Shown: one piece after another, positions 1 through 13,034 of the stretch | Layout of the letters: each line of letters starts with the position of its first letter | How positions within the stretch are numbered: the first letter of the stretch is position 1 | Source: a virus | Taxonomy: Duplodnaviria; Heunggongvirae; Uroviricota; Caudoviricetes | DNA length: 13,034 nucleotides | Strand: one strand, 5' to 3' | Virus record (IMG/VR): IMGVR_UViG_2654587571_000008 | Span: 1-13,034 of that record | The notes under the pieces: generated by a model | The model's input: only the letters and a program-made list of their open reading frames with translations | What the model was told of the DNA's origin: nothing | The model's database searches: none | Program-made: the position numbers and the translations under genes

Positions 1-68
1 GGTGGCGGCGGCACAGTTGGTGTGGCGGCCTCAGTCCGGAACAATTTGAAAACCAGAACCTCGCTTAG
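1..68 (+). CDS. IS3-family transposase (OrfB) C-terminal fragment; 5' end outside window
   Basis: Codons 3..65 translate to WRRHSWCGGLSPEQFENQNLA followed by TAG at 66..68. From memory this matches the conserved C-terminus of IS3-type OrfB transposases. Confidence 0.7.
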   Translation, partial: WRRHSWCGGLSPEQFENQNLA

Positions 69-98
69 GCCTGTGTCCATATTACGTGGGTAGGATCA
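1..98 (+). mobile_element. Terminal ~98 bp of an IS3-family insertion sequence (right end, including transposase 3' end); body lies outside the window to the left
   Basis: Positions 4..98 are the exact reverse complement of 12940..13034. The element ends ...GGATCA at 98, matching the TGA...TCA termini typical of IS3-family elements (recalled). The transposase reading frame ends inside it. Confidence 0.75.
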
Positions 99-557
99 GA
101 GTTAGTTGTTATACTCAATCAAATCAGCACACTAACTGCTTTAAGTGAGCATCCAAAACTCGGTATCGGCGCTGTTGACATATCACTTTATAACCAGTCG
201 ATATTAACGTCTGAACATAATGGCAATGTTGCAACCATCGAGATAAAACACCATTATCCAAAGGATTTACTTTATCGGCAAGTTCAAGAAGACATCATTT
301 CCGATATTTCAAGAGTAATAGTTTCACCAACTACACACTTTATCCATATAATCCAGCAAAGAACCAAGATTAAAACTCCTTCTTTTGGTCAAGTGAAATT
401 CCTTGAACGTGATGCAAGTGATATCAGCACTTATGTGCAATGTCTTGAGGAGCTAAGTTCATTTCCCAGTAATTTTCATAAAAAAAGTGTATGTATTGAG
501 GTACTTGGTGAAATTATGTCGACATATACCTTTAACGTATATTCATTTGACAACTGA
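99..557 (+). pseudogene. 5'-truncated ORF of unknown function, cut by the IS end; AT-rich, in the bor-like position convergent with Rz1
   Basis: One frame is open from 69 to the TGA at 555..557 (162 codons) in very AT-rich DNA. The first in-frame ATG/GTG is at 393/516 with no Shine-Dalgarno, and the frame runs straight into the IS end at 98/99. Absent from the supplied ORF track because it has no start codon. Confidence 0.4.
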
Positions 558-578
558 TTAATTTGACAATTTTATTGC

Positions 579-836
579 TTAATGGTTAGTTCTCTCTGCA
601 TCTATTTTACGAATATCAGCTTTATCCCGATTGCAGTTAGCCAGCGCAGACAACAGACTCACATTCAGCTCCAGACTGGCACCATACGTCAGCGGATTAG
701 GTATAAACGGTACAGGAGTATCAGAAGTCAGGCTGGGTGGCAGTGGTGCCACCGGAACGCTCACGTAAACTGTCCGCGTACTTCCGCAACCGGTCAGCAG
801 CGGCAGCAGGCACAGCACGTGAAGCACAATCATCAT
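579..836 (-). CDS. Rz1: Rz1-like outer-membrane spanin lipoprotein (o-spanin), overlapping and extending beyond Rz
   Basis: Alternative frame inside the Rz gene. Begins MMIVLHVLCLLPLLTGC (signal peptide plus LLTGC lipobox) followed by a proline-rich region (VPVAPLPPSLTSDTPVPFIPNP). Confidence 0.55.
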   Translation of the reverse strand: MMIVLHVLCLLPLLTGCGSTRTVYVSVPVAPLPPSLTSDTPVPFIPNPLTYGASLELNVSLLSALANCNRDKADIRKIDAERTNH

Positions 837-1113
837 CCGCAACAGCCATTTTGATATCTTCCTGGGTTCTCTGTGACTCCAGTGCGATCTGCTGTTTTGC
901 ATGCTGGTTAGCCTCCAGTACTGTATTGACGATTTGCAGTGATTGCAGGACGTTATTGGTAATGGCAGTTGCCGATTTGGCATTTTGTACAGCCTCATCA
1001 GCACGTTTCTTTTCGTGCTGATATTTGCTGTAGTAGTGATTCGCTGACCAGATGAAAGAGCCAATAACAGTAAAGAAGAAAGCAGAGATAGTCAGCTTAT
1101 AACTCAACTTCAT
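721..1113 (-). CDS. Rz: Rz-like inner-membrane spanin (i-spanin)
   Basis: 130 aa with an N-terminal transmembrane anchor (LTISAFFFTVIGSFIW) and a charged, coiled-coil-like periplasmic domain. Lies immediately downstream of the endolysin and overlaps its 3' end. Confidence 0.7.
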   Translation of the reverse strand: MKLSYKLTISAFFFTVIGSFIWSANHYYSKYQHEKKRADEAVQNAKSATAITNNVLQSLQIVNTVLEANQHAKQQIALESQRTQEDIKMAVADDDCASRAVPAAAADRLRKYADSLRERSGGTTATQPDF

Positions 1114-1573
1114 TTACCACCCCACCAGCCTCTTTAAATCGGGCAATCAGGTCACCGATTTTATGTTCATACTGACCGTAACCTGCACCGGGTAATGAAG
1201 CCCATATATTGCTGCAACGGTCGATTGCCTGACGAATATCGCCGCTATCAATCATAGGTAAAGCGCCACGCTCTTTAATCTGCTGCAATGCCACTGCGTC
1301 CTGGCTTTTGGGGGAGAAGTCTTTCAAACCAAGCTGTTTACGGTAAGCATCCCACCAACGGGAAAGAAGCTGGTAACGTCCGGCGGCTGTTGATTTGAGT
1401 TTGGAGTTTAGCTTGACAAGTTTGCGAGGGTGATCGGAGTAATCAGTGAACAGTTCGCCACCAACAATAACATCATAACCGTGGTTACGTGTCGGTTGTC
1501 GCCCGTTATCCGTTCCTTCTGACCATGCCACCATATCAAGGAAAGCTTTACGCTGGGAATTTAGTACCTGCAT
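1097..1573 (-). CDS. Endolysin, lambda R-type (lytic transglycosylase, phage lysozyme family)
   Basis: 158 aa. N-terminus QRKAFLDMVAWSEGTDNGRQPTRNHGYDVIVGG and the rest match the recalled lambda R sequence almost residue for residue. Confidence 0.9.
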   Translation of the reverse strand: MQVLNSQRKAFLDMVAWSEGTDNGRQPTRNHGYDVIVGGELFTDYSDHPRKLVKLNSKLKSTAAGRYQLLSRWWDAYRKQLGLKDFSPKSQDAVALQQIKERGALPMIDSGDIRQAIDRCSNIWASLPGAGYGQYEHKIGDLIARFKEAGGVVNEVEL

Positions 1574-1576
1574 AAA

Positions 1577-1912
1577 TTACTCCTTAGAGCCACCAAACTT
1601 GTTACCGATTACTCGCATTGCAGCCCCACGAATAGCATCGACACCGATCAGCCCCACGCCACCACCAATGGCAACAGAAAGCGATTTAGGCCATCCGACA
1701 TACTCAAGAGCGGATGCAAAGGTCAGCGTCAGAGCGCCACAGAGCAAAATCTCGAGCGTTTTTCGCTTCCAGCCACCACCACCGCCAAAATAGGCGATGC
1801 GCAAACCAGCCATAACGATCGACATAATCACTGCACCCAGCGGTGTGTCTCCACGCCACCAGCTCTGAAACAACTCCAGCCAGTCCGGCCAGGTATTTGG
1901 GTTATGAGGCAT
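1577..1912 (-). CDS. Holin, lambda S-like (three predicted transmembrane segments)
   Basis: Start chosen at the internal ATG (1912..1910), preceded by GAGGTGAGAG. Three hydrophobic segments and a charged C-terminus, with AGLRIAYFGGGGG and LIGVDAIRGAAMRVI resembling lambda S. Stop is 3 nt before the endolysin start. Confidence 0.6.
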   Translation of the reverse strand: MPHNPNTWPDWLELFQSWWRGDTPLGAVIMSIVMAGLRIAYFGGGGGWKRKTLEILLCGALTLTFASALEYVGWPKSLSVAIGGGVGLIGVDAIRGAAMRVIGNKFGGSKE

Positions 1913-1955
1913 TTCGTCATCTCTCACCTCGCGATATTTGCGGGTGCTGTGTTGG

Positions 1956-1981
1956 AAATAAAAAGGCCACGCAACGTGGCC
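1956..1981 (-). terminator. Intrinsic terminator between the methyltransferase gene and the lysis cassette
   Basis: Perfect 7-bp GC-rich stem GGCCACG/CGTGGCC (1965..1971 and 1975..1981) with a 3-nt loop, followed on the minus-strand RNA by UUUUUAUUU. Confidence 0.6.
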
Positions 1982-1988
1982 ACCAGAA

Positions 1989-3044
1989 TTATTTCCCCAC
2001 CACCAGTTCACTTACCTCTTTCACCGTCTGATTAAACCGCTCTGTCTCAAGCTCAACACCTAACGCCCGACGCCCCAGCGCCATTGCTGCTTTTATTGTG
2101 GAACCGGATCCCATAAAGAAATCAGCAACCAGATCGCCGGGTCGACTACTGGCATTGATTATTTGCCTGAGCATATCCGCCGGTTTCTCACACGGATGTT
2201 TACCCGGGTAGAACTGAACGGGTTTATGCATCCAGACATCGGTATAAGGCACGGAGACTGATACGGAGAAATAGCGCCGGAGAGATTTAAACTCATCCAG
2301 CAATTCAGAATATTTGCGATTCAGTGAATCATAAGATGCCACCAACTGGTGGTGTGGTTGTTCCAGTTGTTGTTCCTGAAACTTCTCTGCCGCTATACGG
2401 GAAAACAGTGCCTGTAACTTCCGGTAGTCAGCCTCATTCGGCAACTGCCACTGACTGGCACCAAACCAGTGGGAAACCATATTTTTCTTACCTGTGGCTT
2501 CGGCAATTTGTTTTGCCGTTATACCCAGTTCGGCACGAGCATCCCTGAAATACGATATCAGCGGTGCCATTATGTGCTGTTTGAGTTCCCTTTCTTTTGC
2601 CGCATAGCCGTCACTTTTGCCGCGATATGGCCCCTGGTAATGTTCAGCAAACAGAACGCGCTCTGTGGCAGGAAAATATGCGCGCAGACTTTCTTTATTA
2701 CACCCATTCCAACGTCCGGACGGCTTCGCCCAGATGATATGGTTAAGCACGTTGAAACGTTCACGCATCATGATCTCAATATCAGATGCCAGGCGATGCC
2801 CACAGAACAGGTAAAGGCTTCCGGCAGGTTTCAACACCCGCCAGAACTGGGCCAGACAGTGGTCCAGCCACTTAAGGTAATCTTCGTCCCCTTTCCACTG
2901 ATTGTCCCAACCGTTGGGTTTCACCTTGAAGTACGGCGGATCGGTAACAATCAGGTCAATGGAATCATCAGGCAGGGACTGAATAAAATGCAGGCAATCA
3001 GCGTTGATTAAATCAACACTGTTTGTTTTTACAGTATTTTTCAT
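1989..3044 (-). CDS. DNA methyltransferase, N6/N4 family (beta-class, orphan)
   Basis: 351 aa with N-terminal motif IV (IVTDPPYF) and C-terminal motif I (DFFMGSGST). No adjacent restriction endonuclease. Confidence 0.85.
   Translation of the reverse strand: MKNTVKTNSVDLINADCLHFIQSLPDDSIDLIVTDPPYFKVKPNGWDNQWKGDEDYLKWLDHCLAQFWRVLKPAGSLYLFCGHRLASDIEIMMRERFNVLNHIIWAKPSGRWNGCNKESLRAYFPATERVLFAEHYQGPYRGKSDGYAAKERELKQHIMAPLISYFRDARAELGITAKQIAEATGKKNMVSHWFGASQWQLPNEADYRKLQALFSRIAAEKFQEQQLEQPHHQLVASYDSLNRKYSELLDEFKSLRRYFSVSVSVPYTDVWMHKPVQFYPGKHPCEKPADMLRQIINASSRPGDLVADFFMGSGSTIKAAMALGRRALGVELETERFNQTVKEVSELVVGK
3017..3036. promoter_or_regulatory. SOS-box-like palindrome (CTGT-N8-ACAG) overlapping codons 3-9 of the methyltransferase
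   Basis: cACTGTttgtttttACAGTA read directly; compare the recalled LexA consensus TACTGTATATATATACAGTA. It is the only CTGT-N8-ACAG site I found in the window. Confidence 0.3.
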
Positions 3045-3193
3045 GGATCAGTAAGCGTAACTCTGGTAGGCTCACTCTGCTTTTGCGCTAAAGCAGTGGG
3101 CCATGGTTCGCTTGTGACCAGTAAGCATGAGCGAATGGCTGGCAGGTGCTACCAACACCCACCAGCCGCCCATTTTCACAAATTAAAAGCCCT

Positions 3194-3388
3194 TCATTGC
3201 TGAAGGCGTCTGTAACAGCCGAACTGGTAATCTGCCAGCCCCGCCATAACCAGCTGGGTCAGTATTAACTGACAGCGTTCGCGTGAAAGGTATGTGTTTT
3301 GTGCAATCTCCCCGACTGTTGCCGGTTCGATGCTTAATTCATTAAAAACAACTTTCGCCGTTTCTGTCATATCTTGCTGTTTTAGCAT
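3194..3388 (-). CDS. Small (64 aa) putative winged-helix/HTH protein
   Basis: Start placed at the ATG at 3388 with AAGGGA about 8 nt upstream (the track ORF begins at 3412). ATVGEIAQNTYLSRERCQLILTQLVMAG looks like a helix-turn-helix. Confidence 0.4.
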   Translation of the reverse strand: MLKQQDMTETAKVVFNELSIEPATVGEIAQNTYLSRERCQLILTQLVMAGLADYQFGCYRRLQQ

Positions 3389-3509
3389 GTCTTTTTCCCT
3401 TCTGGTTAACATGACATACCAATAACTCTTGTCTAAAAAGCCAGCAAGATAAACAGTCAGTATTCACGACCACCAGCGTGTTTACCGTACTGCACCAATG
3501 TTTAATTTA

Positions 3510-3532
3510 TAAAAAAACCGCGAGAACGCGGT
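3510..3532 (-). terminator. Intrinsic terminator downstream of the 176-aa cargo gene
   Basis: 6-bp stem ACCGCG/CGCGGT (3517..3522 and 3527..3532) with a 4-nt loop. The plus-strand A7 run (3510..3516) gives a U7 tract after the hairpin on the minus-strand RNA. Confidence 0.6.
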
Positions 3533-3569
3533 AAGTATTGTTAAAAAACCAACAGTAATTTCACTCAAC

Positions 3570-4100
3570 TTATTTAATACATTCTTTTGCTTGCGCATAA
3601 TAAATTTTATGAGTATTAGCAAGCTTAACGAAGTTATACTTAACTGCCCCTAACAGGGTTCCAACTCTTGTATGCCCTTCCATTAAATGGAGCCCTGTTG
3701 TATTACTTTTCAGCAAAGCTCGATCTATAAAAAATGGTGGTTCGCACCATGTGCCAAAATTACACCAATGCGCTTTTATTTCATCATCCATAAATACATC
3801 ACCTTTACGGGTCATGTAATCTTCAACGACCTCATGCAAAAAATCAGGGCAAGTAGCATTATCCCCGATAGTTAAAAAGTTTTTAGTGGGAAGTTCAATC
3901 AATTTCCATTCAATTTGGTCAATATCAAGATCCCCATAAAGCTTCTGAAATCTGTCATCACCTACCAATCCATAATAAATCTCCTGAATTACAGGAGAGG
4001 GGGCAATGATAGAATATTGCTCACGAAGTATTCTTTCAGCCTCAGGAGCTTCAAATATGGTTCTTTCTGAGAAAATAGGCAGAAGATCTCGGTATAACAT
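3570..4100 (-). CDS. Hypothetical protein (176 aa), AT-rich cargo gene between Q and the lysis genes
   Basis: Long ORF in locally AT-rich DNA, with a GGGGAT Shine-Dalgarno upstream of the ATG and a strong terminator downstream. No family recognised. Confidence 0.5.
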   Translation of the reverse strand: MLYRDLLPIFSERTIFEAPEAERILREQYSIIAPSPVIQEIYYGLVGDDRFQKLYGDLDIDQIEWKLIELPTKNFLTIGDNATCPDFLHEVVEDYMTRKGDVFMDDEIKAHWCNFGTWCEPPFFIDRALLKSNTTGLHLMEGHTRVGTLLGAVKYNFVKLANTHKIYYAQAKECIK

Positions 4101-4132
4101 CCATATCCCCGTGTAAGAAAAAATAATTTAAC

Positions 4133-4152
4133 CCGCTCGGCTGCGGTTTTTT
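4133..4152. terminator. Short GC hairpin with flanking A and T tracts (candidate tR-prime, possibly bidirectional)
   Basis: CCGC tcggct GCGG followed by TTTTTT on the plus strand and preceded by an A-rich run. On the minus strand it sits about 40-55 nt downstream of the predicted late promoter. Confidence 0.35.
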
Positions 4153-4194
4153 GGACTTATCAACGGTAGACACACAAAGCCCATCGTTGAGAAA

Positions 4195-4223
4195 ATCTTA
4201 TCCATGTTTTTTGAAAAATGCAA
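4195..4223 (-). promoter_or_regulatory. Candidate late promoter (PR-prime-like) immediately downstream of the Q gene
   Basis: Minus strand reads TTGCAT, 17-nt spacer, TAAGAT (complement of 4218..4223 and 4195..4200), in the 154-bp gap between Q and the first late gene. Confidence 0.35.
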
Positions 4224-4254
4224 GCATCATGTCGCTATCTTTGTTGAAAATCAT

Positions 4255-5007
4255 TTATCTTGTCACTTTTCTCAATTGCGCTTCAGCATATGCTTCTTCC
4301 TGCCAGCACTTTGTAACCAGTTTATCAATGACGTCTGCATATCCTTTGTACCACTGATAATCCGTCAGGTCTGTTACCAGATTCTGGACATGACGTCGTG
4401 CCAGTGTGGTTGGTAAACGGCTAAATCGGTTTCCATTGCAACGCCCACAAATCTTATAAACAGGCGTGCCATGAAGCCGGGTTCTTTTTTCATCCAGGAC
4501 AATACCTTTACCCTTACATCCTCTGCACGCTGTGCTGACTTCTCCCTTACCATGACAATGCTGACATAGTTCCTTCACCCACTCTTCCTTGATAACAGAT
4601 TCCCCGTTTCTGGAGTGTTTCACCACTTCGCGCAATACATTATGAAATCCAGTACCAGCACAATGCTCACAGCGAGCCTTACTTGCCGCAGATCTGGAAT
4701 AATCAGCAAAGGCAAAATTCACAAGGTAAGGAATGATCTGTAGCCGGGTTTCTTCACTCAATTTGTTCAATGTCGGGTTATCCAGTGCCATCGCGTAATT
4801 GAGCAGACCTTCAATCGCAAACTGAGGATCCTGAACACCAACTTTTGCCAGGAATAAGGCAAAACCCAGTGGTGCTTTCGACTGCACCATCCCCTGCGCA
4901 GCCATCACATCTGTAATTGTTAAACCACCCGAGCCTGTCGCCGGTGCGTCATCACTCAATTTTGGAGATTTTGGGGAGTAATATTTTGGTAAGGCTTCAA
5001 GGTTCAT
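4255..5007 (-). CDS. Q-like late antiterminator with four CxxCxGxG zinc-finger motifs
   Basis: 250 aa with CEHCAGTG, CQHCHGKG, CRGCKGKG and CGRCNGNR. Sits directly upstream of the late promoter/terminator region. Good GGAGAA Shine-Dalgarno. Length agrees with the long Q-like proteins of E. coli prophages (recalled). Confidence 0.55.
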   Translation of the reverse strand: MNLEALPKYYSPKSPKLSDDAPATGSGGLTITDVMAAQGMVQSKAPLGFALFLAKVGVQDPQFAIEGLLNYAMALDNPTLNKLSEETRLQIIPYLVNFAFADYSRSAASKARCEHCAGTGFHNVLREVVKHSRNGESVIKEEWVKELCQHCHGKGEVSTACRGCKGKGIVLDEKRTRLHGTPVYKICGRCNGNRFSRLPTTLARRHVQNLVTDLTDYQWYKGYADVIDKLVTKCWQEEAYAEAQLRKVTR

Positions 5008-5020
5008 GCTCGTTCTCCAC

Positions 5021-6016
5021 TTACGCCAGTACGCCTATTGCCAGCGCACGATCGATAAAACGAAATATCAGCTCCAACTGGGAGCCATACATCTCTTCAA
5101 ATGCCACGGTATCCGCATGCAGCTCGTCGTGATGCTTTCTGCACAAAGGCAACACAAAGAGGTCATGCGCTTTTGTACCCATTCCCCCCTGACCGTGGCC
5201 TATCAGGTGGTGGGGATCATCAGCAAGCTTTCCACAACATGCACACGGCTGTGTCTTAACCCAGCGCGTGTACTTTTCATTAACCCAGCGGCGACGTTTT
5301 GGGCGTAACATAAAAGACTCCGGCGACTCCGGATCCACTTTCAGCGCCAGCACCTTTTTCGCTTTATCCTGGATAATGCTGGTGGCAGGAACCGAAGGCA
5401 CAAGGTCACTTTCCCGGGTGACAGACGGCACAACAGGCTTCGGTAATCTCAGTGCCTTACGGGCTGCACTTTCCGGTAAGGCATCCGCCAGGTCATTACG
5501 AATCAGCCACCAGCACAGTTCCGGCATTGTCACAACGTGACTGTCATCAAAACCGAGATCCCGACGCACAACAGACAACACCCAACGGGCACAGTTATCC
5601 GTTGCCATTGATTCCAGCCGTTCCGTGAACTGATCGCGCAGCTGGTTATCGCAGTGCCAGCAGAGACGGATTGCGCCCGGAGCGTGCCGCATTGTGGTCA
5701 TGTTCTCGCTGTGCCAGTCGGAATGAGGCCACTGGCAGCCTTTTTCACGAAGTAACCAGCTTTCAAGACATTCCACCCCACCAGCACGACGGATCACTGC
5801 CTCATTGCGGAACACGGCCCGAACGGCAGGATCATCCGCCAGCGGTTGTGATGCCGCGGGAACGGCACCACTGGCGAAAGATGAATAACGTTCCGGCTCA
5901 GGCTCCAGCAGGACACGCCCCTGCATAAACAGGGGCATCAGCTCTGAACCGGGCCTGAACAATACGATCCCCATACGCGGGGCAATTTCAGGGGTCAGTA
6001 GTGCTCTCACAGTCAC
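5021..6016 (-). CDS. DUF968-like prophage protein with a C-terminal Cys/His cluster (HNH-like)
   Basis: 331 aa. C-terminus PCACCGK...DPHH...GGMGTKAHDL...PLCRKHHDELH. Nin-region position between KilA-N and Q. Family assignment is from memory. Confidence 0.5.
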   Translation of the reverse strand: MTVRALLTPEIAPRMGIVLFRPGSELMPLFMQGRVLLEPEPERYSSFASGAVPAASQPLADDPAVRAVFRNEAVIRRAGGVECLESWLLREKGCQWPHSDWHSENMTTMRHAPGAIRLCWHCDNQLRDQFTERLESMATDNCARWVLSVVRRDLGFDDSHVVTMPELCWWLIRNDLADALPESAARKALRLPKPVVPSVTRESDLVPSVPATSIIQDKAKKVLALKVDPESPESFMLRPKRRRWVNEKYTRWVKTQPCACCGKLADDPHHLIGHGQGGMGTKAHDLFVLPLCRKHHDELHADTVAFEEMYGSQLELIFRFIDRALAIGVLA

Positions 6017-6017
6017 C

Positions 6018-6827
6018 TCAATGAACGGTATCGAGCAACTTTAACAGCTCGGGGAATCGGGATTCGAAGAAATGCGGCTGCGTCTCGCGCGGATTTGCGG
6101 GACTGGTGATGTTCTTGCCGAACATGCAGCCTTTCGCTGTCAGCGACCAGAATTTTTTGATGTTGTTAATCGCGGTACGGCTGTATCGTTCGCGCTGCTC
6201 GACGATCCCCAGCTTCACCATCTGGTGATATGCCTGATTAGCTGTCAGGCGGATACCATACTGCTTCAGCAGTGCACTCAGTGACAGCGTGGGGCGGCTT
6301 GAGCCATCAGGCGCGTCAGCAGGAGCATCAATGGCATAGCGCGGTGCCAGATTCGGTAAGCCAACAGCCTCCTGGAGTTTCTGACAGGCACCAAGCACTG
6401 AAGAGTTAGACAGGTTTAATTCCCGGCGCATAAAGTCCAGCAGAATCACACCAGCCTGCATCTTGTCAGCAGCCTGTCCGGATAATTTTTCCGGTGCGCT
6501 GGTTACCATATCGAAAGTACGGATCACCTTCAGATGGAATGACGGGCTGATCCACATTGCATAGGCATACACCAGTTCCTTGCAGACATACGTTCCCCGT
6601 TCATTTCCCCCATGAATCACACTCACCGGGTCAACACCCAAATTCTGAGTGTTGGTCAATTCATGAACAAGCTCAACAGTTTGTTGGCTGGAAAGAAACT
6701 TTCCTGGCTCCTTGGTTCTGGCATTTGCACCAGATGCTACTGCTGCGCGATGCAGATCGTTCAGACTGTAACGCCCATAAGCATCACGACGAACTTCAAT
6801 ACCATCAATGACCATCAGATTATTCAT
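6018..6827 (-). CDS. KilA-N domain protein (antirepressor-like)
   Basis: N-terminal ~100 aa (VIDGIEVRRDAYGRYSLNDLHRAA...GTYVCKELVYAYAMWISPSFHLKVIRTF) fits the KilA-N/APSES pattern. GAGGAG Shine-Dalgarno. Confidence 0.65.
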   Translation of the reverse strand: MNNLMVIDGIEVRRDAYGRYSLNDLHRAAVASGANARTKEPGKFLSSQQTVELVHELTNTQNLGVDPVSVIHGGNERGTYVCKELVYAYAMWISPSFHLKVIRTFDMVTSAPEKLSGQAADKMQAGVILLDFMRRELNLSNSSVLGACQKLQEAVGLPNLAPRYAIDAPADAPDGSSRPTLSLSALLKQYGIRLTANQAYHQMVKLGIVEQRERYSRTAINNIKKFWSLTAKGCMFGKNITSPANPRETQPHFFESRFPELLKLLDTVH

Positions 6828-6846
6828 ACTTCGTTTCTCCTCTTAA

Positions 6847-7236
6847 TCAGGCGGCTGCACCCGCCGTTTTCTCGTACTTACTTATAGTGATCTCGACCTT
6901 CCCTTCCGGGATAACCGGTCCCCACTCCACCAGCATTCTTTTCACCTGACTGTCGTCTTCCCACACACCCGCGTGGGTCAGGGCGTCAAACAGCGCCTTG
7001 TTATAGTTGTCCAGATCGCGGATCCGGTTATCCGGAGGAAACAACACGATCTCCACTGAAGCAGGTGCCGACGTTGGTTTTGGCAGACGACGTAACTGCT
7101 CAACTATTGCTGCACACGCCGCGCTCTGGAATTTGCGCCCCGCCGCGCTTATCAGGCTCTTACCTGCAAACGCCCCTTTGTTGGGGTGTCGCCAGTACGT
7201 GTTCACGCTGGGCGGAAAAGGCAGTATTAGCTTCAT
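6847..7236 (-). CDS. rusA: RusA Holliday-junction resolvase
   Basis: 129 aa. LPFPPSVNTYWRH and RDLDNYNKALFDALTHAGVWEDDSQV match the RusA signature, including the catalytic Asp cluster. Confidence 0.85.
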   Translation of the reverse strand: MKLILPFPPSVNTYWRHPNKGAFAGKSLISAAGRKFQSAACAAIVEQLRRLPKPTSAPASVEIVLFPPDNRIRDLDNYNKALFDALTHAGVWEDDSQVKRMLVEWGPVIPEGKVEITISKYEKTAGAAA

Positions 7237-7559
7237 ACTTTCAGGCCCCTCTCATGTAACCAGTGGGCTGCACGCAGCCTGGCGTTTGCCTCACCGGCAA
7301 GCAGTGCGCGGATAATCCCGACCGCCTCGCTGTCGTCGTCCTTCATCGCGGTATGAAGCGTTATCCCCCGGGCCACGCCACGCTTTATCGTGATGACGCC
7401 TTTTTTCTCCAGTGCTCGAAGATGCTCCACCGCTGCATTCACTGAACGGTATCCCAGCATGGTTGCCACCTCCTGATTGGTTGGCGGGAAGCCACGTTCT
7501 TTCTGGTAAGAAATCAGCATATCCAGCACCTGCTGCTGGCATTGAGTTAACGTCGTCAT
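7233..7559 (-). CDS. Standalone LexA N-terminal DNA-binding-domain homolog (no S24 peptidase domain)
   Basis: Residues 1-70 (LTQCQQQVLDMLISYQKERGFPPTNQEVATMLGYRSVNAAVEHLRALEKKGVITIKRGVARGITL) align with the recalled LexA N-terminus, followed by an unrelated 38-aa tail. ATGA overlaps with both neighbouring genes. Confidence 0.7.
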   Translation of the reverse strand: MTTLTQCQQQVLDMLISYQKERGFPPTNQEVATMLGYRSVNAAVEHLRALEKKGVITIKRGVARGITLHTAMKDDDSEAVGIIRALLAGEANARLRAAHWLHERGLKV

Positions 7560-8209
7560 GCAGCCATCTCCCTGACCAGTTTTTCCGCCTGCTGGCGAAC
7601 CTGCGCCAGAAAGGCCTCACCACATGCCTCAAGTTCATCGCGCCCGATGTAGCTGATTGCCGGTCCCTTCCAGGTCTTGTCGAAAACAGCAATAGCACCA
7701 GCGAAGAAAGCGCCTGTCGGCACCTGCTTCTCATCCTTCGGGATAAACCAGGCAGGCAGTTCAAAACCAATACGCCCGCGAATAAAAGCAATATGATCTG
7801 CATCTTCCGGCCACCACACTTCGCTGGTGGCAGCTTTGATCAGGAAAACATAGCGACCGCCTTTATCACGCATGGCACTGGCATGCTTCATGATGTAACG
7901 CATGCCGGTGATGTATTGCCCCTCATGCTGACTGGCGCGGCTGTATGGGGGATTACCAAAGGCAGCACCTTTAAGCTCCGCAAGACGTTCTGACCAGTCA
8001 TGTGCCAGCGCGTTGTCTTCCGCCGTGTAATACGCGGCACATTTGGCGTTATCACCGTCAGTGAACAGATCCAGAACAAACGGACCAAACAGGGTGTTAA
8101 TTCCCCAGAAAATGTTATCCGGCGTGCGCCACTGATCGCCCACTTCCTTCAGTTCATGGGCTGGTTTGTTCCGCAGCTCCACCAGCGCCCGGCAATATTT
8201 ATTACTCAT
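7556..8209 (-). CDS. Phage Dam-type N6-adenine DNA methyltransferase (orphan)
   Basis: FGNPPYS catalytic motif. Start placed at the ATG at 8209, which overlaps the upstream stop as TAATG (the track ORF extends to 8242). Confidence 0.75.
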   Translation of the reverse strand: MSNKYCRALVELRNKPAHELKEVGDQWRTPDNIFWGINTLFGPFVLDLFTDGDNAKCAAYYTAEDNALAHDWSERLAELKGAAFGNPPYSRASQHEGQYITGMRYIMKHASAMRDKGGRYVFLIKAATSEVWWPEDADHIAFIRGRIGFELPAWFIPKDEKQVPTGAFFAGAIAVFDKTWKGPAISYIGRDELEACGEAFLAQVRQQAEKLVREMAA

Positions 8210-8697
8210 TAAGCCCCCACGTAATTCCCTGACAGATACCACTCTTCACCTGATGCAGCCCGCTTGTTGCTTTTCCGTAAACACCGTTCACGACGCGCCA
8301 GAAAATTATTTCGTTCTGGCTGGGAGTGGCTTTCACGGAATGCCGCCATCCACACCGTTGCAGCACGACGGTATAAGCCCCTGGACTCCAGTTCTTCAGC
8401 CTGGCGGGTCAGGCACAAAATCACCCGGGGGTCGTTAGTGCCGACATAGAAATTGCGCACAGGTCTGGTTTCACGAACTGGTTGTGGTTCCGGCTCCTGC
8501 GCTCTCTCAGTCAGGCGCGGGAAATGTCTGCGTGTATCCCCTTCACAACGGTGAGCCACACGCCCACTCTGACGTAACTTGCTTGCTGACTGCAGAACGC
8601 GCTGCCGTGAGTAACCAGCAAAAGCATCTGCAATGTCTCCGGAAGTACACCCCGGATGAGCTTCAATGAATTTCTGAACGTCATTTAACAGACTCAT
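8209..8697 (-). CDS. Putative PerC/ANR-family-like transcriptional regulator with an N-terminal winged-helix-like region
   Basis: C-terminal ESRGLYRRAATVWMAAFRE...RRERCLRK resembles the GLWRRAA..W motif of PerC-type regulators (from memory). Start could be ATG 8697 or GTG 8703. Confidence 0.4.
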   Translation of the reverse strand: MSLLNDVQKFIEAHPGCTSGDIADAFAGYSRQRVLQSASKLRQSGRVAHRCEGDTRRHFPRLTERAQEPEPQPVRETRPVRNFYVGTNDPRVILCLTRQAEELESRGLYRRAATVWMAAFRESHSQPERNNFLARRERCLRKSNKRAASGEEWYLSGNYVGA

Positions 8698-8699
8698 GA

Positions 8700-9641
8700 T
8701 CACCCCCTGAATCCTGCCGGGATCTGGCTGTAGTCCACGTTGTCGTAACTGGATTTGAAGTACGGGTCTTCGCGTTTTTCGGTGTACGTGCTGACGGACG
8801 GCGATAAGCGCAGGGAAAGCTCATCCCATTTTTCCCGCAGCTTCGACGGGCTGAGCACGTTACGGCACCAGAACGGATCGCGGCTGACGCGGCTGTACAT
8901 CTCGCAGATTTGTTTGTGAGTACGACTATCCTGCACACACATCAGGCGAATTTCGTTTGCCCAGGCTGTCCAGTTCGGTTCTTTGGGACGAACCACCTCG
9001 CCGTCACATTCGGCGGCCTGCTCGTACAGGGCGATGATTTTTTTCCAGAGCCACTGTGCACAGGTCAAATCATCCTGCGTTCCCCACTGGCGCTTTTTAG
9101 GGCTGAATACAACCGCATCAGGATGGCGAGTTAAAAACTCCTGTTCAGCCGTCTGCGTGTCCGGTTGCGAAGCGTCCGGACGAGAAGTTTTTTTATCTGA
9201 CGGATCATGTTTTGATTTTACTGACGGATCCCCGCCAGATTCTGACGGGTGAAAACCCGCTTTTTTGCCAGATTTCGACGCATCAAATTTTGACGGGTCA
9301 GATTTTGATGCGTCAGATTTTGACGGGTCAGAATCTGACAGTTGAGAAAATGCCGCTGCCTGAAGCTTCGCAACGTTAAGCTGATAAACATTCGACGCAT
9401 TGCGGTTACCCTGGCGACGCGCCTTACGCGTTAACCAGCCTTCTGCTTCCAGCCGTGCGATAGCCGTTCTGACGGTACTCATCCCCGCGCCAATCTGACG
9501 GGCAATGGTTTCAATTGATGGCCAGCACACACCTTCGTCATTACTGAAATCAGCCAGGCGGGCCATAATTGCCACACTGGATAACTTCATGCCTGATGCA
9601 GCGCAACCATCCCATACATAGCCGGTTAATTTAGTGCTCAT
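8700..9641 (-). CDS. Replication initiator, lambda O-like organisation (N-terminal wHTH, origin iterons inside the gene)
   Basis: 313 aa. N-terminal HTH-like region (WPSIETIARQIGAGMSTVRTAIARLEAEGW). The central low-complexity DPSKSDASKSDPSKFDASKS is encoded by tandem DNA repeats. Confidence 0.65.
   Translation of the reverse strand: MSTKLTGYVWDGCAASGMKLSSVAIMARLADFSNDEGVCWPSIETIARQIGAGMSTVRTAIARLEAEGWLTRKARRQGNRNASNVYQLNVAKLQAAAFSQLSDSDPSKSDASKSDPSKFDASKSGKKAGFHPSESGGDPSVKSKHDPSDKKTSRPDASQPDTQTAEQEFLTRHPDAVVFSPKKRQWGTQDDLTCAQWLWKKIIALYEQAAECDGEVVRPKEPNWTAWANEIRLMCVQDSRTHKQICEMYSRVSRDPFWCRNVLSPSKLREKWDELSLRLSPSVSTYTEKREDPYFKSSYDNVDYSQIPAGFRG
9195..9345. repeat. Iteron array (candidate replication origin) within the initiator gene
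   Basis: Eight or more copies of a TYTGACGG-type unit, including near-perfect 15-bp tandem repeats (gattttgacgggtca / gattttgatgcgtca / gattttgacgggtca at 9301..9345), plus a nearby A/T-rich stretch. Confidence 0.55.
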
Positions 9642-9650
9642 GACCGACCT

Positions 9651-9989
9651 CTATTTCCCTGAATTTACGACGAAACTGTTCGAGCGGACTGAAGCATTCA
9701 TGCTCATAACCTTCGCGGAGGTAGATAACCCGTTGTGTTTCCGGCTCCCAACGAATGACTCTGACGGGCACTCCGTAGTGATCTTTGAACCAGCGGTTAA
9801 CTTGTCGCAAAGGACTGTCTCCTTCTGCCGGTTGAAATCACCCACAGCCCACTCTGCAAAGCTGTGGGTTACAATTTCCCTGTCACCTGGTACATTCACT
9901 GCATAGCAATATTCCACCTTCGCTTTTCCACCCGGTACAGGAAGCGCAATCAGTTGCGAGCGACGGTAGTGTGTTGTTAAACTGTTCAT
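9651..9989 (-). CDS. Hypothetical protein (112 aa) between the CII-like and initiator genes
   Basis: ATGA overlap with the upstream CII-like gene and AGAGG upstream of the following gene. No family recognised. An overlapping plus-strand ORF (9634..9906) makes the strand assignment uncertain. Confidence 0.35.
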
Positions 9990-10543
9990 GCGTTAGTTTC
10001 TCCACAACCAGAAGCAATCGACGCCACGACGCCCGGAGCTGCACACTCGCGGGCGTCATTACTTTCTGAAATGCAAAAGATTTTGTAGACCAGTGCTGCA
10101 TGCTCCTGCAGCTTCGAAATTGAGAGATACAGCTCGTCGTTAATTGCTGTCTTCTCATGCGGTTCCACTACACCGTCTTCGATTGCTGAACGAATCTGTT
10201 TTGAATAACTGCCGATCTGTTCAATGACTTCCAGCAGACGCTGGTTAATATCGGCGTTGTCCACATCCTCGACGTCAGGAAGAGACACAAATACGCCATT
10301 TGCAGACTGCGCCACAGCATCAGCAATGAAGTGAGTGCCACCAGCACGCTGTAAAACCATTGCCCATCCCAGCGGAAAAATCTGATCGCCATCTGCACGA
10401 AGGCGGTTGAATAAAGCGTTCTCTGTTACATCCAGCCAGTCAGCGGCTTCAGCGTAACCACCCGGCAACGCCGCGATAGTTTTTCTGACAGCTTTCACGT
10501 ACCACTCAGGCTGTTTTTCTATTTTCCAGTGATGCTTACCCAC
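9986..10543 (-). CDS. CII-like phage regulatory protein (185 aa)
   Basis: Start placed at GTG 10543, with AAGGAG 6 nt upstream (the track ORF begins at 10648 and would overlap cro). [16 protein letters not shown] resembles CII-type regulators (from memory). Confidence 0.45.
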
Positions 10544-10565
10544 GGCTATCTCCTTAAAACTGTGG

Positions 10566-10814
10566 TTACTTTTCATCTGATGAATCTTTAATCTTTTGAA
10601 AAATATCTGGACGTAATTTTTCTTTTGATATGCCAGTGGTCTTTTCAATGAATATCGAGAGCTTTGCAGGGGGACGCTTTTCTCTGTTCAACCAGTTCCA
10701 GACATGTTGTTGCTTTACTAAATGACCGCTGCTGGCTGTGAGCTTCCGAGCCAATTCTGATTGACCACCAGCCAGAGCGATTGCCTCCGATAAGGCTAAT
10801 TGCTCAGGTGTCAT
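10566..10814 (-). CDS. Cro-like HTH repressor
   Basis: 82 aa with an HTH (QSELARKLTASSGHL). Divergent from the cI-like gene across an operator-rich intergenic region. GGAG Shine-Dalgarno. Confidence 0.7.
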   Translation of the reverse strand: MTPEQLALSEAIALAGGQSELARKLTASSGHLVKQQHVWNWLNREKRPPAKLSIFIEKTTGISKEKLRPDIFQKIKDSSDEK

Positions 10815-10949
10815 AGCTTTCTCCTTTTTTGGTAGTTAAGTTGTTACGAGTTGCAAGAATACAACATTAACAACTTTTATCACAACTTTTAGGTGTTGGA
10901 AAGCTAAAACATAAAGTTGTAACCTCATCAAAAAAGAGAGGGATATGTT
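10815..10949. promoter_or_regulatory. Right operator/promoter region between cro-like and cI-like genes
   Basis: Contains five copies of AAGTTGT/ACAACTT (at about 10838, 10861, 10870, 10882 and 10914) and AGGTGTT. The same sequence blocks recur at 12560..12620. Confidence 0.5.
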
Positions 10950-11636
10950 GTGAAAACACTGGCAGAACGATTAAAGATAGGTAGAGAGAAAGCTGGCATG
11001 AGCCAAGCTCAACTAGCTGAAAAAATTGGACTTTCACAACAATCTGTAGCCAAAATAGAGAATGGCGAAACTCTACAACCGCGCAAAATTAAAGAAATTG
11101 CAAAAGTTTTAGGTGTATCACAAAAGTGGTTACAACTTGGTATTGAAGATAACGCATCCATACCTGATCTTGTTGTAAAAGAAGCAGAAAGCACCGCATT
11201 AGACCCCGATATTTTCGTAAACATTCCTGTTTTAGATGTCGAGTTATCGGCAGGTAACGGATGTCTGGCTGAAATAGTTGAATCAGCTATTGACTGGTTT
11301 CCGTTAAGAAGAGCAGATTTGAGAAAATCTGGCGTATGTGCATCTAATGCCAAGATCGTAAAAATATGGGGGAACAGTTTATTACCGGTTCTCAATAATG
11401 GAGATCTTGTTGCCGTTGATATTTCTCAAACCGTTCCTATTCGTGATGGCGATCTTTATGCCGTACGAGATGGTGTATTGCTAAGGGTTAAAATACTTAT
11501 CAACTTACCTGACGGTGGCTTGATTCTTAGAAGCTTCAACAAAGATGAGTACCCAGATGAAATACTCACCTTTGAAGATAGACGAGCCAGAATTCATGTT
11601 ATAGGTAGGGTATTCTGGTCATCGCGAACTTGGTAA
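10950..11636 (+). CDS. CI/LexA-type prophage repressor (HTH plus S24 peptidase, autocleavable)
   Basis: GTG start with AGAGAGGGA upstream. N-terminal HTH (MSQAQLAEKIGLSQQSVAKIENGE), an Ala-Gly cleavage site (LSAGNG), catalytic Ser (WGNSLLP) and Lys (LLRVKIL). Confidence 0.85.
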   Translation: MKTLAERLKIGREKAGMSQAQLAEKIGLSQQSVAKIENGETLQPRKIKEIAKVLGVSQKWLQLGIEDNASIPDLVVKEAESTALDPDIFVNIPVLDVELSAGNGCLAEIVESAIDWFPLRRADLRKSGVCASNAKIVKIWGNSLLPVLNNGDLVAVDISQTVPIRDGDLYAVRDGVLLRVKILINLPDGGLILRSFNKDEYPDEILTFEDRRARIHVIGRVFWSSRTW

Positions 11637-12509
11637 TGCATCGAAAAGCATTTCTTCAGAAATAATTTTAAGTTTTGCACCATTATCATCCCTATAAGAT
11701 ATAGCTTTTTCGATCTTCCTTCCGTGACTTGAGAATTTCCAATCACGGGAGGAAAGCGTCCCAATTACTAAAAAATCCAACTTTTGAGTAATTCCACTAC
11801 TGATGTTCCCACCAGCATTTTTAATCAAATTTTCAACTACGGCTCTCTTTCCTGCAACAAAAGTGCCTGTAAGACAATAGGTTTTACCCTCTAACTCTAT
11901 CGAAGCCCCTACATCAATAGGCAGCCTGGTCGCCAAACCATCCACCACCCCACTTTCCAAGTCACATCCTGTGAAGTCTACTAATGCCTTATGTAGAGTT
12001 AAACTCTCATCTTCAGTAATAACCCCATCTTTAAGAATTTCCTTTACAAGTGCATAAAGTTTTTTTCCTGGGTAGTTGTTCTTCAAAGCTCCATTTTGCT
12101 CAAGCCACCAATTAAGATATCTTATTTCTTCTTGAGTTAAGTTCCGATCAGCAATTAATCCTTTACATAGTCCATTAAGTAAATGGACATCTACATCCTT
12201 GGAGTAAAAATCAATTTCAGGGATATCAAGAATTTCCCTCTGTATTTGGAGAAGGCTATTTTTAAGGTCATCACGTTCTTCTGATGTGATTATTCCATCC
12301 GCAAGAATATCCGACACCCGTGCTGATAGACTTTTTATAACTCCATTATTGATAATCTGCTTTGCTTCAAGTAACCATGTATCTAAGTAAAGAACCTCCT
12401 CTTCACGGACAACTCCATCTGCAATGATTCCATCAATGATGCTAATCAAGTTAGCAAATAACTTGTCCCGGTTCTGTGTGTAATTAAAAGCGTAAAGCGC
12501 GTCTTCCAT
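11619..12509 (-). CDS. Uncharacterised protein with four N-terminal DG-x-I-T-x-EE repeats (TerB-like?) and a C-terminal BRCT-like domain; candidate superinfection-exclusion/defence gene
   Basis: Start placed at ATG 12509, with AGGAGG 5 nt upstream. C-terminus GKTYCLTGTFVAGKRAVVENLIKNAGGNISSGITQKLDFLVIGTL...AKLKIISEEMLFDAL follows the BRCT pattern of NAD-ligase C-termini. The 3' end overlaps the cI-like gene by 18 bp. Confidence 0.6.
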   Translation of the reverse strand: MEDALYAFNYTQNRDKLFANLISIIDGIIADGVVREEEVLYLDTWLLEAKQIINNGVIKSLSARVSDILADGIITSEERDDLKNSLLQIQREILDIPEIDFYSKDVDVHLLNGLCKGLIADRNLTQEEIRYLNWWLEQNGALKNNYPGKKLYALVKEILKDGVITEDESLTLHKALVDFTGCDLESGVVDGLATRLPIDVGASIELEGKTYCLTGTFVAGKRAVVENLIKNAGGNISSGITQKLDFLVIGTLSSRDWKFSSHGRKIEKAISYRDDNGAKLKIISEEMLFDALPSSR

Positions 12510-12559
12510 ACAACCTCCTTTTTTTGATAATCCTTGCACTCCTTGGCTACTCGTTCAAA

Positions 12560-12625
12560 CCACATAAAGTTGTTGACAACATTCAAAACCACAACTAAAT
12601 TACAACTTAAAGGTGTTAAAACAAC
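12560..12625 (+). promoter_or_regulatory. Left operator/promoter region with a PL-like rightward promoter
   Basis: Consensus -35 TTGACA (12573..12578), 17-nt spacer, -10 TAAATT (12596..12601). An imperfect dyad AAGTTGT-TG-ACAACAT (12567..12582) overlaps the -35. Operator motifs are shared with the right operator region. Confidence 0.5.
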
Positions 12626-12697
12626 GAACAGGCAGGACGCCCACGAAGTAGCCGCCTGGGGCATATGAAGTCCAGGATGATTCGTTAGCAACAAAAA

Positions 12698-12729
12698 AGC
12701 GCCCTACAGGACGCTTAGCTCTTTAACAA
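12698..12729 (+). promoter_or_regulatory. Candidate antitermination (nut-like) site: boxB-like hairpin followed by an rrn-type BoxA
   Basis: Hairpin AGCGCCC-uaca-GGACGCU (12698..12715, one mismatch), then GCTCTTTAACAA (12718..12729), identical to the recalled core of the E. coli rrn BoxA. It lies in the leader between the promoter and the first gene. Confidence 0.45.
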
Positions 12730-12774
12730 TCTGGTCCCCATCAACAAGTAACTGATAACTTGAGGAGGTGTGAA

Positions 12775-12942
12775 ATGCACAAAACAGAACCAAAAATCGT
12801 CGCACCCGGATACACAAATGAGGAAATTTACGAGTGGATGGCAAAGAAGCTGGCAGCTATAAACCAGCTTCGTGAAGTGCTGTCTTATCGACAGGAAACA
12901 ATAGACTCCTTAAAAAAACTGGATCAGGAAATCACGGTTTGA
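12775..12942 (+). CDS. Small ORF (55 codons) of unknown function, probably 3'-truncated by the IS; stop codon supplied by the IS terminus
   Basis: Strong AGGAGG Shine-Dalgarno 6 nt upstream of the ATG. The TGA at 12940..12942 is the first three bases of the IS end. Confidence 0.45.
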   Translation: MHKTEPKIVAPGYTNEEIYEWMAKKLAAINQLREVLSYRQETIDSLKKLDQEITV

Positions 12943-13034
12943 TCCTACCCACGTAATATGGACACAGGCCTAAGCGAGGTTCTGGTTTTCAAATTGTTCC
13001 GGACTGAGGCCGCCACACCAACTGTGCCGCCGCC
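12940..13034 (-). mobile_element. Terminal 95 bp of a second, inverted IS3-family copy; body lies outside the window to the right
   Basis: Exact reverse complement of 4..98. The window ends inside the element. Confidence 0.75.
12970..13034 (-). CDS. IS3-family transposase (OrfB) C-terminal fragment; 5' end outside window
   Basis: Mirror image of 1..68, with the stop codon TAG at 12972..12970 on the minus strand. Confidence 0.7.
   Translation of the reverse strand, partial: RRHSWCGGLSPEQFENQNLA

Follow-up and report, generated by a model that had tools for sequence, protein, structure and literature searches.

Two inverted IS3 copies around the immunity, replication and lysis genes of an SfV/e14-like Escherichia coli prophage most probably inserted separately

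The 13,034-nt stretch of DNA analysed here (hereafter, the window) had been described from its sequence as a prophage regulatory and lysis module, a description with which RefSeq annotation and Pfam agreed: cI-like, cro-like, and O-like genes, RusA, a Q-type antiterminator, holin, endolysin, Rz, and Rz1 are all present, and two methyltransferases also lie within the window (Table 1). The succession of cI/cro, O-like gene with iterons, nin-like region, Q, holin, endolysin, and Rz/Rz1 is that of a lambdoid or SfV/e14 early and lysis region. Inside the O-like gene, an iteron-like array of four units with a 15-bp period (positions 9269–9343) is presumed to be the origin of replication. The BRCT-domain protein was alone among the scanned genes in matching a PADLOC model, with a weak hit to PDC-S48 (E = 2.4e-7). 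In icd-integrated NC-SV/e14-type prophages, a small RNA (svsR/co293) is reported to be encoded at the 3′ end of cI (PMC12803456). An Rfam scan of the window at the gathering threshold found no RNA family.

Table 1 Features of the window. Positions are those of the window except where L001 is given.
Feature	Position	Strand	Details
Left IS3, last 98 nt	1–98	+	Full copy L001 16841–18098; TAG 66–68; IRR ending ...GGATCA at 98
Left IS3 duplication GAG, inner copy	99–101		Outer copy L001 16838–16840, beyond the window
C-terminal remnant of a 189-aa phage gene (PHROG 12494)	99–557	+	Codons 39–189; cut after codon 38
Lysis cassette	579–1912	-	Rz1/LysC 579–836; Rz-like DUF2570 721–1113; endolysin 1097–1573; lambda-family holin 1577–1912 (RefSeq, Pfam)
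DNA methyltransferase (N6_N4_Mtase)	1989–3044	-	Annotation, Pfam
Q-type late antiterminator	4255–5007	-	Pfam Antiterm
Nin-like region	5021–8703	-	DUF968 5021–6010; KilA-N 6018–6827; RusA 6847–7236; LexA-type DNA-binding 7233–7559; Dam-type methyltransferase 7556–8209; PerC-family 8209–8703
O-like replication initiator	8700–9641	-	HTH_36; homologue annotated "DNA replication protein O"
Immunity switch	10566–11636	divergent	cro-like 10566–10814 (-); cI-like 10950–11636 (+), HTH_3 and Peptidase_S24
BRCT-domain accessory protein (PHROG 3989)	11619–12509	-	PHROG of unknown function; opposed to early-left genes
Truncated small gene (PHROG 1744)	12775–12942	+	Intact form 68 aa; cut after codon 55, stop directly inside the IS
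Right IS3 duplication GTT, inner copy	12937–12939		Outer copy L001 32198–32200, beyond the window
Right IS3, last 95 nt	12940–13034	-	Full copy L001 30940–32197; IRR starts TGATCC at 12940; minus-strand TAG 12970–12972

The window matches positions 879931–892964 of the complete chromosome of E. coli PS1Thumoskin9 (NZ_CP180607.1) over its full length with two substitutions. There, the surrounding prophage is bounded by the duplicated 3′ end of icd and carries intE, xisE, ymfL, ymfR, pinE, and mcrA, as does the e14 prophage, which likewise sits at icd. Phages vB_EcoM-720R4, vB_EcoM-689R6, SfV, SfII, and mEp460 share 95–97% identity with 52–67% of the window, although its content is mosaic compared with SfV/SfII/mEp460-type phages, with every deposited phage falling short of 80% coverage. 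Like SfV-type phages, relatives of the present prophage possess a contractile-tail module; the prophage itself differs from the SfV/e14 family in having three IS insertions and in having lost its tail module. This loss, an IS-associated deletion of ~11 kb of tail genes, lies ~9.6 kb outside the window at the third IS.

At either end, the window runs into the tip of one of two identical, canonical E. coli IS3 copies. The initial description of the window ends as perfect reverse complements was borne out by direct reading and by a computed inverted repeat, with positions 4–98 and 12940–13034 complementary over 95 nt at 100% and the arms separated by 12,841 nt; a perfect inverted repeat of this length in 13 kb rules out a chance origin. 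The transposase frame of IS3 type proposed to read inward to a TAG stop is likewise present in the left arm and mirrored in the right one (Table 1), and the RefSeq coding sequence of the left transposase ends at L001 18068. The repeat was also expected to continue outward, and in the complete chromosome the identity is sustained over exactly 1258 bp, beyond which it is lost. Two 1258-bp IS copies were obtained by this extension, both complete in NZ_CP180607.1 and, as had been anticipated, placed in inverted orientation around the 12.8-kb segment; their IRRs point inward. At 100% identity, they form the sole long inverted repeat within the prophage.

IS3 group elements measure about 1.2–1.5 kb, and IS3 itself is 1258 bp long. 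IS3 is the type element of its family, compared here through its K-12 copy IS3A (NC_000913.3 315229–316483), and the copies described here share with IS3 this length, TGATC...GATCA ends, imperfect inverted repeats of ~39 bp, overlapping OrfA and OrfB, and a 3-bp target duplication. Their ends, TGATCTTACCCA... and, reverse complemented, TGATCCTACCCA..., agree, in a by-eye count, at 28 of their outermost 39 positions, giving imperfect terminal inverted repeats of the form 5′-TG...CA-3′. Pfam identified HTH_Tnp_1 in OrfA, and HTH_21, rve, and rve_2 in OrfB, and RefSeq annotates the transposase as a joined coding sequence labelled "programmed frameshift", in keeping with IS3 elements, whose OrfA (HTH) and OrfB (DDE/rve catalytic domain) are linked by a programmed -1 frameshift. 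Both copies differ from K-12 IS3A by two substitutions within the stretch common to all three, and K-12 IS3A departs at its extreme left tip, which reads ...TGCC as opposed to TGAT in the present copies. Length, near-identity, termini, OrfA/OrfB, and target duplication all place these copies in IS3, from which we found no difference of substance.

Each copy is framed by a 3-bp duplication of its own, as predicted for IS3-type elements, with GAG-IS-GAG on the left and GTT-IS-GTT on the right. On the left, the outer flank ends in ...ACGTGATGAG and the inner flank reads GAGTTAGTTG. Empty sites of 600 nt were rebuilt by taking out the IS and one copy of the duplication; the left site then found a single uninterrupted match in 77 other complete E. 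coli genomes and the right site in 407, at 99.7–100% identity (the range for both sites), with only one copy of the triplet present at either site in these genomes. Gene order and strands across both IS3 copies also agree with those of an IS-free relative, NZ_CP078137.1, in which capsid, portal, terminase, HNH, two small plus-strand genes, lysis, Q, replication, cro/cI, a small gene, an ECs1072 gene, and int follow one another. In NZ_CP180607.1, the HNH, terminase, portal, and capsid genes lie just past the left IS3 and xis/int ~1 kb past the right IS3, all on the expected strands, and Q and the lysis genes within the window share one strand and a canonical order with the late genes beyond it (HNH, terminase, portal, and capsid). 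Since each IS has its own 3-bp duplication, empty sites exist elsewhere, and gene order is collinear, these features indicate two independent simple insertions of IS3 into a normally ordered SfV/e14-like prophage at icd. We hold this explanation with high confidence, and no evidence contradicting two separate insertions was found. The orientation of the segment is based on one complete, long-range-resolved genome and on the agreeing target duplications.

These observations also bear on the earlier proposal that an IS event explained the absence of integrase, terminase, and structural genes, either because the segment was inverted by recombination between the IS3 copies or because an adjacent deletion removed these genes. 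Identical inverted 1258-bp repeats are generally good substrates for homologous recombination, the window itself is devoid of int, terminase, and structural genes, and the prophage did lose its tail genes at an IS. However, an inversion would swap the duplications and yield mismatched flanks, whereas both copies are matched and the late genes keep a single strand and canonical order on either side of the left IS3; neither the exchanged duplications nor the reversed gene order of an IS-mediated inversion was seen. A deletion is contradicted by the int/xis, packaging, and head genes present just beyond the window and by the comparison with the empty sites, which revealed zero bases missing at either insertion site, and the tail loss is tied to a different IS without sequence similarity to IS3. 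Inversion or adjacent deletion is thereby refuted for the assembled genome, and we consider it very unlikely; minority inversion isomers in a culture would be invisible in such a consensus sequence.

A composite transposon was the other origin suggested for the segment, with IS3, 12.8 kb, and IS3 having moved in as one piece or being mobile as a unit. Two identical, intact, inverted IS copies do bracket a DNA segment here, just as identical IS copies bracket unrelated DNA in Tn10, Tn5, and an IS2-like 210-kb element of Burkholderia thailandensis, which illustrates the capacity of IS3-family elements to move large segments that they flank (PMC6350997). Unlike in these elements, the outer triplets of the present pair disagree, with GAG at the left end and GTT at the right, and each IS has a matched pair of triplets in place of a shared outer duplication. 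The interior also runs on into the flanking DNA, with which it makes up one collinear prophage, ordered as in IS-free relatives, and is not a foreign passenger. Each insertion site is found empty by itself in other genomes, and the complete unit occurs in 1 of 5,426 complete E. coli genomes, in this context only, so that a second location is lacking. From the known mechanism, both outer ends would moreover be IRLs, and not the natural IRL/IRR pair for circle formation. The IS3 pair thus resembles a composite transposon and bears no sign of ever having moved as one. Past movement as a composite is refuted by the target duplications and empty sites; these, together with synteny with NZ_CP078137.1, leave both this proposal and that of IS-mediated inversion or deletion without standing, and a composite origin or unit mobility appears extremely improbable.

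The positions at which the window ends could in principle point to an assembly artefact as the source of its terminal inverted repeat, with no real pair of flanking IS. These ends lie 98 and 95 nt inside a multi-copy repeat, in the manner of short-read contigs bounded by repeats, and sister contigs include exactly 127 nt of IS3 at each end. Yet two separate IS3 copies are resolved at full length in the complete chromosome, each with its own outer flank and a coherent duplication, and both inner junctions are seen again in three or more other independent assemblies or samples. An exact pattern search of draft assemblies located both junction 27-mers in three further independent assemblies, on contigs of 13,094, 13,066, and 12,897 bp, and the assemblies with both junctions include GCA_040271735, GCA_026801855, GCA_017119525, and SRR19671049. 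The wider context, beyond the reach of these draft contigs, is resolved in one complete genome. The left junction was not found by exact search of a one-genome-per-species collection, which is uninformative for a strain-level event. An artefact accounts for where the window ends, but not for the existence of the IS copies, and as an explanation of the flanking pair it is scarcely credible. The 127 nt of IS3 at either end of the 13,094-bp contig fit an assembler k-mer overlap, and the end positions and sister contigs together suggest that the window is most likely a short-read contig broken inside the collapsed multi-copy IS3 repeat.

Two separate insertions of this kind are ordinary events, already known and understood. 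IS3 transposes by a copy-out-paste-in route through a circular intermediate and generates a 3-bp target duplication, and each copy here would have arrived by such ordinary transposition. One IS3 entered the 189-aa accessory gene, which has the lysis cassette on one side and the HNH/terminase genes on the other; the second entered the 68-aa gene, located where the immunity region gives way to the xis/int module. No rearrangement took place between or beside them. Their chance opposite orientation, with right ends inward, explains why the edges of the window form an inverted repeat. In the remnant of the 189-aa gene, the first in-frame start codon left is a GTG at 393. Searches of both disrupted genes against Pfam, PHROGs, and PADLOC returned matches limited to PHROG families of unknown function, and the same was true of a neighbouring 111-aa gene and of a 176-aa low-GC gene; these matches point to no functional consequence of the insertions. 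The effects may be confined to two lost accessory genes, to polarity that might affect late transcription, and to 1.26 kb of inverted homology available to later recombination.

Such homology could favour a future inversion. The two identical inverted IS3 copies might also turn the 12.8-kb block of immunity, replication, and lysis genes into a working invertible or transposable cassette. If so, RecA-mediated flipping would uncouple Q and lysis from the packaging genes, or the block would be able to transpose as an IS3 composite carrying a phage immunity module. We regard such a cassette as highly doubtful, and the consensus sequences provided no support for minority isomers or rare mobilisation.

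Beyond correct annotation, the paired insertions are of little importance. For annotation, a perfect inverted repeat at both ends of a contig usually reflects a short-read assembler stopping inside a multi-copy IS, and genes "missing" from a repeat-bounded contig may sit just past the repeat, as the integrase, terminase, and structural genes do here. The two IS3 copies also provide a handy clonal marker of this lineage, and they mark further decay of a prophage that was tail-less already. Decaying ("grounded") prophages eroded by IS insertion and deletion have been reviewed (PMC6379469); with IS in accessory genes and an IS-associated loss of the tail module, the present prophage shows no difference from them and is a typical example.

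Megablast of the window against 5,426 complete E. coli genomes returned one full-length match, on the reverse strand of NZ_CP180607.1 (879931-892964; strain PS1Thumoskin9, human, Guangzhou). The two sequences differ only at window positions 9754 and 9915 (A and C in the window, T and T in the chromosome); the source of the window is therefore either a sister isolate or a different version of the assembly, within the same lineage. Read directly, the window edges form an inverted repeat with 95-nt arms, 100% complementarity and 12,841 nt between them, which cannot be due to chance; the left arm terminates in ...GGGTAGGATCA and the right arm opens with TGATCCTACCC... As the original prediction had proposed from these perfect ends, each arm holds a transposase frame running inward to a TAG stop, and the repeat continues past the window edge: in L001, the chromosomal match with 18-kb flanks, inverted identity stays at 100% for exactly 1258 bp and extends no further. 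Extending both sides thus recovered two full IS3 copies in inverted orientation around the segment, and no other long inverted repeat occurs anywhere in the prophage. Both copies carry the RefSeq label [quoted passage not shown], with protein WP_085947598.1 common to both, and Pfam domains HTH_Tnp_1 in OrfA and HTH_21, rve and rve_2 in OrfB. Alignment to K-12 IS3A gave 2 differing positions per copy across the shared stretch. The ends read TGATC...GATCA with imperfect inverted repeats of ~39 bp, and the right end (IRR) of each copy points into the window interior. All testable defining features of IS3 were found, and both copies are canonical IS3.

Coordinates of features in the window, in L001 (window position = L001 position minus 18000) and in L005 (tail-gene region of NZ_CP078137.1)
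Feature	Sequence	Coordinates	Strand
Inverted repeat, left arm	Window	4-98	
Inverted repeat, right arm	Window	12940-13034	
Transposase stop TAG, left	Window	66-68	
Transposase stop TAG, right (mirror)	Window	12970-12972	
Left IS3 copy	L001	16841-18098	plus
Right IS3 copy	L001	30940-32197	minus
Remnant of 189-aa gene	Window	99-557	
Annotated 55-aa ORF	Window	12775-12942	
Duplicated icd 3' end	L001	4338-4553 and 37913-38128	
Three cargo genes between intE and icd copy	L001	34709-37564	
Third IS3-family element	L001	7141-8398	
Contractile-tail genes	L005	8061-19045	
Lowest G+C stretch	Window	3500-4000	
176-aa gene	Window	3570-4100	minus
O-like replication gene	Window	8700-9641	minus
Four overlapping repeat copies	Window	9269-9343	
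Related repeat copies	Window	9195-9218 and 9493-9516	
cI-like repressor gene	Window	10950-11636	
BRCT-domain protein gene	Window	11619-12509	minus

A search for target-site duplications, suggested with the original prediction, revealed that the copies are flanked by separate direct duplications of 3 bp each, as expected of IS3: GAG on the left (...ACGTGATGAG / IS3 / GAGTTAGTTG...) and GTT on the right (...AATCACGGTT / IS3 / GTTTTATCAC...). Empty sites, rebuilt without the IS and its second duplication copy but with 300 nt retained per side, were queried against complete E. coli genomes; 77 genomes have the left site in one unbroken stretch (identity up to 99.8%), and 407 have the right site, many at 100%. 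Gene order and strands also agree throughout with the IS-free relative in NZ_CP078137.1 (L002), which runs from capsid, protease, portal, terminase, HNH, two small plus-strand genes, Rz1/Rz, endolysin, holin and methyltransferase to Q, DUF968, KilA-N and RusA, on through the O-like gene, cro and cI, to a small gene, the ECs1072 gene and int. Taken together, these own duplications, empty sites and shared order indicate that the two IS3 copies are separate, independent simple insertions.

The suggestion that the segment is a composite-transposon-like unit, or the product of IS-mediated inversion or deletion, does not survive this evidence. Flanking by two copies is the one feature shared with a composite transposon: movement as a unit predicts one duplication common to the outer ends and a foreign interior, neither of which was seen, and the remaining defining features tested were likewise not found. 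Recombination between the inverted copies predicts exchanged duplications and a reversed interior, again neither seen, and the defining features of IS-mediated inversion were not recovered; adjacent deletion predicts bases lost relative to the empty sites, and none is missing. For simple insertion, each copy would have entered by copy-out-paste-in via a circular intermediate, as established for the family (summarised in PMC6350997). Occasional flipping or mobilisation of the immunity and lysis block through the 1.26 kb of inverted homology is highly improbable, and no observation supports it. Prophages in decay commonly carry IS insertions.

The inverted repeat is real biology, while the edges of the window were most likely set by the assembly. 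By exact-sequence look-up, the truncated 55-aa ORF, which occurs only with the right insertion present, lies on 20 contigs, and a lineage-specific methyltransferase lies on 18. These include draft contigs of 13,094 bp (GCA_026801855.1), 13,066 bp (GCA_017119525.1) and 12,897 bp (SRR19671049), each with both exact junction 27-mers; the double insertion is therefore common to a lineage. This recurrence, and the two full copies in a complete genome, argue against the repeat being an assembly artefact, the outcome named as fatal to the original prediction. The 13,094-bp contig has a 31-residue rve_2 fragment and exactly 127 nt of IS3 at both ends, the latter being typical of an assembler's k-mer overlap reaching into a collapsed repeat; the window, 13,034 bp long and ending in 98 and 95 nt of IS3, fits this pattern. 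Since interior orientation is not visible from short-read contigs, it is based on the complete genome and the agreeing target duplications.

Both insertions interrupt genes from families without assigned function, the left one a 189-aa gene (PHROG 12494) after codon 38, whose remnant has its first in-frame start codon, GTG, at 393, and the right one a 68-aa gene (PHROG 1744) after codon 55, so that only the annotated 55-aa ORF remains. Pfam and PADLOC scans of both disrupted genes gave no match. With the lysis cassette on one side and the packaging genes on the other, the left IS3 may be polar on late transcription.

Integrase, terminase and structural genes, which had been considered absent, are present just outside the window in L001. 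Outward from the left IS3 are a small gene, an HNH endonuclease, small and large terminase, ymfR and portal, then prohead protease, major capsid, and head-tail connector and closure genes, all oriented as an unbroken late operon would require. Beyond the right IS3 follow an ECs1072-family gene, xisE, intE, three cargo genes and icd. The prophage boundaries are marked by a duplicated 216-nt stretch from the 3' end of icd (82% identity), with pinE and mcrA at the far end, as in e14. Phages vB_EcoM-720R4, vB_EcoM-689R6, SfV, SfII and mEp460 share 95-97% identity with the window interior across 52-67% of its length. The cargo genes, outside the window between intE and the attachment-site copy of icd, include a 445-aa HEPN/Toprim-associated-domain protein and a 309-aa hypothetical protein, and have the appearance of a small defence-type island within the prophage. 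In NZ_CP078137.1 (L002, 3133151-3134359), the closest IS-free relative, the early, lysis, head and tail modules are almost the same, but the integrase differs and the prophage sits beside a tRNA-Thr gene near proA rather than at icd, which shows that the integration module is exchanged within this phage group.

A third, unrelated IS3-family element (1258 bp) lies ~9.6 kb past the left window edge. Its ends (TGTAGTGGCACAC... and TGTAGTGGTCAAG...) are presumably IS911-like, and blastn found no similarity between this element and IS3. It stands in place of ~11 kb of contractile-tail genes found in NZ_CP078137.1 (tail fibre, baseplate, tape measure, tube, sheath and part of the tail terminator) and is flanked by GCG and AGG, without target duplication. 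An IS-associated deletion appears to have left the prophage tail-less here.

Within the window, the O-like replication gene contains four overlapping 30-nt copies of CAGATTTTGACGGGT-type units at 15-bp spacing, the usual layout of lambdoid origin iterons, and related copies lie nearby. A 296-aa BRCT-domain protein (PHROG 3989, without assigned function) is encoded convergently with the cI-like repressor gene, overlapping its 3' end by 18 nt; it has a weak PADLOC match to candidate defence family PDC-S48 (E=2.4e-7) and may be an accessory or defence gene beside the immunity region. In icd-integrated NC-SV/e14-type prophages, the sRNA svsR/co293 at the cI 3' end reportedly represses lamB and limits phage infection (2026; PMC12803456). 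Given the same general type and integration at icd, a homologue may by analogy lie where the cI-like gene ends; an Rfam scan of the window gave no match. Finally, the lowest G+C in the window (0.356 vs ~0.50-0.57 in neighbouring genes) coincides with a 176-aa gene (PHROG 8867, without assigned function) between the Q antiterminator and the methyltransferase, a position typical for an added accessory gene.

Follow-up and report, generated by a model that had tools for sequence, protein, structure and literature searches.

A putative Q-controlled late transcription unit of the lambda type with a damaged first terminator in an Escherichia coli prophage

The 13,034-nt stretch of viral DNA analysed here (hereafter the window) is a lambdoid prophage of E. 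coli, and its late region is ~97% identical to that of phage SfV. The prophage could have defects elsewhere. On the minus strand, the Q antiterminator gene is followed by a late promoter, the remains of a first terminator, a low-GC cargo gene with its own terminator, a small winged-helix-like ORF, a DNA methyltransferase gene, another terminator and the lysis genes S, R, Rz and Rz1 (Table 1). The functions given to all of these late-region elements are deduced from sequence. The small ORF has weak DprA_WH and TrmB matches and lies directly after the first terminator, tR', in SfV and most relatives; the endolysin gave no match in Pfam. A scan of the entire window against Rfam gave no match.

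Table 1. Positions of genes and regulatory elements in the late region of the window
Feature	Coordinates	Strand	Evidence or sequence
Q antiterminator, 250 aa	4255..5007	-	Pfam PF03589, PDB 7UBM, phrog_127
Predicted late promoter pR'	4195..4223	-	gapless alignment to lambda pR'
pR' -35, TTGCAT	4223-4218	-	
pR' 17-bp spacer, candidate Q-binding element	4217-4201	-	
pR' -10, TAAGAT	4200-4195	-	
Predicted start (4188) and sigma-dependent pause element AACGAT (4188-4183), then GGG	4180..4188	-	lambda identity
Decayed tR' copy: A-run, 4-bp stem, broken T tail	4118..4152	-	alignment to SfV/Ayreon, fold energy
Cargo gene, 176 aa, low GC	3570..4100	-	
First strong intrinsic terminator past pR', 3' end of cargo cassette	3511..3532	-	ACCGCG-TTCT-CGCGGT then T7
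Winged-helix-like small ORF, 72 aa	3194..3412	-	phrog_331, E = 5e-35
N6/N4 DNA methyltransferase, 351 aa	1989..3044	-	PF01555, E = 3.5e-42; PADLOC MTase_II, E = 3.5e-152
Second strong intrinsic terminator	1956..1981	-	GGCCACG-TTG-CGTGGCC then TTTTTATTT
Holin S, 111 aa	1577..1912	-	PF05106, E = 2.6e-27; SfV homologue annotated S
Endolysin R, 158 aa	1097..1573	-	homologue of annotated SfV gene R
Spanin Rz, 130 aa	721..1113	-	DUF2570, E = 2e-5; SfV annotates Rz and Rz1
Embedded Rz1 lipoprotein ORF, MMIVLHVLCLLPLLTGC...	about 579-836	-	SfV annotation

The Q protein belongs to Pfam PF03589 (E = 1.6e-53) and phrog_127 (E = 4e-108) and matches the lambda Q structure (PDB 7UBM; E = 3.3e-37) over residues 1-120 and 160-250, which comprise N-terminal, zinc-ribbon and C-terminal segments. 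The N-terminal segment aligns well with its lambda counterpart, the part of lambda Q that builds the torus (PMC9388147). The DNA-contacting arm differs from that of lambda, and the protein has an extra CxxCxGxG zinc-finger pair that matches DnaJ_CXXCXGXG (E = 3e-7). A Q21-type Q was considered because Stx2c phages match, but the Pfam and PDB placements put the protein in the lambda-Q family.

The late promoter is found 32-60 nt past the Q stop codon, and aligns without gaps to lambda pR' (TTGCAT-17-TAAGAT-TTTCTC-AACGATGGG in the window; TTGACT-17-TAAATT-TGACTC-AACGATGGG in lambda). The start/pause element CTCAACGATGGG is identical in the two phages and stands at the same 6-bp distance from the -10 element. 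The combination TAAGAT-N6-AACGATGGG occurs a single time in the window and in none of 200 shuffled sequences. The spacer, TTTTCAAAAAACATGGA, has the 17-bp length of lambda and is kept in all relatives; it shares 11 of its 17 bases with lambda, as counted by eye, and differs at the other 6, and is the candidate Q-binding element. We take AACGAT to correspond to positions +1..+6 (Ring, Yarnell and Roberts 1996). As pR' agrees with the consensus at 7 of 12 positions and our promoter scan lists sites with at least 9 of 12, it is absent from the scan list. The role of the sigma-dependent pause element and the pause at +16/+17 have been described (PMC9191641, PMC9388147), and lambda pR' is constitutively active (PMC7547250). 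The initial annotation had proposed a Q gene, a sigma70-like promoter just after it at 4195..4223 of the minus strand and a start near 4188. Q stands, by its family and structure matches and its place directly upstream of a pR' homologue; the promoter is present and collinear with lambda pR', its activity being predicted, and the start predicted from the lambda alignment agrees exactly with the proposed one.

This module appears to be widespread. More than 119 IMG/VR viral contigs contain the exact pR' pattern, and the promoter block is invariant across the 41 distinct leaders found in them. The segment from the 3' end of Q through pR' has matches in 987 E. coli records, extending to at least about +17/+20 in 30 sampled records, and a lambda-family Q gene precedes pR' in about 990 E. 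coli genomes. One of the matching strains, E. coli PS1Thumoskin9, has 100% identity and carries the window allele.

Farther along the unit, the two strong terminators that had been placed ahead of the lysis cassette (3510..3532 and 1956..1981) are confirmed by scan, fold z and conservation. Both have the canonical form of an intrinsic terminator, i.e. a GC-rich stem of at least 5 bp with an immediate U-run, and both are intergenic, immediately past stop codons and conserved in relatives. The upstream one consists of ACCGCGTTCTCGCGGT (3532-3517; 6 pairs, 5 of them GC; fold z = -2.6) and T7, and is also found in the allele of the WW2 type. The downstream one, GGCCACGTTGCGTGGCC (1981-1965; 7 pairs) followed by T5AT3, is the top-ranked scan site in the window, with a fold of -22.6 kcal/mol (z = -3.5) that none of 200 shuffles equalled. 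It begins 8 nt past the methyltransferase stop and ends 44 nt ahead of the holin start; the SfV and Ayreon records annotate its homologue, and it was found in all relatives with the methyltransferase-holin arrangement.

The promoter-proximal hairpin is of a different quality. Relatives possess a tR' composed of ACCCGC-N6-GCGGGT and 5-7 T, and this canonical form is located at +38 to +66 in about 110 of 120 related contigs. In the window, an A-run (4152-4147) is followed by a 4-bp stem, CCGC/GCGG (4146-4133), with a dG of -5.2 kcal/mol, compared with -8 kcal/mol for the core stem of relatives and -11 to -16 when flanking A/U pairs are included. The tail (4132-4118; GUUAAAUUAUUUUUU) reads G-TT-AAA-TTA-T6, with the broken T-run GTTAAATTATTTTTT and the T6 at 4123-4118. 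Here the stem and tail fall short of the canonical form, and the scan lists nothing at 4152-4118. Its proximity-weighted T score of 1.4 falls well short of the 4.6-5.1 reached at working sites. The d-scores, whose constants were combined with modern energy parameters so that only their ranking is reliable, place this hairpin (-55) far below the tR' of Qin (+15) and SfV (+23) and the window terminators at 3532-3511 (+22) and 1981-1956 (+30). We used stem energy and the T score as discriminators in place of the built-in terminator scan, which lists the broken site of the WW2 type yet misses the canonical SfV tR' because pairing between A-run and T-run uses up the tail. The 90-nt leader folds no better than its shuffles (z = -0.21), and we make no claim of a structured RNA. 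Of the hairpin with T-tract annotated initially at 4133..4152, the hairpin is thus present, while the T-rich tail falls outside that interval, and with its weak 4-bp stem and interrupted tail the site is not a good terminator.

The origin of this damage is visible in the alignments. Homology with SfV and Ayreon stops after GCGGGTT, inside the T-run, and that with SfV resumes just past the cargo terminator, which places the 5' junction of the cargo cassette at ~4130/4129. The T-run of the window tR' was therefore lost because the cassette was inserted inside it; one pair of the stem is lost as well in the window allele. The broken T-run is common to all 90 cargo-carrying E. coli genomes, and the full 5-GC stem is retained in 76 of them. 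In this commoner allele, of the WW2 type, the intact stem is followed by UUAAAUUAUUUUUU and the scan calls the site terminator-like; the old site may therefore still stop part of the transcripts, especially with NusA. The cassette is made up of the cargo gene and its own terminator and has a GC content of 0.369. Only 30 nt separate the junction from the cargo ATG, and the scan finds no promoter-like site in them; the cassette thus combines two features of a moron, own terminator and low GC, with no own promoter found, and we do not class it as one. The idea that the cargo genes are insulated does not hold, since no canonical terminator separates this gene from pR', the first strong one being located past its end. 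Profile searches of the cargo protein against Pfam, NCBIfam, PADLOC and PDB gave no match; it may have a ParB/sulfiredoxin-like fold, for which the hints are weak.

Homologues of the cargo gene occur in several other arrangements. In Citrobacter and Enterobacter they lie behind an intact tR', which rules out that the cargo is always confined to the interval between pR' and tR'; by ancestry the cargo thus belongs to the late genes, and selection may have had no part in the loss of tR' in the window, which may be neutral. A Salmonella locus of the cargo family has a weakened tR' stem, a gene of this family lies between Q and pR' in Hafnia, and one metagenome remnant with such a gene has lost the leader hairpin, but also Q. 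There are hints in this distribution that the family has escaped tR' control in several lineages and that lysogenic expression was selected.

The relatives also bear on the RNA expected from pR'. In K-12, a Term-seq 3' end at 1642356(-) falls inside the T-run of the Qin tR', 67 nt from the homologous start, and is direct evidence that a promoter of this family is active in the lysogen and that its transcripts end at the Qin tR'. A search of the Cappable-seq and ROSE supplements for a mapped 5' end of this K-12 Qin homologue gave none, and a literature search on quuQ/ydfT returned nothing useful. A terminated leader of 40-55 nt, as initially annotated, is unsupported: leaders of relatives measure about 62-67 nt, and the first hairpin is a poor terminator that, even if it acts, would be expected to yield an RNA of about 58-71 nt. 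For the window allele a terminated short leader is doubtful because tR' is decayed, and a Q-free product of roughly 680 nt, a cargo mRNA ending at 3511, seems more likely.

Taken together, homology supports a Q-controlled late transcription unit in the window, and the proposal that lysis depends on antitermination by Q is well supported by the association of Q, a pR' homologue and a pause element with two strong terminators before the holin gene. We suggest that sigma-70 RNA polymerase would start at ~4188 from pR' and pause at the -10-like AACGAT/GGG element, where Q, once made and bound at the promoter spacer, would load onto it. The Q-modified enzyme would then pass the terminators at 3532-3511 and 1981-1956 and transcribe the winged-helix ORF, the methyltransferase gene and S-R-Rz/Rz1, genes for lysis that polymerase would not reach without Q. 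Judging from the junctions, the foreign low-GC cassette inserted into the T-run of tR' and would have crippled the normal first terminator (about +38 to +66). With tR' crippled, a substantial share of pR' transcripts made without Q would probably continue through the cargo gene and stop at 3511-3517, the fraction ended at the decayed site being predicted from stem and tail, and the terminator of the cassette probably acts now as the effective tR'. We regard this combination, a lambda-type Q-dependent unit with a crippled tR' and substantial Q-free read-through into the cargo, as the probable explanation of the locus.

A different outcome at the first hairpin has an appreciable but clearly smaller chance of being correct, namely that the hairpin and T-rich tail at 4152-4118 still stop most transcripts made without Q, so that a short leader is produced and cargo and lysis genes alike depend on Q. 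By its position the site is homologous to a functional terminator of K-12 Qin, its distal U6 run persists, most cargo-carrying E. coli genomes keep the 5-GC stem in the allele that the scan calls terminator-like, and the Citrobacter and Enterobacter homologues sit behind an intact tR'. However, the stem of the window allele is reduced to 4 bp and its site is missing from the scan list, the G-UU-AAA-UUA ahead of the U6 brings the T score far below that of working sites, and the RNA would be longer than the 40-55 nt first proposed. The same hairpin (4146-4133), its 9-nt spacer GUUAAAUUA and the U6 run could also be read as a non-standard terminator or attenuator acting on Q-modified polymerase. 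Their geometry resembles a hypothetical class of sites on which the lambda Q structure paper speculated, since Q extends the RNA-exit channel (PMC9388147). We consider this extremely improbable, as the insertion scar fully accounts for the arrangement, the stem is very weak, no terminator of this class has been demonstrated, and stopping Q-loaded polymerase at this point would block lysis.

It is also very unlikely that the strong terminators are ordinary gene ends and that the cargo, methyltransferase and lysis genes have promoters of their own, leaving lysis independent of Q. Morons frequently possess own promoters (PMC3851460), and the consensus scan is insensitive enough to have missed pR' itself; with that sensitivity, it finds no minus-strand promoter-like site of at least 9/12 between 4195 and 1577, where the holin gene ends. 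The DNA available for such promoters is short, both before the cargo ATG and in the 44 nt ahead of the holin start, and the conserved module of Q, pR' and pause element accompanies lysis cassettes in hundreds of genomes.

If Q-free read-through into the cargo takes place as we suggest, the insertion may have moved the first effective terminator from ~+65 to ~+680, so that the lysogen would express the cargo gene from the always-on promoter and still keep its lysis genes shut off; we put this forward tentatively and think it somewhat less likely to be true than not. Were it true, the constitutive late promoter would transcribe a late gene in the lysogen, which would offer prophage cargo a simple way of becoming expressed in the host. 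What is new here is modest: a gene that inserts at the tR' hot spot can abolish the first terminator, and its own terminator may then take over. Moreover, the annotation of pR', pause element and terminators can be carried over to some 1,000 E. coli prophages; Stx2c phages are among them, and in these exactly this promoter and terminator control toxin output.

The late switch is otherwise of the ordinary, textbook lambda kind, and the damaged first terminator is its sole unusual detail. The order in lambda is Q, pR', sigma-dependent pause element, tR', 6S RNA and then S-R-Rz, and the window shares with it the Q family, the spacing of promoter and start/pause element and the presence of terminator(s) ahead of the holin-endolysin-spanin cassette. 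Apart from the features of Q and of the spacer given above, the window differs in its decayed first terminator, in the three genes between pR' and S, and in the leader of its family, which is about 65 nt, whereas that of lambda is about 194 nt. SfV, mEp460, Ayreon and cdtI have ~97% DNA identity to the window over Q, pR', the winged-helix ORF, the methyltransferase gene, the terminator and the lysis genes, and terminators behind both Q and the methyltransferase gene are already marked in the public records of these phages. This type of system is therefore known and annotated in near relatives, and the variation is minor. For instance, SfV has an intact tR' (AACCCGCcgctgaGCGGGT then T7) and lacks the 176-aa gene, while Ayreon has an intact tR' followed by another cassette, composed of a gene for a 141-aa lipoprotein and a terminator.

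The Qin prophage of K-12 possesses a homologous Q (ydfT/quuQ, 250 aa), pR' (TTGCAT...TAAAAT...AACGATGGG) and tR'; for Qin, the 3' end mapped by Term-seq speaks for a terminated leader of 67 nt. In contrast to the window, Qin is a cryptic prophage with an intact tR', in which the short leader is followed by cspB and the lysis genes and the cargo is a set of cold-shock genes. Stx phages likewise have a constitutive late promoter that is terminated just downstream in lysogens and cargo genes between tR' and the lysis genes. This very pR'/tR' allele is present in Stx2c phages, whereas the StxS small RNA belongs to another type of Q and leader, and is 258 nt long and processed to 74 nt. The cassette resembles the morons of phage SfIV in being foreign and low in GC, in having a terminator of its own and in lying between Q and the holin gene, but it has no own promoter and is placed directly on the pR' leader.

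The relevant genes of the window all lie on the minus strand and together form the late region of a lambdoid prophage. This is a further case of a known system whose close relatives are already annotated. Shigella phage SfV is about 97% identical to the stretch 1500-5100, and mEp460, Ayreon, cdtI and Stx2c-converting phages are 91-97% identical to it. In the GenBank records of SfV and Ayreon, rho-independent terminators are already marked behind Q and behind the methyltransferase, and the Ayreon record marks a third behind that phage's own cargo gene.

Features of the late region, in order of transcription
Feature	Position	Strand	Remarks
KilA-N gene		minus	first in late-region gene order
DUF968/HNH gene		minus	between KilA-N gene and Q
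Q antiterminator gene	4255-5007	minus	stop codon 4257-4255
pR' (late promoter) with start/pause block	4223-4180	minus	3' of Q stop codon; TTGCAT 4223-4218, 17 bp, TAAGAT 4200-4195, TTTCTC, AACGATGGG 4188-4180
Cargo gene (176-aa ORF)	3570-4100	minus
Terminator	3532-3511	minus	ACCGCGTTCTCGCGGT then T7; 38 nt past cargo stop codon
72-aa winged-helix-like ORF	3194-3412	minus
N6/N4 DNA methyltransferase	1989-3044	minus
Terminator	1981-1956	minus	GGCCACGTTGCGTGGCC then TTTTTATTT; 8 nt past methyltransferase stop, 44 nt before holin start
Holin S	1577-1912	minus
Endolysin	1097-1573	minus
Rz/Rz1		minus	last in order, after endolysin

The Q protein is a member of the lambda-Q family by Pfam (PF03589, E = 1.6e-53) and by its match to the lambda Q structure (7UBM, E = 3.3e-37), and the Q21 and Q82 types are ruled out by the family definitions in PMC9388147. 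Four CxxC motifs are found at about residues 113-200 (CEHCAGTG, CQHCHGKG, CRGCKGKG and CGRCNGNR) and resemble a DnaJ-type two-zinc module. In lambda Q there is one zinc ribbon, which forms the arm touching positions 11-13 of the binding site, and by comparison the window's Q carries an insertion of about 40 residues.

The promoter pR' has the same spacings as the lambda late promoter (TTGACT, 17 bp, TAAATT, TGACTC, AACGATGGG) and shares with it an identical 12-nt block, CTCAACGATGGG; we take AACGAT to be +1 to +6. Transcription of the lambda late region starts in this block, which also contains the sigma-dependent pause element at which Q is loaded (PMC9388147, PMC9191641). The window has a single TAAGAT-N6-AACGATGGG, and 0 of 200 shuffles have one; exact copies of the 44-nt promoter pattern were found in more than 119 IMG/VR contigs, and the Q 3' end with the promoter is matched in 987 E. 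coli records, the common block reaching at least about +17/+20 in the 30 records sampled. By this homology, the promoter that the initial annotation placed after Q, with a predicted start near 4188, is well supported; it is missing from the promoter scan because only 7 of 12 consensus positions match.

Several smaller observations concern the promoter. One IMG/VR contig (L054, promoter at about 2841-2965) carries a natural hybrid joined exactly at the shared CAACGATGGG, with -35, spacer and -10 from the window's promoter family and the leader from lambda, which suggests that the pause element is a recombination joint between Q-promoter and leader-terminator modules. A 5' leader hairpin is predicted at 4162-4188 (minus strand, +1 to +27; AACG/CGTT and UGGGC/GUCUA pairing), and the lambda leader can form similar AACGA/UCGUU pairing; conservation alone is no proof of this hairpin, since its 5' arm doubles as the pause element. 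On the plus strand, a promoter-like site at 4167-4196 (TAGACA-18-GAAAAT, upstream TG) overlaps pR' antisense and is directed into Q; it also occurs in SfV and WW2, and scores at chance level.

Among 120 loci with the window-type promoter, all oriented on the predicted start, about 110 possess a canonical tR', the first terminator after pR', at +38 to +66: an A-run, ACCCGC-loop-GCGGGT, then 5-7 T. The energy of its core stem is about -8 kcal/mol, falling to between -11 and -16 once the flanking A/U pairs are counted; the loop is variable, and one locus (L025) has a wholly different yet paired stem. In the window only CCGC/GCGG is left (4146-4133, -5.2 kcal/mol), followed by the tail G-TT-AAA-TTA-TTTTTT. 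The built-in terminator scan does not discriminate among the sites compared here. By a rough d-score (d'Aubenton-Carafa formula and constants, to be trusted for ranking only), the window's first hairpin scores -55 and the WW2-type one, from the commoner E. coli allele, -26, while the tR' sites of K-12 Qin, Ayreon and SfV score +15, +21 and +23, and the window terminators 3532-3511 and 1981-1956 score +22 and +30. The hairpin reported near 4133-4152 is present, but is a decayed terminator with a 4-bp stem, a broken T-tail and the lowest of these scores. Near-identical ACCCGC-N6-GCGGGT hairpins with a T-run were also seen in L130 (3451-3468), Hafnia alvei L127 (5427-5443) and SfV (L002, about 2455-2480). 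This terminator closes the late leader behind both lambda-type and Q82-type (PF06323) Q genes; the promoters of the two prophage groups are unrelated.

The alignment of SfV and Ayreon with the window stops right past GCGGGTT and restarts at GGTGCAGTACGGTAAACACGC, just beyond the cargo terminator, and the intervening ~640 bp, with a GC content of 0.37 against 0.46-0.49 in the neighbours, hold the cargo gene and its own terminator. The cassette was thus inserted inside the tR' T-run. The junction is the same in 90 of 90 complete E. coli genomes carrying the cargo gene; in 76 of them the 5-GC stem is still complete (WW2 type), and in about four it has decayed further, as in the window.

The cassette contributes only 30 nt upstream of the cargo ATG, and the promoter scan found no promoter-like site in them; transcription of the cargo gene must therefore come from pR'. 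Since tR' is crippled, polymerase lacking Q would probably pass it, transcribe the cargo gene and stop at 3511-3517, giving an RNA of ~680 nt; we see an even chance that such read-through is substantial. The proposed 40-55-nt leader is unlikely, and even the intact family leader measures ~62-67 nt. The initial annotation, largely correct in observation and textbook in interpretation, hence needs one correction: its first terminator is a scar, and the cargo gene would be carried on a constitutive leader.

Two strong terminators would still have to be passed before the holin. Those claimed at 3510-3532 and 1956-1981 rank sixth and first among the 31 sites of the window scan (14.2 ± 3.7 expected) and fold far better than shuffles (z = -2.6 and z = -3.5, respectively); the second is kept in every relative with the methyltransferase-lysis arrangement. 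Moreover, no minus-strand promoter-like site of at least 9/12 consensus, a threshold above pR' itself, was found between 4195 and 1577. For these two reasons the proposed dependence of lysis on Q antitermination stands as the best-supported reading, and the core model of Q, pR', pause element and terminator barrier is, judged from sequence, very probably right. Three further weak, terminator-like minus-strand hairpins were also noted, at 3998-3980 (in the cargo ORF), 3206-3191 (spanning the 72-aa ORF's stop codon) and 1892-1876 (inside the holin ORF); the last two recur in relatives, with quality near chance level.

Searches of Pfam, NCBIfam and PADLOC found no match for the cargo protein, which is placed in a PHROG of unknown function. 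Its homologues form only 14 clusters, all those with a named source being from Enterobacterales, and dN/dS is 0.37 between the window and WW2 alleles. In four other genera, homologues of 47-58% identity likewise directly follow Q, which there is of the Q82 type. A strong tR' stands in front of the homologue in Citrobacter and Enterobacter, the tR' stem is weakened in Salmonella, the Hafnia homologue has Q on one side and a pR'/tR' copy on the other, and a metagenome remnant has lost both Q and the leader hairpin. These arrangements indicate that the ancestral place of the gene was that of first late gene after tR', and that it has escaped from tR' several times; the escape may be selected or neutral. 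In the Hafnia alvei prophage (L127-L129, 3297-5450), the interval from a Q82-type Q to a pR'-like promoter with tR' holds the homologue together with a 197-aa gene on the reverse strand; here the homologue appears to be upstream, not downstream, of the late promoter. The cargo protein also shows weak similarity to the ParB/sulfiredoxin fold and contains an EGHTR motif that is invariant, and its gene lies near the PF01555 DNA methyltransferase gene. PF01555 domains often occur in fusion with ParB-like ones; any functional connection between the cargo protein and the methyltransferase is pure speculation.

Other cassettes occupy the same hot spot: a 141-aa lipoprotein with terminator (Ayreon type), cold-shock genes with terminator (Qin type), 111-aa and 128-aa ORFs with terminators, and a 146-aa plus 429-aa gene pair, whose insertion destroyed the tR' 3' arm in seven contigs. 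In general, late regions of this phage group are built from a promoter-proximal terminator, cargo units each closed by a terminator, and then the lysis genes, a layout that fits the moron concept (PMC3851460) and the Stx-phage arrangement (PMC7547250). A second lineage has thereby lost tR' (IMG/VR loci L017, L048, L059, L068, L082, L088 and L101): GTAGGT replaces GCGGGT in the 3' arm, and the gene pair, of unknown function, is flanked by pR' and by the next terminator, immediately ahead of the holin.

The promoter and hairpin of the window's family are shared by the E. coli K-12 Qin prophage (ydfT/quuQ). An "orphan" RNA 3' end at 1642356(-), found in two sample sets of a curated Term-seq table (Adams et al. 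2021), falls in the T-run of its tR', at a distance of 67 nt from the homologous start. This is experimental evidence for firing of the promoter family in a lysogen and for termination of its transcripts at tR'; in lambda, too, pR' is constitutive (PMC7547250). The Qin late leader (MG1655 1642356-1642422(-); L124 6357-6423) seems to be a ~67-nt RNA that lacks annotation, and StxS, the analogous leader of Stx phages, is a regulatory small RNA.

Follow-up and report, generated by a model that had tools for sequence, protein, structure and literature searches.

Organization of the Methyltransferase Locus

The window (the whole stretch of viral DNA that was analysed, 13,034 nt in length) comes from a lambda-like phage in which the antiterminator gene Q, a group of terminators, a DNA methyltransferase gene, another terminator and the lysis genes follow one another in this order, as shown in Table 1. 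The methyltransferase was always observed as the first late gene behind the terminators, and the annotated context was compared with those of SfV and vB_EcoM-720R4.

Table 1. Features of the window that bear on the methyltransferase gene and its 5′ end.
Feature	Position	Strand	Remarks
Antiterminator Q	4255..5007	−	PF03589, E = 1.6e-53; annotation; late promoter region just downstream
Two further terminator-like hairpins	3980-3998, 3734-3750		Between Q and methyltransferase
Intrinsic-terminator-like hairpin	3517..3532	−	Between Q and methyltransferase; SfV terminator annotated at matching position
72-aa winged-helix-like ORF	3194..3412	−	Homologue of SfV orf47; only weak DprA_WH and TrmB matches
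Terminator-like hairpin	3191..3206	− (gene strand)	Just upstream of conserved block; overlaps stop codon of 72-aa ORF
Predicted cis-antisense small RNA, ~100 nt	3079..3178	+	5′ hairpin, three-way junction, then GCCCAUUUUCA
Predicted extended −10 element TGgTAGGCT of the antisense RNA	3064..3072	+	Gene strand is conserved block AGCCTAnCA
LexA-box-like 20-mer	3017..3036	.	Index 5.89; conserved position in 47 related loci; invariant synonymous bases
M.EcoGII-family beta-class N6-adenine DNA methyltransferase, 351 aa	1989..3044	−	PF01555; first late-operon gene
Terminator-like hairpin	1965..1981	−	Right after methyltransferase, before holin gene; SfV terminator at matching position
108-aa LexA DNA-binding-domain protein	7233..7559	−	No matched cleavage or peptidase domain; possible second ligand of the box

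The methyltransferase ORF begins with the ATG at 3044-3042, and residues 29–341 of its product match N6_N4_Mtase with E = 3.5e-42. The motifs stand in the order of the beta class (N-terminal DPPY, C-terminal FxGxG), and an alignment with M.EcoGII, in which TDPPY and FMGSG coincide, shows 283 of 350 residues (81%) to be identical, the reference being a machine-read sequence from Supplementary Table S1 of PMC11551740 in which small reading errors are possible; the product thus belongs to the M.EcoGII family, with which it also shares a prophage location. The N-terminus of M.EcoGII, MLNTVKISSCE, is that of the products of two related loci, L086 and L166, whose DNA carries the box described below in the form TACTGTAAAAATATCCAGTT. 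A PDB sequence search for a solved M.EcoGII structure retrieved only more distant beta-class methyltransferases. The allele of the window was found in 1058 of 5426 complete E. coli genomes, about one in five.

M.EcoGII is a non-specific adenine methylase; neither it nor M.EcoGI is expressed in lysogens, and expressing them constitutively harms the cell (PMC5778455). That work covers the enzymes, their silence in lysogens and the harm of constitutive expression; the terms LexA and SOS have 0 occurrences in it, and the passages of it considered here make no mention of antisense RNA. Judged by its 81% identity to M.EcoGII, the enzyme for which alone these properties were demonstrated, the methyltransferase of the window would likewise methylate adenines independently of sequence and would be toxic if expressed constitutively.

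The 72-aa ORF between the terminators and the methyltransferase is not found in every related locus. A role of its winged-helix protein as ligand of the palindrome was rejected because the ORF is missing upstream of the gene in several box-bearing loci, where different sequence takes its place. In some Stx2 phages, including an Stx2a phage, the methyltransferase module lies directly upstream of a tRNA and stx2AB.

A LexA-Box-Like Palindrome within the Coding Sequence

The 20-mer cACTGTttgtttttACAGTA at 3017-3036 corresponds to nt +9 to +28 of the methyltransferase gene; it starts at the third base of codon 3, takes in codons 4-9 whole and ends at the first base of codon 10. It reads cactgtttgtttttacagta on the plus strand and TACTGTAAAAACAAACAGTG on the gene strand, and the latter contains the CTGT-N8-ACAG core with an A/T-rich spacer and flanking TA...TA, matching the consensus TACTGTATATATATACAGTA at 15 of 20 positions. 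The initial annotation had described an SOS-box-like palindrome over codons 3-9, and both the position, by the ORF coordinates, and the resemblance were borne out. Its estimate of about 0.2 chance occurrences of the core in the window also held (0.17 expected from dinucleotide shuffles, one observed), though at least one match was present in 29 of 200 shuffles, so by itself the 8-base core does not reach significance.

The full site was scored by the heterology index with a 20-nt matrix made from the 18 E. coli SOS boxes listed in PMC3009722. The gene strand gave an index of 5.89 and its complement one of 7.36, which places the site, as proposed for scoring by the initial annotation, inside the range of the 18 known boxes (0.27–9.29; 0.58–12.8 leave-one-out) and makes it comparable to the boxes of recA, uvrD and cho. 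The runner-up in the window has an index of 11.3, and a site with an index of 5.9 or lower appeared in only 1 of 400 Markov-1 random windows. The 20-mer is a site of SOS-box quality, and the case for it is stronger than the earlier estimate.

Conservation of the Box across Related Loci

The box was found at the corresponding ORF position in 47 of 79 scorable related loci, reaching down to about 60% methyltransferase protein identity. These loci cover Enterobacteriaceae, Proteus, Morganella and Providencia, and lambdoid, Stx and N15-like phages, among them the N15-like phiKO2, Yersinia phage vB_YenS-P840, Providencia phage PSTRCR_117lys and an Stx2a phage. Only seven other sites with an index ≤9 were detected in the 553 kb of these loci.

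An assessment of the codons under the box revealed that their third positions are nearly invariant: codon 4 is ACT in 48/48 sequences, codon 7 ends in A in 48/48, codon 8 ends in C in 48/48 whether it encodes N, S, H or T, and the third position of codon 9 (AGT) is kept in 47/48. The third positions of codons 11-60, by comparison, have a mean entropy of 1.23 bits and are invariant only at Trp codons, so that the gene outside the box is saturated with synonymous change. The fixed bases therefore show that selection acts on the DNA motif and not on the protein. The variation that is tolerated (ACAG/CCAG, the A/T spacer and the outer bases) parallels the variation among known LexA boxes. The box is kept by DNA-level selection across genera and phage types.

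Losses of the box were also observed. All 31 Photorhabdus/Xenorhabdus loci have lost it, with remnants left, and in the same 31 loci the conserved block upstream of the gene is gone or survives only as a weak partial match. A single locus (L110) has this upstream block with no box, and in Gilliamella (L161) the motif stands in a different register relative to the ATG.

A Predicted Antisense RNA Upstream of the Methyltransferase

The conserved 140 nt upstream of the methyltransferase contain a predicted antisense RNA that is complementary to the 5′ UTR of the gene and stops about 35 nt before its start codon. The predicted RNA start lies 43 nt from the box, which takes up positions −62 to −43 relative to it. 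The extended −10 element scores at least 5 bits in 45 of 47 homologues; the variants listed (TAAGCT, TAACCT and TAGACT) keep T1, A2 and T6 throughout, and the TG is also kept in most alignment rows.

Structure prediction favoured the antisense strand, with an RNAalifold energy of −26.0 kcal/mol against −16.3 kcal/mol for the sense strand. The antisense structure has 96.4% of cells paired and nine pairs with compensatory changes, none of 500 shuffles was as good, and the fold z-score is −3.7. Canonical base-pair cells number 915/953 (153 of them G-U) on the antisense strand and 772/953 on the sense strand. The in silico signature of a cis-encoded antisense RNA is strong and consists of the conserved extended −10, the strand-specific G-U pairs, the nine covarying pairs and the U-tract. 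Rfam 15 gave no match at the gathering threshold over the window and nothing relevant at E up to 10 on either strand of 2900-3450, and the search for tRNAs and known RNA families found none. We predict that the RNA is a previously undescribed gene and a candidate for a new RNA family. The initial annotation did not include this predicted gene.

A reading of the block as a sense leader or riboswitch was rejected on the alifold energies. The sense strand has 143 fewer canonical cells, mostly G-U wobbles turned into C-A mismatches; moreover, when the block is read in antisense, AGCCTAnCA becomes TGnTAGGCT and the 5′ edge a helix followed by a U-tract. A small ORF (MGGWWVL...) in the block was also discarded, its frame not being conserved across homologues.

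Terminators and Promoters around the Box

A hairpin with a T-run analogous to that at 3191-3206 was observed in many of the homologous loci. A consensus scan of the minus strand from 3045 to 3200 found no sense promoter, and a matrix scan of the 47 homologues, with approximate promoter matrices drawn from general knowledge, found no conserved sense sigma-70 promoter near the box. The sole sense-strand candidate, in the A/T-rich centre of the box, was rejected because its transcript would begin after the ATG, with no usable in-frame start following. The TG(A/G)AAAT at the 5′ edge of the block was rejected as a sense −10, since its essential A2 is not conserved. The box abuts the predicted antisense promoter and lies in the spacer of a second, poorly conserved antisense promoter.

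As no sense promoter was found and the gene lies behind terminators in a Q-dependent operon, LexA is unlikely to be a classical promoter-occluding repressor here. It would have to block transcription within the transcribed region or act through the neighbouring antisense promoter.

Possible Roles of the Box

The quality of the site as an SOS box, together with its DNA-level selection, makes binding by LexA and a coupling of the methyltransferase to DNA damage, as the initial annotation had suggested, the most economical reading. With moderate confidence, we propose that the 20-mer is a genuine operator of host LexA, kept by selection at the 5′ ends of M.EcoGII-family genes as part of a portable module. 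It is fairly plausible that this module comprises the upstream terminator, the cis-antisense RNA gene, the LexA box over codons 3-9, the methyltransferase and the downstream terminator. LexA binding, the mode of blocking, the direction of regulation and the expression of the small RNA are what we infer from these features, and the selection across genera, along with the adjoining predicted antisense RNA gene, suggests that the box probably helps to silence the enzyme until prophage induction.

In the lysogen, the terminators would let few transcripts through, LexA bound just inside the ORF would hinder the remaining polymerases, and the antisense RNA would neutralise the 5′ UTR of transcripts that escape. 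LexA block and antisense RNA together would keep a harmful, non-specific adenine methylase off. Upon DNA damage, cleavage of LexA would coincide with prophage induction, and the lock would open as Q-driven late transcription swamps the antisense RNA, so that progeny DNA becomes methylated.

Some points speak against this mechanism. We know of no established case of an elongation block by LexA at such a position, and a single LexA dimer may be insufficient to stop a Q-modified polymerase. From its place beside the antisense promoter, LexA could act there instead, which would make the direction of control uncertain, and the arrangement in Gilliamella L161 points to LexA control of the antisense RNA. 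Literature searches with keywords and with the exact site sequence found no paper on the site, its binding or its regulation.

A reading that we regard as rather unlikely is that LexA binds the box but has the antisense RNA as its target, the SOS response changing the level or length of this RNA. Two routes might lead to this: LexA could act on the TGnTAGGCT promoter, by occluding an A/T-rich UP-like region or by activation, or it could act on a nested promoter TCAACA-N16-TATTTT whose spacer would be the box, as in the recA promoter. The result would resemble the pair of LexA-controlled IstR-2 and constitutive IstR-1 at tisB. On the plus strand, the box does lie exactly between TCAACA and TATTTT with a 16-nt spacer, a configuration that scores at least 5 bits in 34/47 homologues. 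However, roughly one homologue in four, the N15-like and Morganella groups included, has TGTTTT as this nested −10 and so lacks the essential A2, and the −35 of the promoter is variable. The first route is burdened in another way: a site centred near −52 is at an unusual position for a repressor, and E. coli LexA is, to our knowledge, not an activator. More antisense RNA during the SOS response would also counter the methylation of progeny DNA. In favour of this target, the box overlaps the −35 and the spacer of an antisense TAGAAT promoter in Gilliamella L161, box and RNA block were lost together in Photorhabdus/Xenorhabdus, istR2 has a listed LexA box (PMC3009722), and a ChIP-seq study of M. 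tuberculosis LexA reported positive regulation and sites at small-RNA genes (PMC3381160).

The phage itself encodes a candidate ligand, the 108-aa product of 7233-7559, which the initial annotation had named beside host LexA. Its residues 1-65 match LexA_DNA_bind (PF01726, E = 2.9e-19), it has 43% identity to the N-terminal domain of E. coli LexA, and the recognition-helix residues S39, N41, A42, A43, E45 and H46 (S-x-N-A-A-x-E-H) are kept, so by sequence it could bind the box. It appears improbable that the palindrome is mainly the operator of this protein, which would replace or take over from host LexA after early expression and, as a LexA DNA-binding domain alone, should be non-cleavable. 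The protein is present in 63 phage records and co-occurs with the methyltransferase in phages of the SfV, mEp460, Stx2c, Stx2a_WGPS2 and 1720a-02 types, but phiKO2, vB_YenS-P840 and PSTRCR_117lys keep a perfect box and are not among the 60 of these 63 records that were listed, and the protein therefore cannot be the general ligand. 

That the motif has no DNA-binding role, being a product of coding, of a codon or low-structure preference at the ORF start, of an mRNA hairpin or of chance, is very improbable: the 8-base core does recur in shuffles (29/200), A-rich ORF starts are common and RNAalifold predicts that ACUG and CAGU pair in the mRNA, but the full-matrix score was reached in just 1/400 random windows, the fixed C and T of ACT and the C of AAC/TCC/CAC are neither A/T-enriching nor determined by the protein, the change from ACAG to CCAG breaks the fifth hairpin pair yet is a standard LexA-box variant, compensatory changes in the arms are absent, and the Gilliamella motif stands in another register to the ATG.

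Returning to a host-LexA operator, we tentatively suggest that M.EcoGII-type methyltransferases carry an undescribed two-layer safety module, made of an intragenic LexA operator encoded at synonymous positions of codons 3-9 and a new family of cis-antisense RNAs of about 100 nt. With similar reserve, this module might be likened to an SOS-gated type I toxin-antitoxin system that heads phage late operons. LexA may work in an unusual manner in such a module, either by blocking elongation or by regulating the antisense promoter, and the enzyme could then methylate the adenines of the box and so prevent re-repression.

If the proposal is true, it would give a molecular explanation for the silence of M.EcoGI and M.EcoGII in lysogens and show how an enzyme able to methylate every adenine can be a safe cargo for phages. 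The SOS regulon would gain a widespread member, given the frequency of the allele in E. coli, and the box would be a rare transcription-factor site in coding sequence maintained purely through synonymous positions. In the Stx2 phages with the module upstream of the tRNA and stx2AB, a LexA-dependent gate could affect toxin expression too. M.EcoGII genes with their native first ten codons carry the box; if functional, it could matter for the expression in E. coli of this widely used chromatin-profiling enzyme. The antisense RNA, as a candidate RNA family, is experimentally testable.

Comparison with Known Regulatory Systems

The site shares its 20-nt motif, and a score in the proven range, with the canonical E. 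coli SOS boxes (recA, uvrB, sulA, umuDC). Known LexA boxes overlap or abut the promoter that they regulate, whereas this box is intragenic, in a late gene with no detectable sense promoter and beside a predicted antisense promoter. The SOS regulon has no methyltransferase that we know of, nor did the literature searches turn one up.

SOS-induced type I toxin-antitoxin loci include symE/symR, tisB/istR-1/istR-2 and dinQ/agrB. The likeness to them lies in the combination of a protein that is probably harmful, a LexA box and a predicted small cis-antisense RNA to the 5′ UTR, and nested antisense promoters of which one may be LexA-dependent would recall IstR-1/IstR-2. However, type I toxins are small membrane peptides or RNases, while the protein here, at 351 aa, is an enzyme that serves the phage life cycle; the LexA box of type I loci is at the toxin promoter, while here it is intragenic, with no sense promoter found, and sense transcription apparently depends on Q antitermination. 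The antisense RNA is also unrelated in sequence and structure to SymR, IstR and AgrB, with no Rfam match. The module at most works like an SOS type I toxin-antitoxin system and is not a member of this class.

The small RNAs AgvB and AsxR resemble the predicted RNA in lying at a moron insertion site downstream of a Q-dependent late promoter (PMC4104026). They are 51-60 nt long, form convergent pairs downstream of the moron coding sequence and act in trans on core sRNAs (PMC4104026), whereas the RNA predicted here, of about 100 nt, comes from the region upstream of the methyltransferase and would pair in cis with the 5′ UTR of that gene; as different RNAs at a different position, AgvB and AsxR were rejected as its identity.

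Among LexA-controlled prophage genes, the Gifsy dinI-like antirepressor genes, the N15 antirepressor operon and tum of phage 186 are likewise genes of temperate phages whose expression is expected with DNA damage; for the Gifsy prophages, LexA control is cited in PMC8072944. In addition, SOS-box-like sites were observed about 40-60 nt upstream of phiKO2 Gp47 and of ORF56 ('DNA damage-inducible protein') of the Yersinia N15-like phage.

Sequence match of the box and its conservation across related loci

The SOS-box-like palindrome within the first codons of the methyltransferase gene is real, lies far past chance and is under DNA-level selection. It reads cactgtttgtttttacagta on the + strand and TACTGTAAAAACAAACAGTG on the gene strand, at nt +9 to +28 of an ORF starting ATG AAA AAT ACT GTA AAA ACA AAC AGT GTT, and its CTGT-N8-ACAG core occurs once in the window. 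The initial annotation had expected about 0.2 chance matches to this core and had proposed scoring the site with a LexA matrix. Shuffled windows gave 0.17 matches, in agreement with that estimate, and since 29 of 200 held at least one match, the core by itself is little proof. From the 18 E. coli LexA boxes listed in PMC3009722 we derived a matrix of 20 positions and calculated the Berg-von Hippel heterology index, a mismatch score in which lower is better. The box scored 5.89, inside the span of the 18 proven boxes (0.27–9.29, or 0.58–12.8 when each was left out of its own matrix), and an index of 5.9 was reached in only 1 of 400 Markov-1 random windows, which makes the case stronger than first estimated. 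The motif thus has the sequence character of a LexA operator. The runner-up, TCTTGTCTAAAAAGCCAGCA on the + strand (index 11.3), lies just 5′ of the 72-aa ORF start, and its score is weak, near chance level.

Among 80 viral contigs with a 98–99% identical gene, the full core was present in 79, with a spacer variant in the other, and TACTGTAAAAATAAACAGTG was found in 71. The gene start could be scored in 79 of 84 genome and annotated-phage loci, with protein identities from 93% down to 56%, and in 47 of the 79 a site of index ≤9 occupies the matching place in the ORF. Represented among the 47 are Escherichia, Salmonella, Citrobacter, Enterobacter, Klebsiella, Kluyvera, Buttiauxella, Mixta, Erwinia, Rosenbergiella, Morganella and Proteus, together with one phage of Providencia, phiKO2 and vB_YenS-P840 (both N15-like), and one Stx2a phage. 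Only seven other sites of index ≤9 occur in the 553 kb of compared loci. In the 31 Photorhabdus and Xenorhabdus loci the box has without exception decayed to remnants, TACTGTGAATTTAAGTGGAA for example, and in a Gilliamella locus the motif recurs as TACTGTAAAAATGACCAGTA in another register, overlapping the ATG.

Two of these seven sites stand in the N15-like phages. In Yersinia phage vB_YenS-P840, GACTGTATGCATATACAGTA (~611–630 of locus L165, index 4.8) lies ~40–60 nt 5′ of ORF56, a 'DNA damage-inducible protein', and in phiKO2, TCATGTATTTTTATACAGTA (~751–770 of locus L164, index 7.8) lies ~40–60 nt 5′ of Gp47. Both agree with the reported LexA control of the N15 antirepressor operon. A Photorhabdus noenieputensis locus (L124), whose methyltransferase has lost its box, carries the near-consensus SOS box TACTGTTTTTTTATACAGTT (index 1.85) ~2985 nt downstream of the methyltransferase start.

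Genomic setting and identity of the methyltransferase

SfV/mEp460-type lambdoid phages match the window at 95–97% identity, over a region of immunity, replication, nin and late-start genes. The matched SfV record has cI on the + strand and, on the minus strand, the remaining module (cro, a replication gene, Dam methylase, the LexA-domain protein, RusA, a KilA-N protein, a YdfU-like protein and Q). The main features of the window are listed in the table.

Coordinates of features in and around the box and the methyltransferase gene
Feature	Position	Strand	Remark
Methyltransferase	1989-3044	-	351 aa
SOS-box-like palindrome	3017-3036		codons 3-9 of the methyltransferase
GATC	3046-3049		immediately 5′ of the ATG (3044)
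Predicted extended -10	3064-3072	+	TGgTAGGCT
Predicted cis-antisense RNA	start near 3079, end near 3176-3178	+	opposite the methyltransferase 5′ UTR
72-aa winged-helix ORF	3194-3412	-	between Q and methyltransferase
Runner-up matrix site	3427-3446		
Terminator-like hairpin	3517-3532	-	accompanies 176-aa ORF
176-aa ORF	3570-4100	-	between Q and 72-aa ORF
Q	4255-5007	-	
LexA-domain protein	7233-7559	-	108 aa; LexA DNA-binding domain and 43-aa tail
Phage-encoded Dam	7556-8242		

Several terminator-like hairpins separate Q from the methyltransferase. The 176-aa ORF, without a Pfam match, has the look of an additional moron carrying its own terminator, because the Q-to-orf47 gap is ~840 bp here vs. 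~250 bp in SfV. Downstream of the methyltransferase come a terminator and then holin, endolysin and Rz. From this order, with the hairpins and the 72-aa ORF following Q, the methyltransferase opens the Q-dependent late operon as its first sizeable gene, at a known moron insertion site (PMC4104026). Directly 5′ of the conserved upstream block there is a terminator-like hairpin, both in the window and in numerous related loci, and a consensus scan and a scan of the 47 homologues found no detectable or conserved sense promoter 5′ of the start codon; Q antitermination is most likely needed for sense transcription.

The product matches the N6_N4 methyltransferase family PF01555 and shares 81% full-length identity with M.EcoGII (reference sequence from Supplementary Table S1 of PMC11551740). 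PMC5778455 describes M.EcoGII as a non-specific adenine methylase from E. coli O104:H4, states that the lysogen expresses neither M.EcoGII nor its paralogue M.EcoGI, and relates that attempts at constitutive expression of M.EcoGI/M.EcoGII damaged the cell. The M.EcoGII N-terminus, MLNTVKISSCE, recurs in two related loci, L086 and L166, both with the box TACTGTAAAAATATCCAGTT in their DNA, so the M.EcoGII-type allele has the box as well. At 2708–5390 of L166, the Stx2a phage Stx2a_WGPS2, the box-bearing methyltransferase lies directly 5′ of the tRNA genes ileZ-argN-argO and stx2AB, and a polymerase block at the box would also stand in the way of stx2AB toxin transcription. The window's allele is carried by 1058 of 5426 complete E. 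coli genomes. Our literature searches turned up neither a LexA box nor an antisense RNA described for genes of the M.EcoGII type.

A predicted antisense RNA in the upstream block

The 135–140 nt 5′ of the ATG are kept in the same loci regardless of the sequence further upstream. This block was initially read as a structured mRNA leader, a reading replaced by that of an antisense RNA gene on four findings: promoter, fold energy, pairing and U-tract. The gene-strand motif AGCCTAnCA, always 29 nt from the ATG, is TGnTAGGCT on the opposite strand, an extended -10; this -10 scores at least 5 bits in 45 of 47 sequences, and the variants listed (TAAGCT, TAACCT and TAGACT) all retain T1, A2 and T6. 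RNAalifold gave -26.0 kcal/mol for the antisense vs. -16.3 for the sense orientation, and a fixed four-helix structure had 915 of 953 canonical cells in antisense (153 of them G-U) vs. only 772 in sense. The antisense structure has 96.4% paired cells and nine pairs with compensatory changes, values reached in none of 500 shuffles, with slid controls far below; in helix 3, Morganellaceae have C-G and G-C where Enterobacteriaceae have U-G and G-U. Across lambdoid, N15-like and Morganellaceae loci the predicted RNA shows covariation and strand-specific G-U pairs, and the fold z-score is -3.7. Conservation ends at the edge GAAAATGGGC because there the antisense strand, reading GCCCAUUUUC, holds the closing helix and then the U-tract, which completes a layout of 5′ hairpin, three-way junction and U-tract. 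Neither strand matched an Rfam family, a literature search by sequence returned nothing, and AgvB and AsxR are distinct RNAs at another position. We therefore predict an unannotated cis-antisense small RNA gene opposing the methyltransferase 5′ UTR, an RNA that is undescribed.

The GATC before the start codon is invariant in lambdoid and Morganellaceae loci, as GATCTATG or GATCCATG, is missing from N15-like phages, and overlaps a weak -35 (TAGATC or TGGATC) of the predicted antisense promoter. As the phage has its own Dam, methylation-sensitive control is conceivable.

Regulatory model and alternatives

Very probably the box is a LexA operator, unusually placed and accompanied by the predicted antisense RNA. 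We give about even chances to a model in which host LexA and the antisense RNA jointly hold down leaky methyltransferase expression until induction. In the lysogen, LexA would sit on codons 3–9 and, together with the RNA, damp leaky expression of a harmful late gene; upon induction, LexA cleavage would open the lock while Q-driven transcription outpaces the RNA. We infer LexA binding, its blocking mode and the direction of control. In its operation the module would resemble the SOS-induced type I toxin-antitoxin loci symE/symR, tisB/istR and dinQ/agrB. It falls outside that family, because its box is intragenic and its product is a large enzyme that serves the phage life cycle.

The main alternative, possible at perhaps half that weight, is that LexA targets one or both antisense promoters, in the manner of istR-2. 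Relative to the predicted antisense start, the box spans -62 to -43. It also makes up the 16-nt spacer in another candidate antisense promoter, TCAACA-box-TATTTT, whose geometry is that of the recA promoter; the -10 of this candidate reads TGTTTT in about a quarter of the homologues, so we do not regard it as universal. The Gilliamella arrangement agrees with this alternative, as does the loss of the box together with the RNA block, which is then gone or a weak partial match. Sites at small-RNA genes and positive regulation, described for M. tuberculosis LexA in PMC3381160, offer a precedent.

The phage LexA-domain protein, which the initial annotation had named beside host LexA, is improbable as the main ligand of the box. 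It retains the E. coli LexA recognition-helix residues and therefore could bind an SOS box; no peptidase or cleavage domain was matched in it, and it could be a non-cleavable binder. It occurs in 63 phage records, mostly SfV, mEp460, Stx2c and cdtI-type lambdoids, and may bind the box in this group. However, it cannot be the general ligand, because the N15-like and Providencia phages, which keep the box, are absent from the 60 listed of these 63 records.

That coding or RNA constraint alone, or chance, accounts for the box is most implausible in view of 48 distinct gene starts, in which third-position entropy averages 1.23 bits over codons 11–60, with only two Trp codons invariant. Within the box, the third base is fixed as T at codon 4 (ACT in 48/48, with all four bases at another Thr codon), A at codon 7 (48/48) and C at codon 8 (48/48, the residue varying among N, S, H and T), and T is almost fixed at codon 9 (AGT in 47/48), a pattern indicating that selection works on the DNA. 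A preference for A/T-richness or low structure would not fix a C and CTG, and CCAG would need a compensating change if the arms had to pair as an RNA hairpin. Variation in the box is limited to ACAG becoming CCAG, to A/T exchanges within the spacer and to the outermost bases, positions where the 18 known LexA boxes vary as well.

Follow-up and report, generated by a model that had tools for sequence, protein, structure and literature searches.

The 13,034-nucleotide stretch of viral DNA analysed here (the window) encodes two independent orphan N6-adenine methyltransferases that are likely to serve the lytic cycle of the phage, one early and probably directed at GATC, the other late and probably non-specific, with silencing in the lysogen. 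The preliminary description of this DNA had recognised two such enzymes of different families, and their positions and their placement in an early operon and a late region were confirmed; they belong to PF05869 and PF01555, respectively. The combination is not unusual. Both methyltransferases occur together in SfV, mEp460, 1720a-02 and Stx2c phages, and 50 of the 70 IMG/VR loci with the late gene also hold the early one. Among 5426 complete E. coli genomes, 1235 (23%) have homologues of the late and 2120 (39%) of the early enzyme. Lambdoid phages of a large group normally have this layout, and the finding as such is ordinary. The interesting part of the original observation is the LexA box in the late gene.

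Prophage setting and family assignment

In a defective lambdoid prophage of E. coli, which is SfV/mEp460-like and integrated at the e14 site beside icd, the window makes up the segment for regulation, replication and lysis. Two IS3 copies bracket it, the tail region contains a third element of the IS3 family, and tail genes are absent. As the prophage is defective, infectious progeny cannot profit from the enzymes in this host. The window is 100% identical to E. coli PS1Thumoskin9, where RefSeq labels the ORF at 7556..8209 'phage N-6-adenine-methyltransferase' and that at 1989..3044 'DNA-methyltransferase'. A cI-type repressor gene with an S24 autopeptidase domain (10950..11636, plus strand; PF01381 and PF00717) is followed by cro, cII, O-like, PerC-like, Dam, LexA-like, RusA, KilA-N, DUF968 and Q genes and, in a second block, by orf176, orf72, the late methyltransferase, holin, endolysin and spanin, all except cI on the minus strand. 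This order fits the labels 'early operon' for Dam and 'late region' for the late methyltransferase. The cI-type repressor is predicted to keep the operons of both methyltransferases silent in the lysogen. The antiterminator Q (4255..5007, minus strand; PF03589, E 1.6e-53) is intact and presumably activates the late transcription that runs through the methyltransferase and lysis genes.

The early enzyme (7556..8209, minus strand) comprises 217 aa counted from an ATG, while the longest ORF begins at a GTG at 8242. It scored above the curated cutoffs of both PF05869 'Dam' (E 1.2e-45, 155.7 bits, cutoff 28.1) and TIGR01712 phage_N6A_met (255.6 bits, cutoff 97.05). PF05869 is also matched by T1 Dam, HP1 orf13, Staphylococcus phage 80 dam and a lactococcal 936-group methyltransferase. 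In an alignment with the HP1, phage 80 and 936-group members, the NPPY motif (residues 86-89) was invariant, as were WxTP, LD, NAK and DW. A search of both window methyltransferases against PF02086, the alpha-class family of E. coli Dam and T4 Dam, gave no match. The term 'Dam-type' used previously is thus correct in the PF05869 sense of T1 and HP1 Dam, but not as PF02086. Structure prediction for the early enzyme reached a pLDDT of 38.6 and yielded no usable model.

T1 Dam and HP1 Dam are GATC enzymes. SMRT sequencing together with DpnI/DpnII digestion demonstrated the same specificity for M.Phi93DAM (PMC4190342), and PamA renders DNA DpnI-sensitive (bioRxiv 10.1101/2024.04.17.589803). Judged by its NPPY motif and its phage 80 dam homologue, PamA probably belongs to PF05869. 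Membership in the family of T1 Dam, HP1 Dam, M.Phi93DAM and PamA makes GATC the likely target of the early enzyme, which could nevertheless differ in specificity because it shares only 24-39% identity with members of known GATC specificity and contains insertions. Where the host is dam+, GATC methylation by a phage enzyme would seem redundant.

The late enzyme (1989..3044, minus strand; 351 aa), encoded between Q and the holin gene, is a beta-class N6-adenine methyltransferase of the M.EcoGI/GII family. Its match to PF01555 N6_N4_Mtase (E 3.5e-42) covers residues 29-341 around an insert of ~100 aa; the solved relatives M.RsrI, M.MboIIA and CcrM likewise match this family in two blocks. With DPPY near the N-terminus (residues 35-38), a central target-recognition domain and the FxGxG motif DFFMGSGST near the C-terminus (residues 308-316), the motif order is that of the beta class. 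The protein is identical to M.EcoGII (sequence from PMC11551740, Table S1) at 283 of 350 residues (81%), or at 60 of 78 in the target-recognition domain. It is closer still to the reconstructed ancestor Anc291, an active non-specific enzyme (89% identity), carries 12 of the 13 clade-I signature residues and shares 63% identity with p25 of Serratia phage OS31. M.EcoGII methylates adenine in any context and its expression slows growth (PMC5778455); relaxed specificity of OS31 p25 was shown experimentally (PMC7556043). Close homology to these characterised enzymes suggests that the late methyltransferase probably modifies adenines in any sequence. A defined target motif, as had been expected for this enzyme, probably does not exist, so that failure to detect a new methylation motif would not refute its activity. 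Inactivating substitutions had been named as a further point to check, and DPPY and FxGxG of the late as well as NPPY of the early enzyme proved intact.

Control elements of the late gene

The late gene had been described as carrying an SOS-box-like site, and this observation was substantiated. The palindrome TACTGTAAAAACAAACAGTG at 3017..3036, nucleotides +9 to +28 of the methyltransferase ORF, fits the CTGT-N8-ACAG pattern with an AT-rich spacer. On a LexA matrix derived from 21 known E. coli sites it scored 21.3 bits, inside the range of known sites (12.8-27.2 bits), and none of 300 simulated windows reached this value. It is the sole strong LexA site in the 49-kb locus, and matches of at least 15 bits elsewhere are rare (9 in 943 kb). 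Among 78 species-level homologues of the late enzyme, 55 have a LexA box at the same position while the encoded residues vary. The same box at +9 is found in the E. albertii homologue, the first 12 residues of which are those of M.EcoGII, and in OS31 a shortened N-terminus deletes its left half. A sigma-70 consensus scan of the minus strand from 1500 to 4400 found no promoter, and the candidates picked by eye were weak, none of them convincing over the box. Together with the position of the box within the coding sequence, this counts against control by LexA.

Directly upstream of the late gene lies a conserved structured 5' leader of ~135 nt (3045..3180, minus strand). Despite saturated dS, conservation reaches 90% or more in many of its columns across 48-56 species loci. 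Covariation analysis found 97.1% of cells paired and eight pairs with compensatory changes, a result matched by none of 500 shuffles, and the fold had a z-score of -4.25. An Rfam search of the leader gave no match. The leader is present in 60 phage records and adjoins the methyltransferase gene in both of the two records checked. No description of the LexA box or the RNA leader of the late methyltransferase was found in the literature searched.

Three terminator-like hairpins on the minus strand surround these elements. The hairpin at 3191..3206, at the end of orf72, is a candidate tR' and is visible at this place in most homologous loci. A second one (3517..3532) lies upstream of orf72; with the conserved promoter-like sequence that comes after it, at about 3413..3500, it forms a candidate late-promoter region; 1720a-02 and phiP27 have the same terminator and conserved block ahead of their orf72 homologue. 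The third (1965..1981) separates the stop codon of the methyltransferase from the holin gene. orf72 itself (3194..3412, minus strand) is a small conserved ORF with weak winged-helix similarity, including weak matches to DprA_WH and TrmB. It corresponds to phrog_331 (function unknown; E 5e-35) and was present in 69 of the 70 IMG/VR loci and in 54 of the 78 species-level ones. From Q through small ORFs and the methyltransferase to the holin gene, the gene order is conserved in OS31, phiP27 and 1720a-02. PhiR46_1 keeps the methyltransferase followed by the holin gene, and the stretch fetched from it has no annotated Q.

Proposed role in the lytic cycle and alternative explanations

We propose that inactivation of the cI-type repressor would allow the early rightward promoter to drive the early gene along with the replication and nin-type genes, and that replicating phage DNA is then most likely methylated at GATC by the early enzyme. 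The late enzyme would most likely methylate adenines regardless of context shortly before packaging. On entry into the next host, progeny DNA would then be broadly protected from m6A-sensitive restriction of types I, II and III. Indiscriminate methylation of adenines is harmful to the cell, which requires that the late gene be kept off in the lysogen. Its position behind Q-dependent late terminators would account for this. As their conservation suggests, the LexA operator within codons 3-9 and the structured leader, which pairs with nucleotides just upstream of the start codon, probably add to the silencing. Of the two roles considered originally, anti-restriction is the one best supported, with the late activity predicted from homology to M.EcoGI and M.EcoGII.

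The other role, epigenetic regulation of host genes in the lysogen, is very unlikely. Prophage methyltransferases such as M.EcoGIII and PamA can reprogramme host expression, and PamA, by the features given above, appears to share the Pfam family of the early enzyme. Both window genes are, however, part of cI-repressed lytic operons, and host Dam already methylates GATC, so that an extra GATC enzyme adds no new mark. As to the late enzyme, M.EcoGII is unexpressed in its native lysogen (PMC5778455), where M.EcoGI and M.EcoGII leave no methylation signal. Homologues of the two enzymes have likewise been reported as unexpressed in lysogens (PMC5778455, PMC4659465), including a 99%-identical one that is transcriptionally inactive in ST131.

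It is highly improbable that RNA, for example rRNA, is the main substrate of one or both enzymes, perhaps with a specificity subunit encoded by a neighbour. The early gene, the start of which overlaps the stop of a PerC-family gene (8209..8703, minus strand; PF06069) in TAATG, is indeed translationally coupled to a gene for a 108-aa protein consisting only of a LexA DNA-binding domain (7233..7559, minus strand; PF01726, E 2.9e-19), its stop overlapping the start of that gene in ATGA. The LexA-like protein aligns with residues 2-70 of E. coli LexA (E 6e-16) and is found in 62 of 70 related IMG/VR loci. Moreover, M.EcoGII and reconstructed ancestors methylate RNA in vitro, and an MT-A70 'DNA adenine methyltransferase' of a prophage targets 16S rRNA when bound to its partner (PMC10810198). 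Against this stands the higher activity of M.EcoGII on DNA than on RNA and the GATC methylation by M.Phi93DAM expressed alone. The LexA-like gene is close to the late methyltransferase in just 9 of 78 species-level loci, and the phage records with remote homologues of the early enzyme show different genes in its place.

That the genes are decaying remnants of a dead prophage encoding inactive proteins is more doubtful still. The IS interruptions, the missing tail genes and in-frame stop codons in homologues from Photorhabdus and Xenorhabdus would be in line with decay, but neither ORF is truncated, the catalytic and AdoMet motifs of both are preserved, and the genes for Q, the cI-type repressor and lysis are intact alongside them. 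Copies in other E. coli genomes are 98.7% identical to the late gene at the DNA level and, in several strains, 100% identical to the early gene, which is 99% identical in phage 1720a-02. The dN/dS of the late enzyme (0.07-0.09 at dS >1.3) indicates strong purifying selection.

No restriction partner had been noted for either enzyme, in agreement with our searches. Neighbours of both methyltransferases gave no match to restriction-enzyme models in Pfam and PADLOC; the immediate ones (holin and orf72 for the late, PerC-like and LexA-like for the early gene) include no type II partner, and mcrA, a type IV gene with specificity for 5-methylcytosine that lies ~14 kb away, is the sole restriction gene of the 49-kb region. 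Least credible of all is an unrecognised restriction-modification or defence pair in which orf176 (3570..4100), an AT-rich rare insert of no assigned function near the late gene, the DUF968 protein with its weak HNH-like match or the KilA-N protein acts as nuclease, as orf176 occurs in only 2 of 70 methyltransferase-bearing loci, neither orf176 nor DUF968 matches PADLOC restriction-enzyme or defence models, and a non-specific methyltransferase offers no defined site for a cognate nuclease. DUF968 (YdfU) is also present in E. coli K-12 Qin, which is not known to encode such a methyltransferase, and this counts further against such a pair.

Relation to known phage methyltransferases

The closest characterised relatives of the late enzyme are M.EcoGII and M.EcoGI, non-specific adenine methyltransferases from prophages of E. 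coli O104:H4 C227-11 (Murray et al. 2018, PMC5778455). They share its beta-class architecture, its size of ~350 aa and its status as an orphan in a lambdoid prophage. The window enzyme differs from M.EcoGII in 19% of its sequence, and the activity of this orthologue is a predicted one. Adenine methyltransferases of relaxed specificity from the same family are phiOS31_p25 (Serratia) and PhiARM81ld_p56 (Aeromonas) (PMC7556043), and OS31 p25 also shares the position between Q and holin.

Like T1 Dam, HP1 Dam, M.Phi93DAM and probably PamA, the early enzyme is a small orphan encoded in a phage replication or early region. It differs from them by extensions at both termini and by two insertions, and GATC specificity of the enterobacterial lambdoid clade of PF05869 is a prediction. 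Its product is probably the same G(m6A)TC as that of E. coli Dam and T4 Dam, although family and motif order differ.

Mom modification in Mu is under the control of Dam, OxyR and Com rather than of a LexA box. Mu Mom and Hia5, Hin1523 and Nma1821, the alpha-class non-specific adenine methyltransferases of Mu-like prophages, are unrelated to the late enzyme in family or chemistry. Nevertheless, they share its predicted strategy: late, sequence-independent modification of adenines, which makes DNA resistant to many restriction enzymes and is kept off in lysogens.

Prophage context and distribution of the two genes

The window is identical (100%) to positions 879931-892964 of the chromosome of E. 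coli PS1Thumoskin9 (NZ_CP180607.1). RefSeq annotation of the surrounding 49 kb places it in a lambdoid prophage adjoining icd, bounded by intE and xisE on one side and by pinE and mcrA on the opposite side. This icd-adjacent site is the e14 attachment site. Alignment break points reveal IS3 copies in opposite orientation at both window edges (1..98 and 12945..13034), and a third IS3-family element occupies 7213..8390 of the 49-kb region in place of most tail genes. Because IS3 copies flank the window and an IS3-family element has replaced the tail region, the prophage at the e14 site is defective; despite this defect, the switch, Q and lysis genes appear intact. A gene with a HEPN/Toprim-associated domain and a neighbouring hypothetical gene, located between the prophage integrase and icd (36020..37357 of the 49-kb region), may constitute a defence islet at the attachment site.

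All genes from cro through spanin are carried by the minus strand. The cro-like gene (10566..10814) is followed by a cII-like gene, the O-like replication gene (8700..9641) and a PerC-like gene (8209..8703) directly preceding the early methyltransferase gene (7556..8209; PF05869 and TIGR01712). The gene of a LexA-domain protein (7233..7559) comes next, then RusA, KilA-N and DUF968 genes, Q (4255..5007), the small ORFs orf176 and orf72 and, finally, the late methyltransferase gene (1989..3044; PF01555), which is followed by holin, endolysin and spanin. A cI-type repressor with an S24 peptidase domain is encoded divergently on the plus strand (10950..11636). Convergent with the repressor gene, 11619..12539 on the minus strand encodes a 306-aa protein of unknown function (phrog_3989) with a C-terminal BRCT domain and a weak match to the PADLOC candidate defence model PDC-S48.

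The preliminary description had reported an early and a late orphan methyltransferase of different families, and both ORFs are indeed as described. Consistent with the claim that a restriction partner is absent, their neighbours match no restriction-enzyme model in Pfam or PADLOC. The sole restriction gene of the prophage is mcrA, a type IV, 5-methylcytosine-dependent system approx. 14 kb away.

Possession of two orphan methyltransferases is, however, ordinary for such a prophage and already annotated, being the default layout in SfV, mEp460 and Stx2c-type phages. Phage 1720a-02 carries both genes at the same positions; both are annotated in SfV, SfII, mEp460 and several induced E. coli phages, and tblastn detected both in Stx2c phage records. 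The early gene was found in 50 of 70 IMG/VR contigs selected for sufficient upstream sequence and a late methyltransferase with at least 98% identity; the LexA-like gene was present in 62, orf72 in 69 and orf176 in only 2. Among 5426 complete E. coli genomes, megablast counted 1235 with the late gene and 2120 with the early one. In NZ_CP180607.1 itself the early gene was matched at three places and the strain therefore harbours several related prophages. The late gene directly precedes the holin gene also in divergent Serratia and E. coli phages, Q is annotated upstream of it in OS31, phiP27 and 1720a-02, and Stx phages carry their toxin genes inserted behind it. As both enzyme families are annotated and widespread, their paired presence matters little. 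A better lead is the apparent combination of a LexA operator and a structured leader guarding the M.EcoGII-type late gene.

The late methyltransferase and the LexA-box-like site in its gene

The late enzyme matches PF01555 (E 3.5e-42). Its catalytic motifs are present in beta-class order, DPPY at residues 35-38 and DFFMGSGST (FxGxG) at 308-316, with an insert of approx. 100 residues between the two halves. It shares 283 of 350 residues (81%) with M.EcoGII, whose sequence was machine-read from the PDF of Table S1 in PMC11551740 and contains a few obvious errors, and it holds 12 of the 13 residues distinguishing the M.EcoGII clade in that study. Identity is higher (89%) to Anc291, a reconstructed ancestor active on both DNA and RNA without discernible motif (PMC11551740). 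The late enzyme is 82% identical to the phage 1720a-02 methyltransferase, which Murray et al. (PMC5778455) listed as closely similar, and 63% identical to the Serratia phage OS31 enzyme, which displayed relaxed specificity in restriction-protection tests (PMC7556043). The biochemistry of the family has been characterised, and it is marketed as a reagent. M.EcoGII modifies adenines irrespective of sequence context, as many as 99% of them in vitro; its expression slows growth, and the native lysogen gave no methylation signal (PMC5778455). In ST131, a homologue 99% identical to M.EcoGI is transcriptionally inactive. The late gene is under strong purifying selection (dN/dS 0.07-0.09, with dS 1.4-1.8 or saturated). 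Judging from these homologues, the late enzyme is best read as a functional, non-specific m6A methyltransferase. Motif-less adenine hypermethylation and toxicity would then have to be expected, which changes both the design and the reading of methylome and restriction-protection experiments.

The SOS-box-like site previously noticed in the late gene is real. The box TACTGTAAAAACAAACAGTG at 3017..3036 covers nucleotides +9 to +28 of the ORF, i.e. codons 3-9. With a provisional matrix compiled from 21 known E. coli LexA sites, it scored 21.3 bits, compared with 12.8-27.2 bits (median 19.6) for the known sites themselves. In 300 Markov simulations of the window this score was never attained, and the 49-kb locus contains no other strong LexA site. 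To place it among relatives, 80 species-representative loci with homologues 62-93% identical were fetched, in 78 of which the start codon and enough upstream sequence could be placed. A box of at least 15 bits was found in 55 of these 78 Enterobacterales homologues, in all 55 at exactly +9 to +28, and only nine other hits of at least 15 bits occurred in 943 kb.

Codon usage in the 79 sequences (78 loci and the window) points to conservation of the DNA rather than of the protein. The CTGT and CAG bases of the box arms are held even where the encoded residues vary. Of 57 sequences with threonine at codon 4, 56 use ACT; codon 7 is ATA or TTA in 71/79, and codon 8 is AAC, TCC, CAC, CCC or ACC in 60/79, encoding N, S, H, P or T with the third base always C. 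In contrast, all four third bases are used at invariant residues elsewhere in the gene. An RNA hairpin formed by the palindromic arms was considered and rejected: all four arm pairs are constant, and where A and C alternate ahead of CAG, in keeping with the tolerance of LexA, the partner base does not covary. These invariant pairs and the lack of covariation favour a protein-binding DNA site, which fits the box better than a hairpin.

The box is absent from Photorhabdus and Xenorhabdus copies and from the OS31-type short N-terminus. In several Photorhabdus and Xenorhabdus copies, codon 3 is an in-frame stop, suggesting either decay or translation from another start codon. A Rosenbergiella homologue has no box in the gene; instead, a 24.4-bit LexA box is located 317 nt upstream (locus position 5683). 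In a promoter scan, the minus strand around the late gene yielded no sigma-70 promoter, and no convincing one overlaps the box. More speculatively, the box might act as a roadblock against transcription that reads through from the late promoter.

The LexA-like protein encoded at 7233..7559 (minus strand) consists of 108 aa and comprises only a LexA DNA-binding domain, without cleavage or dimerisation domain. It aligns to residues 2-70 of E. coli LexA, with SVNAAVEHL in place of SPNAAEEHL, and may act as an uncleavable mimic of LexA. The gene overlaps both its neighbours, by its start codon with the stop codon of the early methyltransferase gene and by its stop codon with the start of RusA.

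A structured leader and a possible lock on the late gene

A conserved leader of approx. 135 nt (3045..3180, minus strand) lies between a terminator-like hairpin behind orf72 and the ATG of the late methyltransferase gene. Its conservation is far above that of synonymous sites in the late gene, with many alignment columns conserved at 90% or more. The fold has a z-score of −4.25, and the consensus structure, in which 97.1% of cells are paired, is supported by covariation (eight pairs with compensatory changes). None of 500 shuffles matched it and slid controls were only 20-47% paired. Many conserved G-U pairs point to the sense (mRNA) strand as the structured one. In one helix, GGTC pairs with a conserved GATC at −7 to −4, immediately before the start codon; a clear Shine-Dalgarno sequence is not apparent there. 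The leader was found in 60 phage records and abuts the methyltransferase gene in both phages compared by coordinates (phiP27 and vB_EcoM-720R4). Since Rfam (gathering thresholds for the whole window, E<=1 for 2950..3600) and ARAGORN returned nothing for it, the leader is not a known riboswitch or tRNA. A LexA-controlled antisense small RNA over the leader is disfavoured, because on the antisense strand the sense G-U pairs would turn into A-C mismatches; moreover, the candidate −35 element is not conserved. A 33-codon ORF in the leader was rejected as one-nucleotide indels among homologues break its frame.

Two small ORFs precede the leader on the minus strand. The product of orf72 (3194..3412; phrog_331) has weak winged-helix similarity, and the ORF is located just upstream of the late methyltransferase gene in 69/70 contigs, with a conserved promoter-like block before it and the terminator-like hairpin after it. 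A regulatory role is possible, as is a position as the first late ORF. AT-rich orf176 (3570..4100; approx. 36% GC; phrog_8867, unknown function), found between Q and orf72 in just 2/70 viral contigs, looks like a moron.

Taken together, the sequence data raise the possibility, to which we give slightly less than an even chance, that M.EcoGI/GII-family genes carry a dedicated lock composed of an in-ORF LexA operator and a covarying leader, placing a toxic methylase in the SOS regulon. LexA bound at codons 3-9 would block transcription leaking past the late terminator, and the structured leader would limit translation of the late enzyme. Acting together, both elements would explain the silence of the enzyme in lysogens. 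If true, this would account for how prophages keep a dangerous, indiscriminate methylase silent, and a very common prophage gene would join the SOS regulon of many Enterobacterales. A literature search of incomplete coverage found no description of a LexA site at M.EcoGI/GII-type methyltransferase genes or of a structured leader of an M.EcoGII-type gene; owing to this coverage, such silence is weak evidence of novelty.

Proposed roles and the relatives of the early enzyme

Both genes are intact orphans, one in an early and one in a late lytic unit, downstream of a cI-type repressor switch. By analogy with its characterised homologues, the late enzyme probably hypermethylates progeny DNA shortly before packaging and lysis; in the next host, such DNA would be shielded from restriction systems sensitive to m6A. 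The early enzyme, judged by its family, probably keeps rapidly replicating phage DNA GATC-methylated. An epigenetic role, previously offered as an alternative to protection, is unlikely in the lysogen because of the lytic operon positions and the published silence of M.EcoGI/GII genes. The observation in the preliminary description was thus correct and its interpretation partly so.

The early enzyme matches TIGR01712 'phage N-6-adenine-methyltransferase' (255.6 bits, cutoff 97) and PF05869 'Dam' (E 1.2e-45), and contains the catalytic motif NPPY at residues 86-89. Its designation as Dam-type holds with regard to PF05869 but does not extend to PF02086, the family of E. coli Dam and T4 Dam, which was not matched in the Pfam profile search. 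[quoted passage not shown] Fusions occur rarely among public gene calls, as PerC-Dam (380 aa) or Dam-LexA-like (about 292 aa) proteins, and probably result from single-base changes where the genes overlap. In Cronobacter, Atlantibacter and others, many relatives with 80% identity are 285-327 aa long owing to an extra C-terminal segment.

Two proposed equivalences were rejected. PF05869 does not correspond to the Hin1523/Hia5 family, whose members were shown by Drozdz et al. to be alpha-class relatives of Dam. Likewise, M.EcoGV, the 'Dam homologue' of O104:H4, is unrelated to the early enzyme, as it is a DPPW enzyme discussed as MT-A70-type by its authors (PMC10810198).

PF05869 also matches T1 Dam, HP1 orf13, Staphylococcus phage 80 dam and a lactococcal 936-group methyltransferase. 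T1 Dam and HP1 Dam are GATC enzymes. Methylation of GATC by M.Phi93DAM was demonstrated by SMRT sequencing and DpnI/DpnII digestion (PMC4190342), and PamA renders DNA DpnI-sensitive (bioRxiv 10.1101/2024.04.17.589803). Like the phage Dam proteins of PF05869, the early enzyme keeps the invariant positions of the family. Its identity to the relatives compared is only 24-39%, and it is extended at both the N- and the C-terminus and has two insertions. Given the shared invariant positions on the one hand and the low identity and additional segments on the other, GATC specificity is likely, with a probability clearly better than even.

Follow-up and report, generated by a model that had tools for sequence, protein, structure and literature searches.

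[quoted passage not shown] Our analysis suggests that this LexA-NTD protein is a RecA-insensitive binder of SOS-box-type operators, which would damp SOS-controlled promoters during lytic growth, and we put the chance that this is correct at about even. We regard this as its likeliest role because four of the five DNA contacts of LexA helix 3 are kept in the protein and because its sister genes follow SOS-box-controlled dinI, recA or umuD'-like genes. The window corresponds to the early-right part and the lysis region of a lambdoid prophage. The genes on its minus strand are, in the first half of the series, cro-like, O-like, PerC/YfdN, the Dam methyltransferase, the LexA-NTD reading frame, RusA and KilA-N, and in the second half DUF968, the antiterminator Q, two small genes, an N6_N4 methyltransferase, holin, lysozyme and Rz; the plus strand has a cI-like repressor gene. 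The features on which the argument draws, with the evidence for each in brackets, are these:

7233..7559, minus strand: gene of the LexA-NTD-only protein, 108 aa, stop codon at 7233-7235 (open reading frame list, Pfam, PHROG 362, pN/pS)
7353..7559, minus strand: residues 1-69, LexA-type winged helix-turn-helix DNA-binding domain (Pfam, structure matches, pN/pS 0.008)
7404..7445, minus strand: residues 39-52, recognition helix (alignments to E. coli LexA)
7236..7352, minus strand: residues 70-108, flexible linker and two conserved helices at 75-88 and 93-103 (model, alignments, pN/pS 0.18)
7556..7559, minus strand: ATGA overlap of the Dam stop codon with the start of the LexA-NTD gene (sequence)
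7233..7236, minus strand: ATGA overlap of the LexA-NTD stop codon with the start of rusA (sequence)
7568..7573, minus strand: Shine-Dalgarno-like AGGGAG, 8 nt 5' of the LexA-NTD ATG (sequence)
7556..8242, minus strand: upstream gene, phage Dam N6-adenine methyltransferase (Pfam PF05869, 1.2e-45)
6847..7236, minus strand: downstream gene, RusA Holliday-junction resolvase (Pfam PF05866)
5021..6016, minus strand: DUF968 gene (Orf-like domain and HNH), found downstream of LexA-NTD genes more constantly than any other partner, in close and distant loci alike
8700..9641, minus strand: O-like replication gene, containing 15-bp iterons at 9269..9332

The earlier note on this DNA, made from the sequence alone, had described the gene as translationally coupled within the replication/nin operon, and this description holds: both ATGA overlaps can be read in the sequence, and the flanking genes are typed by Pfam and lie on the same strand. 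The true start of the Dam gene is probably the methionine of MSNKYC near 8209, which is also the start given in the PGAP annotation of ATCC 43886. No promoter-like site was found near the LexA-NTD gene in the window. Translation of the LexA-NTD protein would thus proceed by coupling in the delayed-early rightward (nin) operon of the lambdoid prophage, and from this coupling the protein is expected to accumulate after induction or infection. The proposal that it is made after induction therefore fits the phage of the window; it is too narrow for the relatives, in which the gene is apparently also driven directly by an SOS-box promoter.

The assignment of the N-terminal part of the protein to LexA is secure. 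The Pfam family LexA_DNA_bind (PF01726) matches residues 1-65 over all 65 profile positions (E 2.9e-19, 69.1 bits against a cut-off of 23.7), and the best sequence matches among solved structures are the E. coli LexA NTD (1lea, 6e-16, residues 2-70) and full-length LexA (~1e-15). An AlphaFold model from the single sequence was poor (pLDDT 57), and a model built with AlphaFold2 from a 40-sequence family alignment was used instead (pLDDT 84.3, pTM 0.57, monomer only). This model has helices at residues 6-22, 28-35 and 40-52 and strands at 56-58 and 66-68, which are the three helices and the two-strand wing of LexA, followed by two further helices at 75-88 and 93-103. Its top Foldseek match is the LexA-DNA complex 3jso, with an rmsd of 1.0-1.1 Å over 67-68 residues at 50-51% identity, and the residue numbering is co-linear with that of E. 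coli LexA to about residue 70. The result agrees with the earlier note, which had seen the LexA winged helix-turn-helix over about 70 residues and had proposed a structural alignment as a check. The absence of the S24 peptidase domain is likewise borne out: the 108-aa protein has no Pfam match to the S24 family and no Ser119/Lys156 dyad, and the NCBIfam lexA equivalog profile (TIGR00498) is covered only at positions 1-91 of 203, with a score of 70.6 bits that lies below the cut-off of 110.95. The protein is not a bona fide LexA because the defining protease/dimerisation domain is absent. With the S24 domain goes the capacity for self-cleavage, and from the missing catalytic domain we infer that RecA-stimulated self-cleavage could not inactivate the LexA-NTD protein. 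PADLOC returned nothing beyond a weak, generic winged helix-turn-helix match, and a scan of the genome collection gave, among the matches listed, host lexA genes only.

The LexA-NTD protein is a typical member of a family that is already catalogued and has been named by similarity, so the sequence observation is correct but not new. PHROG 362 ('transcriptional repressor') matches it over its full length (4.2e-59, residues 1-108 against profile positions 1-106 of 106). The PGAP/NCBI name is 'LexA family transcriptional regulator', and names in phage records include 'LexA-like protein' and 'LexA DNA binding domain protein'. Members are found in SfV (gp42), SfII, SfIV, cdtI, mEp460, mEp390 (gp43) and the Stx2a and Stx2c phages; the copies of E. 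coli and Shigella phages are 94-99% identical to ours and occupy the same nin position. The gene is present in 2233 of 5426 complete E. coli genomes (41%), with up to four copies per genome, and it is intact, at least 80% of the gene length being covered, in 2223 of them. Our literature searches found no functional study of this lambdoid family, and the 'LexA family' mentions in papers on Stx phages refer to cI-type repressors. The CPS-53 remnant of E. coli K-12 contains yfdN and yfdM but is not known to carry the LexA-NTD gene, which may be the reason for the scant attention that the family has received. Only the function of the family would be new ground.

Whatever its function, the gene is under strong purifying selection, and this selection is strongest on the part that reads DNA. 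Among 46 distinct alleles, taken from 80 IMG/VR loci and the window, pN/pS is 0.066 for the whole gene at a pS of about 0.10, with values of 0.008 for the DNA-binding domain versus 0.18 for the tail. The constraint on the DNA-binding domain holds among phages with differing cI and Q modules, and a near-frozen NTD across different immunity regions would fit a target whose evolution is independent of phage immunity. An architecture truncated relative to LexA could be taken for the non-functional remnant of a captured lexA gene. That explanation is effectively refuted by the selection analysis, and it also has to contend with the 2223 genomes in which the gene is intact, with the conservation of the full-length family, tail included, to about 40% identity, and with the presence of both translational coupling and a Shine-Dalgarno sequence.

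The residues of LexA helix 3 that contact DNA are Ser39, Asn41, Ala42, Glu44 and Glu45 (PMC3091678). The LexA-NTD protein is identical to E. coli LexA at four of these five (S39, N41, A42 and E45) and has V in place of E44. Family-wide, S39 is invariant and N41 nearly so, and the wing is similarly preserved at G61, R64, G65 and I66; 14 of the 17 columns that are invariant in the LexA reference set are kept, the exceptions being R28N, S63A and the conservative F37Y. In the LexA-DNA structure of Zhang, Pigli and Rice (2010) the two wings reportedly touch in one minor groove and fix the half-site spacing, and preservation of the wings therefore argues for the same 16-bp operator geometry. Apart from this shared fold and its contacts, in which the protein resembles the LexA NTD fragment, it differs from E. 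coli LexA in lacking the LexA dimer interface together with the S24 domain, and in having a different helical C-terminus. Since the base-reading residues and the wing are kept while the Ser/Lys machinery is absent, the protein would most likely be a repressor that reads CTGT half-sites and cannot be removed by activated RecA. The E44V, R28N and S63A differences from LexA count against its binding SOS boxes, as does the loss of E45 or N41 in some family members.

The differences at E44, R28 and S63, together with the changed helix-3 residues of several relatives, could instead belong to a phage-specific regulator of diverged specificity, which would bind a non-SOS phage operator and activate or repress a phage promoter, for example in nin or late timing. 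There is a precedent for this in gp6 of the Bacillus thuringiensis tectivirus GIL01 (Fornelos et al. 2018, PMC6182141), a truncated LexA homologue, 44% identical to the NTD of the host LexA. It recognises a palindrome of its own that overlaps a -35 element and switches on the late promoter P3, and it demonstrates that a truncated LexA homologue can acquire a new site and become an activator. Of the systems we compared, gp6 appears to be the closest characterised analogue, and it is the sole characterised phage-encoded truncated LexA homologue found in our literature searches. Both proteins are early products of temperate phages and consist essentially of a LexA winged helix-turn-helix without the S24 domain, 44-51% identical to the NTD of their own host's LexA. 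In contrast to gp6, which comes from a Bacillus tectivirus and has a palindrome of its own, the LexA-NTD protein belongs to a lambdoid siphovirus/myovirus of Enterobacterales, keeps the LexA helix-3 contacts and has an extra conserved two-helix tail. A tblastn search of 50,697 phage records with our protein gave no Bacillus-phage record at E<=1e-5, and therefore no kinship with gp6 beyond the common LexA NTD was detected. A dimer geometry imposed by the tail could alter the half-site spacing and with it the site recognised. However, S39, N41, A42 and E45 are kept in our protein and in most relatives, and an NTD that is nearly invariant across different immunity and Q modules is unlike the pattern of co-evolving regulator-operator pairs. 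In the window, neither a conserved alternative palindrome nor an enrichment of CTGT/ACAG half-sites at other spacings or in other orientations was found, and the late genes, which gp6 serves in GIL01, are already served in our phage by the Q antiterminator. We consider a diverged regulator of the gp6 kind possible but doubtful; if a phage-specific site is bound instead of SOS boxes, the protein would be one more nin-region regulator, of modest interest.

The genomic neighbourhood of the family brings the argument back to SOS boxes. The gene holds the same nin-region position, from the replication genes to RusA/DUF968/Q, in 80 IMG/VR loci and in mEp390, and the order in the 80 near-identical loci is O-like, YfdN, Dam, LexA-NTD, RusA, KilA-N and DUF968 (then Q). 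A sister subfamily of about 130 aa, which is 40-45% identical to our protein and has the same tail, sits in a different unit, composed of a terminator, an SOS-box promoter, dinI (Pfam 1.7e-21), orf79, the LexA-NTD gene, orf67 and DUF968. The promoter of this unit contains a near-consensus SOS box, for example TACTGTTTATTTATACAGTA; the terminator lies ahead of the dinI promoter, and no further one was detected downstream. We considered orf79 as a remnant of the LexA C-terminal domain and rejected it as such (hhalign E 0.027 with the single sequence and 0.21 with the profile, probability <2%; no match in the PDB). An SOS box of at least 16 bits lies within 1.5 kb upstream in 26 of 41 distant loci, although locus counts of this kind are not independent because the loci are phylogenetically related. 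Some distant loci contain a second SOS box with a gene that we read as umuD'-like (it has no Pfam match), some a phage recA (Pfam 1e-130), and in the Edwardsiella phage EPP-1 an SOS box is followed by rha and by lexA_2, which encodes a tail-less protein of 71 aa. That the family is found again and again beside SOS-box promoters and RecA-pathway genes supports an SOS-related role. A point on the other side is that proteins with and without E45 are linked to a dinI-upstream box of one and the same canonical sequence; there is thus no covariation between box and protein, which counts against SOS-box binding.

The same neighbourhood could be read as that of an accessory to DNA metabolism, in which the winged helix-turn-helix tethers or guides RusA, the Orf-like/HNH protein DUF968 or the methyltransferases, or else controls the adjacent methyltransferase gene. 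Synteny with DUF968 is near-constant and RusA is frequent in both close and distant loci, and methyltransferases of four unrelated Pfam families (PF05869, MT-A70, D12 and C-5) lie directly upstream in different loci. DUF968 itself joins an Orf-like recombination-mediator domain to HNH (PMC4118853), a partner that would suit such an accessory. However, the Dam gene is absent in 12 of the 80 close loci, the dinI-linked subfamily has no adjacent methyltransferase, and no evidence of fusion or co-variation was found. The nin region is a known hotspot for genes of the recombination and modification type, so the synteny may be inherited and need not be functional. We think an accessory role of this sort unlikely.

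The description of the last 38 aa as an unrelated helical tail has also stood up, the model having two helices there, LexA homology being undetectable past about residue 75 and the tail being conserved in the family. It is kept in relatives down to about 40% identity (40-52%), A97 and L101 being nearly invariant, and a search with a tail profile gave no significant relatives among PDB sequences or in Pfam. We also considered whether the tail derives from the linker/cleavage-site region of LexA. In pairwise comparison 'IIRALLAGE' of our protein aligns with 'VGRVAAGE' of the LexA cleavage-site region ('LLAGE' against 'VAAGE'), and the HMMER and tblastn pairwise alignments to LexA extend to about residue 90; an alignment that reached residue 99 did so because a LexA row sat in the query alignment. 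When the family profile is aligned to the LexA profile without LexA rows in the family, the alignment ends at about residue 75, and therefore the tail is not LexA-derived. In the alignment of the wider family AGE is replaced by variants such as VERE, TRKE, DDQP and ACSV, and both motif and profile alignment indicate that a region homologous to the Ala84-Gly85 cleavage site of LexA is absent in the family. Descent of the tail from the cleavage-site region was rejected on these two grounds, the AGE motif not being family-wide and the clean profile alignment ending near 75.

Our proposal that the tail is a dimerisation or partner-binding module is a guess; its hydrophobic moments, considered as a signal of amphipathic dimerisation, are no better than those of shuffled sequence. 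In principle, the tail could have a host protein as its target, such as RecA*, LexA, ClpX or RNA polymerase, which it would sequester or modulate, and the LexA-like domain would then be a decoy or a localisation module. Its conservation without a known fold relative would agree with this, as would the superficial likeness of 'LLAGE' to the LexA cleavage motif VAAGE and the presence of dinI and recA next to the genes of relatives. Nevertheless, AGE is not a family-wide motif and the LexA profile alignment stops short of it, the tail is under far weaker selection than the DNA-binding domain, and the EPP-1 version does without a tail entirely. An action of the tail on a host protein as the main function thus seems to us very unlikely.

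If the LexA-NTD protein binds SOS boxes, the boxes of the phage itself are of interest. We searched with a matrix made from about 21 E. coli boxes, which recovered a held-out dinB box as a control, and one site of the window was far above the others:

3017..3036, read on the minus strand: strong SOS box TACTGTAAAAACAAACAGTG, within codons 3-9 of the N6_N4 methyltransferase gene; candidate operator

This site scores about 20 bits, in the range of genuine boxes, and the runner-up in the window reaches 10.5. Its CTGT/ACAG arms are kept in phages of Citrobacter, Morganella and Providencia while the interior and the encoded amino acids vary; the Klebsiella version reads CTGT...CCAG. Such a pattern makes it very likely that the site is a real LexA operator. 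The Morganella phage IME1369_02 and the Citrobacter phage phiNP keep the box and lack the LexA-NTD protein (nothing at E<=10 with the family HMM), and since phages without the gene retain it, the most probable role of the site is that of an operator for host LexA. For the same reason we rejected it as specific evidence for a target of the LexA-NTD protein, for which it would be a further candidate operator if that protein does bind SOS boxes. Of the 80 loci of gene-carrying relatives, 20 have a strong box upstream of KilA-N and 23 have one inside a cI-like gene. Boxes are not enriched in gene-carrying loci, the density of about 0.06 sites/kb being similar to that of two related phages without the gene, and no SOS-like site lies near the LexA-NTD gene in the window.

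A concern about any SOS-box binder built on the LexA NTD is that it does without LexA's dimerisation domain, and binding by the isolated LexA NTD is only weak. The isolated domain is, however, reported to keep some SOS-box binding and repression, and it is because of this partial retention that cells degrade it (PMC10584840). Since the fragment still binds, a stable NTD-like protein with a dimerising or stabilising tail would be a credible RecA*-proof SOS-box repressor. The tail of the LexA-NTD protein could make up for what the bare LexA NTD is short of in dimerisation or stability, although its oligomeric state is a prediction on our part. According to Neher et al. (2003), an exposed ...VAA end is said to target the LexA fragment to ClpXP; the phage protein ends in a helical module and not in an exposed ...VAA end, and may therefore be stable. 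The repressor activity predicted in this way would lead to SOS promoters being damped or re-closed while DNA damage persists, and the presumed targets would be promoters of the host chromosome, of mobile elements resident in the same cell and of the phage. A stronger proposal is that the protein is a RecA-proof surrogate LexA, made from the early operon here, or together with DinI from SOS-box promoters in relatives, which re-occupies SOS boxes during damage and produces a phage-imposed SOS shut-off or pulse. We advance this stronger proposal tentatively and think it somewhat more likely to be wrong than right.

Damping of the SOS response is the outcome also attributed to the known SOS-tuning devices, namely DinI homologues, GIL01 gp7 and the plasmid protein PsiB, and the LexA-NTD protein would share this outcome if it binds SOS boxes. 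Unlike these devices, which act on the RecA or LexA protein, it would act on the operators. Within this group gp7 strengthens LexA binding, and the LexA-NTD genes of the sister subfamily have dinI homologues close by on the DNA.

If the LexA-NTD protein binds SOS boxes, a large share of the strains of E. coli and Shigella would harbour between one and four copies of a RecA-proof SOS repressor, and this repressor would be made exactly when DNA-damaging antibiotics induce prophages. SOS duration, SOS mutagenesis, the induction of neighbouring prophages and Stx2 production would then all be affected. Were it to act as a surrogate LexA, host SOS functions, SOS-induced toxins, colicins and the LexA-controlled antirepressors of rival prophages would be silenced, and mutagenesis, competition within polylysogens and Shiga-toxin output would be influenced as a result. 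It would also be a Gram-negative counterpart of GIL01 gp6 with the opposite logic, a surrogate repressor versus an activator. By its annotation the family is ordinary; the question of its function is well-posed and would, if SOS-box binding holds, bear on both the dynamics of the SOS response and the biology of Stx phages.

The window has an SOS box within the 5′ end of its N6_N4 DNA methyltransferase gene, in a region with the following features.

1989..3044, minus strand, N6_N4 DNA methyltransferase gene
3017..3036, SOS box over codons 3-9 of that gene, strong (about 20 bits on a matrix of about 21 E. coli boxes)
3045..3193, minus strand, non-coding stretch of about 150 nt between the methyltransferase gene and the small wHTH-like ORF
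3194..3412, small wHTH-like ORF
3532..3517, minus strand, strong intrinsic terminator following the 176-aa ORF, ACCGCGTTCTCGCGGT then T7
3570..4100, minus strand, 176-aa ORF downstream of Q

Both arms of this box, CTGT and ACAG, are kept from E. coli phages to those of Morganella and Providencia, while its interior bases and the encoded amino acids vary among the same phages. This pattern suggests that the methyltransferase is a LexA-controlled moron whose operator lies 3′ of the annotated start codon. Between genera, the adjacent non-coding stretch varies less than the coding DNA on either side of it. RNAalifold folds it into two long hairpins (-38.7 kcal/mol) with almost no covariation, and searches for Rfam and tRNA matches to it returned none; possible readings are a structured leader and a small RNA. 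The 176-aa ORF gave neither a Pfam nor a PADLOC match.

Among the 80 close relatives, 20 carry an SOS box, TACTGTATTTATGAACAGTG, in the rusA/KilA-N intergenic region (for example at about 10655..10675 of locus L011, 764 bp past the start of the gene for the LexA N-terminal domain protein, LexA-NTD), and the KilA-N protein may therefore be under LexA control in these loci. A second strong box lies within the cI-like repressor gene in 23 of the 80, and E. coli ATCC 43886 (L008:23865..23884) and Citrobacter phiNP (L010:35267..35286) have it too. The window has neither of these two boxes.

Methyltransferases also occupy the slot directly 5′ of the LexA-NTD gene, where four unrelated Pfam families (C-5, D12, MT-A70 and phage Dam PF05869) alternate from phage to phage (L173:4022..6004, L209:5159..6052, L213:5429..5998 and window 7556..8242), often overlapping the LexA-NTD gene. 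Either methylases insert preferentially at this slot, or the two genes are paired in function.

Two further elements of the window lie outside these regions.

9269..9332, four and a third copies of the 15-bp repeat CAGATTTTGACGGGT, within the O-like replication gene
11619..12539, minus strand, gene encoding 306 aa, with a BRCT domain (Pfam, 1.4e-6) in the C-terminal part of the protein

The repeats are probably origin iterons; they also account for a spurious Rfam match to mir-5880 at 9266..9340. The BRCT protein, which weakly matches PADLOC PDC-S48, is a candidate defence or moron gene expressed in the lysogen. Its gene occupies the place that rexAB has in lambda and is convergent to that of the cI-like repressor.

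Some proteins of the representative library (P0132, P0133, P0147, P0148, P0152 and others; 141-352 aa) carry a tandem pair of LexA-type wHTH domains, called from two matched stretches per protein, and may each represent a LexA NTD 'dimer' within a single chain. In the sister subfamily, the 130-aa LexA-NTD gene belongs to a unit ordered terminator, SOS-box promoter, dinI, orf79, LexA-NTD, orf67 and DUF968 (IMG/VR locus L190:5380..7630, and similarly in L187-L208 and L215). Some of these loci additionally have a umuD′-like gene preceded by an SOS box, and some a complete phage recA (L206:4598..5683). The unit joining dinI and LexA-NTD looks like an SOS-tuning module of lambdoid phages.

What the first reader, a model, noticed from the sequence alone, without database searches (positions are those of the whole stretch)
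8700..9641. Origin iterons embedded in the initiator gene, with no helicase or helicase-loader gene downstream
The iteron array at 9195..9345 sits inside the initiator ORF and encodes a repetitive linker, which is the lambda O paradigm. However the next gene is a regulator, not a P/DnaC-like or DnaB-like gene, so replication would have to recruit the host helicase through the initiator's C-terminal domain, or the module is defective.
Basis: partly seen in the sequence, partly recalled or inferred. Interest (0 to 1): 0.4.

Follow-up and report, generated by a model that had tools for sequence, protein, structure and literature searches.

The report
Loader-less phage origin with DnaT-like tail
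This prophage has a lambda-style replication origin inside its initiator gene but no helicase-loader gene, and its initiator ends in a copy of the conserved tail of the host restart protein DnaT, which may be how such phages borrow the host's helicase-loading machinery.

Summary
Window 8700-9641 (minus strand) is an intact 313-aa initiator. Six 17-bp palindromic iterons (CCGTCA-AAATC-TGACGG, 15-bp phasing, 9232-9341) lie in the DNA coding its disordered linker, next to a 30%-GC stretch. No helicase or loader gene is in the window, nor in the whole genomes of the plaque-forming phages SfIV (98% identical here) and LLS.

The globular C-terminal domain is homologous to lambda O's C-terminal domain. 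The last ~12-20 residues are not lambda-like. They match the invariant flexible tail of E. coli DnaT (SQIPAGFRG against SQIPPGFRG).

Across 80 loci from different species, tail type predicted the next gene:
- All 9 initiators with a lambda-like tryptophan-rich tail have a lambda P gene.
- None of 50 with the DnaT-like tail do (Fisher p = 8e-11).
- The rule held whichever N- or C-terminal domain carried the tail.

Best reading: a lambda-type origin and initiator whose tail mimics DnaT and so uses host helicase-loading machinery in place of P. The partner (DnaC-DnaB, or PriA/PriB) is unknown. "Defective module" is rejected. O-only lambdoid modules were called "not yet understood" in 2025. My literature searches did not find the tail link.

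The parts
8700..9641 (-). Replication initiator gene (313 aa + stop): wHTH N-terminal domain, disordered linker, lambda-O-like C-terminal domain, DnaT-like tail
   Evidence: ORF. Pfam HTH_36 4e-11 and PHROG 391 'replication initiation O-like' 2e-134. AlphaFold domain layout. 98% identical DNA in phages SfIV, SfII and Kati.
9348..9641 (-). Codes residues 1-98: winged-helix DNA-binding domain (HTH_36 / DnaD_N-like), not Pfam Phage_rep_O
9232..9341 (.). Six iterons, 17-bp palindromes nCrTCA-N5-TGAyGn. Five are tandem at 15-bp phasing (9265-9341) and one is separate (9232-9248)
   Evidence: 8 matches against 0.38 expected. TRF period 15. The iteron sequence changes together with the N-terminal domain type in related loci.
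9195..9230 (.). Two further CCGTCA half-sites (TGACGG on + strand at 9198 and 9222), overlapping the AT-rich stretch
   Evidence: Motif positions; repeat family D12.
9180..9219 (.). AT-rich stretch (30% GC), the candidate unwinding element beside the iterons
   Evidence: Composition profile. Its position relative to the iterons and to the direction of transcription matches ori-lambda (annotation).
8793..9161 (-). Codes residues 161-283: helical C-terminal domain homologous to the lambda O C-terminal domain
8703..8792 (-). Codes residues 284-313: flexible tail. The last 12 residues, VDYSQIPAGFRG (8703-8738), match the DnaT C-terminus
   Evidence: 8 of 9 identical to E. coli DnaT SQIPPGFRG. Profile-profile alignment covers the tail only, E 4e-5. 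The motif is invariant in 120 DnaT orthologs and kept in distant ones. 0 of 50 loci with this tail have a P gene.
9651..9989 (-). YmfM-like 112-aa gene just upstream; a possible accessory factor, function unknown
   Evidence: Present upstream of 38 of 50 initiators with the DnaT-like tail, 0 of 9 with the lambda-like tail and 1 of 19 with the third tail type. No Pfam, NCBIfam or PDB match.
8209..8703 (-). PerC-family regulator in the position where lambda has P; translationally coupled to the initiator
   Evidence: Pfam PerC 1e-8, PHROG 1324. Not a conserved partner: found downstream in only 16 of 50 loci with the DnaT-like tail.

Best explanation
This is a working lambda-type replication module reduced to a single gene.

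Shown or strongly supported:
- The initiator's winged-helix N-terminal domain has cognate palindromic iterons inside its own linker-coding DNA.
- An AT-rich element lies beside them.
- The gene sits in the early rightward operon, as O does in lambda.

Inferred by analogy with lambda:
- Initiator dimers assemble on the iterons.
- They destabilise the AT-rich stretch while transcription runs through the region.

The new step (inferred from comparative data):
- In lambda, an O C-terminus recruits P-DnaB.
- Here the initiator carries the conserved C-terminal tail of the host primosome protein DnaT (...D-x-x-I-P-x-G-F-R-G-COOH).
- I propose that this tail docks onto whatever host component normally reads DnaT's tail, so that host DnaC loads host DnaB at the phage origin without a phage loader.
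- The most economical partner is DnaC or the DnaB-DnaC complex. In E. coli, dnaT lies immediately upstream of dnaC, in the same arrangement as O-P.
- PriA/PriB is the alternative partner.
For: Origin:
- Six sites against 0.38 expected, and 30% GC next to them.
- Related initiators with different N-terminal domains carry different palindromes in the same place: Edwardsiella GGGTTAACGGTTGACCC, L023 GTTCA-N5-TGAAC, L019 TTGCGG-N5-CCGCAA.
- Nearly invariant residues inside a predicted-disordered linker point to constraint at the DNA level.

Functionality:
- SfIV is inducible and forms plaques, and none of its 54 annotated genes is a helicase or loader.
- LLS is described as O-only.

Tail:
- 8 of 9 residues match DnaT.
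- Some relatives match 14 of 20 (RCVNHISEPDTEIPPGFRG against RDVNTVSEPDSQIPPGFRG), and some about 16 of 20.
- hhalign aligns only the tail, E 4e-5.
- The motif is invariant in 120 DnaT orthologs, and IPxGFR survives in deeply divergent ones.
- 36 of 6353 six-frame ORFs end in this motif, and all 36 are initiators.

Association with the loader:
- P is present in 9 of 9 loci with a lambda-like tail and 0 of 50 with the DnaT-like tail, Fisher p = 8e-11.
- Four more loci with a lambda-like tail also have full-length P.
- P follows the tail, not the globular domain. Lambda-like tails go with P on lambda-O-like, Phg_2220_C and DnaT-type C-terminal domains. DnaT-like tails occur without P on the first two and, in the one informative DnaT-type locus, without any loader within 1.9 kb.

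Literature:
- The last five residues of lambda O are essential (PMC6022878).
- The DnaT tail is a flexible 20-residue segment, and how DnaT recruits DnaB/DnaC is unknown (PMC5778457, PMC13377028).
Against: - No binding was tested, and no partner of the DnaT tail is known, so the central step is inference.
- The association could partly reflect shared ancestry of an SfV/e14-like early region. The spread over several N- and C-terminal domain types argues against this but does not exclude it.
- An uncharacterised 112-aa gene (YmfM-like) sits upstream of 38 of 50 initiators with the DnaT-like tail and of none with the lambda-like tail. It could be the real replacement for P.
- One initiator with a DnaT-like tail outside this family (P0328) is followed by a 125-aa fragment that matches only the C-terminal half of P.
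- A second loader-less group has a different tail, so the DnaT-like tail is not the only route.
- Published work gives the DnaT 154-179 segment only a role in cooperative ssDNA binding (PMC4132743).
Confidence: 0.6

Rival explanations
1. An unrecognised phage-encoded partner replaces P. The upstream 112-aa YmfM-like protein, or less likely the PerC-like protein downstream, would be a new helicase loader or adaptor, and the tail would be incidental or would bind that protein.
For: The YmfM-like gene lies upstream of 38 of 50 initiators with the DnaT-like tail, and also in LLS and SfIV. It is upstream of 0 of 9 with the lambda-like tail and 1 of 19 with the third tail type. It has no known domain.
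Against: Ten intact loci with the DnaT-like tail lack it. The PerC-like gene is downstream in only 16 of 50. This reading does not explain why the tail copies a host protein's invariant terminus.
Confidence: 0.13
2. The tail acts on DNA or on the initiator itself, not on a host protein. As reported for DnaT residues 154-179, it would increase cooperative ssDNA binding or oligomerisation. The initiator would then hold the unwound strand, and host DnaB-DnaC would load without any specific contact.
For: Removing DnaT residues 154-179 lowers the affinity and cooperativity of ssDNA binding (PMC4132743). The tail contains Phe and Arg. This reading also fits the absence of P.
Against: The tail works on three unrelated globular domains. 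It takes the place of tails that pair one-to-one with a specific loader, which looks like a protein-docking peptide.
Confidence: 0.15
3. A plasmid-like mechanism: the initiator cooperates with host DnaA at the origin, as iteron plasmids do, and DnaA recruits DnaB-DnaC. The tail has another role, for example turnover.
For: The winged-helix initiator with iterons resembles plasmid Rep proteins. There is a weak Pfam hit to RP-C.
Against: No DnaA box lies within about 650 bp of the iterons, and the window's count is not above chance (6 against 3.25 expected). This reading does not explain the tail/P anticorrelation.
Confidence: 0.07
4. The module is a defective remnant that no longer replicates.
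For: No loader gene is present. Some E. coli genomes carry truncated copies (L008, L009).
Against: The ORF is intact and 98% identical to that of SfIV, which forms plaques. Hundreds of near-identical copies occur in viral contigs. Iterons and tail are conserved across genera.
Confidence: 0.03

Closest known systems
Phage lambda O protein and ori-lambda
   Same: The origin lies inside the initiator gene. Dyad-symmetric iterons (6-5-6 here, 6-6-6 in lambda) sit in the linker-coding DNA with an AT-rich element beside them. The operon position is the same. The C-terminal domains are homologous.
   Different: The N-terminal domain is HTH_36/DnaD_N-like, not Pfam Phage_rep_O. Iterons are phased at 15 bp and overlap, whereas lambda's are 20-24 bp apart. 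There is no P gene. Lambda's essential W-rich C-terminus is replaced by a DnaT-like tail.
O-only replication modules of lambdoid phages (phage LLS; 34 of 314 Enterobacterales lambdoids; Genome Res 2025, PMC12315714)
   Same: The initiator is the only replication gene. LLS gp44 has the same N-terminal domain and linker and also ends in ...KIPEGFRG.
   Different: The globular C-terminal domain of LLS is Phg_2220_C rather than lambda-O-like. That paper states the mechanism is not understood, and in the passages I read it does not mention the tail.
E. coli DnaT (primosomal protein I)
   Same: The last 9-20 residues share the invariant motif D-x-x-IP-x-GFRG at the very C-terminus, preceded by a flexible segment.
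   Different: There is no DnaT N-terminal domain and no PF17948 three-helix bundle. The profile alignment covers the tail only. The database names 'primosomal protein' for this phage protein are therefore misleading.
DopC/DopE (domesticated lambda O/P-like pair; Brezellec 2017, PMC5509034) and phage initiators with a DnaT-type C-terminal domain
   Same: An HTH_36 N-terminal domain is joined to a module shared with DnaT.
   Different: Those proteins carry the DnaT globular domain, and DopC is paired with a P-like loader. Here only the tail is DnaT-like and no loader is present.
Iteron plasmid initiators (pSC101 RepA, R6K pi, RK2 TrfA)
   Same: A winged-helix initiator binds iterons and relies on host DnaB-DnaC.
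   Different: Those origins use DnaA boxes, and the iterons lie outside the rep coding sequence. No DnaA box is found here.

Membership tests
Lambda-type origin-in-initiator replication module | Four or more dyad-symmetric iterons inside the initiator gene, in the linker-coding DNA | tested here: met
   Six sites at 9232-9341 against 0.38 expected. They code the disordered linker.
Lambda-type origin-in-initiator replication module | AT-rich unwinding element next to the iterons, on the promoter-distal side | tested here: met
   30% GC at 9180-9219.
Lambda-type origin-in-initiator replication module | C-terminal domain homologous to that of lambda O | tested here: met
   BLASTP 1e-24; phmmer 6e-23.
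Lambda-type origin-in-initiator replication module | Cognate helicase loader (P, DnaC-like) or helicase gene immediately downstream | tested here: not met
   None in the window, nor in the whole SfIV and LLS genomes.
Lambda-type origin-in-initiator replication module | The initiator binds its iterons | not testable with these tools
   Only indirect support: iteron sequence changes together with the N-terminal domain type.
Pfam Phage_rep_O (PF04492, lambda O N-terminal domain) | Match to the family profile | tested here: not met
   Not among the Pfam hits. The N-terminus matches HTH_36 instead.
DnaT / primosomal protein I (PF17948) | DnaT C-terminal three-helix-bundle domain | tested here: not met
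DnaT / primosomal protein I (PF17948) | Conserved C-terminal tail ...PDxxIPxGFRG | tested here: met
   8 of 9 identical. The motif is invariant in DnaT orthologs.
O-only lambdoid replication modules (Genome Res 2025) | An O-like initiator is the only replication gene of the phage | tested here: met
   Window. The near-identical SfIV genome has no other replication gene.
Iteron plasmid replicons assisted by DnaA | DnaA boxes next to the iterons | tested here: not met
   The nearest one-mismatch box is at 9998, and the count is not above chance.

The most novel reading that the evidence does not exclude
The ...IPxGFRG tail is the peptide by which DnaT hands the primosome to DnaC-DnaB. On this reading dnaT-dnaC is a domesticated phage initiator-loader pair. 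O-only lambdoid phages have copied this peptide onto their own origin-binding proteins, so that host DnaC acts as their loader. More generally, the last 10-20 residues of phage initiators would be an exchangeable 'address label' that decides which helicase loader is used: a tryptophan-rich tail for P, GFRG for host DnaC, and other tails for other partners.
Probability: 0.3. Interest if true: 0.8.

Novelty: new variant of a known kind. Interest (0 to 1): 0.62.

Why it matters
Two open questions would become directly testable. First, how do the roughly one in ten lambdoid phages that encode only an O-like protein load the host helicase? A 2025 paper states this is not understood. Second, what does the invariant flexible tail of DnaT do, and how does the restart primosome recruit DnaB-DnaC? 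The 2026 cryo-EM study still calls that mechanism unknown. A short portable peptide that redirects helicase loading would also be a useful tool, and a possible way to interfere with replication restart. Finally, the result corrects a widespread annotation: these initiators are labelled 'primosomal protein' on the strength of about 20 residues.

Tried and rejected
- **Homology to the DnaT bundle.** I tested whether the lambda-O-like domain is a distant relative of the DnaT three-helix bundle. hhalign aligns only the tail, so this is rejected.
- **Database searches on the C-terminus.** Pfam on the last 148 aa found no family. NCBIfam and PDB sequence searches gave only winged-helix hits.
- **DnaA boxes.** None near the origin.
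- **Promoter scan.** No sigma-70-like sites in 8000-11200.
- **Literature on the DnaT tail.** I found no assigned partner. Searches for PGFRG, 'DnaT-like' and 'initiator-solo' found nothing relevant.
- **Viral contig scan.** It returned only near-identical copies, useless for comparison.
- **Context of more distant tail-bearing proteins.** Several contigs were too short to be informative.
- **Tail-partner docking.** This could not be attempted, because only single-chain structure prediction was available.

Full report
**Setting.** The window is the early-right and lysis region of a lambdoid prophage, read on the minus strand. The gene order is:
- cI (10950-11636, plus strand)
- cro/YdaS-like (10566-10814)
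- CII-like YmfL (9986-10648)
- a YmfM-like 112-aa gene (9651-9989)
- the initiator (8700-9641)
- a PerC-family regulator (8209-8703)
- Dam, a LexA-DBD-like protein, RusA, KilA-N, DUF968/HNH, Q, a methylase, holin and the lysis genes.

The stretch 8200-10000 is 97-98% identical to the Shigella phages SfIV and SfII and to several Escherichia phages.

**The observation.**
- The ORF 8700-9641 is intact and codes 313 aa.
- On the coding strand the repeat reads CTGTCAGATTCTGAC / CCGTCAAAATCTGAC / GCATCAAAATCTGAC / CCGTCAAAATTTGAT / GCGTCGAAATCTGGC. A sixth site, CCGTCAGAATCTGGC, follows after a spacer, and two CCGTCA half-sites follow that.
- Each unit is the left 15 bp of a 17-bp palindrome, CCGTCA-N5-TGACGG, and neighbours overlap by 2 bp.
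- The consensus with up to 3 mismatches occurs 8 times, all within 9232-9341. Shuffles give 0.38 expected. TRF finds period 15.
- The array codes LSDSD-PSKSD-ASKSD-PSKFD-ASKSG, which lies in a segment AlphaFold predicts to be disordered (residues 102-154).
- A 40-bp stretch at 30% GC follows at 9180-9219.
- The layout matches ori-lambda as annotated in the lambda record.

**Are these the initiator's own sites?** I fetched 80 related loci, one per bacterial species.
- Loci with the same recognition helix and wing (STVRTAI ... RRxGNRNASN) keep the same palindrome across genera from Escherichia to Yersinia and Providencia.
- Loci with other N-terminal domains have other palindromes in the same place. 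In Edwardsiella the phasing is again five codons. Examples are GGGTTAACGGTTGACCC / CCCCCAACGGTTGAGGG in Edwardsiella, GTTCA-N5-TGAAC in L023 and TTGCGG-N5-CCGCAA in L019.
- This joint change of protein and site is what an initiator/iteron pair predicts.
- The linker also holds nearly invariant residues (D138-V141, D146, P147) although it is predicted to be disordered. That points to constraint on the DNA rather than on the protein.

**The initiator protein.**
- Residues about 161-283 are a well-predicted helical domain.
- That domain is clearly homologous to the C-terminal domain of lambda O (BLASTP 1e-24). It has no Pfam family and no solved structural relative.
- Residues 284-313 are flexible.

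**No loader.**
- Nothing in the window matches lambda P, DnaC/IstB or DnaB.
- SfIV has 54 annotated genes and none is a helicase or loader.
- A local six-frame search with a P profile and with DnaC found nothing in SfIV, LLS or the window.
- SfIV was isolated by UV induction, forms clear plaques and lysogenises (PMC3851460). The module therefore works.
- A 2025 study of phage LLS states that its replication module holds only an O homologue. [quoted passage not shown]

**The tail.**
- The protein ends ...NVDYSQIPAGFRG. E. coli DnaT ends ...SEPDSQIPPGFRG, which is 8 of 9 identical at the very C-terminus. Lambda O ends ...TNTDWIYGVDL.
- Among 120 homologues of the initiator, tails fall into classes although the preceding globular domain is the same. 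One class is DnaT-like, ending GFR(G/S/T). It includes RCVNHISEPDTEIPPGFRG, which is 14 of 20 identical to DnaT. The others are lambda-like and tryptophan-rich (LDFDNTDWIYGIE..., HWNSPEGWExVL).
- In 120 DnaT orthologues, RDxNxxSxPDxxIPxGFRG is essentially invariant.
- A profile search of 1.8 billion representative proteins shows IPxGFR kept even in very divergent DnaT proteins.
- A profile-profile comparison of the initiator's C-terminal region with DnaT aligns only the last 34 columns, E 4e-5.
- Of 6353 six-frame ORFs in all fetched DNA, 36 end in [IVLTP]PxGFR(x0-2), and all 36 are initiators.

**Tail type predicts the loader.** I classed the 80 loci by tail and scanned the next three genes with Pfam. 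I also searched 6 kb on each side of the initiator match with a P profile.

| Tail class | Loci | With a lambda P gene |
|---|---|---|
| Lambda-like, tryptophan-rich | 9 | 9 |
| DnaT-like (GFRG) | 50 | 0 |
| Third class (...WNxIWK...) | 19 | 0 |

- Fisher's exact test for DnaT-like against lambda-like tails gives p = 8e-11.
- In place of P, the loci with the DnaT-like tail have Dam, other methylases, LexA-DBD-like proteins, PerC or RusA.
- Four more initiators with lambda-like tails, looked up separately, also have full-length P.
- The tail is independent of the rest of the protein. DnaT-like tails occur on lambda-O-like domains, on Phg_2220_C domains (including LLS gp44) and on genuine DnaT-type C-terminal domains. 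They occur with at least three kinds of N-terminal domain.
- Lambda-like tails on each of those three domains are followed by P (L062, L175, L176). P therefore tracks the tail, not the globular domain.

**Mechanism proposed.**
- The initiator binds its iterons and opens the AT-rich element, as in lambda.
- Its DnaT-like tail then engages the host component that reads DnaT's tail, and host DnaC loads DnaB.
- The partner is not known. The literature I could read describes the DnaT tail only as a flexible 20-residue segment (PMC5778457) that contributes to cooperative ssDNA binding (PMC4132743). [quoted passage not shown]
- I favour DnaC or DnaB-DnaC. In E. coli, dnaT lies directly upstream of dnaC, which mirrors the O-P arrangement. 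In one locus (L074) an initiator with an IPEGF-containing tail is followed by a DnaC-like loader.
- This choice of partner is inference, not a result.

**Complications.**
- The YmfM-like gene upstream of the initiator co-occurs with DnaT-like tails: 38 of 50, against 0 of 9 lambda-like and 1 of 19 third-class. It has no recognisable domain. It may be an accessory replication factor or merely linked, and ten intact loci with the DnaT-like tail lack it.
- One protein outside this family (P0328: HTH_36, a DnaT-type domain and a GFRG tail) is followed by a 125-aa ORF matching only the C-terminal half of P. This is either a remnant or a short loader.
- The third tail class is also loader-less, so other solutions exist.
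- The loci are not phylogenetically independent, although the domain shuffling reduces that concern.

**Comparison and novelty.**
- The module works like lambda O/ori-lambda, but it fails the defining feature of a cognate loader and lacks the Phage_rep_O domain.
- It is not a DnaT family member, despite the database name 'primosomal protein'.
- O-like proteins with a DnaT C-terminal domain were noted in 2017 for DopC (PMC5509034).
- O-only modules were noted in 2025.
- My searches found no report linking a DnaT-type tail to the absence of a loader.
- I therefore rate it a new variant of a known kind.

Noticed in passing
window 9651-9989 (-): A 112-aa YmfM-like ORF of unknown function lies upstream of 38 of 50 initiators with the DnaT-like tail, 0 of 9 with the lambda-like tail (which have P) and 1 of 19 with the third tail type. 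It could be an accessory replication factor.
   Followed up: partly
L018-L026, L040, L056, L057, L064, L066, L070, L073, L076-L078, L080, L085 (initiator C-termini): A second group of loader-less initiators (Providencia, Proteus, Yersinia, Rahnella, Ewingella, Buttiauxella) ends in an extension of about 60 aa, ...AWxxIW(K/Q)(E/Q)xxQR.... It sits on either lambda-O-like or Phg_2220_C domains, with no P or helicase within 6 kb.
   Followed up: partly
L074:3777-5409: An initiator with the tail GDIPEGFNQNLPATNQGGTDDDFI (an IPxGF core plus an SSB-like acidic end) is followed by a DnaC/IstB-like loader. This was the only such pairing seen.
   Followed up: partly
L169:3521-5191 and L170: An initiator with HTH_36, a DnaT-type C-terminal domain and a GFRG tail is followed, after 298 nt, by a 125-aa ORF that matches only the C-terminal half of lambda P (profile positions 104-213 of 243). 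It is either a decaying P gene or a short loader.
   Followed up: partly
P0288-P0390: Many phage-like proteins of 250-400 aa carry a genuine DnaT C-terminal domain (PF17948) behind at least five different N-terminal domains. Their tails are GFRG-type, tryptophan-rich or acidic. The DnaT C-terminal half therefore looks like a common phage initiator module.
   Followed up: partly
window 9246-9270: The palindrome CAAAAAAGCGGGTTTTCAC lies between iterons 5 and 6. The same CAAAA-N7-TTTTG palindrome recurs in the linker DNA of many related loci. On the plus strand it scores as terminator-like.
   Followed up: no
window 9463-9501 and 9757-9768: Three extra TCTGACGG half-sites lie outside the array: two inside the winged-helix coding part and one in the upstream gene. 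They may be auxiliary sites or chance.
   Followed up: no
window 11619-12539 (-): A 306-aa protein with a C-terminal BRCT domain is encoded next to cI, in a position typical of a moron or defence gene.
   Followed up: no
L008, L009 (E. coli chromosomes): Initiator copies truncated at the N-terminus (only residues 79-313 remain) keep the tail. These are genuinely defective versions of the module.
   Followed up: no
NC_022749 gp41, PP925833, LR595868 annotations: This initiator is named 'primosomal protein' or 'Primosomal protein I' in RefSeq, PHROG and RAST records, although only its last 20-34 residues resemble DnaT.
   Followed up: yes

Follow-up and report, generated by a model that had tools for sequence, protein, structure and literature searches.

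Repeated ACAACTT motifs in the right and left control regions of an e14-like prophage are very probably binding sites of a 434-like repressor

Introduction

Vibrio phage K139, a P2-like phage, carries the gene orf2 directly after cI, in a cI-orf2-glo-int operon that is transcribed in lysogens. In phage 434, the outer bases of the operators are ACAA and TTGT (ACAA-N6-TTGT), and the Gln-Gln-Ser helix of the repressor reads ACAA. The 434 operators are 14 bp long, with the outer four bases on each side conserved (PMC1636474). In the lambdoid phage 933W, the left operator region is without OL3 (PMC5977221), so that two-site left operators occur naturally and three operators per region are not a universal feature.

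Here we analysed a stretch of 13,034 nucleotides (the window), in which an e14-like lambdoid prophage of Escherichia coli, integrated beside icd, has its immunity region. ACAACTT motifs recur in the right and left control regions of this prophage, and these are very probably where a 434-like repressor binds. The immunity type is of a well-known kind, and the whole is an ordinary lambda-type switch, except that a conserved BRCT-domain gene appears to have a promoter in the style of repressor maintenance at the left region. The result is a predicted operator and promoter map for this immunity type.

Results

The right control region lies between two divergent genes, a cI-like repressor gene (10950..11636, + strand; GTG start, 228 aa; Pfam HTH_3 and Peptidase_S24) and a cro-like gene (10566..10814, - strand; 82 aa, YdaS-family HTH, Pfam PF15943, E 7.8e-15), which are separated by a 135-bp spacer. 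The repressor, CI, combines a 434-like N-terminal HTH with a C-terminal self-cleaving S24 domain of the LexA type, with Ala101-Gly102 present and S143 and K181 invariant. Its DNA-binding domain finds its best solved-structure match in the 434 repressor (E 4e-13, ~45% identity), and Gln-Gln-Ser is aligned at the start of the recognition helix (SQQSVAKIENG in CI, TQQSIEQLENG in 434), Q30 and Q31 being invariant in the relatives. Against phage records, tblastn with cI gave an identity of at most 44.5%, and in the phage collection no sequenced phage repressor is more than 45% identical to it. The Cro-like protein weakly matches the solved Cro 3bd1 and has the recognition helix KQQHVWNW, in which K34, Q35, Q36, W39, N40 and W41 do not vary among 7 relatives. 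A CP76/CII-family gene adjoins cro (Pfam search).

Tail-to-tail with cI, and overlapping it by 18 bp, lies the gene for a 296-aa protein (11619..12509, - strand), which the earlier note had called a BRCT protein; a Pfam match (PF00533, E 1.3e-6) and the RefSeq annotation agree with that name. The protein matches phrog_3989 over its full length, and its gene always adjoins the cI family of this window in relatives. Its N-terminal 199 residues have no Pfam match. The structural model is mediocre (pLDDT 68), and in a fold search only the BRCT domain gave structural matches; the predicted build is of two helical repeats and a ligase/RFC1-type BRCT domain. Assignment to a known defence system was rejected, as PADLOC gave just a weak match to the candidate PDC-S48, and among the papers listed in a literature search for BRCT together with prophage repressors or anti-phage function, none looked relevant when judged by title and abstract.

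Of 5426 complete E. coli genomes, 72 carry this immunity type, which also occurs in several other enterobacterial genera. The same control-region layout recurs in contigs from Serratia, Proteus, Providencia, Plesiomonas and Cronobacter, and in numerous 30-60 kb prophage contigs that look intact. In the window, the operon of the rightward promoter PL is interrupted by an IS3 ~330 bp past PL, and the segment is flanked on both sides by IS3 copies, two in all.

From the letters of the window, the earlier note had listed four words, repeated in the same left-to-right order at two control regions, and had proposed them as the repressor's operators. Positions and order are as described there. The heptamer ACAACTT/AAGTTGT occurs eight times in the window compared to 2.17 expected, a count that none of 200 shuffles reached, and six of the eight copies fall inside the two control regions (10838 on the - strand, 10870 and 10882 on the + strand, 10914 and 12567 on the - strand, and 12602 on the + strand), the other two being at 3348 and 11132. 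The further words are ACAACATT (10861 and 12576), CACAACT (10881 and 12590) and AGGTGTT (10891 and 12611). ACAAC/GTTGT pentamers, which elsewhere in the window occur at 0.27 per 100 bp, number five in the cro/cI spacer and six in a 116-bp stretch upstream of the BRCT gene.

The operator unit, however, is not a list of four words. It is a 15-bp dyad, ACAACTT-N-AAGTTGT (core ACAAC-N5-GTTGT), in which one half is near-perfect and the other degenerate, and each region has two full copies. In the whole window, exactly four 15-mers agree with the palindrome ACAACTTNAAGTTGT at 12 or more of 14 positions, and two of them fall in each control region. In 1000 runs of first-order Markov simulation, taken as the null, such sites averaged 0.066, with at most 2 in a run. 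Each dyad has one exact ACAAC half and a partner half reading ACACC, AAAAC or ACCAC. Seven bases separate the ACAA-type tetramers in all four, for a total of 15 bp, and bases five to seven of the half-site (CTT) are also conserved. The same dyad-symmetric consensus is thereby present at OR and OL. A third full dyad, equivalent to OR1 or OL2, was sought and rejected, as no fifth 15-mer in the window scores 12/14; there are two full dyads per region rather than three operators, and nothing equivalent to OR1. Just beyond the window, a further dyad scoring 12/14 lies upstream of xisE.

The dyads stand out in relatives. Among 17 diverged representatives from several enterobacterial genera, with cI identity down to 57%, they are 90-99% identical, and the stretches between them 38-42%. 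In the right region, OR-b (ACAACTT-T-TAGGTGT, 12/14; 10882..10896; 96% conserved) was found in 62 of 62 distinct loci, and its centre lies at ~-40 of the predicted leftward promoter PR and ~-43 of the predicted maintenance promoter PRM. OR-c (AAAACAT-A-AAGTTGT, 12/14; 10906..10920; 98% conserved) follows 24 bp further, centre to centre, in the PRM spacer (centre ~-19), an OR3-like position. As nearly every base from 10869 to 10925 is conserved, conservation alone cannot separate operators from promoter elements in that stretch.

In the left region, OL-a (ACCACAT-A-AAGTTGT, 12/14; 12559..12573; 99% conserved) is centred at ~-42 of PL and ~-43 of P_brct, the predicted promoter of the BRCT gene. 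The conserved dyad here is ACCACATAAAGTTGT, which reads ACAACATAAAGTTGT in Proteus and Providencia and shares only one base with the -35 of PL. The earlier note had instead drawn a dyad across this -35 (AAGTTGT-TG-ACAACAT), whose right arm most diverged relatives do not conserve; it contains the left-region copy of ACAACATT (12576), which is absent from most of them, and is therefore not the conserved one. OL-c (ACAACTT-A-AAGGTGT, 13/14; 12602..12616) covers the predicted PL start site and lies 43 bp from OL-a in 59 of 59 loci scored. Relatives have OL-c in either orientation, as ACAACTTAAAGGTGT or, in about one-third, as the flipped ACACCTTAAAGTTGT, which is expected because the site is a dyad. 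Concerted change of the operators was considered as well: loci L002 and L006 have GATGT in both OR-b and OL-c, suggesting co-evolution with the repressor. We rejected this, since among loci whose cI is 100% identical the G/A state varies independently at OR-b and OL-c (L027, L032, L036).

Conservation patterns delimit four predicted promoters in two back-to-back pairs, PR/PRM and PL/P_brct, with predicted start sites 83 bp apart for the first (near 10849 on the - strand and 10932 on the + strand) and 85 bp apart for the second (near 12608 on the + strand and 12523 on the - strand). For PRM, P_brct and PL, the footprint consists of two conserved hexamers and a spacer of diverged sequence and fixed length. 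PL (TTGACA-17-TAAATT; 12573..12601, + strand) is the best promoter-like site in the region, matching the consensus at 10 of 12 positions, with 98% conservation of the -35, 95% of the -10 and 41% of the spacer; its flanking GTTGT and ACAAC had been noted before and are indeed there. The -10 of PR (10856..10861, - strand) reads TATTCT in the window and TATAAT in most relatives, which keep T-A-x-x-x-T (TATAAT, TATGAT, TACAAT, TATATT). The conserved -35 of PR (TTGTGA; 10880..10885, - strand) was placed from this -10 and the 18-bp spacing, and OR-b overlaps it by 4 bp.

PRM is predicted as TTGGAA-18-TAACCT on the + strand. Its -35 (10896..10901) is TTGGAA in 61 of 62 distinct loci, the remaining one having TTGGAT, and its -10 (10920..10925) varies as TAACCT, TAATCT, TAGTCT, TAAAAT and TAGGCT, keeping T, A and the final T. 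P_brct, presumed to have the BRCT gene as its target, would run leftward with the pattern TTGAAC/TTGATT-17-TGnAAGGAT. Its extended -10 (TG-C-AAGGAT; 12530..12538, - strand) is 90% conserved against 42% for the spacer, with AAGGAT in 51 and TG in 53 of 62 distinct loci. The -35 (12553..12558, - strand), TTGAAC in the window and TTGATT in most relatives, abuts OL-a, and the 17-bp spacing is invariant where the spacer sequence has diverged. In the window, the other three promoters (PRM, PR and P_brct) are poor matches to the sigma-70 consensus (7-8/12), and a promoter scan did not report them, the -10 of PR falling below the scan threshold.

Judging from these predicted promoters, the dyads overlap both lytic promoters (OR-b the -35 of PR, OL-a the -35 of PL, OL-c the PL start), and in two cases, OR-b with PRM and OL-a with P_brct, a dyad abuts the -35 of a weak promoter near -42, both at -43 of the predicted start. 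A search of the PL leader and control regions for structured RNA gave no Rfam match with E up to 1, and the operator strings had no match in the paper library searched.

Four or five conserved single half-sites fall outside the operator model. AAGTTGT at 10838..10844 (- strand; ~+6 to +12 of PR) has 99% column identity in the 17 relatives, next to a stretch at 38%. ACAAC at 10861..10865 (+ strand) abuts the -10 of PR and is 91% conserved, missing from the Proteus and Providencia relatives. ACAAC at 10870..10874 (+ strand), in the PR spacer and 12 bp from the ACAAC of OR-b, is 99% conserved, and it stays constant in distant relatives where the linker to OR-b varies (TTTTATC, TTTTGCA, CAAATTA, CATAGCA). 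ACAAC at 12591..12595 (+ strand), just upstream of the -10 of PL, is 95% conserved in the 17 representatives and missing from the Plesiomonas relative. With spacings of 5 to 9 bases allowed, no inverted partner was found for the frames starting at 10861, 10870 and 12591. CACAACT on the left and ACAACATT on the right do occur in the order that the earlier note gave but are single half-sites lacking partners, as are ACAACTT at 10870 and AAGTTGT at 10838. A fixed spacing common to both regions was rejected, both for orphan to next ACAAC (12 bp at OR, 11 bp at OL) and for the GTTGT...ACAAC gap (16 bp at OR, 17 bp at OL).

Discussion

The explanation that we favour, and consider likely, is that the dyads are operators of the CI-type repressor, which would silence PR and PL and most likely activate cI and the BRCT gene. 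The earlier proposal of repressor operators is supported, in that it agrees with the motif statistics, with conservation across relatives and with a recognition helix like that of 434. The same dyads are probably operators of Cro too. Binding by either protein, repression and activation are here read from sequence. In a lysogen, PR, the lytic promoter that runs leftward, would have its -35 covered by a CI dimer at OR-b. At PL, the rightward lytic promoter, a dimer at OL-a would abut the -35 and another at OL-c would cover the start site. In each region a weak promoter would point the opposite way, PRM driving cI and P_brct driving the BRCT gene, both with a dyad at ~-43 whose degenerate half lies beside the -35. 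Lambda CI bound at OR2 activates PRM, through contact with sigma-70, in this same geometry, so the bound repressor here most likely has a double effect, silencing the lytic promoters and activating cI together with the BRCT gene. From its position within the PRM spacer, OR-c may serve negative autoregulation in the manner of OR3.

The second divergent promoter pair that the earlier note had suspected, with possible repressor control of the BRCT gene, fits the conserved -35/-10 footprint of P_brct and its PRM-like geometry. From that geometry alone, the repressor probably turns on the BRCT gene. More tentatively, we suggest that the left region could be a second copy of the right switch, in which one OL-a dimer both silences PL and activates the divergent P_brct. 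A different and rather unlikely account grants that the dyads silence PR and PL and makes P_brct constitutive or independently regulated, with the position of OL-a a by-product of compactness. Extended -10 promoters often work without activators, so P_brct, with TG in 53 of 62 loci, could be constitutive. On this account, OL-a would have had to overlap the -35 of PL in a compact divergent region, and because PL and P_brct stand back to back, any site over that -35 lies ~40 bp upstream of the divergent start. However, the distance from dyad centre to first -10 base is 31 bp at OL-a/P_brct, exactly as at OR-b/PRM, it is the degenerate half-site that lies towards the -35 at both, and the 43-bp and 17-bp spacings are invariant in all loci, which is more regularity than compactness requires.

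We regard it as improbable that some or all of the ACAAC repeats are bound mainly by a protein other than CI (Cro alone, the CII-like YmfL or a host factor), or that the true unit is the direct-repeat series ACAAC-N4-ACAAC-N7-ACAAC. The partnerless conserved half-sites at 10861, 10870 and 12591 are indeed direct repeats, Cro retains its KQQ recognition helix, and a CP76/CII-family gene sits beside cro. Yet the four best sites are dyads, one of them flipped in relatives, and it is CI that carries the 434-type Gln-Gln-Ser helix. For a CII-like binder there is the further difficulty that lambda-type CII sites are normally at establishment promoters rather than inside PR and PL. Finally, the view that the two regions resemble each other by common descent or gene conversion of a duplicated control region, functionless in a defective prophage, can draw on the IS3 that cuts the PL operon, on the two IS3 copies bracketing the segment and on the G/A variation that the degenerate half-site shows where loci share an identical cI, but it is highly implausible given dyads that are 90-99% identical where cI is 57-80% and neighbouring bases ~40% identical, and the same layout in many intact-looking prophage contigs.

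If the left region is a copy of the right switch, as we tentatively suggest, the immunity module would comprise three genes (cro, cI and BRCT), conserved from Escherichia to Proteus and Plesiomonas, and production of the BRCT protein would be limited to the time when the repressor is intact; the protein might then have a lysogen-specific exclusion function or one linked to DNA damage. The left operator would offer a simple natural example of an accessory gene that a prophage repressor may turn on directly. If confirmed, it could provide a useful model for coupling lysogen-only genes to the state of the switch and a first lead on what a widespread BRCT-domain protein does.

Compared to lambda OR/OL, the locus shares divergent cI and cro genes, a CI composed of an HTH and a self-cleaving S24 domain, one dyad consensus at two control regions ~1.7 kb apart, a dyad at ~-43 relative to the maintenance promoter (in lambda, OR2 sits at -42 of PRM) and a further, OR3-like dyad inside that promoter. 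The distance between the PR and PRM starts in lambda is also roughly like the 83 bp predicted here. It differs in that its operators are 15 bp rather than 17 bp long and of other sequence, that conserved orphan half-sites are present, and that each region has two full dyads, with no equivalent of OR1, where lambda and 434 have three. Whereas lambda rexAB is co-transcribed with cI, the BRCT gene is convergent to cI and has its own predicted PRM-like promoter at OL.

The likeness to 434 lies in Gln-Gln-Ser at the start of helix 3 and in the outer ACAA...TTGT. The half-site spacing, however, is one bp longer (ACAA-N7-TTGT), so that the sites are not the 14-bp operators of 434 and the 434-type reading of ACAA would be extended to a 15-bp spacing; CI has Lys at residue 35 where 434 has Gln33, and the immunity differs. 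The repressor and operator sequences of 933W are unrelated to those here, and 933W has three OR sites. In K139, orf2 encodes a full-length homologue of the BRCT protein (33% identity). It is co-transcribed with cI there, while the BRCT gene here is on the opposite strand with its own predicted promoter; still, by analogy, the lysogenic operon of K139 counts in favour of expression of the BRCT protein in lysogens.

Immunity module and its relatives

The window region has a 100% identical counterpart in a segment of the chromosome of E. coli PS1Thumoskin9, beside icd, and lies within an e14-like lambdoid prophage carrying intE and xisE. From left to right it holds the CII-family gene ymfL (Phage_CP76; minus strand), a cro-like YdaS-family gene (10566–10814, minus), a cI-like repressor gene with HTH_3 and Peptidase_S24 domains and a GTG start (10950–11636, plus), a BRCT-domain gene (11619–12509, minus) and a small rightward ORF (12775–12942). 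We found cro and cI (at least 80% coverage) in 72 of 5426 complete E. coli genomes; no phage record searched encoded a repressor more than 44.5% identical or matched the immunity-region DNA. The relatives compared were E. coli genomes with the module at 87% and 73% DNA identity, contigs labelled Serratia, Proteus, Providencia and Pseudomonas lundensis (cI 57–71% identical), 80 viral contigs, and Plesiomonas and Cronobacter contigs. All share the order cro, control region, cI, convergent BRCT gene and second control region. The P. lundensis contig combines a cI 71% identical with operators of enterobacterial type, a finding that could reflect contamination, mislabelling or horizontal transfer.

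The window ends (4–98 and 12940–13034, 95 nt) are exact reverse complements: an IS3 copy flanks the 12.8-kb segment on either side, the two are inverted, and each contributes the same terminus. The small ORF (55 aa) corresponds to phrog_1744, profile positions 1–55 of 68, and ends at a TGA supplied by the opening bases of the IS3 terminus, so that the operon of the lytic promoter PL is cut ~330 bp past PL. This prophage copy is probably defective.

A 15-bp dyad shared by both control regions

An earlier note had listed sequence words, ACAACTT among them, recurring in the same order at the cro/cI intergenic (right) region and upstream of the BRCT gene (left region), and this held up: ACAACTT occurs eight times against 2.17 expected (none of 200 shuffles gave eight), six copies fall in the two control regions, and the remaining words were found in the order described. 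Relative to the remainder of the window, ACAAC/GTTGT density in these two regions is 13 to 19 times higher. Reading the sites jointly gave a 15-bp dyad, ACAACTT-N-AAGTTGT, matched at 12 or more of 14 positions by exactly four 15-mers (0.066 expected; simulation maximum 2, n=1000). These are OR-b (10882–10896, ACAACTTTTAGGTGT) and OR-c (10906–10920, AAAACATAAAGTTGT) on the right, and OL-a (12559–12573, ACCACATAAAGTTGT) and OL-c (12602–12616, ACAACTTAAAGGTGT) on the left, each with one exact and one degenerate half. In about one third of relatives OL-c reads ACACCTTAAAGTTGT, the same site in turned orientation, as a true dyad allows.

Across 17 representatives the four dyads are 90–99% identical to the window, and the stretches separating conserved blocks 38–42%. 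OL-a and OL-c are spaced by 43 bp in all 59 scored loci, OR-b and OR-c by 24–25 bp. ACAAC at 12621 and ACAACATT at 12576 are not conserved; since the dyad that had been proposed as an operator across the PL −35 includes the latter word, it is not the conserved one.

Predicted promoters and dyad geometry

Conservation resolved four hexamer pairs around diverged, fixed-length spacers, of which a consensus scan reports PL alone (10/12); predicted starts were placed seven bases past the −10. The putative lytic promoters are PL (rightward; TTGACA 12573–12578, 17-bp spacer, TAAATT 12596–12601, predicted start 12608) and PR (leftward; TTGTGA 10885–10880, 18-bp spacer, TATTCT 10861–10856, TATAAT in most relatives, predicted start 10849). 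Back to back with PR is PRM, directed at cI (rightward; TTGGAA 10896–10901, 18-bp spacer, TAACCT 10920–10925, predicted start 10932), whose −10 variants TAATCT, TAGTCT, TAAAAT and TAGGCT retain the T, A and final T. Paired with PL is P_brct (leftward; TTGAAC 12558–12553, TTGATT in most relatives, 17-bp spacer, TG-n-AAGGAT 12538–12530, predicted start 12523), with AAGGAT in 51 and TG in 53 of 62 distinct loci.

Counted from the predicted starts, the dyad centres on the right fall at −40 (PR) and −43 (PRM) for OR-b and at −19 (PRM) for OR-c; those on the left fall at −42 (PL) and −43 (P_brct) for OL-a and at +2 (PL) for OL-c. Dyad centre and first −10 base are separated by 31 bp for OR-b/PRM and OL-a/P_brct alike, both pairs have the degenerate half-site towards the −35, and the divergent starts are 83 bp apart on the right and 85 bp on the left. 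The left region thus resembles a second version of the right-hand switch; what sets it apart is its extra dyad, which is on the lytic side, over the start of PL, where that of the right region sits inside the lysogenic promoter. In lambda, where the cI message is leaderless, the centre of OR2 (37974–37990) lies at −42 of PRM, the start being taken as the first cI base.

The tail ends of cI and the BRCT gene share 18 bp (11619–11636), which would make the PRM and P_brct transcripts converge; within the cI end, the minus strand has a weak terminator-like site (11587–11564). A terminator-like hairpin on the minus strand, AAGCGTCCTGTAGGGCGCTT followed by TTTTTTG (12690–12716, between the small ORF and PL), would keep leftward transcription out of the left control region.

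Orphan half-sites and candidate binding proteins

Five conserved half-sites lack a dyad partner: 10838–10844 (about +6 to +12 of PR) and 10870–10874, both in all representatives, the latter keeping ACAAC though distant relatives differ in the linker between it and OR-b; 10861–10865, abutting the PR −10; 12591–12595, immediately before the PL −10; and ATGTTGT over the cI GTG start (10944–10950; AAGTTGTG in most relatives), 30 bp past OR-c. Spacing to the nearest dyad differs by region (12 bp vs 11 bp). These orphans may be cooperativity hemi-sites, a weak OR1 stand-in or Cro sites.

Outside the window, a fifth dyad (12/14; ACAACTTTATGCTGT) lies upstream of xisE at 16409–16423 of locus L001, within a frameshifted ORF that immediately precedes the excisionase gene, and closely resembles the reverse complement of OL-a. 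Inside cI, AAGTGGT-T-ACAACTT (11124–11138, QKWLQLG codons) carries both types of half-site in an everted arrangement, probably a coding coincidence.

The best solved relative of the CI N-terminal domain is 434 repressor (E 4e-13), with SQQSVAKIENG aligned to TQQSIEQLENG and both CI glutamines invariant among relatives. In 434 operators the outer bases, ACAA/TTGT, are read by Gln28 and Gln29; the half-site here also starts ACAA, but with seven bases between the tetramers instead of six. Operators of 434 span 14 bp, with the outer four bases conserved (PMC1636474). We consider it likely that the four dyads are the repressor's operators. The Cro helix KQQ(Q/H)VWNW is kept in all relatives, and Cro may, as a guess, read the same half-site.

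Proposed switch and the BRCT gene

In a lysogen, repressor on OR-b, OL-a and OL-c would block PR and PL, dimers on OR-b and OL-a would stimulate PRM and P_brct in the manner of lambda CI on OR2, and OR-c would provide negative autoregulation of cI. RecA-stimulated self-cleavage would then open both lytic promoters and leave cI and the BRCT gene without activator. Activation of the BRCT gene by bound repressor is put forward tentatively, the main alternative being a constitutive P_brct, whose extended −10 class often works without an activator. Lysogenic expression of the BRCT gene fits the Vibrio phage K139 homologue orf2, which directly follows cI in a lysogen-transcribed operon.

The BRCT protein matches phrog_3989, a family without assigned function, over its full length, and its more than 350 homologues in Enterobacterales are named only as BRCT domain proteins or, wrongly, as ligases. 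A structure model of moderate quality shows a pair of helical repeats plus a BRCT fold whose nearest matches are of the ligase and RFC1 types. The module is kept without a complete copy of this gene, which is therefore dispensable for it: 25 of the 72 E. coli genomes have the gene internally deleted with the left operators intact. These genomes, locus L002 (4140–4215) and 24 others, form one clade (cI 93% identical) that has lost most of the gene and retains OL-a, OL-c and PL, with the TG and −10 of P_brct altered (GGC AAGGGT).

Comparison with known switches

These operator strings were not found described in the literature searched. In function and layout the module is a switch of the lambda type whose reading head is of the 434 type. 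It departs from these models in its 15-bp operators, in having two full dyads in each region (933W is likewise without OL3; PMC5977221), in its orphan half-sites, and in a left operator that bears a PRM-like promoter serving an accessory gene convergent to cI, an arrangement that is possibly new.

Follow-up and report, generated by a model that had tools for sequence, protein, structure and literature searches.

Defence genes placed exactly in the cI-proximal slot of temperate phages have precedents in RexAB of phage lambda and BstA of prophage BTP1 (PMC8585504). The RexAB slot lies between cI and OL/pL and is transcribed in the lysogen (PMC8585504). BstA is highly expressed in lysogens, acts at the replication sites of foreign phage DNA, and has a cognate self-immunity element, i.e., aba (Owen et al. 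2021; PMC8585504). The protein has an N-terminal DNA-binding domain and a domain of unknown function. A third system of interest is PDC-S48, a PADLOC candidate nominated since its relatives occur inside BREX, DISARM, or type I RM loci (Payne et al. 2024 preprint). Neither PDC-S48 nor BRCT is mentioned by name in this preprint and its supplements, and BRCT or TerB is not mentioned in DefensePredictor. The isolated BRCT of RFC1 binds DNA with a Kd of ~10 nM and prefers 5'-phosphate ends (PMC9293009).

Here, a window of 13,034 nucleotides was analysed, i.e., the whole stretch of DNA taken from a tailed phage record (IMGVR_UViG_2654587571_000008). The gene under study encodes a 296-aa BRCT-domain protein and occupies the same genomic slot as lambda RexAB, the cI-N hotspot. 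However, RexAB consists of two proteins, a sensor and a membrane ion channel, which are co-transcribed with cI, whereas the BRCT protein is single and soluble (maximum Kyte-Doolittle 19-residue window, 1.5) and its gene lies on the opposite strand. BstA, like the BRCT protein, is a single protein tied to a prophage repressor locus with no obvious enzymatic effector, but it has a KilA-N-like domain instead of BRCT and is co-directional with cI. No sequence relationship to BstA was found, and the PADLOC search gave only PDC-S48.

The first-pass annotation had recognised no described defence system in this architecture, and the search agreed with it, as the sole match was this candidate and was partial. 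Residues 119-251 were aligned to positions 239-377 of the 411-position profile (E 2.4e-7) and no full-length match to the HMM was obtained. The shared stretch corresponds to the second helical unit and the first half of the BRCT domain. Such partial matches were found in 67 of the 79 family members, with a best E of 4.7e-14. Neither in the window nor in any examined locus was the gene surrounded by a BREX, DISARM, or type I RM system; all of these are lysogeny modules of prophages. In literature searches on TerB/BRCT prophage, BRCT anti-phage, PDC-S48, and the RefSeq accession, no published characterisation of the BRCT-protein family was found.

The gene and its overlap with cI

The features of the locus are listed in Table 1. 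The same CDS is annotated in RefSeq as a BRCT domain-containing protein (WP_000389078.1), and the product matched phrog_3989 over its full length (E 1.5e-128). The ATG at 12509 is invariant across 12 homologous loci, whereas the sequence containing the upstream GTG (12539) is variable. From this conserved start, the product was assigned as 296 aa.

Table 1. Features of the BRCT-protein locus, in positions of the window.
Feature	Position	Strand	Remark
cI-type repressor, HTH_3 + Peptidase_S24	10950..11636	+	co-inherited partner
CDS of the 296-aa BRCT-domain protein, stop included	11619..12509	-	ORF 11619..12539
Convergent overlap of the cI and BRCT-protein CDSs, 18 bp	11619..11636	.	stop-inclusive CDSs
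BRCT domain, residues 206-290	11640..11894	-	
Helical unit 2, residues 99-186	11952..12215	-	tandem duplicate of unit 1
Helical unit 1, residues 8-98	12216..12488	-	two helix-loop-helix hairpins, acidic
Shine-Dalgarno AGGAGG	12514..12519	-	4 nt before ATG
Putative BRCT-gene promoter	12530..12558	-	assigned from phylogenetic footprint
OL-type operator 15-mer	12559..12573	.	abuts putative -35; centre ~-43 from predicted start site
pL-like early promoter TTGACA-17-TAAATT	12573..12601	+	divergent from BRCT gene; invariant in 12-locus footprint
Second OL-type operator, palindromic	12602..12616	.	overlaps pL start region

The gene had been described as carrying its own AGGAGG ribosome-binding site and as converging on cI with an overlap of 18 bp. 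Both descriptions were correct, the overlap being counted with the stops of both CDSs. The AGGAGG is conserved in the 12 loci, i.e., G253, G256, and G257 are invariant, and A252, G254, and A255 are at least 90% conserved. In homologous loci the two CDSs overlap by 9, 15, or 18 bp, and no terminator was found between cI and the BRCT gene. From this gene geometry, it is reasonable to infer that the transcription of cI and that of the BRCT gene collide. The surroundings are AT-rich as had been claimed, with a GC content of 0.35-0.40 over 11600-12600 against 0.50-0.58 in the replication region; cI is no less AT-rich.

The dN/dS of the BRCT gene was 0.055-0.066 (taken only where dS was unsaturated), i.e., the gene is under purifying selection. 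On the strength of this selection and the full-length conservation of the protein, the reading as a degenerate ligase fragment or pseudogene was rejected.

A duplicated helical region joined to a BRCT domain

TerB domains (PF05099) are found in the Ter stress cluster and in the TerB protein of Shango. Four repeats of ~40 aa, named TerB-like, had been noticed in the N-terminal region of the BRCT protein. The repeats themselves are borne out: in this region a four-helix unit with two (A/S)DG...E hairpins has been duplicated in tandem. Local alignment of residues 1-100 with 101-200 scored 108, whereas shuffles scored 27 +/- 5 (z = 16.5). In profile-profile comparison by hhalign, unit 1 was aligned to unit 2 over 80 columns with a probability of 99.75% and an E of 2.6e-27. 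The hairpins pair in an A-B-A-B order, i.e., the first with the third (E 4e-20) and the second with the fourth (E 6e-14), and the cross pairs gave 1e-5 to 1e-7. In the AF2 model, the helices of unit 1 span residues 10-28, 36-48, 56-69, and 76-93, and its hairpin loop motif is (A/S)DG-x-(I/V)-x-x-x-E. The pI is 4.3 for unit 1 and 4.5 for the acidic N-terminal region. A short form of the family, ~210 aa, is composed of unit 2 and the BRCT domain.

The name TerB-like stands at the level of the motif, as the BRCT protein shares with PF05099 the helix-loop-helix hairpins bearing an ADG...E loop, but it fails at the Pfam threshold. The window protein had no PF05099 match at E<1, and the family consensus scored 20.2 bits, below the threshold of 24.4. 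Matches at E<0.1 were found in 13 of the 79 members and were weak (best 9.5e-5), with the scores of the family staying under the threshold. Comparison with solved TerB-family structures gave the helical region no specific match, and it may or may not share the TerB fold.

The C-terminal domain is a BRCT domain of the RFC1/LigA class, in agreement with the BRCT pattern seen earlier. The profile search placed PF00533 above its curated threshold (29 bits against a cut-off of 21.3; E 1.3e-6), and 74 of 79 homologs matched this family as well, with a best E of 1.4e-9. The region has a beta-alpha-beta-beta-alpha-beta-alpha fold that resembles solved BRCT domains, and it is basic. Among solved relatives, the BRCTs of RFC1 and LigA ranked first in sequence comparison and near the top in structural comparison. 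The phosphate pocket of BRCT domains is formed by S/T-G after beta1 and a Lys at the N-terminus of alpha2 (PMC10386641). T214-G215 and K265 occupy these positions, judged from residue positions in the sequence. R222 aligns with an Arg of RFC1, so that the TG...R...K positions match those of RFC1. T214, G215, R222, and K265 are at least 90% conserved among the 79 homologs, which are 26-82% identical. Between beta3 and alpha2 there is a family-specific SRDW loop (residues 254-257), which is invariant.

The class of RFC1 (p140) and LigA binds 5'-phosphorylated DNA ends or nicks, and binding of DNA ends is predicted for the BRCT protein by alignment to it. In RFC1 and LigA, however, an enzyme carries the BRCT as an accessory domain, whereas here it is joined only to the helical repeats and has the SRDW loop. 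No enzymatic domain was recognisable in the 296-aa protein. The homologs are not LigA, as the adenylation, OB, Zn, and HhH domains are missing and the LigA match is limited to the BRCT region. The ligase names given to some homologs are over-annotations.

Distribution and association with repressors

The family is large, i.e., ~1,600 clusters of 50% identity at E<=1e-10, and its hosts are enterobacterial, Vibrio, Pseudomonas, and metagenomic phages. Megablast of the BRCT gene gave no match among cultured phage genomes, and tblastn was needed to reach phage K139 and the Pseudomonas phages. Distant loci were found with ten-sequence alignments, which were reordered with the distant member first.

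All of the ~45 enterobacterial loci examined have the gene facing an orthologous cI in convergent orientation. The two proteins diverge in step, their identities falling from 100% to ~56% (r = 0.96, 53 loci). By megablast of complete E. coli genomes, 47 carry the BRCT gene and 48 carry cI, and the pairing looks obligate in this species. The cI of the unmatched genome is only 83% identical, so a diverged copy of the gene could escape megablast there. This co-occurrence and co-divergence also fit a role within the immunity switch.

In distant relatives, the gene lies on the same strand as the repressor and directly downstream of it. The repressors beside them are of the S24 type (ten loci), the P2/186-CI type, or the HTH-only type, and an integrase comes next in several loci; in three of them the gene was located downstream of the repressor and upstream of the integrase. 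In one further locus, the gene lies two small ORFs upstream of a SIR2-like protein. Nine viral loci had no recognisable repressor among the neighbours tested. Adjacency to a prophage repressor holds whatever the repressor family, either convergent or co-directional just downstream, and free-standing members were found almost only in prophage lysogeny modules.

The Vibrio cholerae phage K139 carries a true homolog of similar length, Orf2 (NP_536630.1), with 32.6% identity over 95% of the query (E 1e-38). The orf2 gene has a 906-nt CDS encoding ~301 aa. The gene order is cI-orf2-glo-int, behind an annotated PL and lysogenic start site, and glo is annotated as involved in phage exclusion. Its gene comes immediately after cI in a lysogenic operon and adjoins glo, and copies exist in the kappa family too. 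However, it is co-directional with cI, and K139 is a P2-like phage with another repressor. The K139 and kappa copies are annotated as orf2, as BRCT domain-containing protein or, wrongly, as NAD-dependent DNA ligase. The repressor-adjacent slot named in the first-pass annotation is strongly reinforced by these relatives, which lambdoid, P2/186-like, and K139 phages carry in their lysogeny operons. From the repressor adjacency in enterobacterial and distant loci, K139 included, we conclude that the gene is a lysogeny-operon accessory (moron) gene of temperate phages.

The module of helical unit and BRCT was also found in fusions, i.e., with RNase_T DEDDh 3'-5' exonucleases, with an SF1 helicase (AAA_11/AAA_12) plus MTES_1575 nuclease and DUF3320, and with HhH2 plus BRCT. 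All of these are DNA-transaction contexts. Chromosomal relatives, i.e., DEDDh exonuclease-[unit]-BRCT proteins, are placed amid housekeeping genes.

Upstream region and proposed role

The 15-mer ACAACTTTWAGGTGT occurs six times with up to three mismatches, against 0.7 expected. Sites are found at OR (10882-96 and 10906-20) and, as had been claimed, upstream of the BRCT gene, where the two OL-type operators are located. The putative promoter of the gene has a -35 TTGAAC (12558-12553), a 17-nt spacer, and an extended -10 TGcAAGGAT (12538-12530). The -35 and -10 are conserved in 12 loci with 69-100% protein identity, in which the spacer is fixed in length and variable in sequence. The promoter would be weak, with 7 of 12 consensus positions plus TG. 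The consensus scan detected no promoter on the minus strand before the gene, the putative site being below its threshold; the assignment comes from the phylogenetic footprint. The pL leader had no Rfam match as a put- or nut-like RNA, and its folding energy was ordinary (z = -0.45).

It is quite possible, although short of probable, that the protein is a lysogeny accessory product, expressed in lysogens, whose BRCT domain binds 5'-phosphate ends or nicks with exclusion or defence as the result. Sensing or blocking of the 5'-phosphorylated ends or nicks of incoming phage DNA would be the most likely activity. The gene would be expressed in lysogens, here from its own weak promoter. The -35 abutting an OL operator has the geometry by which cI activates PRM in lambda, and by this analogy expression may depend on cI. 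In distant relatives, expression would come from co-transcription with the repressor. The BRCT pocket would then bind foreign phage DNA, incoming or in replication, at 5'-phosphate ends or nicks, and the integrated prophage would expose no such ends. Binding may block end sealing and circularisation in competition with LigA or, alternatively, abortive infection may be triggered through the helical units. The outcome would be superinfection exclusion or defence. As there is no effector domain, this killing or blocking step is conjecture. We consider it unlikely that the protein is an effector-less antiphage protein in which a eukaryote-type BRCT pocket senses 5'-phosphate ends or nicks as a generic mark of invading DNA and cI at OL drives expression. 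Infection would in that case be stopped by blocked end sealing or by signalling via the duplicated helical domain, which would be of a kind not described before.

Other roles have to be weighed against exclusion or defence. The gene could be a component of the lysis-lysogeny switch, i.e., a sensor of DNA damage or ends that tunes the repressor level or prophage induction, for example through antisense or collision effects that its transcript exerts on the convergent cI, or through action on cI, Int, or RecA. The close pairing and co-divergence with cI speak for it, as do the 9-18 bp overlap lacking a terminator, the OL operators shared by the putative promoter, the placement between cI and int in P2-like phages, and the standing of BRCT domains as classic modules of the DNA-damage response. 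However, the gene accompanies at least three unrelated repressor types, some of which are not SOS-cleaved (Phage_CI_repr, HTH-only). Its orientation varies, and because both orientations occur, antisense control cannot be a family trait. Co-inheritance is explained by the overlap alone, since overlapping genes resist separation by recombination. To our knowledge, such a gene has no part in the switches that are known in detail (lambda, P22, P2, and 186), and a switch component is an improbable reading.

A role as lysogenic-conversion factor appears rather more doubtful. Acting on host DNA metabolism, such a nick- or end-binding protein would alter repair, recombination, or damage tolerance in the lysogen and would not target phages. 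It would agree with the chromosomal exonuclease fusions among housekeeping genes, with RFC1 and LigA as nearest solved relatives of the BRCT, and with a gene position that implies expression in lysogens. But the near confinement of free-standing members to lysogeny modules, the embedding of PDC-S48-nominated relatives in BREX, DISARM, or RM loci, and the lack of a catalytic domain argue against it. Very unlikely is an early lytic or anti-defence protein, which OL-bound cI would repress in the lysogen, leaving its production to infection or induction. Its action would be to protect the ends of phage DNA from RecBCD by capping, like Gam, or to disturb host LigA or nucleases. Because OL operators are interspersed in the promoter region, repression is a priori as plausible as activation; the N-terminal half is acidic like some DNA-mimic inhibitors, and the BRCT is of the end-binding type. 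However, the operator lies 5' of the putative -35 and leaves the -10 and start site uncovered. Distant relatives are co-directional right behind the repressor, and in K139 the gene follows a promoter annotated as lysogenic, an arrangement implying that gene and repressor are expressed together.

That temperate phages carry defence systems in the cI-proximal slot is proven by examples such as RexAB and BstA. The gene placed there in this large family has a BRCT domain of the DNA-end-binding type as its only recognisable functional element. BRCT domains are central to eukaryotic DNA-damage signalling, and no tie to a characterised bacterial defence system was found in the sources searched. The predicted cI-dependent promoter at OL would be a separate point on lambdoid regulation. 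An antiphage role without effector, if confirmed, would make the protein the first immune sensor of bacteria that is based on a BRCT domain, and its promoter the second cI-activated one in a lambdoid immunity region. The gene is a conserved prophage gene and a good candidate for a new defence or exclusion protein. If it is defensive, the PADLOC candidate PDC-S48 would gain a characterised relative, and the family would show how a protein free of enzyme domains could discriminate and stop foreign DNA.

The gene and its family

The minus-strand ORF ending at 11619 has two possible starts, i.e., GTG 12539 and ATG 12509. The ATG, which gives a 296-aa product, is preceded by AGGAGG at 12519-12514 and is also the RefSeq start of WP_000389078.1 ('BRCT domain-containing protein'). 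In the alignment of the upstream region from 12 homologous loci, the ATG and its Shine-Dalgarno sequence were invariant, and GTG 12539 lay within variable sequence. The 296-aa ORF with its own ribosome-binding site, as read in the first-pass annotation, is thus backed by RefSeq and by this invariance, and the CDS coordinates agree with the 18-bp overlap that it had described. The AT-rich setting was also found, i.e., GC of 0.35-0.40 over the gene versus 0.50-0.58 in the replication region, and cI is equally low. Strong purifying selection acts on the gene, with dN/dS of 0.055-0.066 in pairs with measurable dS; in the remaining pairs dS was saturated and dN was 0.14-0.25.

As a whole, the window represents a lambdoid prophage; among its products are a Q antiterminator, a holin, RusA, KilA-N and methyltransferases. 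Within its early operon, flanked by RusA and a Dam-like methyltransferase, a 108-aa protein (7233-7559, minus strand) has the LexA DNA-binding domain alone (PF01726, E 2.9e-19), without the S24 cleavage domain; it could be an uncleavable LexA mimic sitting on SOS boxes. A 176-aa ORF without Pfam match (3570-4100, minus strand) was placed in an AT-rich island (GC 0.36-0.39), which has the Q antiterminator (4255-5007) on one side and an N6/N4 methyltransferase with the lysis genes on the other, i.e., a late-operon moron slot.

Coordinates of the features, in the window unless another locus is named
Feature	Position	Strand or orientation	Remarks
BRCT-protein CDS	11619..12509	-	ORF, RefSeq annotation
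cI-type repressor	10950..11636	+	HTH_3 + Peptidase_S24 (Pfam); convergent with BRCT gene
cI/BRCT-gene CDS overlap	11619-11636	convergent	18 bp
cro-like gene	10566..10814		far side of cI from BRCT gene
cII-like gene	9986..10648		far side of cI from BRCT gene
Operator 15-mers, cI-cro intergenic region	10882-96, 10906-20
Operator 15-mers upstream of BRCT gene	12559-73; 12602-16		12602-16 palindromic
Presumptive pL	12573-12601	+	TTGACA-17-TAAATT, good promoter directed away from BRCT gene
Unit + BRCT fusion, protein P0236
Unit + BRCT fusion, locus L011	5485-7221
Unit + BRCT fusion, locus L012	5377-6513
Unit + BRCT fusion, locus L014	4175-5383

The protein matched phrog_3989 of PHROGs at full length, to which no function is assigned there. 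By exhaustive phmmer search, 2,857 cluster representatives were found at E<=1e-3 and 1,596 at E<=1e-10. Two main architectures were seen, i.e., about 295 aa with two helical units and BRCT, and about 210 aa with one unit and BRCT. Homologs at 69-83% identity were found in Citrobacter, Serratia, Salmonella, Klebsiella, Enterobacter and others. Among 5,426 complete E. coli genomes the gene was present in 47, every copy chromosomal, and the cI gene in 48; in the 48th, cI is only 83% identical, so a diverged copy of the BRCT gene there would escape megablast. Homologs are named 'NAD-dependent DNA ligase (LigA)' in several sources and 'DNA polymerase' in one. The sharing is limited to the BRCT domain, and these names look like propagated over-annotation. 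Literature searches found no paper on the family.

Helical units and BRCT domain

The BRCT domain recognized in the first reading was confirmed by Pfam at residues 206-290 (29 bits, threshold 21.3). When the family profile was compared with PDB sequences, the BRCTs of RFC1 (E 2.2e-8) and LigA (5.7e-7) came first, and the TG, R and GrK columns of the family lined up with ITG, IER and GTK of RFC1. The aligned residues of the window protein, T214, G215, R222 and K265, are each at least 90% conserved among homologs. The 5' phosphate is reportedly contacted by their RFC1 counterparts, in work of Kobayashi and colleagues from 2010. With a pI of 8.8 the BRCT half is basic, and the protein has no membrane-spanning segment. 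In BRCT domains the phosphate pocket is defined by S/T-G following beta1 and by a Lys where alpha2 begins (PMC10386641). The RFC1 BRCT alone binds DNA at about 10 nM and prefers 5'-phosphate ends (PMC9293009).

The AlphaFold2 model, built with 79 homologs of 26-82% identity (mean pLDDT 94.3, pTM 0.91), showed eight helices in the N-terminal 190 residues, arranged as two four-helix units. This half is acidic, with a pI of 4.5 and a net charge of -15. Residues 1-100 and 101-200 aligned at z = 16.5 over shuffles, and the two units matched in profile comparison with a probability of 99.75% (E 2.6e-27). Hairpins were alike inside the units too (E 1e-5 to 1e-7), and over the four they follow an A-B-A-B pattern (first with third, E 4e-20; second with fourth, E 6e-14). 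Because of this resemblance and pairing, the four repeats claimed before are real. Their TerB-like nature is supported at the level of the loop motif. TerB was not matched in the window protein at E<1 by Pfam search, the family consensus scored 20.2 bits against a threshold of 24.4, and weak TerB matches were found in 13 of 79 members (best 9.5e-5). Searches of the N-terminal half against PDB by Foldseek (best E 0.94) and by profile-sequence comparison found nothing. Since TerB scores were sub-threshold and the PDB searches empty, this half is treated as a duplicated helical domain, which has the TerB loop motif in common and no solved counterpart.

The unit + BRCT module was also found in fusions. 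In P0236, a 2,042-aa SF1 helicase (AAA_11/AAA_12), it is placed at the C-terminus, and a MTES_1575 restriction-endonuclease-like domain and DUF3320 are also present. In several proteins it follows an N-terminal RNase_T domain (DEDDh 3'-5' exonuclease), and in others it precedes HhH2 and a second BRCT. The exonuclease fusions of Myxococcales and Clostridia MAGs are chromosomal, among housekeeping genes. All these settings are DNA transactions, which fits a BRCT of RFC1/LigA type. Because the partners are DNA-related, they argue for DNA, not phosphoprotein, as the ligand.

Residence in lysogeny modules and predicted control

The repressor-adjacent slot was borne out far beyond the window. In each of the enterobacterial loci examined (about 45), the gene and an orthologous 228-aa cI converge, mostly with an overlap of 9, 15 or 18 bp, and the flanking replication and lysis modules vary. 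A gap of 29 to about 330 bp was seen in L094 and in the truncated or frameshifted copies L045 and L060. The existence of such copies indicates that the gene is dispensable for prophage carriage. The 92%-identity variant of L045/L046 ends at 241 aa, about 150 nt short of cI, and the ORF of L060 is cut at about 198 aa. Over 53 loci, the identities of cI and the BRCT protein to the window copies drop together from 100% to about 56% (r = 0.96).

The arrangement differs in distant relatives (32-49% identity). In L015/L016 the gene is on the same strand, after a different HTH_3+S24 repressor, and likewise after an HTH_3+S24-type repressor in L061, L108, L112, L114, L117, L149, L153, L154 and L159. 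A P2/186-type CI (Phage_CI_repr) is upstream in L111 and L173, a short HTH protein in L147, and an HTH_3 protein two genes upstream in L150. The integrase is the next gene downstream in L111, L147 and L150, so the gene is inside a repressor-X-int lysogeny operon. In Vibrio cholerae phage K139, the homolog is orf2, with 32.6% identity across 95% (E 1e-38), and the order cI-orf2-glo-int lies downstream of the promoter and start site that the record assigns to the lysogenic operon. In Pseudomonas phages the short form is located close to the integrase. In nine viral loci, no recognisable repressor was found among the testable neighbours. Because distant relatives adjoin differing repressor types or integrase, the linkage is with the lysogeny module itself and not with any single repressor family, and this residence is conserved in at least three temperate-phage lineages.

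Two of these neighbourhoods have further content. In K139 (3953-5271 of locus L180), orf2 is directly upstream of glo, which encodes a periplasmic protein annotated in the record as involved in phage exclusion. In the 186-like prophage L173 (6344-7492, plus strand), CI, the BRCT gene and two small ORFs are followed by a SIR2_2-domain protein and then a 591-aa ORF, so that a likely defence cassette shares this lysogeny-operon slot.

The operator motifs described upstream of the gene were found again, and the cI-cro region has them too. The 15-mer ACAACTTTWAGGTGT was observed six times with up to three mismatches, against 0.7 expected. A copy with two mismatches, AAAAGTTTTAGGTGT, at 11102-11116 (plus strand) within the cI coding sequence, could be either an intragenic operator or a chance match. 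Across the 12 loci (69-100% protein identity), operators and pL were invariant. On the gene strand, TTGA(AC/TT) at 12558-12553 and TG(C/T)AAGGAT at 12538-12530 were conserved, with a spacer of varying sequence and a length of 17 nt throughout. These elements are read as a putative weak promoter of the BRCT gene with an extended -10; it fell under the threshold of a consensus promoter scan. The operator at 12559-12573 adjoins the putative -35, its centre at about -43 relative to the start predicted near 12523. With respect to PRM, lambda cI at OR2 holds the same position. By this analogy, cI may activate, not repress, the gene. No convincing terminator was found between the convergent genes, so overlapping antisense transcripts are possible.

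Downstream of pL, a leader segment (12628-12716) is conserved in some of the homologous loci. On the minus strand it has terminator-like hairpins, one at 12716..12697 with a T-run after it and one at 12644..12628. It had no Rfam match, and its plus-strand folding energy is ordinary (z = -0.45).

Possible roles

The first-pass annotation did not recognise the architecture as that of a described defence system. In PADLOC, its sole match was partial and to a candidate, PDC-S48 (residues 119-251 against profile positions 239-377 of 411, E 2.4e-7), which 67 of 79 family members matched (best 4.7e-14). Such candidates were chosen for embedding in BREX, DISARM or type I RM loci and are untested according to their authors (Payne et al. 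2024 preprint). Conceptually, the nearest precedent is BstA, which consists of one prophage protein. It has a DNA-binding domain at its N-terminus and no evident enzyme, is in tight linkage with the repressor locus, is strongly expressed in lysogens and acts where foreign phage replicates (PMC8585504). Its authors describe the cI-N interval as a hotspot which also houses RexAB (PMC8585504).

A defence role is plausible but unproven. The BRCT gene would be expressed in lysogens, and its protein would bind 5'-phosphorylated ends or nicks and exclude or abort superinfecting phages. It could act without an effector by competing with LigA at cohesive ends or nicks of entering DNA, which is attractive since such ends are lacking in the integrated prophage. 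Alternatively, a host factor might be recruited by the helical units, or these might control the BRCT domain. The chief competing explanation is a role within the lysis-lysogeny switch itself; the near-obligate pairing with cI and their co-divergence speak for it, whereas the presence of the gene with unrelated repressor types and in both orientations speaks against it. Roles in host DNA metabolism, or in an early-lytic or anti-defence function, are possible.

The observation of the first-pass annotation, with its BRCT, repeats and slot, is confirmed, its TerB likeness being supported at the level of the motif, and its interpretation finds partial support. Widespread and uncharacterised, this lysogeny-operon gene has an unusual architecture and is a worthwhile experimental target.

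Follow-up and report, generated by a model that had tools for sequence, protein, structure and literature searches.

A predicted minus-strand terminator fused to an rrn-type BoxA in the early-left leader of an N-less lambdoid prophage

The window, by which we mean the whole stretch of 13,034 nucleotides analysed here, belongs to an e14-like lambdoid prophage at icd in E. coli PS1Thumoskin9 (100% match). From cro (10566-10814), a long minus-strand operon runs through ymfL, which follows after about 20 nt, to replication genes, a Q-type antiterminator, and lysis genes, and a cI-type repressor gene lies on the plus strand at 10950-11636. Next comes a minus-strand BRCT-domain gene (11619-12509), and beyond it a 170-nt leader connects a promoter-like site with a small plus-strand open reading frame (ORF). 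A promoter scan gave the promoter-like site as a sigma-70-like early-left (PL-equivalent) promoter, TTGACA-17-TAAATT (12573-12601, plus strand; 10/12 matches), with operator-like repeats around it (12554-12616). Since three of these repeats, ACATAAAGTTGT, ACAACATT.AAAC, and.ACAACTT.AGGTGT, are common to 12554-12616 and the cro/cI intergenic region (10861-10920), we regard 12573-12601 as the repressor-controlled early-left promoter, and the leader behind it as the leftward early leader that a preliminary description of this DNA had proposed.

The first early-left ORF starts with the ATG at 12775 (12775-12942, plus strand) and encodes 55 aa here, its C-terminus having been replaced through an IS3 insertion; the last ~90 bases of the window (12943-13034) are the end of this IS3 element, which interrupts the early-left operon inside the small ORF. 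The intact, 68-aa form is found in IS-free relatives, namely the locus L010 and phage SfIV, the leader of the latter being 98% identical to that of the window. In these relatives, the 68-aa ORF is followed by a convergent 144-aa gene of the "ECs1072 family" (orf36 in SfIV) and then, on the plus strand, by yfdP, yfdQ, yfdR and, further on, xis and int. The IS3 element of the window sits between the hairpin-BoxA block described below and the place that the convergent gene usually occupies and, as it breaks the early-left operon, the BoxA element may no longer matter in this particular prophage. In L010, the plus-strand transcript is untranslated from the stop codon of the small ORF to the next plus-strand ORF, a distance of ~550 nt (antisense segment at L010 positions 10383-10931) that cannot be translated because it is antisense to the convergent gene, and this stretch holds a C-rich, G-poor segment (C/G 1.7-2.3).

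Two solutions to early antitermination are known in lambdoid phages, the N protein acting with nut sites and the put RNA of HK022. To our knowledge, no antitermination mechanism has been assigned in a large group of N-less enterobacterial prophages, SfV, SfII, SfIV, ST64B, phiNP, e14, and their relatives, some of which are serotype-converting. The prophage studied here is an N-less lambdoid prophage of the SfIV/e14-like type, with the block of interest at the start of its early-left operon. In the IS-free relative, no protein of the operon was N-like by Pfam match or arginine-rich motif, and the first early-left ORF, in its 55- or 68-aa form, has neither an arginine-rich motif nor a Pfam match, which bears out the earlier view of the first downstream gene as small, not arginine-rich, and unlike N. 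The genome paper of SfIV likewise reports no N, cII, or cIII (PMC3851460). Downstream of cro we found neither a second BoxA (at most two mismatches) nor a copy of the leader RNA described below, so the cro side is, as had been stated, without an equivalent site.

In the leader, ~110 nt downstream of the predicted early promoter at 12573-12601 and in sense orientation to it, positions 12718-12730 of the plus strand carry the 13-mer GCTCTTTAACAAT, the same 13 letters as in the rrn BoxA of E. coli. The preliminary description had claimed an exact match to the core, GCTCTTTAACAA (12718-12729); the match proved to be exact, identical to the BoxAs of rrnB and rrnG, and to run on through T12730, giving the rrn-type BoxA GCUCUUUAACAAU. 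The rrnG oligonucleotide of binding studies reads "CACugcucuuuaacaauuua" and the lambda boxA "cgcucuua" (PMC2724277), and it was correct that the element resembles the rrn and not the lambda nut sequence, as lambda boxA is CGCUCUUA whereas the window BoxA has the rrn form (CUUUA). On the transcribed strand, 12718-12730 also agrees with the BoxA consensus UGCUCUUUAACAA and with the functional consensus GYTCTTTAANA (PMC5725501), and the extended phage BoxA consensus, GCTCTTTAACAATCTGG, reaches 12734. One copy of GCTCTTTAACAAT occurs in the window and none in 200 dinucleotide-preserving shuffles of it (0/200), so the match lies above chance; the looser GYTCTTTAANA has one match in the window and at least one in 14/200 shuffles. 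A search of the window allowing up to two mismatches returned just two further BoxA sites, both distant. The BoxA is unpaired in the local fold and partly paired with 12611-12620 in the minimum free energy structure of the whole leader, a structure that is not significant (z = 0.31) and whose pairing partner SfIV does not share; in the nascent RNA, the BoxA may be single-stranded.

The E. coli K-12 rrnB leader, which we read directly, has GCCGC-TGAGAAAAAGCGAA-GCGGC-ACT-GCTCTTTAACAATTTATCAG, that is, a hairpin and then BoxA, so the window, with a stem-loop at 12697-12716, shows the rrn order that had been claimed for it. The rrnB boxB stem ends three bases before BoxA and the window stem-loop one base before it. 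The likeness to the rrn leader extends to an identical 13-mer, a GC hairpin 1-3 nt 5' of BoxA, and a predicted independence from any phage protein. There are also differences: the rrn leader has a boxC, whereas no boxC-like GU-rich element was seen in the sequence 3' of the window BoxA; the window BoxA lies ~110 nt from the transcript start and behind another structured RNA; the hairpin of the window, unlike rrn boxB, has an A-run and is better suited to the opposite strand, where it is a predicted terminator; and the cargo is an mRNA operon instead of rRNA.

NusB and NusE bind BoxA. The strongest evidence that the BoxA has a role comes from loci selected by the 22-nt core of the upstream leader RNA, a selection independent of BoxA, in viral contigs and in genomes taken one per species. 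GYTCTTTAANA occurred in sense within ~300 nt downstream of the RNA core in 16/84 genomes and 20/114 viral contigs, making 36 sense occurrences downstream, with none in antisense and none in the 300 nt upstream; ~0.05 occurrences would be expected for ~90 loci. The BoxA follows the leader RNA through at least six unrelated linkers, five of them lacking an A-run hairpin, and in one Xenorhabdus locus it begins 5 nt after the RNA. These comparative data support a function of BoxA on the sense strand. As only ~18% of the leaders with the upstream RNA carry a BoxA, it is dispensable for this type of phage.

A scan of viral contigs for the 14-mer GCTCTTTAACAATC yielded 96 distinct contexts among the matches listed, whose features were compared with those of a composition-matched, reversed-sequence 14-mer, again among the matches listed. 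A strong hairpin ended within 4 nt upstream of the 14-mer in 33/95 contexts against 4/93 for the control (Fisher P = 8e-8; matches listed), an excess that may partly reflect GC content (0.50 vs 0.39), and among the matches listed these hairpins were very diverse in sequence. The 14-mer sites listed were also mostly non-coding (64/95 vs 31/93 for the control), TGG stood directly 3' of the 14-mer in 29/96 of the phage contexts listed, and several sites lay directly behind promoter-like sequences. From these contexts, a sense BoxA, often with a 5' hairpin, emerges as a recurrent feature of temperate-phage leaders.

These comparisons bear on two other readings of the element. One holds that the BoxA match has no function as RNA and is part of the 3' UTR or terminator module of a convergent gene, or a conserved linker where lambdoid modules undergo recombination. 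The minus strand does show a stop codon, then the BoxA complement, the hairpin, and the T-run, with the stop codon 14-19 nt from BoxA at several loci, the hairpin-BoxA-TCTGG block forms a sharp mosaic boundary, and the subfamily varies too little to test selection. Yet BoxA follows the leader RNA in five further contexts that have neither hairpin nor A-run, always in sense, it stands directly after promoters and many unrelated hairpins in other phages, and exact 13-mer identity to the rrn BoxA would not be expected of a linker, and we accordingly consider this reading quite unlikely. The near identity of the block across members of the hairpin-BoxA subfamily could, all the same, be due in part to a recent horizontal transfer of the block or to its lying at a recombination junction.

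The other reading is that of a lambda-type nut site served by an unrecognised N-like protein. The nutL and nutR sites of lambda, P22, and 21 resemble the window in that nutL holds the same early-left leader position and BoxA would be expected to attract the same host factors, but in the lambda-type arrangement boxB lies 3' of BoxA and N is present, whereas the window hairpin lies upstream and no N-like protein is found, and nut sites are paired (nutL and nutR) where the window has a single site. In this reading, the boxB 3' of the window BoxA would be a weak AU-rich hairpin, CAAGU-N8-ACUUG (12745-12762, plus strand), that overlaps the Shine-Dalgarno sequence GAGGAGG (12762-12768) of the small ORF, folds at -7.3 kcal/mol, the same as shuffles, and is restricted to loci with the 12775 small ORF. 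A few phage loci with the same 14-mer do precede arginine-rich, N-like ORFs (L136, L153, L210), although most 14-mer sites do not; against this, this operon has no arginine-rich or N-family protein, the hairpin at 12745-12762 is unlike a lambda-type boxB in its loop of 8 nt and spacer of 15 nt, its AU stem is weak, it overlaps the Shine-Dalgarno sequence and is not conserved outside loci with the small ORF, and there is no second site after cro. We regard a nut site of this kind as very improbable.

The hairpin immediately upstream of BoxA (12697-12716) reads AAGCGCC-CUACA-GGACGCUU on the plus strand, with a C.A mismatch or a bulged A, and had been described as boxB-like. It is preceded by an A-run (12693-12698), and six to eight A's before a plus-strand stem make a textbook intrinsic terminator when read on the minus strand. 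A terminator scan predicted precisely this at 12693-12716, AAGCGUCC-UGUA-GGGCGCUU followed by UUUUUUGUU (minus-strand sequence AAGCGTCCTGTAGGGCGCTT + TTTTGTTGCT), with eight pairs, five of them GC, plus a T-run and the best score in the region; the "boxB-like" hairpin of the plus strand is the same stem. The stem folds better on the minus strand (-11.5 kcal/mol over eight uninterrupted pairs, vs -7.5 kcal/mol on the plus strand) because the plus-strand C.A mismatch becomes a U-G pair there, and its plus-strand tail, UAGCUCUUUAAC, is a poor U-run. Across loci the stem is almost invariant and just the loop varies.

The genes around such hairpins point in the same direction. In 12 of the 14 distinct loci that combine an A-run hairpin with BoxA, the first large ORF downstream (100 aa or more) is convergent, with its end no more than 300 nt away, and at several loci its stop codon is only 14-19 nt from BoxA; the corresponding figures are 10/23 for BoxA-adjacent hairpins lacking an A-run and 7/48 for BoxAs without a hairpin. 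The convergent genes at A-run-hairpin loci belong to at least three unrelated families. Taken together, the A-run, the strand-biased fold, and the linked convergent ORFs make the stem a putative terminator shared by interchangeable convergent accessory genes. The terminators of moron genes are similar in having a GC stem and T-run directly after a convergent accessory gene inside an early operon, whereas the window block occurs with three unrelated families of genes and is joined to a sense BoxA. The hairpin at 12697-12716 is thus better read, on its sequence, as an intrinsic terminator belonging to a convergent gene on the minus strand, although it may still assist BoxA as rrn boxB might. Of the earlier claim, the plus-strand stem adjoining BoxA in rrn order stood, whereas the stem is mainly a minus-strand terminator in its anatomy and a boxB analogue is not demonstrable; the original interpretation was half right, in that the BoxA held and the "boxB" did not, or at most secondarily.

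Our preferred reading, to which we give a probability of roughly 0.55, is that 12693-12734 is a two-strand composite, a minus-strand terminator of a convergent gene and a plus-strand BoxA that loads Nus factors in the absence of N. On the minus strand, the A-run and GC hairpin would act as a factor-independent terminator for the convergent accessory ("moron") gene just downstream and would keep its transcript out of the PL, operator, and immunity region. On the plus strand, NusB/NusE (S10) would bind the rrn-type BoxA of the nascent PL transcript, 3' of the stem, and together with NusA, NusG, and SuhB would render RNA polymerase Rho-resistant without N, as in rrn operons and CRISPR arrays. A polymerase so modified could cross the ~0.5 kb untranslated antisense stretch to the distal yfdP/Q/R and on to xis and int. 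That the PL transcript must cross ~550 untranslatable nt, including the C-rich, G-poor segment, provides a rationale for such protection against Rho. The data above establish the sequence, position, strand-specific recurrence, absence of N, terminator anatomy, and link to convergent genes, whereas Nus binding, Rho resistance, and actual termination are inferred; the function we hold most likely is that Nus factors, loaded without N, would protect early-left transcripts against Rho. One stem would thereby serve two strands, as the terminator of a convergent gene and as the hairpin beside BoxA.

Such a role for BoxA has precedent elsewhere. N-independent function of BoxA is established for rrn operons, CRISPR arrays, and suhB (PMC2724277, PMC7665894, PMC5725501): the rrn BoxA with its flanks is enough against Rho-dependent terminators, rrn boxB and boxC being dispensable (PMC2724277), and BoxA shields untranslated CRISPR arrays from Rho (PMC7665894). 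The CRISPR leaders of Salmonella and Vibrio and the suhB 5' UTR resemble the window in that their leaders match GYTCTTTAANA perfectly and depend on neither N nor boxB, and the CRISPR case further resembles it in the predicted task of shielding untranslated RNA from Rho; the window differs from these stand-alone BoxAs in that its context is a prophage early operon. Prophage early operons are not discussed as a class of BoxA in PMC7665894 or PMC5725501, the supplementary list of Baniulyte contains merely sporadic phage-associated matches, and we found no description of BoxA in N-less lambdoid phages in the literature searched. An exact rrn BoxA in an early-left leader leads to the testable hypothesis that these phages borrow the host Nus complex of the rRNA/CRISPR type without any phage protein, and the reagents for it exist (boxA point mutants, nusB, nusE, and rho alleles, and SuhB ChIP).

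The suhB precedent also suggests an effect of opposite sign, in which Nus factors bound at BoxA would repress translation of the small ORF and promote Rho termination, damping early-left expression. At suhB, BoxA lies near the start codon and Nus factors repress translation and promote Rho termination, repression being kept even when BoxA and the Shine-Dalgarno sequence were as much as 100 nt apart; a distance below 50 nt from the start codon was the criterion for putative regulatory BoxAs, and lambda N/nutL, a parallel, represses N translation (all PMC5725501). The window BoxA lies 45 nt from the ATG of the small ORF, which matches the suhB-type search criterion. Elsewhere, though, the BoxA block precedes unrelated sequences, often a convergent gene, with no co-directional ORF nearby, so that a link to the ribosome-binding site of one ORF is not conserved, and damping would leave distal int and xis without a route through the untranslated antisense stretch. 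We judge the suhB-like alternative unlikely and retain Rho protection as the preferred function.

Upstream of the hairpin-BoxA block, at 12621-12690 on the plus strand, lies a conserved three-helix leader RNA of ~65-70 nt, which was examined by covariation, RNAalifold, and a model (R1). It is the most conserved element of the leader, lies 7 nt upstream of the hairpin, and was absent from the preliminary description. Helix P1 (12623-12628/12681-12686) closes the element, P2 (12631-12633/12639-12641) presents an AGGAC loop in GGC-AGGAC-GCC, and P3 (12655-12659/12672-12676) has the conserved loop GGCAUAYGAA; the core AGGCAGGACGCCCACGAAGUAGCC is invariant, as is AUGA between P3 and P1. In an alignment of 36 sequences, 96% of cells were paired and 10 of the 14 pairs changed on both sides, with a covariation score of 0.657 against 0.18 in shuffles (0/500 reached 0.657) and at most 0.13 in slid controls, and RNAalifold agreed with the three-helix structure. 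In an independent genome set of 90 loci, P1 was paired in 85 (21 different combinations of arms) and P3 in 83 (24 combinations), P2 is backed by a GGC-AAGGAAA-GCC variant, and occasional G-U pairs favour the plus strand.

The leader RNA is widespread in prophages of the Enterobacterales; in E. coli K-12, the ymfJ leader of e14 maps to about 1,202,108-1,202,178 on the minus strand of NC_000913.3. More than 120 viral contigs have its core, as do 92 genome stretches, and the 22 nt of this core do not vary among Escherichia, Xenorhabdus, Yersinia, and Pectobacterium, an invariance that is partly built in, as the loci were fetched by that core. In every locus examined, the RNA lies ~10-25 nt after the early-left promoter start and beside a cI-type repressor. 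Model R1 scores 91.8 bits on the window leader RNA and finds one copy per locus with filters off. Rfam returned nothing over the window at gathering thresholds and nothing meaningful for 12540-13034 at E up to 10, the best matches there being minus-strand, terminator-like hits to sRNA and leader models.

By its position and the N-less context, a put-like role is plausible for this RNA, which may itself be the antiterminator. The put RNAs of HK022 and HK639 are cis-acting antiterminators that bind the beta' zinc-binding domain of RNA polymerase, and the likeness, which concerns the leader RNA at 12621-12690 and not the hairpin or BoxA, consists in an N-less lambdoid phage with a structured RNA of ~65-70 nt a few nt after the PL start; the HK022 and HK639 leaders are without a BoxA. 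A direct relationship was sought and rejected. BLAST with lax scoring gave merely chance strings of 10-17 nt between the leader and HK022 put, a putL query returned HK022, HK75, O276, HK639, and phiEt88 and no leader-RNA loci, and model R1 had no match at the HK022 locus, which holds putL and should hold putR. The motifs CGAAC and CAGGAUGA, which are common to the leader RNA and put, fall in variable stems of the former and are thus coincidental.

An alternative to the preferred reading is accordingly that the antiterminator is the 65-nt leader RNA, acting in cis on RNA polymerase as HK022 put does, with BoxA accessory or irrelevant. The start of the RNA ~10-25 nt after the PL start at every locus examined is the position of HK022 putL, covariation is strong, the RNA is found in phages reported or annotated as N-less, the identity of the 22-nt core across Escherichia, Xenorhabdus, Yersinia, and Pectobacterium suggests that its target in the host is conserved, and the loop of P2 (AGGAC/AGGAA) is similar to the one at the apex of put stem II (AGGAU/AGGAA). 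Weighing in the other direction are the lack of sequence or model similarity to HK022/HK639 put and a different topology, a closing stem with two hairpins in the leader RNA versus two tandem stems in put, as well as copy number, put coming as putL and putR whereas each phage has the leader RNA once and lacks it on the cro side. Strict sense intrinsic terminators within 1 kb downstream were moreover present in just 8/92 loci, as counted by a perfect-stem finder that misses bulged stems. We consider this alternative possible, if somewhat doubtful, and it is compatible with a function of BoxA.

A broader and equally tentative proposal is that a protein-free leader cassette, made up of the structured RNA and sometimes an rrn-type BoxA, is responsible for early-left antitermination in N-less lambdoid phages of the SfV/SfIV/ST64B/e14 type. 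The RNA may represent a new cis-acting class that, like put, modifies RNA polymerase or blocks Rho, and the BoxA, in about one-fifth of these phages, may add Nus-dependent Rho resistance where a convergent gene blocks translation. Function of a stand-alone BoxA being already known, the leader RNA is the more novel possibility, a candidate for a second family of antiterminator RNAs that is very widespread, covarying, and unannotated; the literature searched contained nothing relevant on a leader RNA of ymfJ/e14 or on phage BoxA without N. The RefSeq annotation of E. coli K-12 e14 has no RNA between ymfK and ymfJ, and it is in this interval, upstream of ymfJ, that the leader RNA is also present in K-12.

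The leader RNA is a three-helix element of 65-70 nt with strong covariation, which lies on the plus strand at positions 12621-12690 of the window and is built around the invariant core AGGCAGGACGCCCACGAAGUAGCC, a 22-nt sequence that also served to retrieve the loci. It recurs across the Enterobacterales, with over 120 viral contigs and 92 genome stretches carrying it, and in every case its position is the start of the early-left transcript. Rfam holds no entry for it, and by sequence it bears no likeness to put, the antiterminator RNA of HK022. A copy is also present in e14, the cryptic prophage of E. coli K-12, where our covariance model R1 detected it with 74 bits on the minus strand between ymfK and ymfJ (L237, 6109-6179, corresponding to about 1,202,108-1,202,178 of NC_000913.3). 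No RNA feature is annotated at this site, and BoxA is absent from e14.

The leader in the window contains two copies of the octamer CAGGACGC. One forms the P2 loop and 3' arm of the leader RNA (12633-12640); the other lies where loop meets stem in the hairpin next to BoxA (12708-12715), which retains GGACGC in nearly all of its variants. The repeat may reflect either chance or a common protein-binding motif. Another conserved leader module, GCGCAGCAGGTTTAAACGTTCCGC-YRGCC-RGCG-WTAMAGGCA, was located in L003 (about 2960-3000), L008 (about 3080-3130), L009, L094, L164, and L205, and its short hairpin carries compensatory changes (CGCTGGCCAGCG, CGCCAGCCTGGCG, CGCCGGCCGGCG). In some phages this module separates the leader RNA from the hairpin-BoxA block; in others it takes the place of the leader RNA.

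Other arrangements of hairpin and BoxA were also found. In L192, BoxA lies on the minus strand (2406-2419), whereas the leader RNA flanks the immunity region on the plus strand (4896-4967), and L217 is alike. The divergent operon of these phages carries the hairpin-BoxA CGAGC-CGGTATA-GCTCG-CAT-GCTCTTTAACAATCC ahead of an HTH (Cro/CII-like) gene, which suggests that BoxA can serve the rightward operon as well. Six further loci (L180, L191, L228, L174, L204, and L195) carry a lambda-boxB-like hairpin, CACC-ACACUGAAA-GGUG, approximately 35 nt upstream of BoxA rather than downstream of it, the reverse of the lambda nut order, and their first ORFs are not arginine-rich.

An IS3 end occupies positions 12943-13034, and a second IS3 in inverted orientation lies just past the left end of the window; the windowed prophage segment is therefore bracketed by two IS3 copies (1-469 and 13371-14533 in L011). 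Between cI and PL, and transcribed toward cI, is a 296-aa gene (11619-12509, minus strand) that has internal DNA repeats and encodes a BRCT domain at its C-terminus (Pfam E = 1.3e-6). It probably has an accessory or defence role, given that it is missing at the corresponding position in SfIV and SfV. Downstream of the hairpin-BoxA block, the same predicted terminator block is used by three unrelated families of convergent genes (L010, 10354-10788; L003, L205, L230; L079, L088, L094, L131, L156): an ECs1072-like family, a protein with a coiled coil and CxxC pairs, and a protein of approximately 155 aa that is predicted to have membrane helices and recalls superinfection-exclusion proteins.
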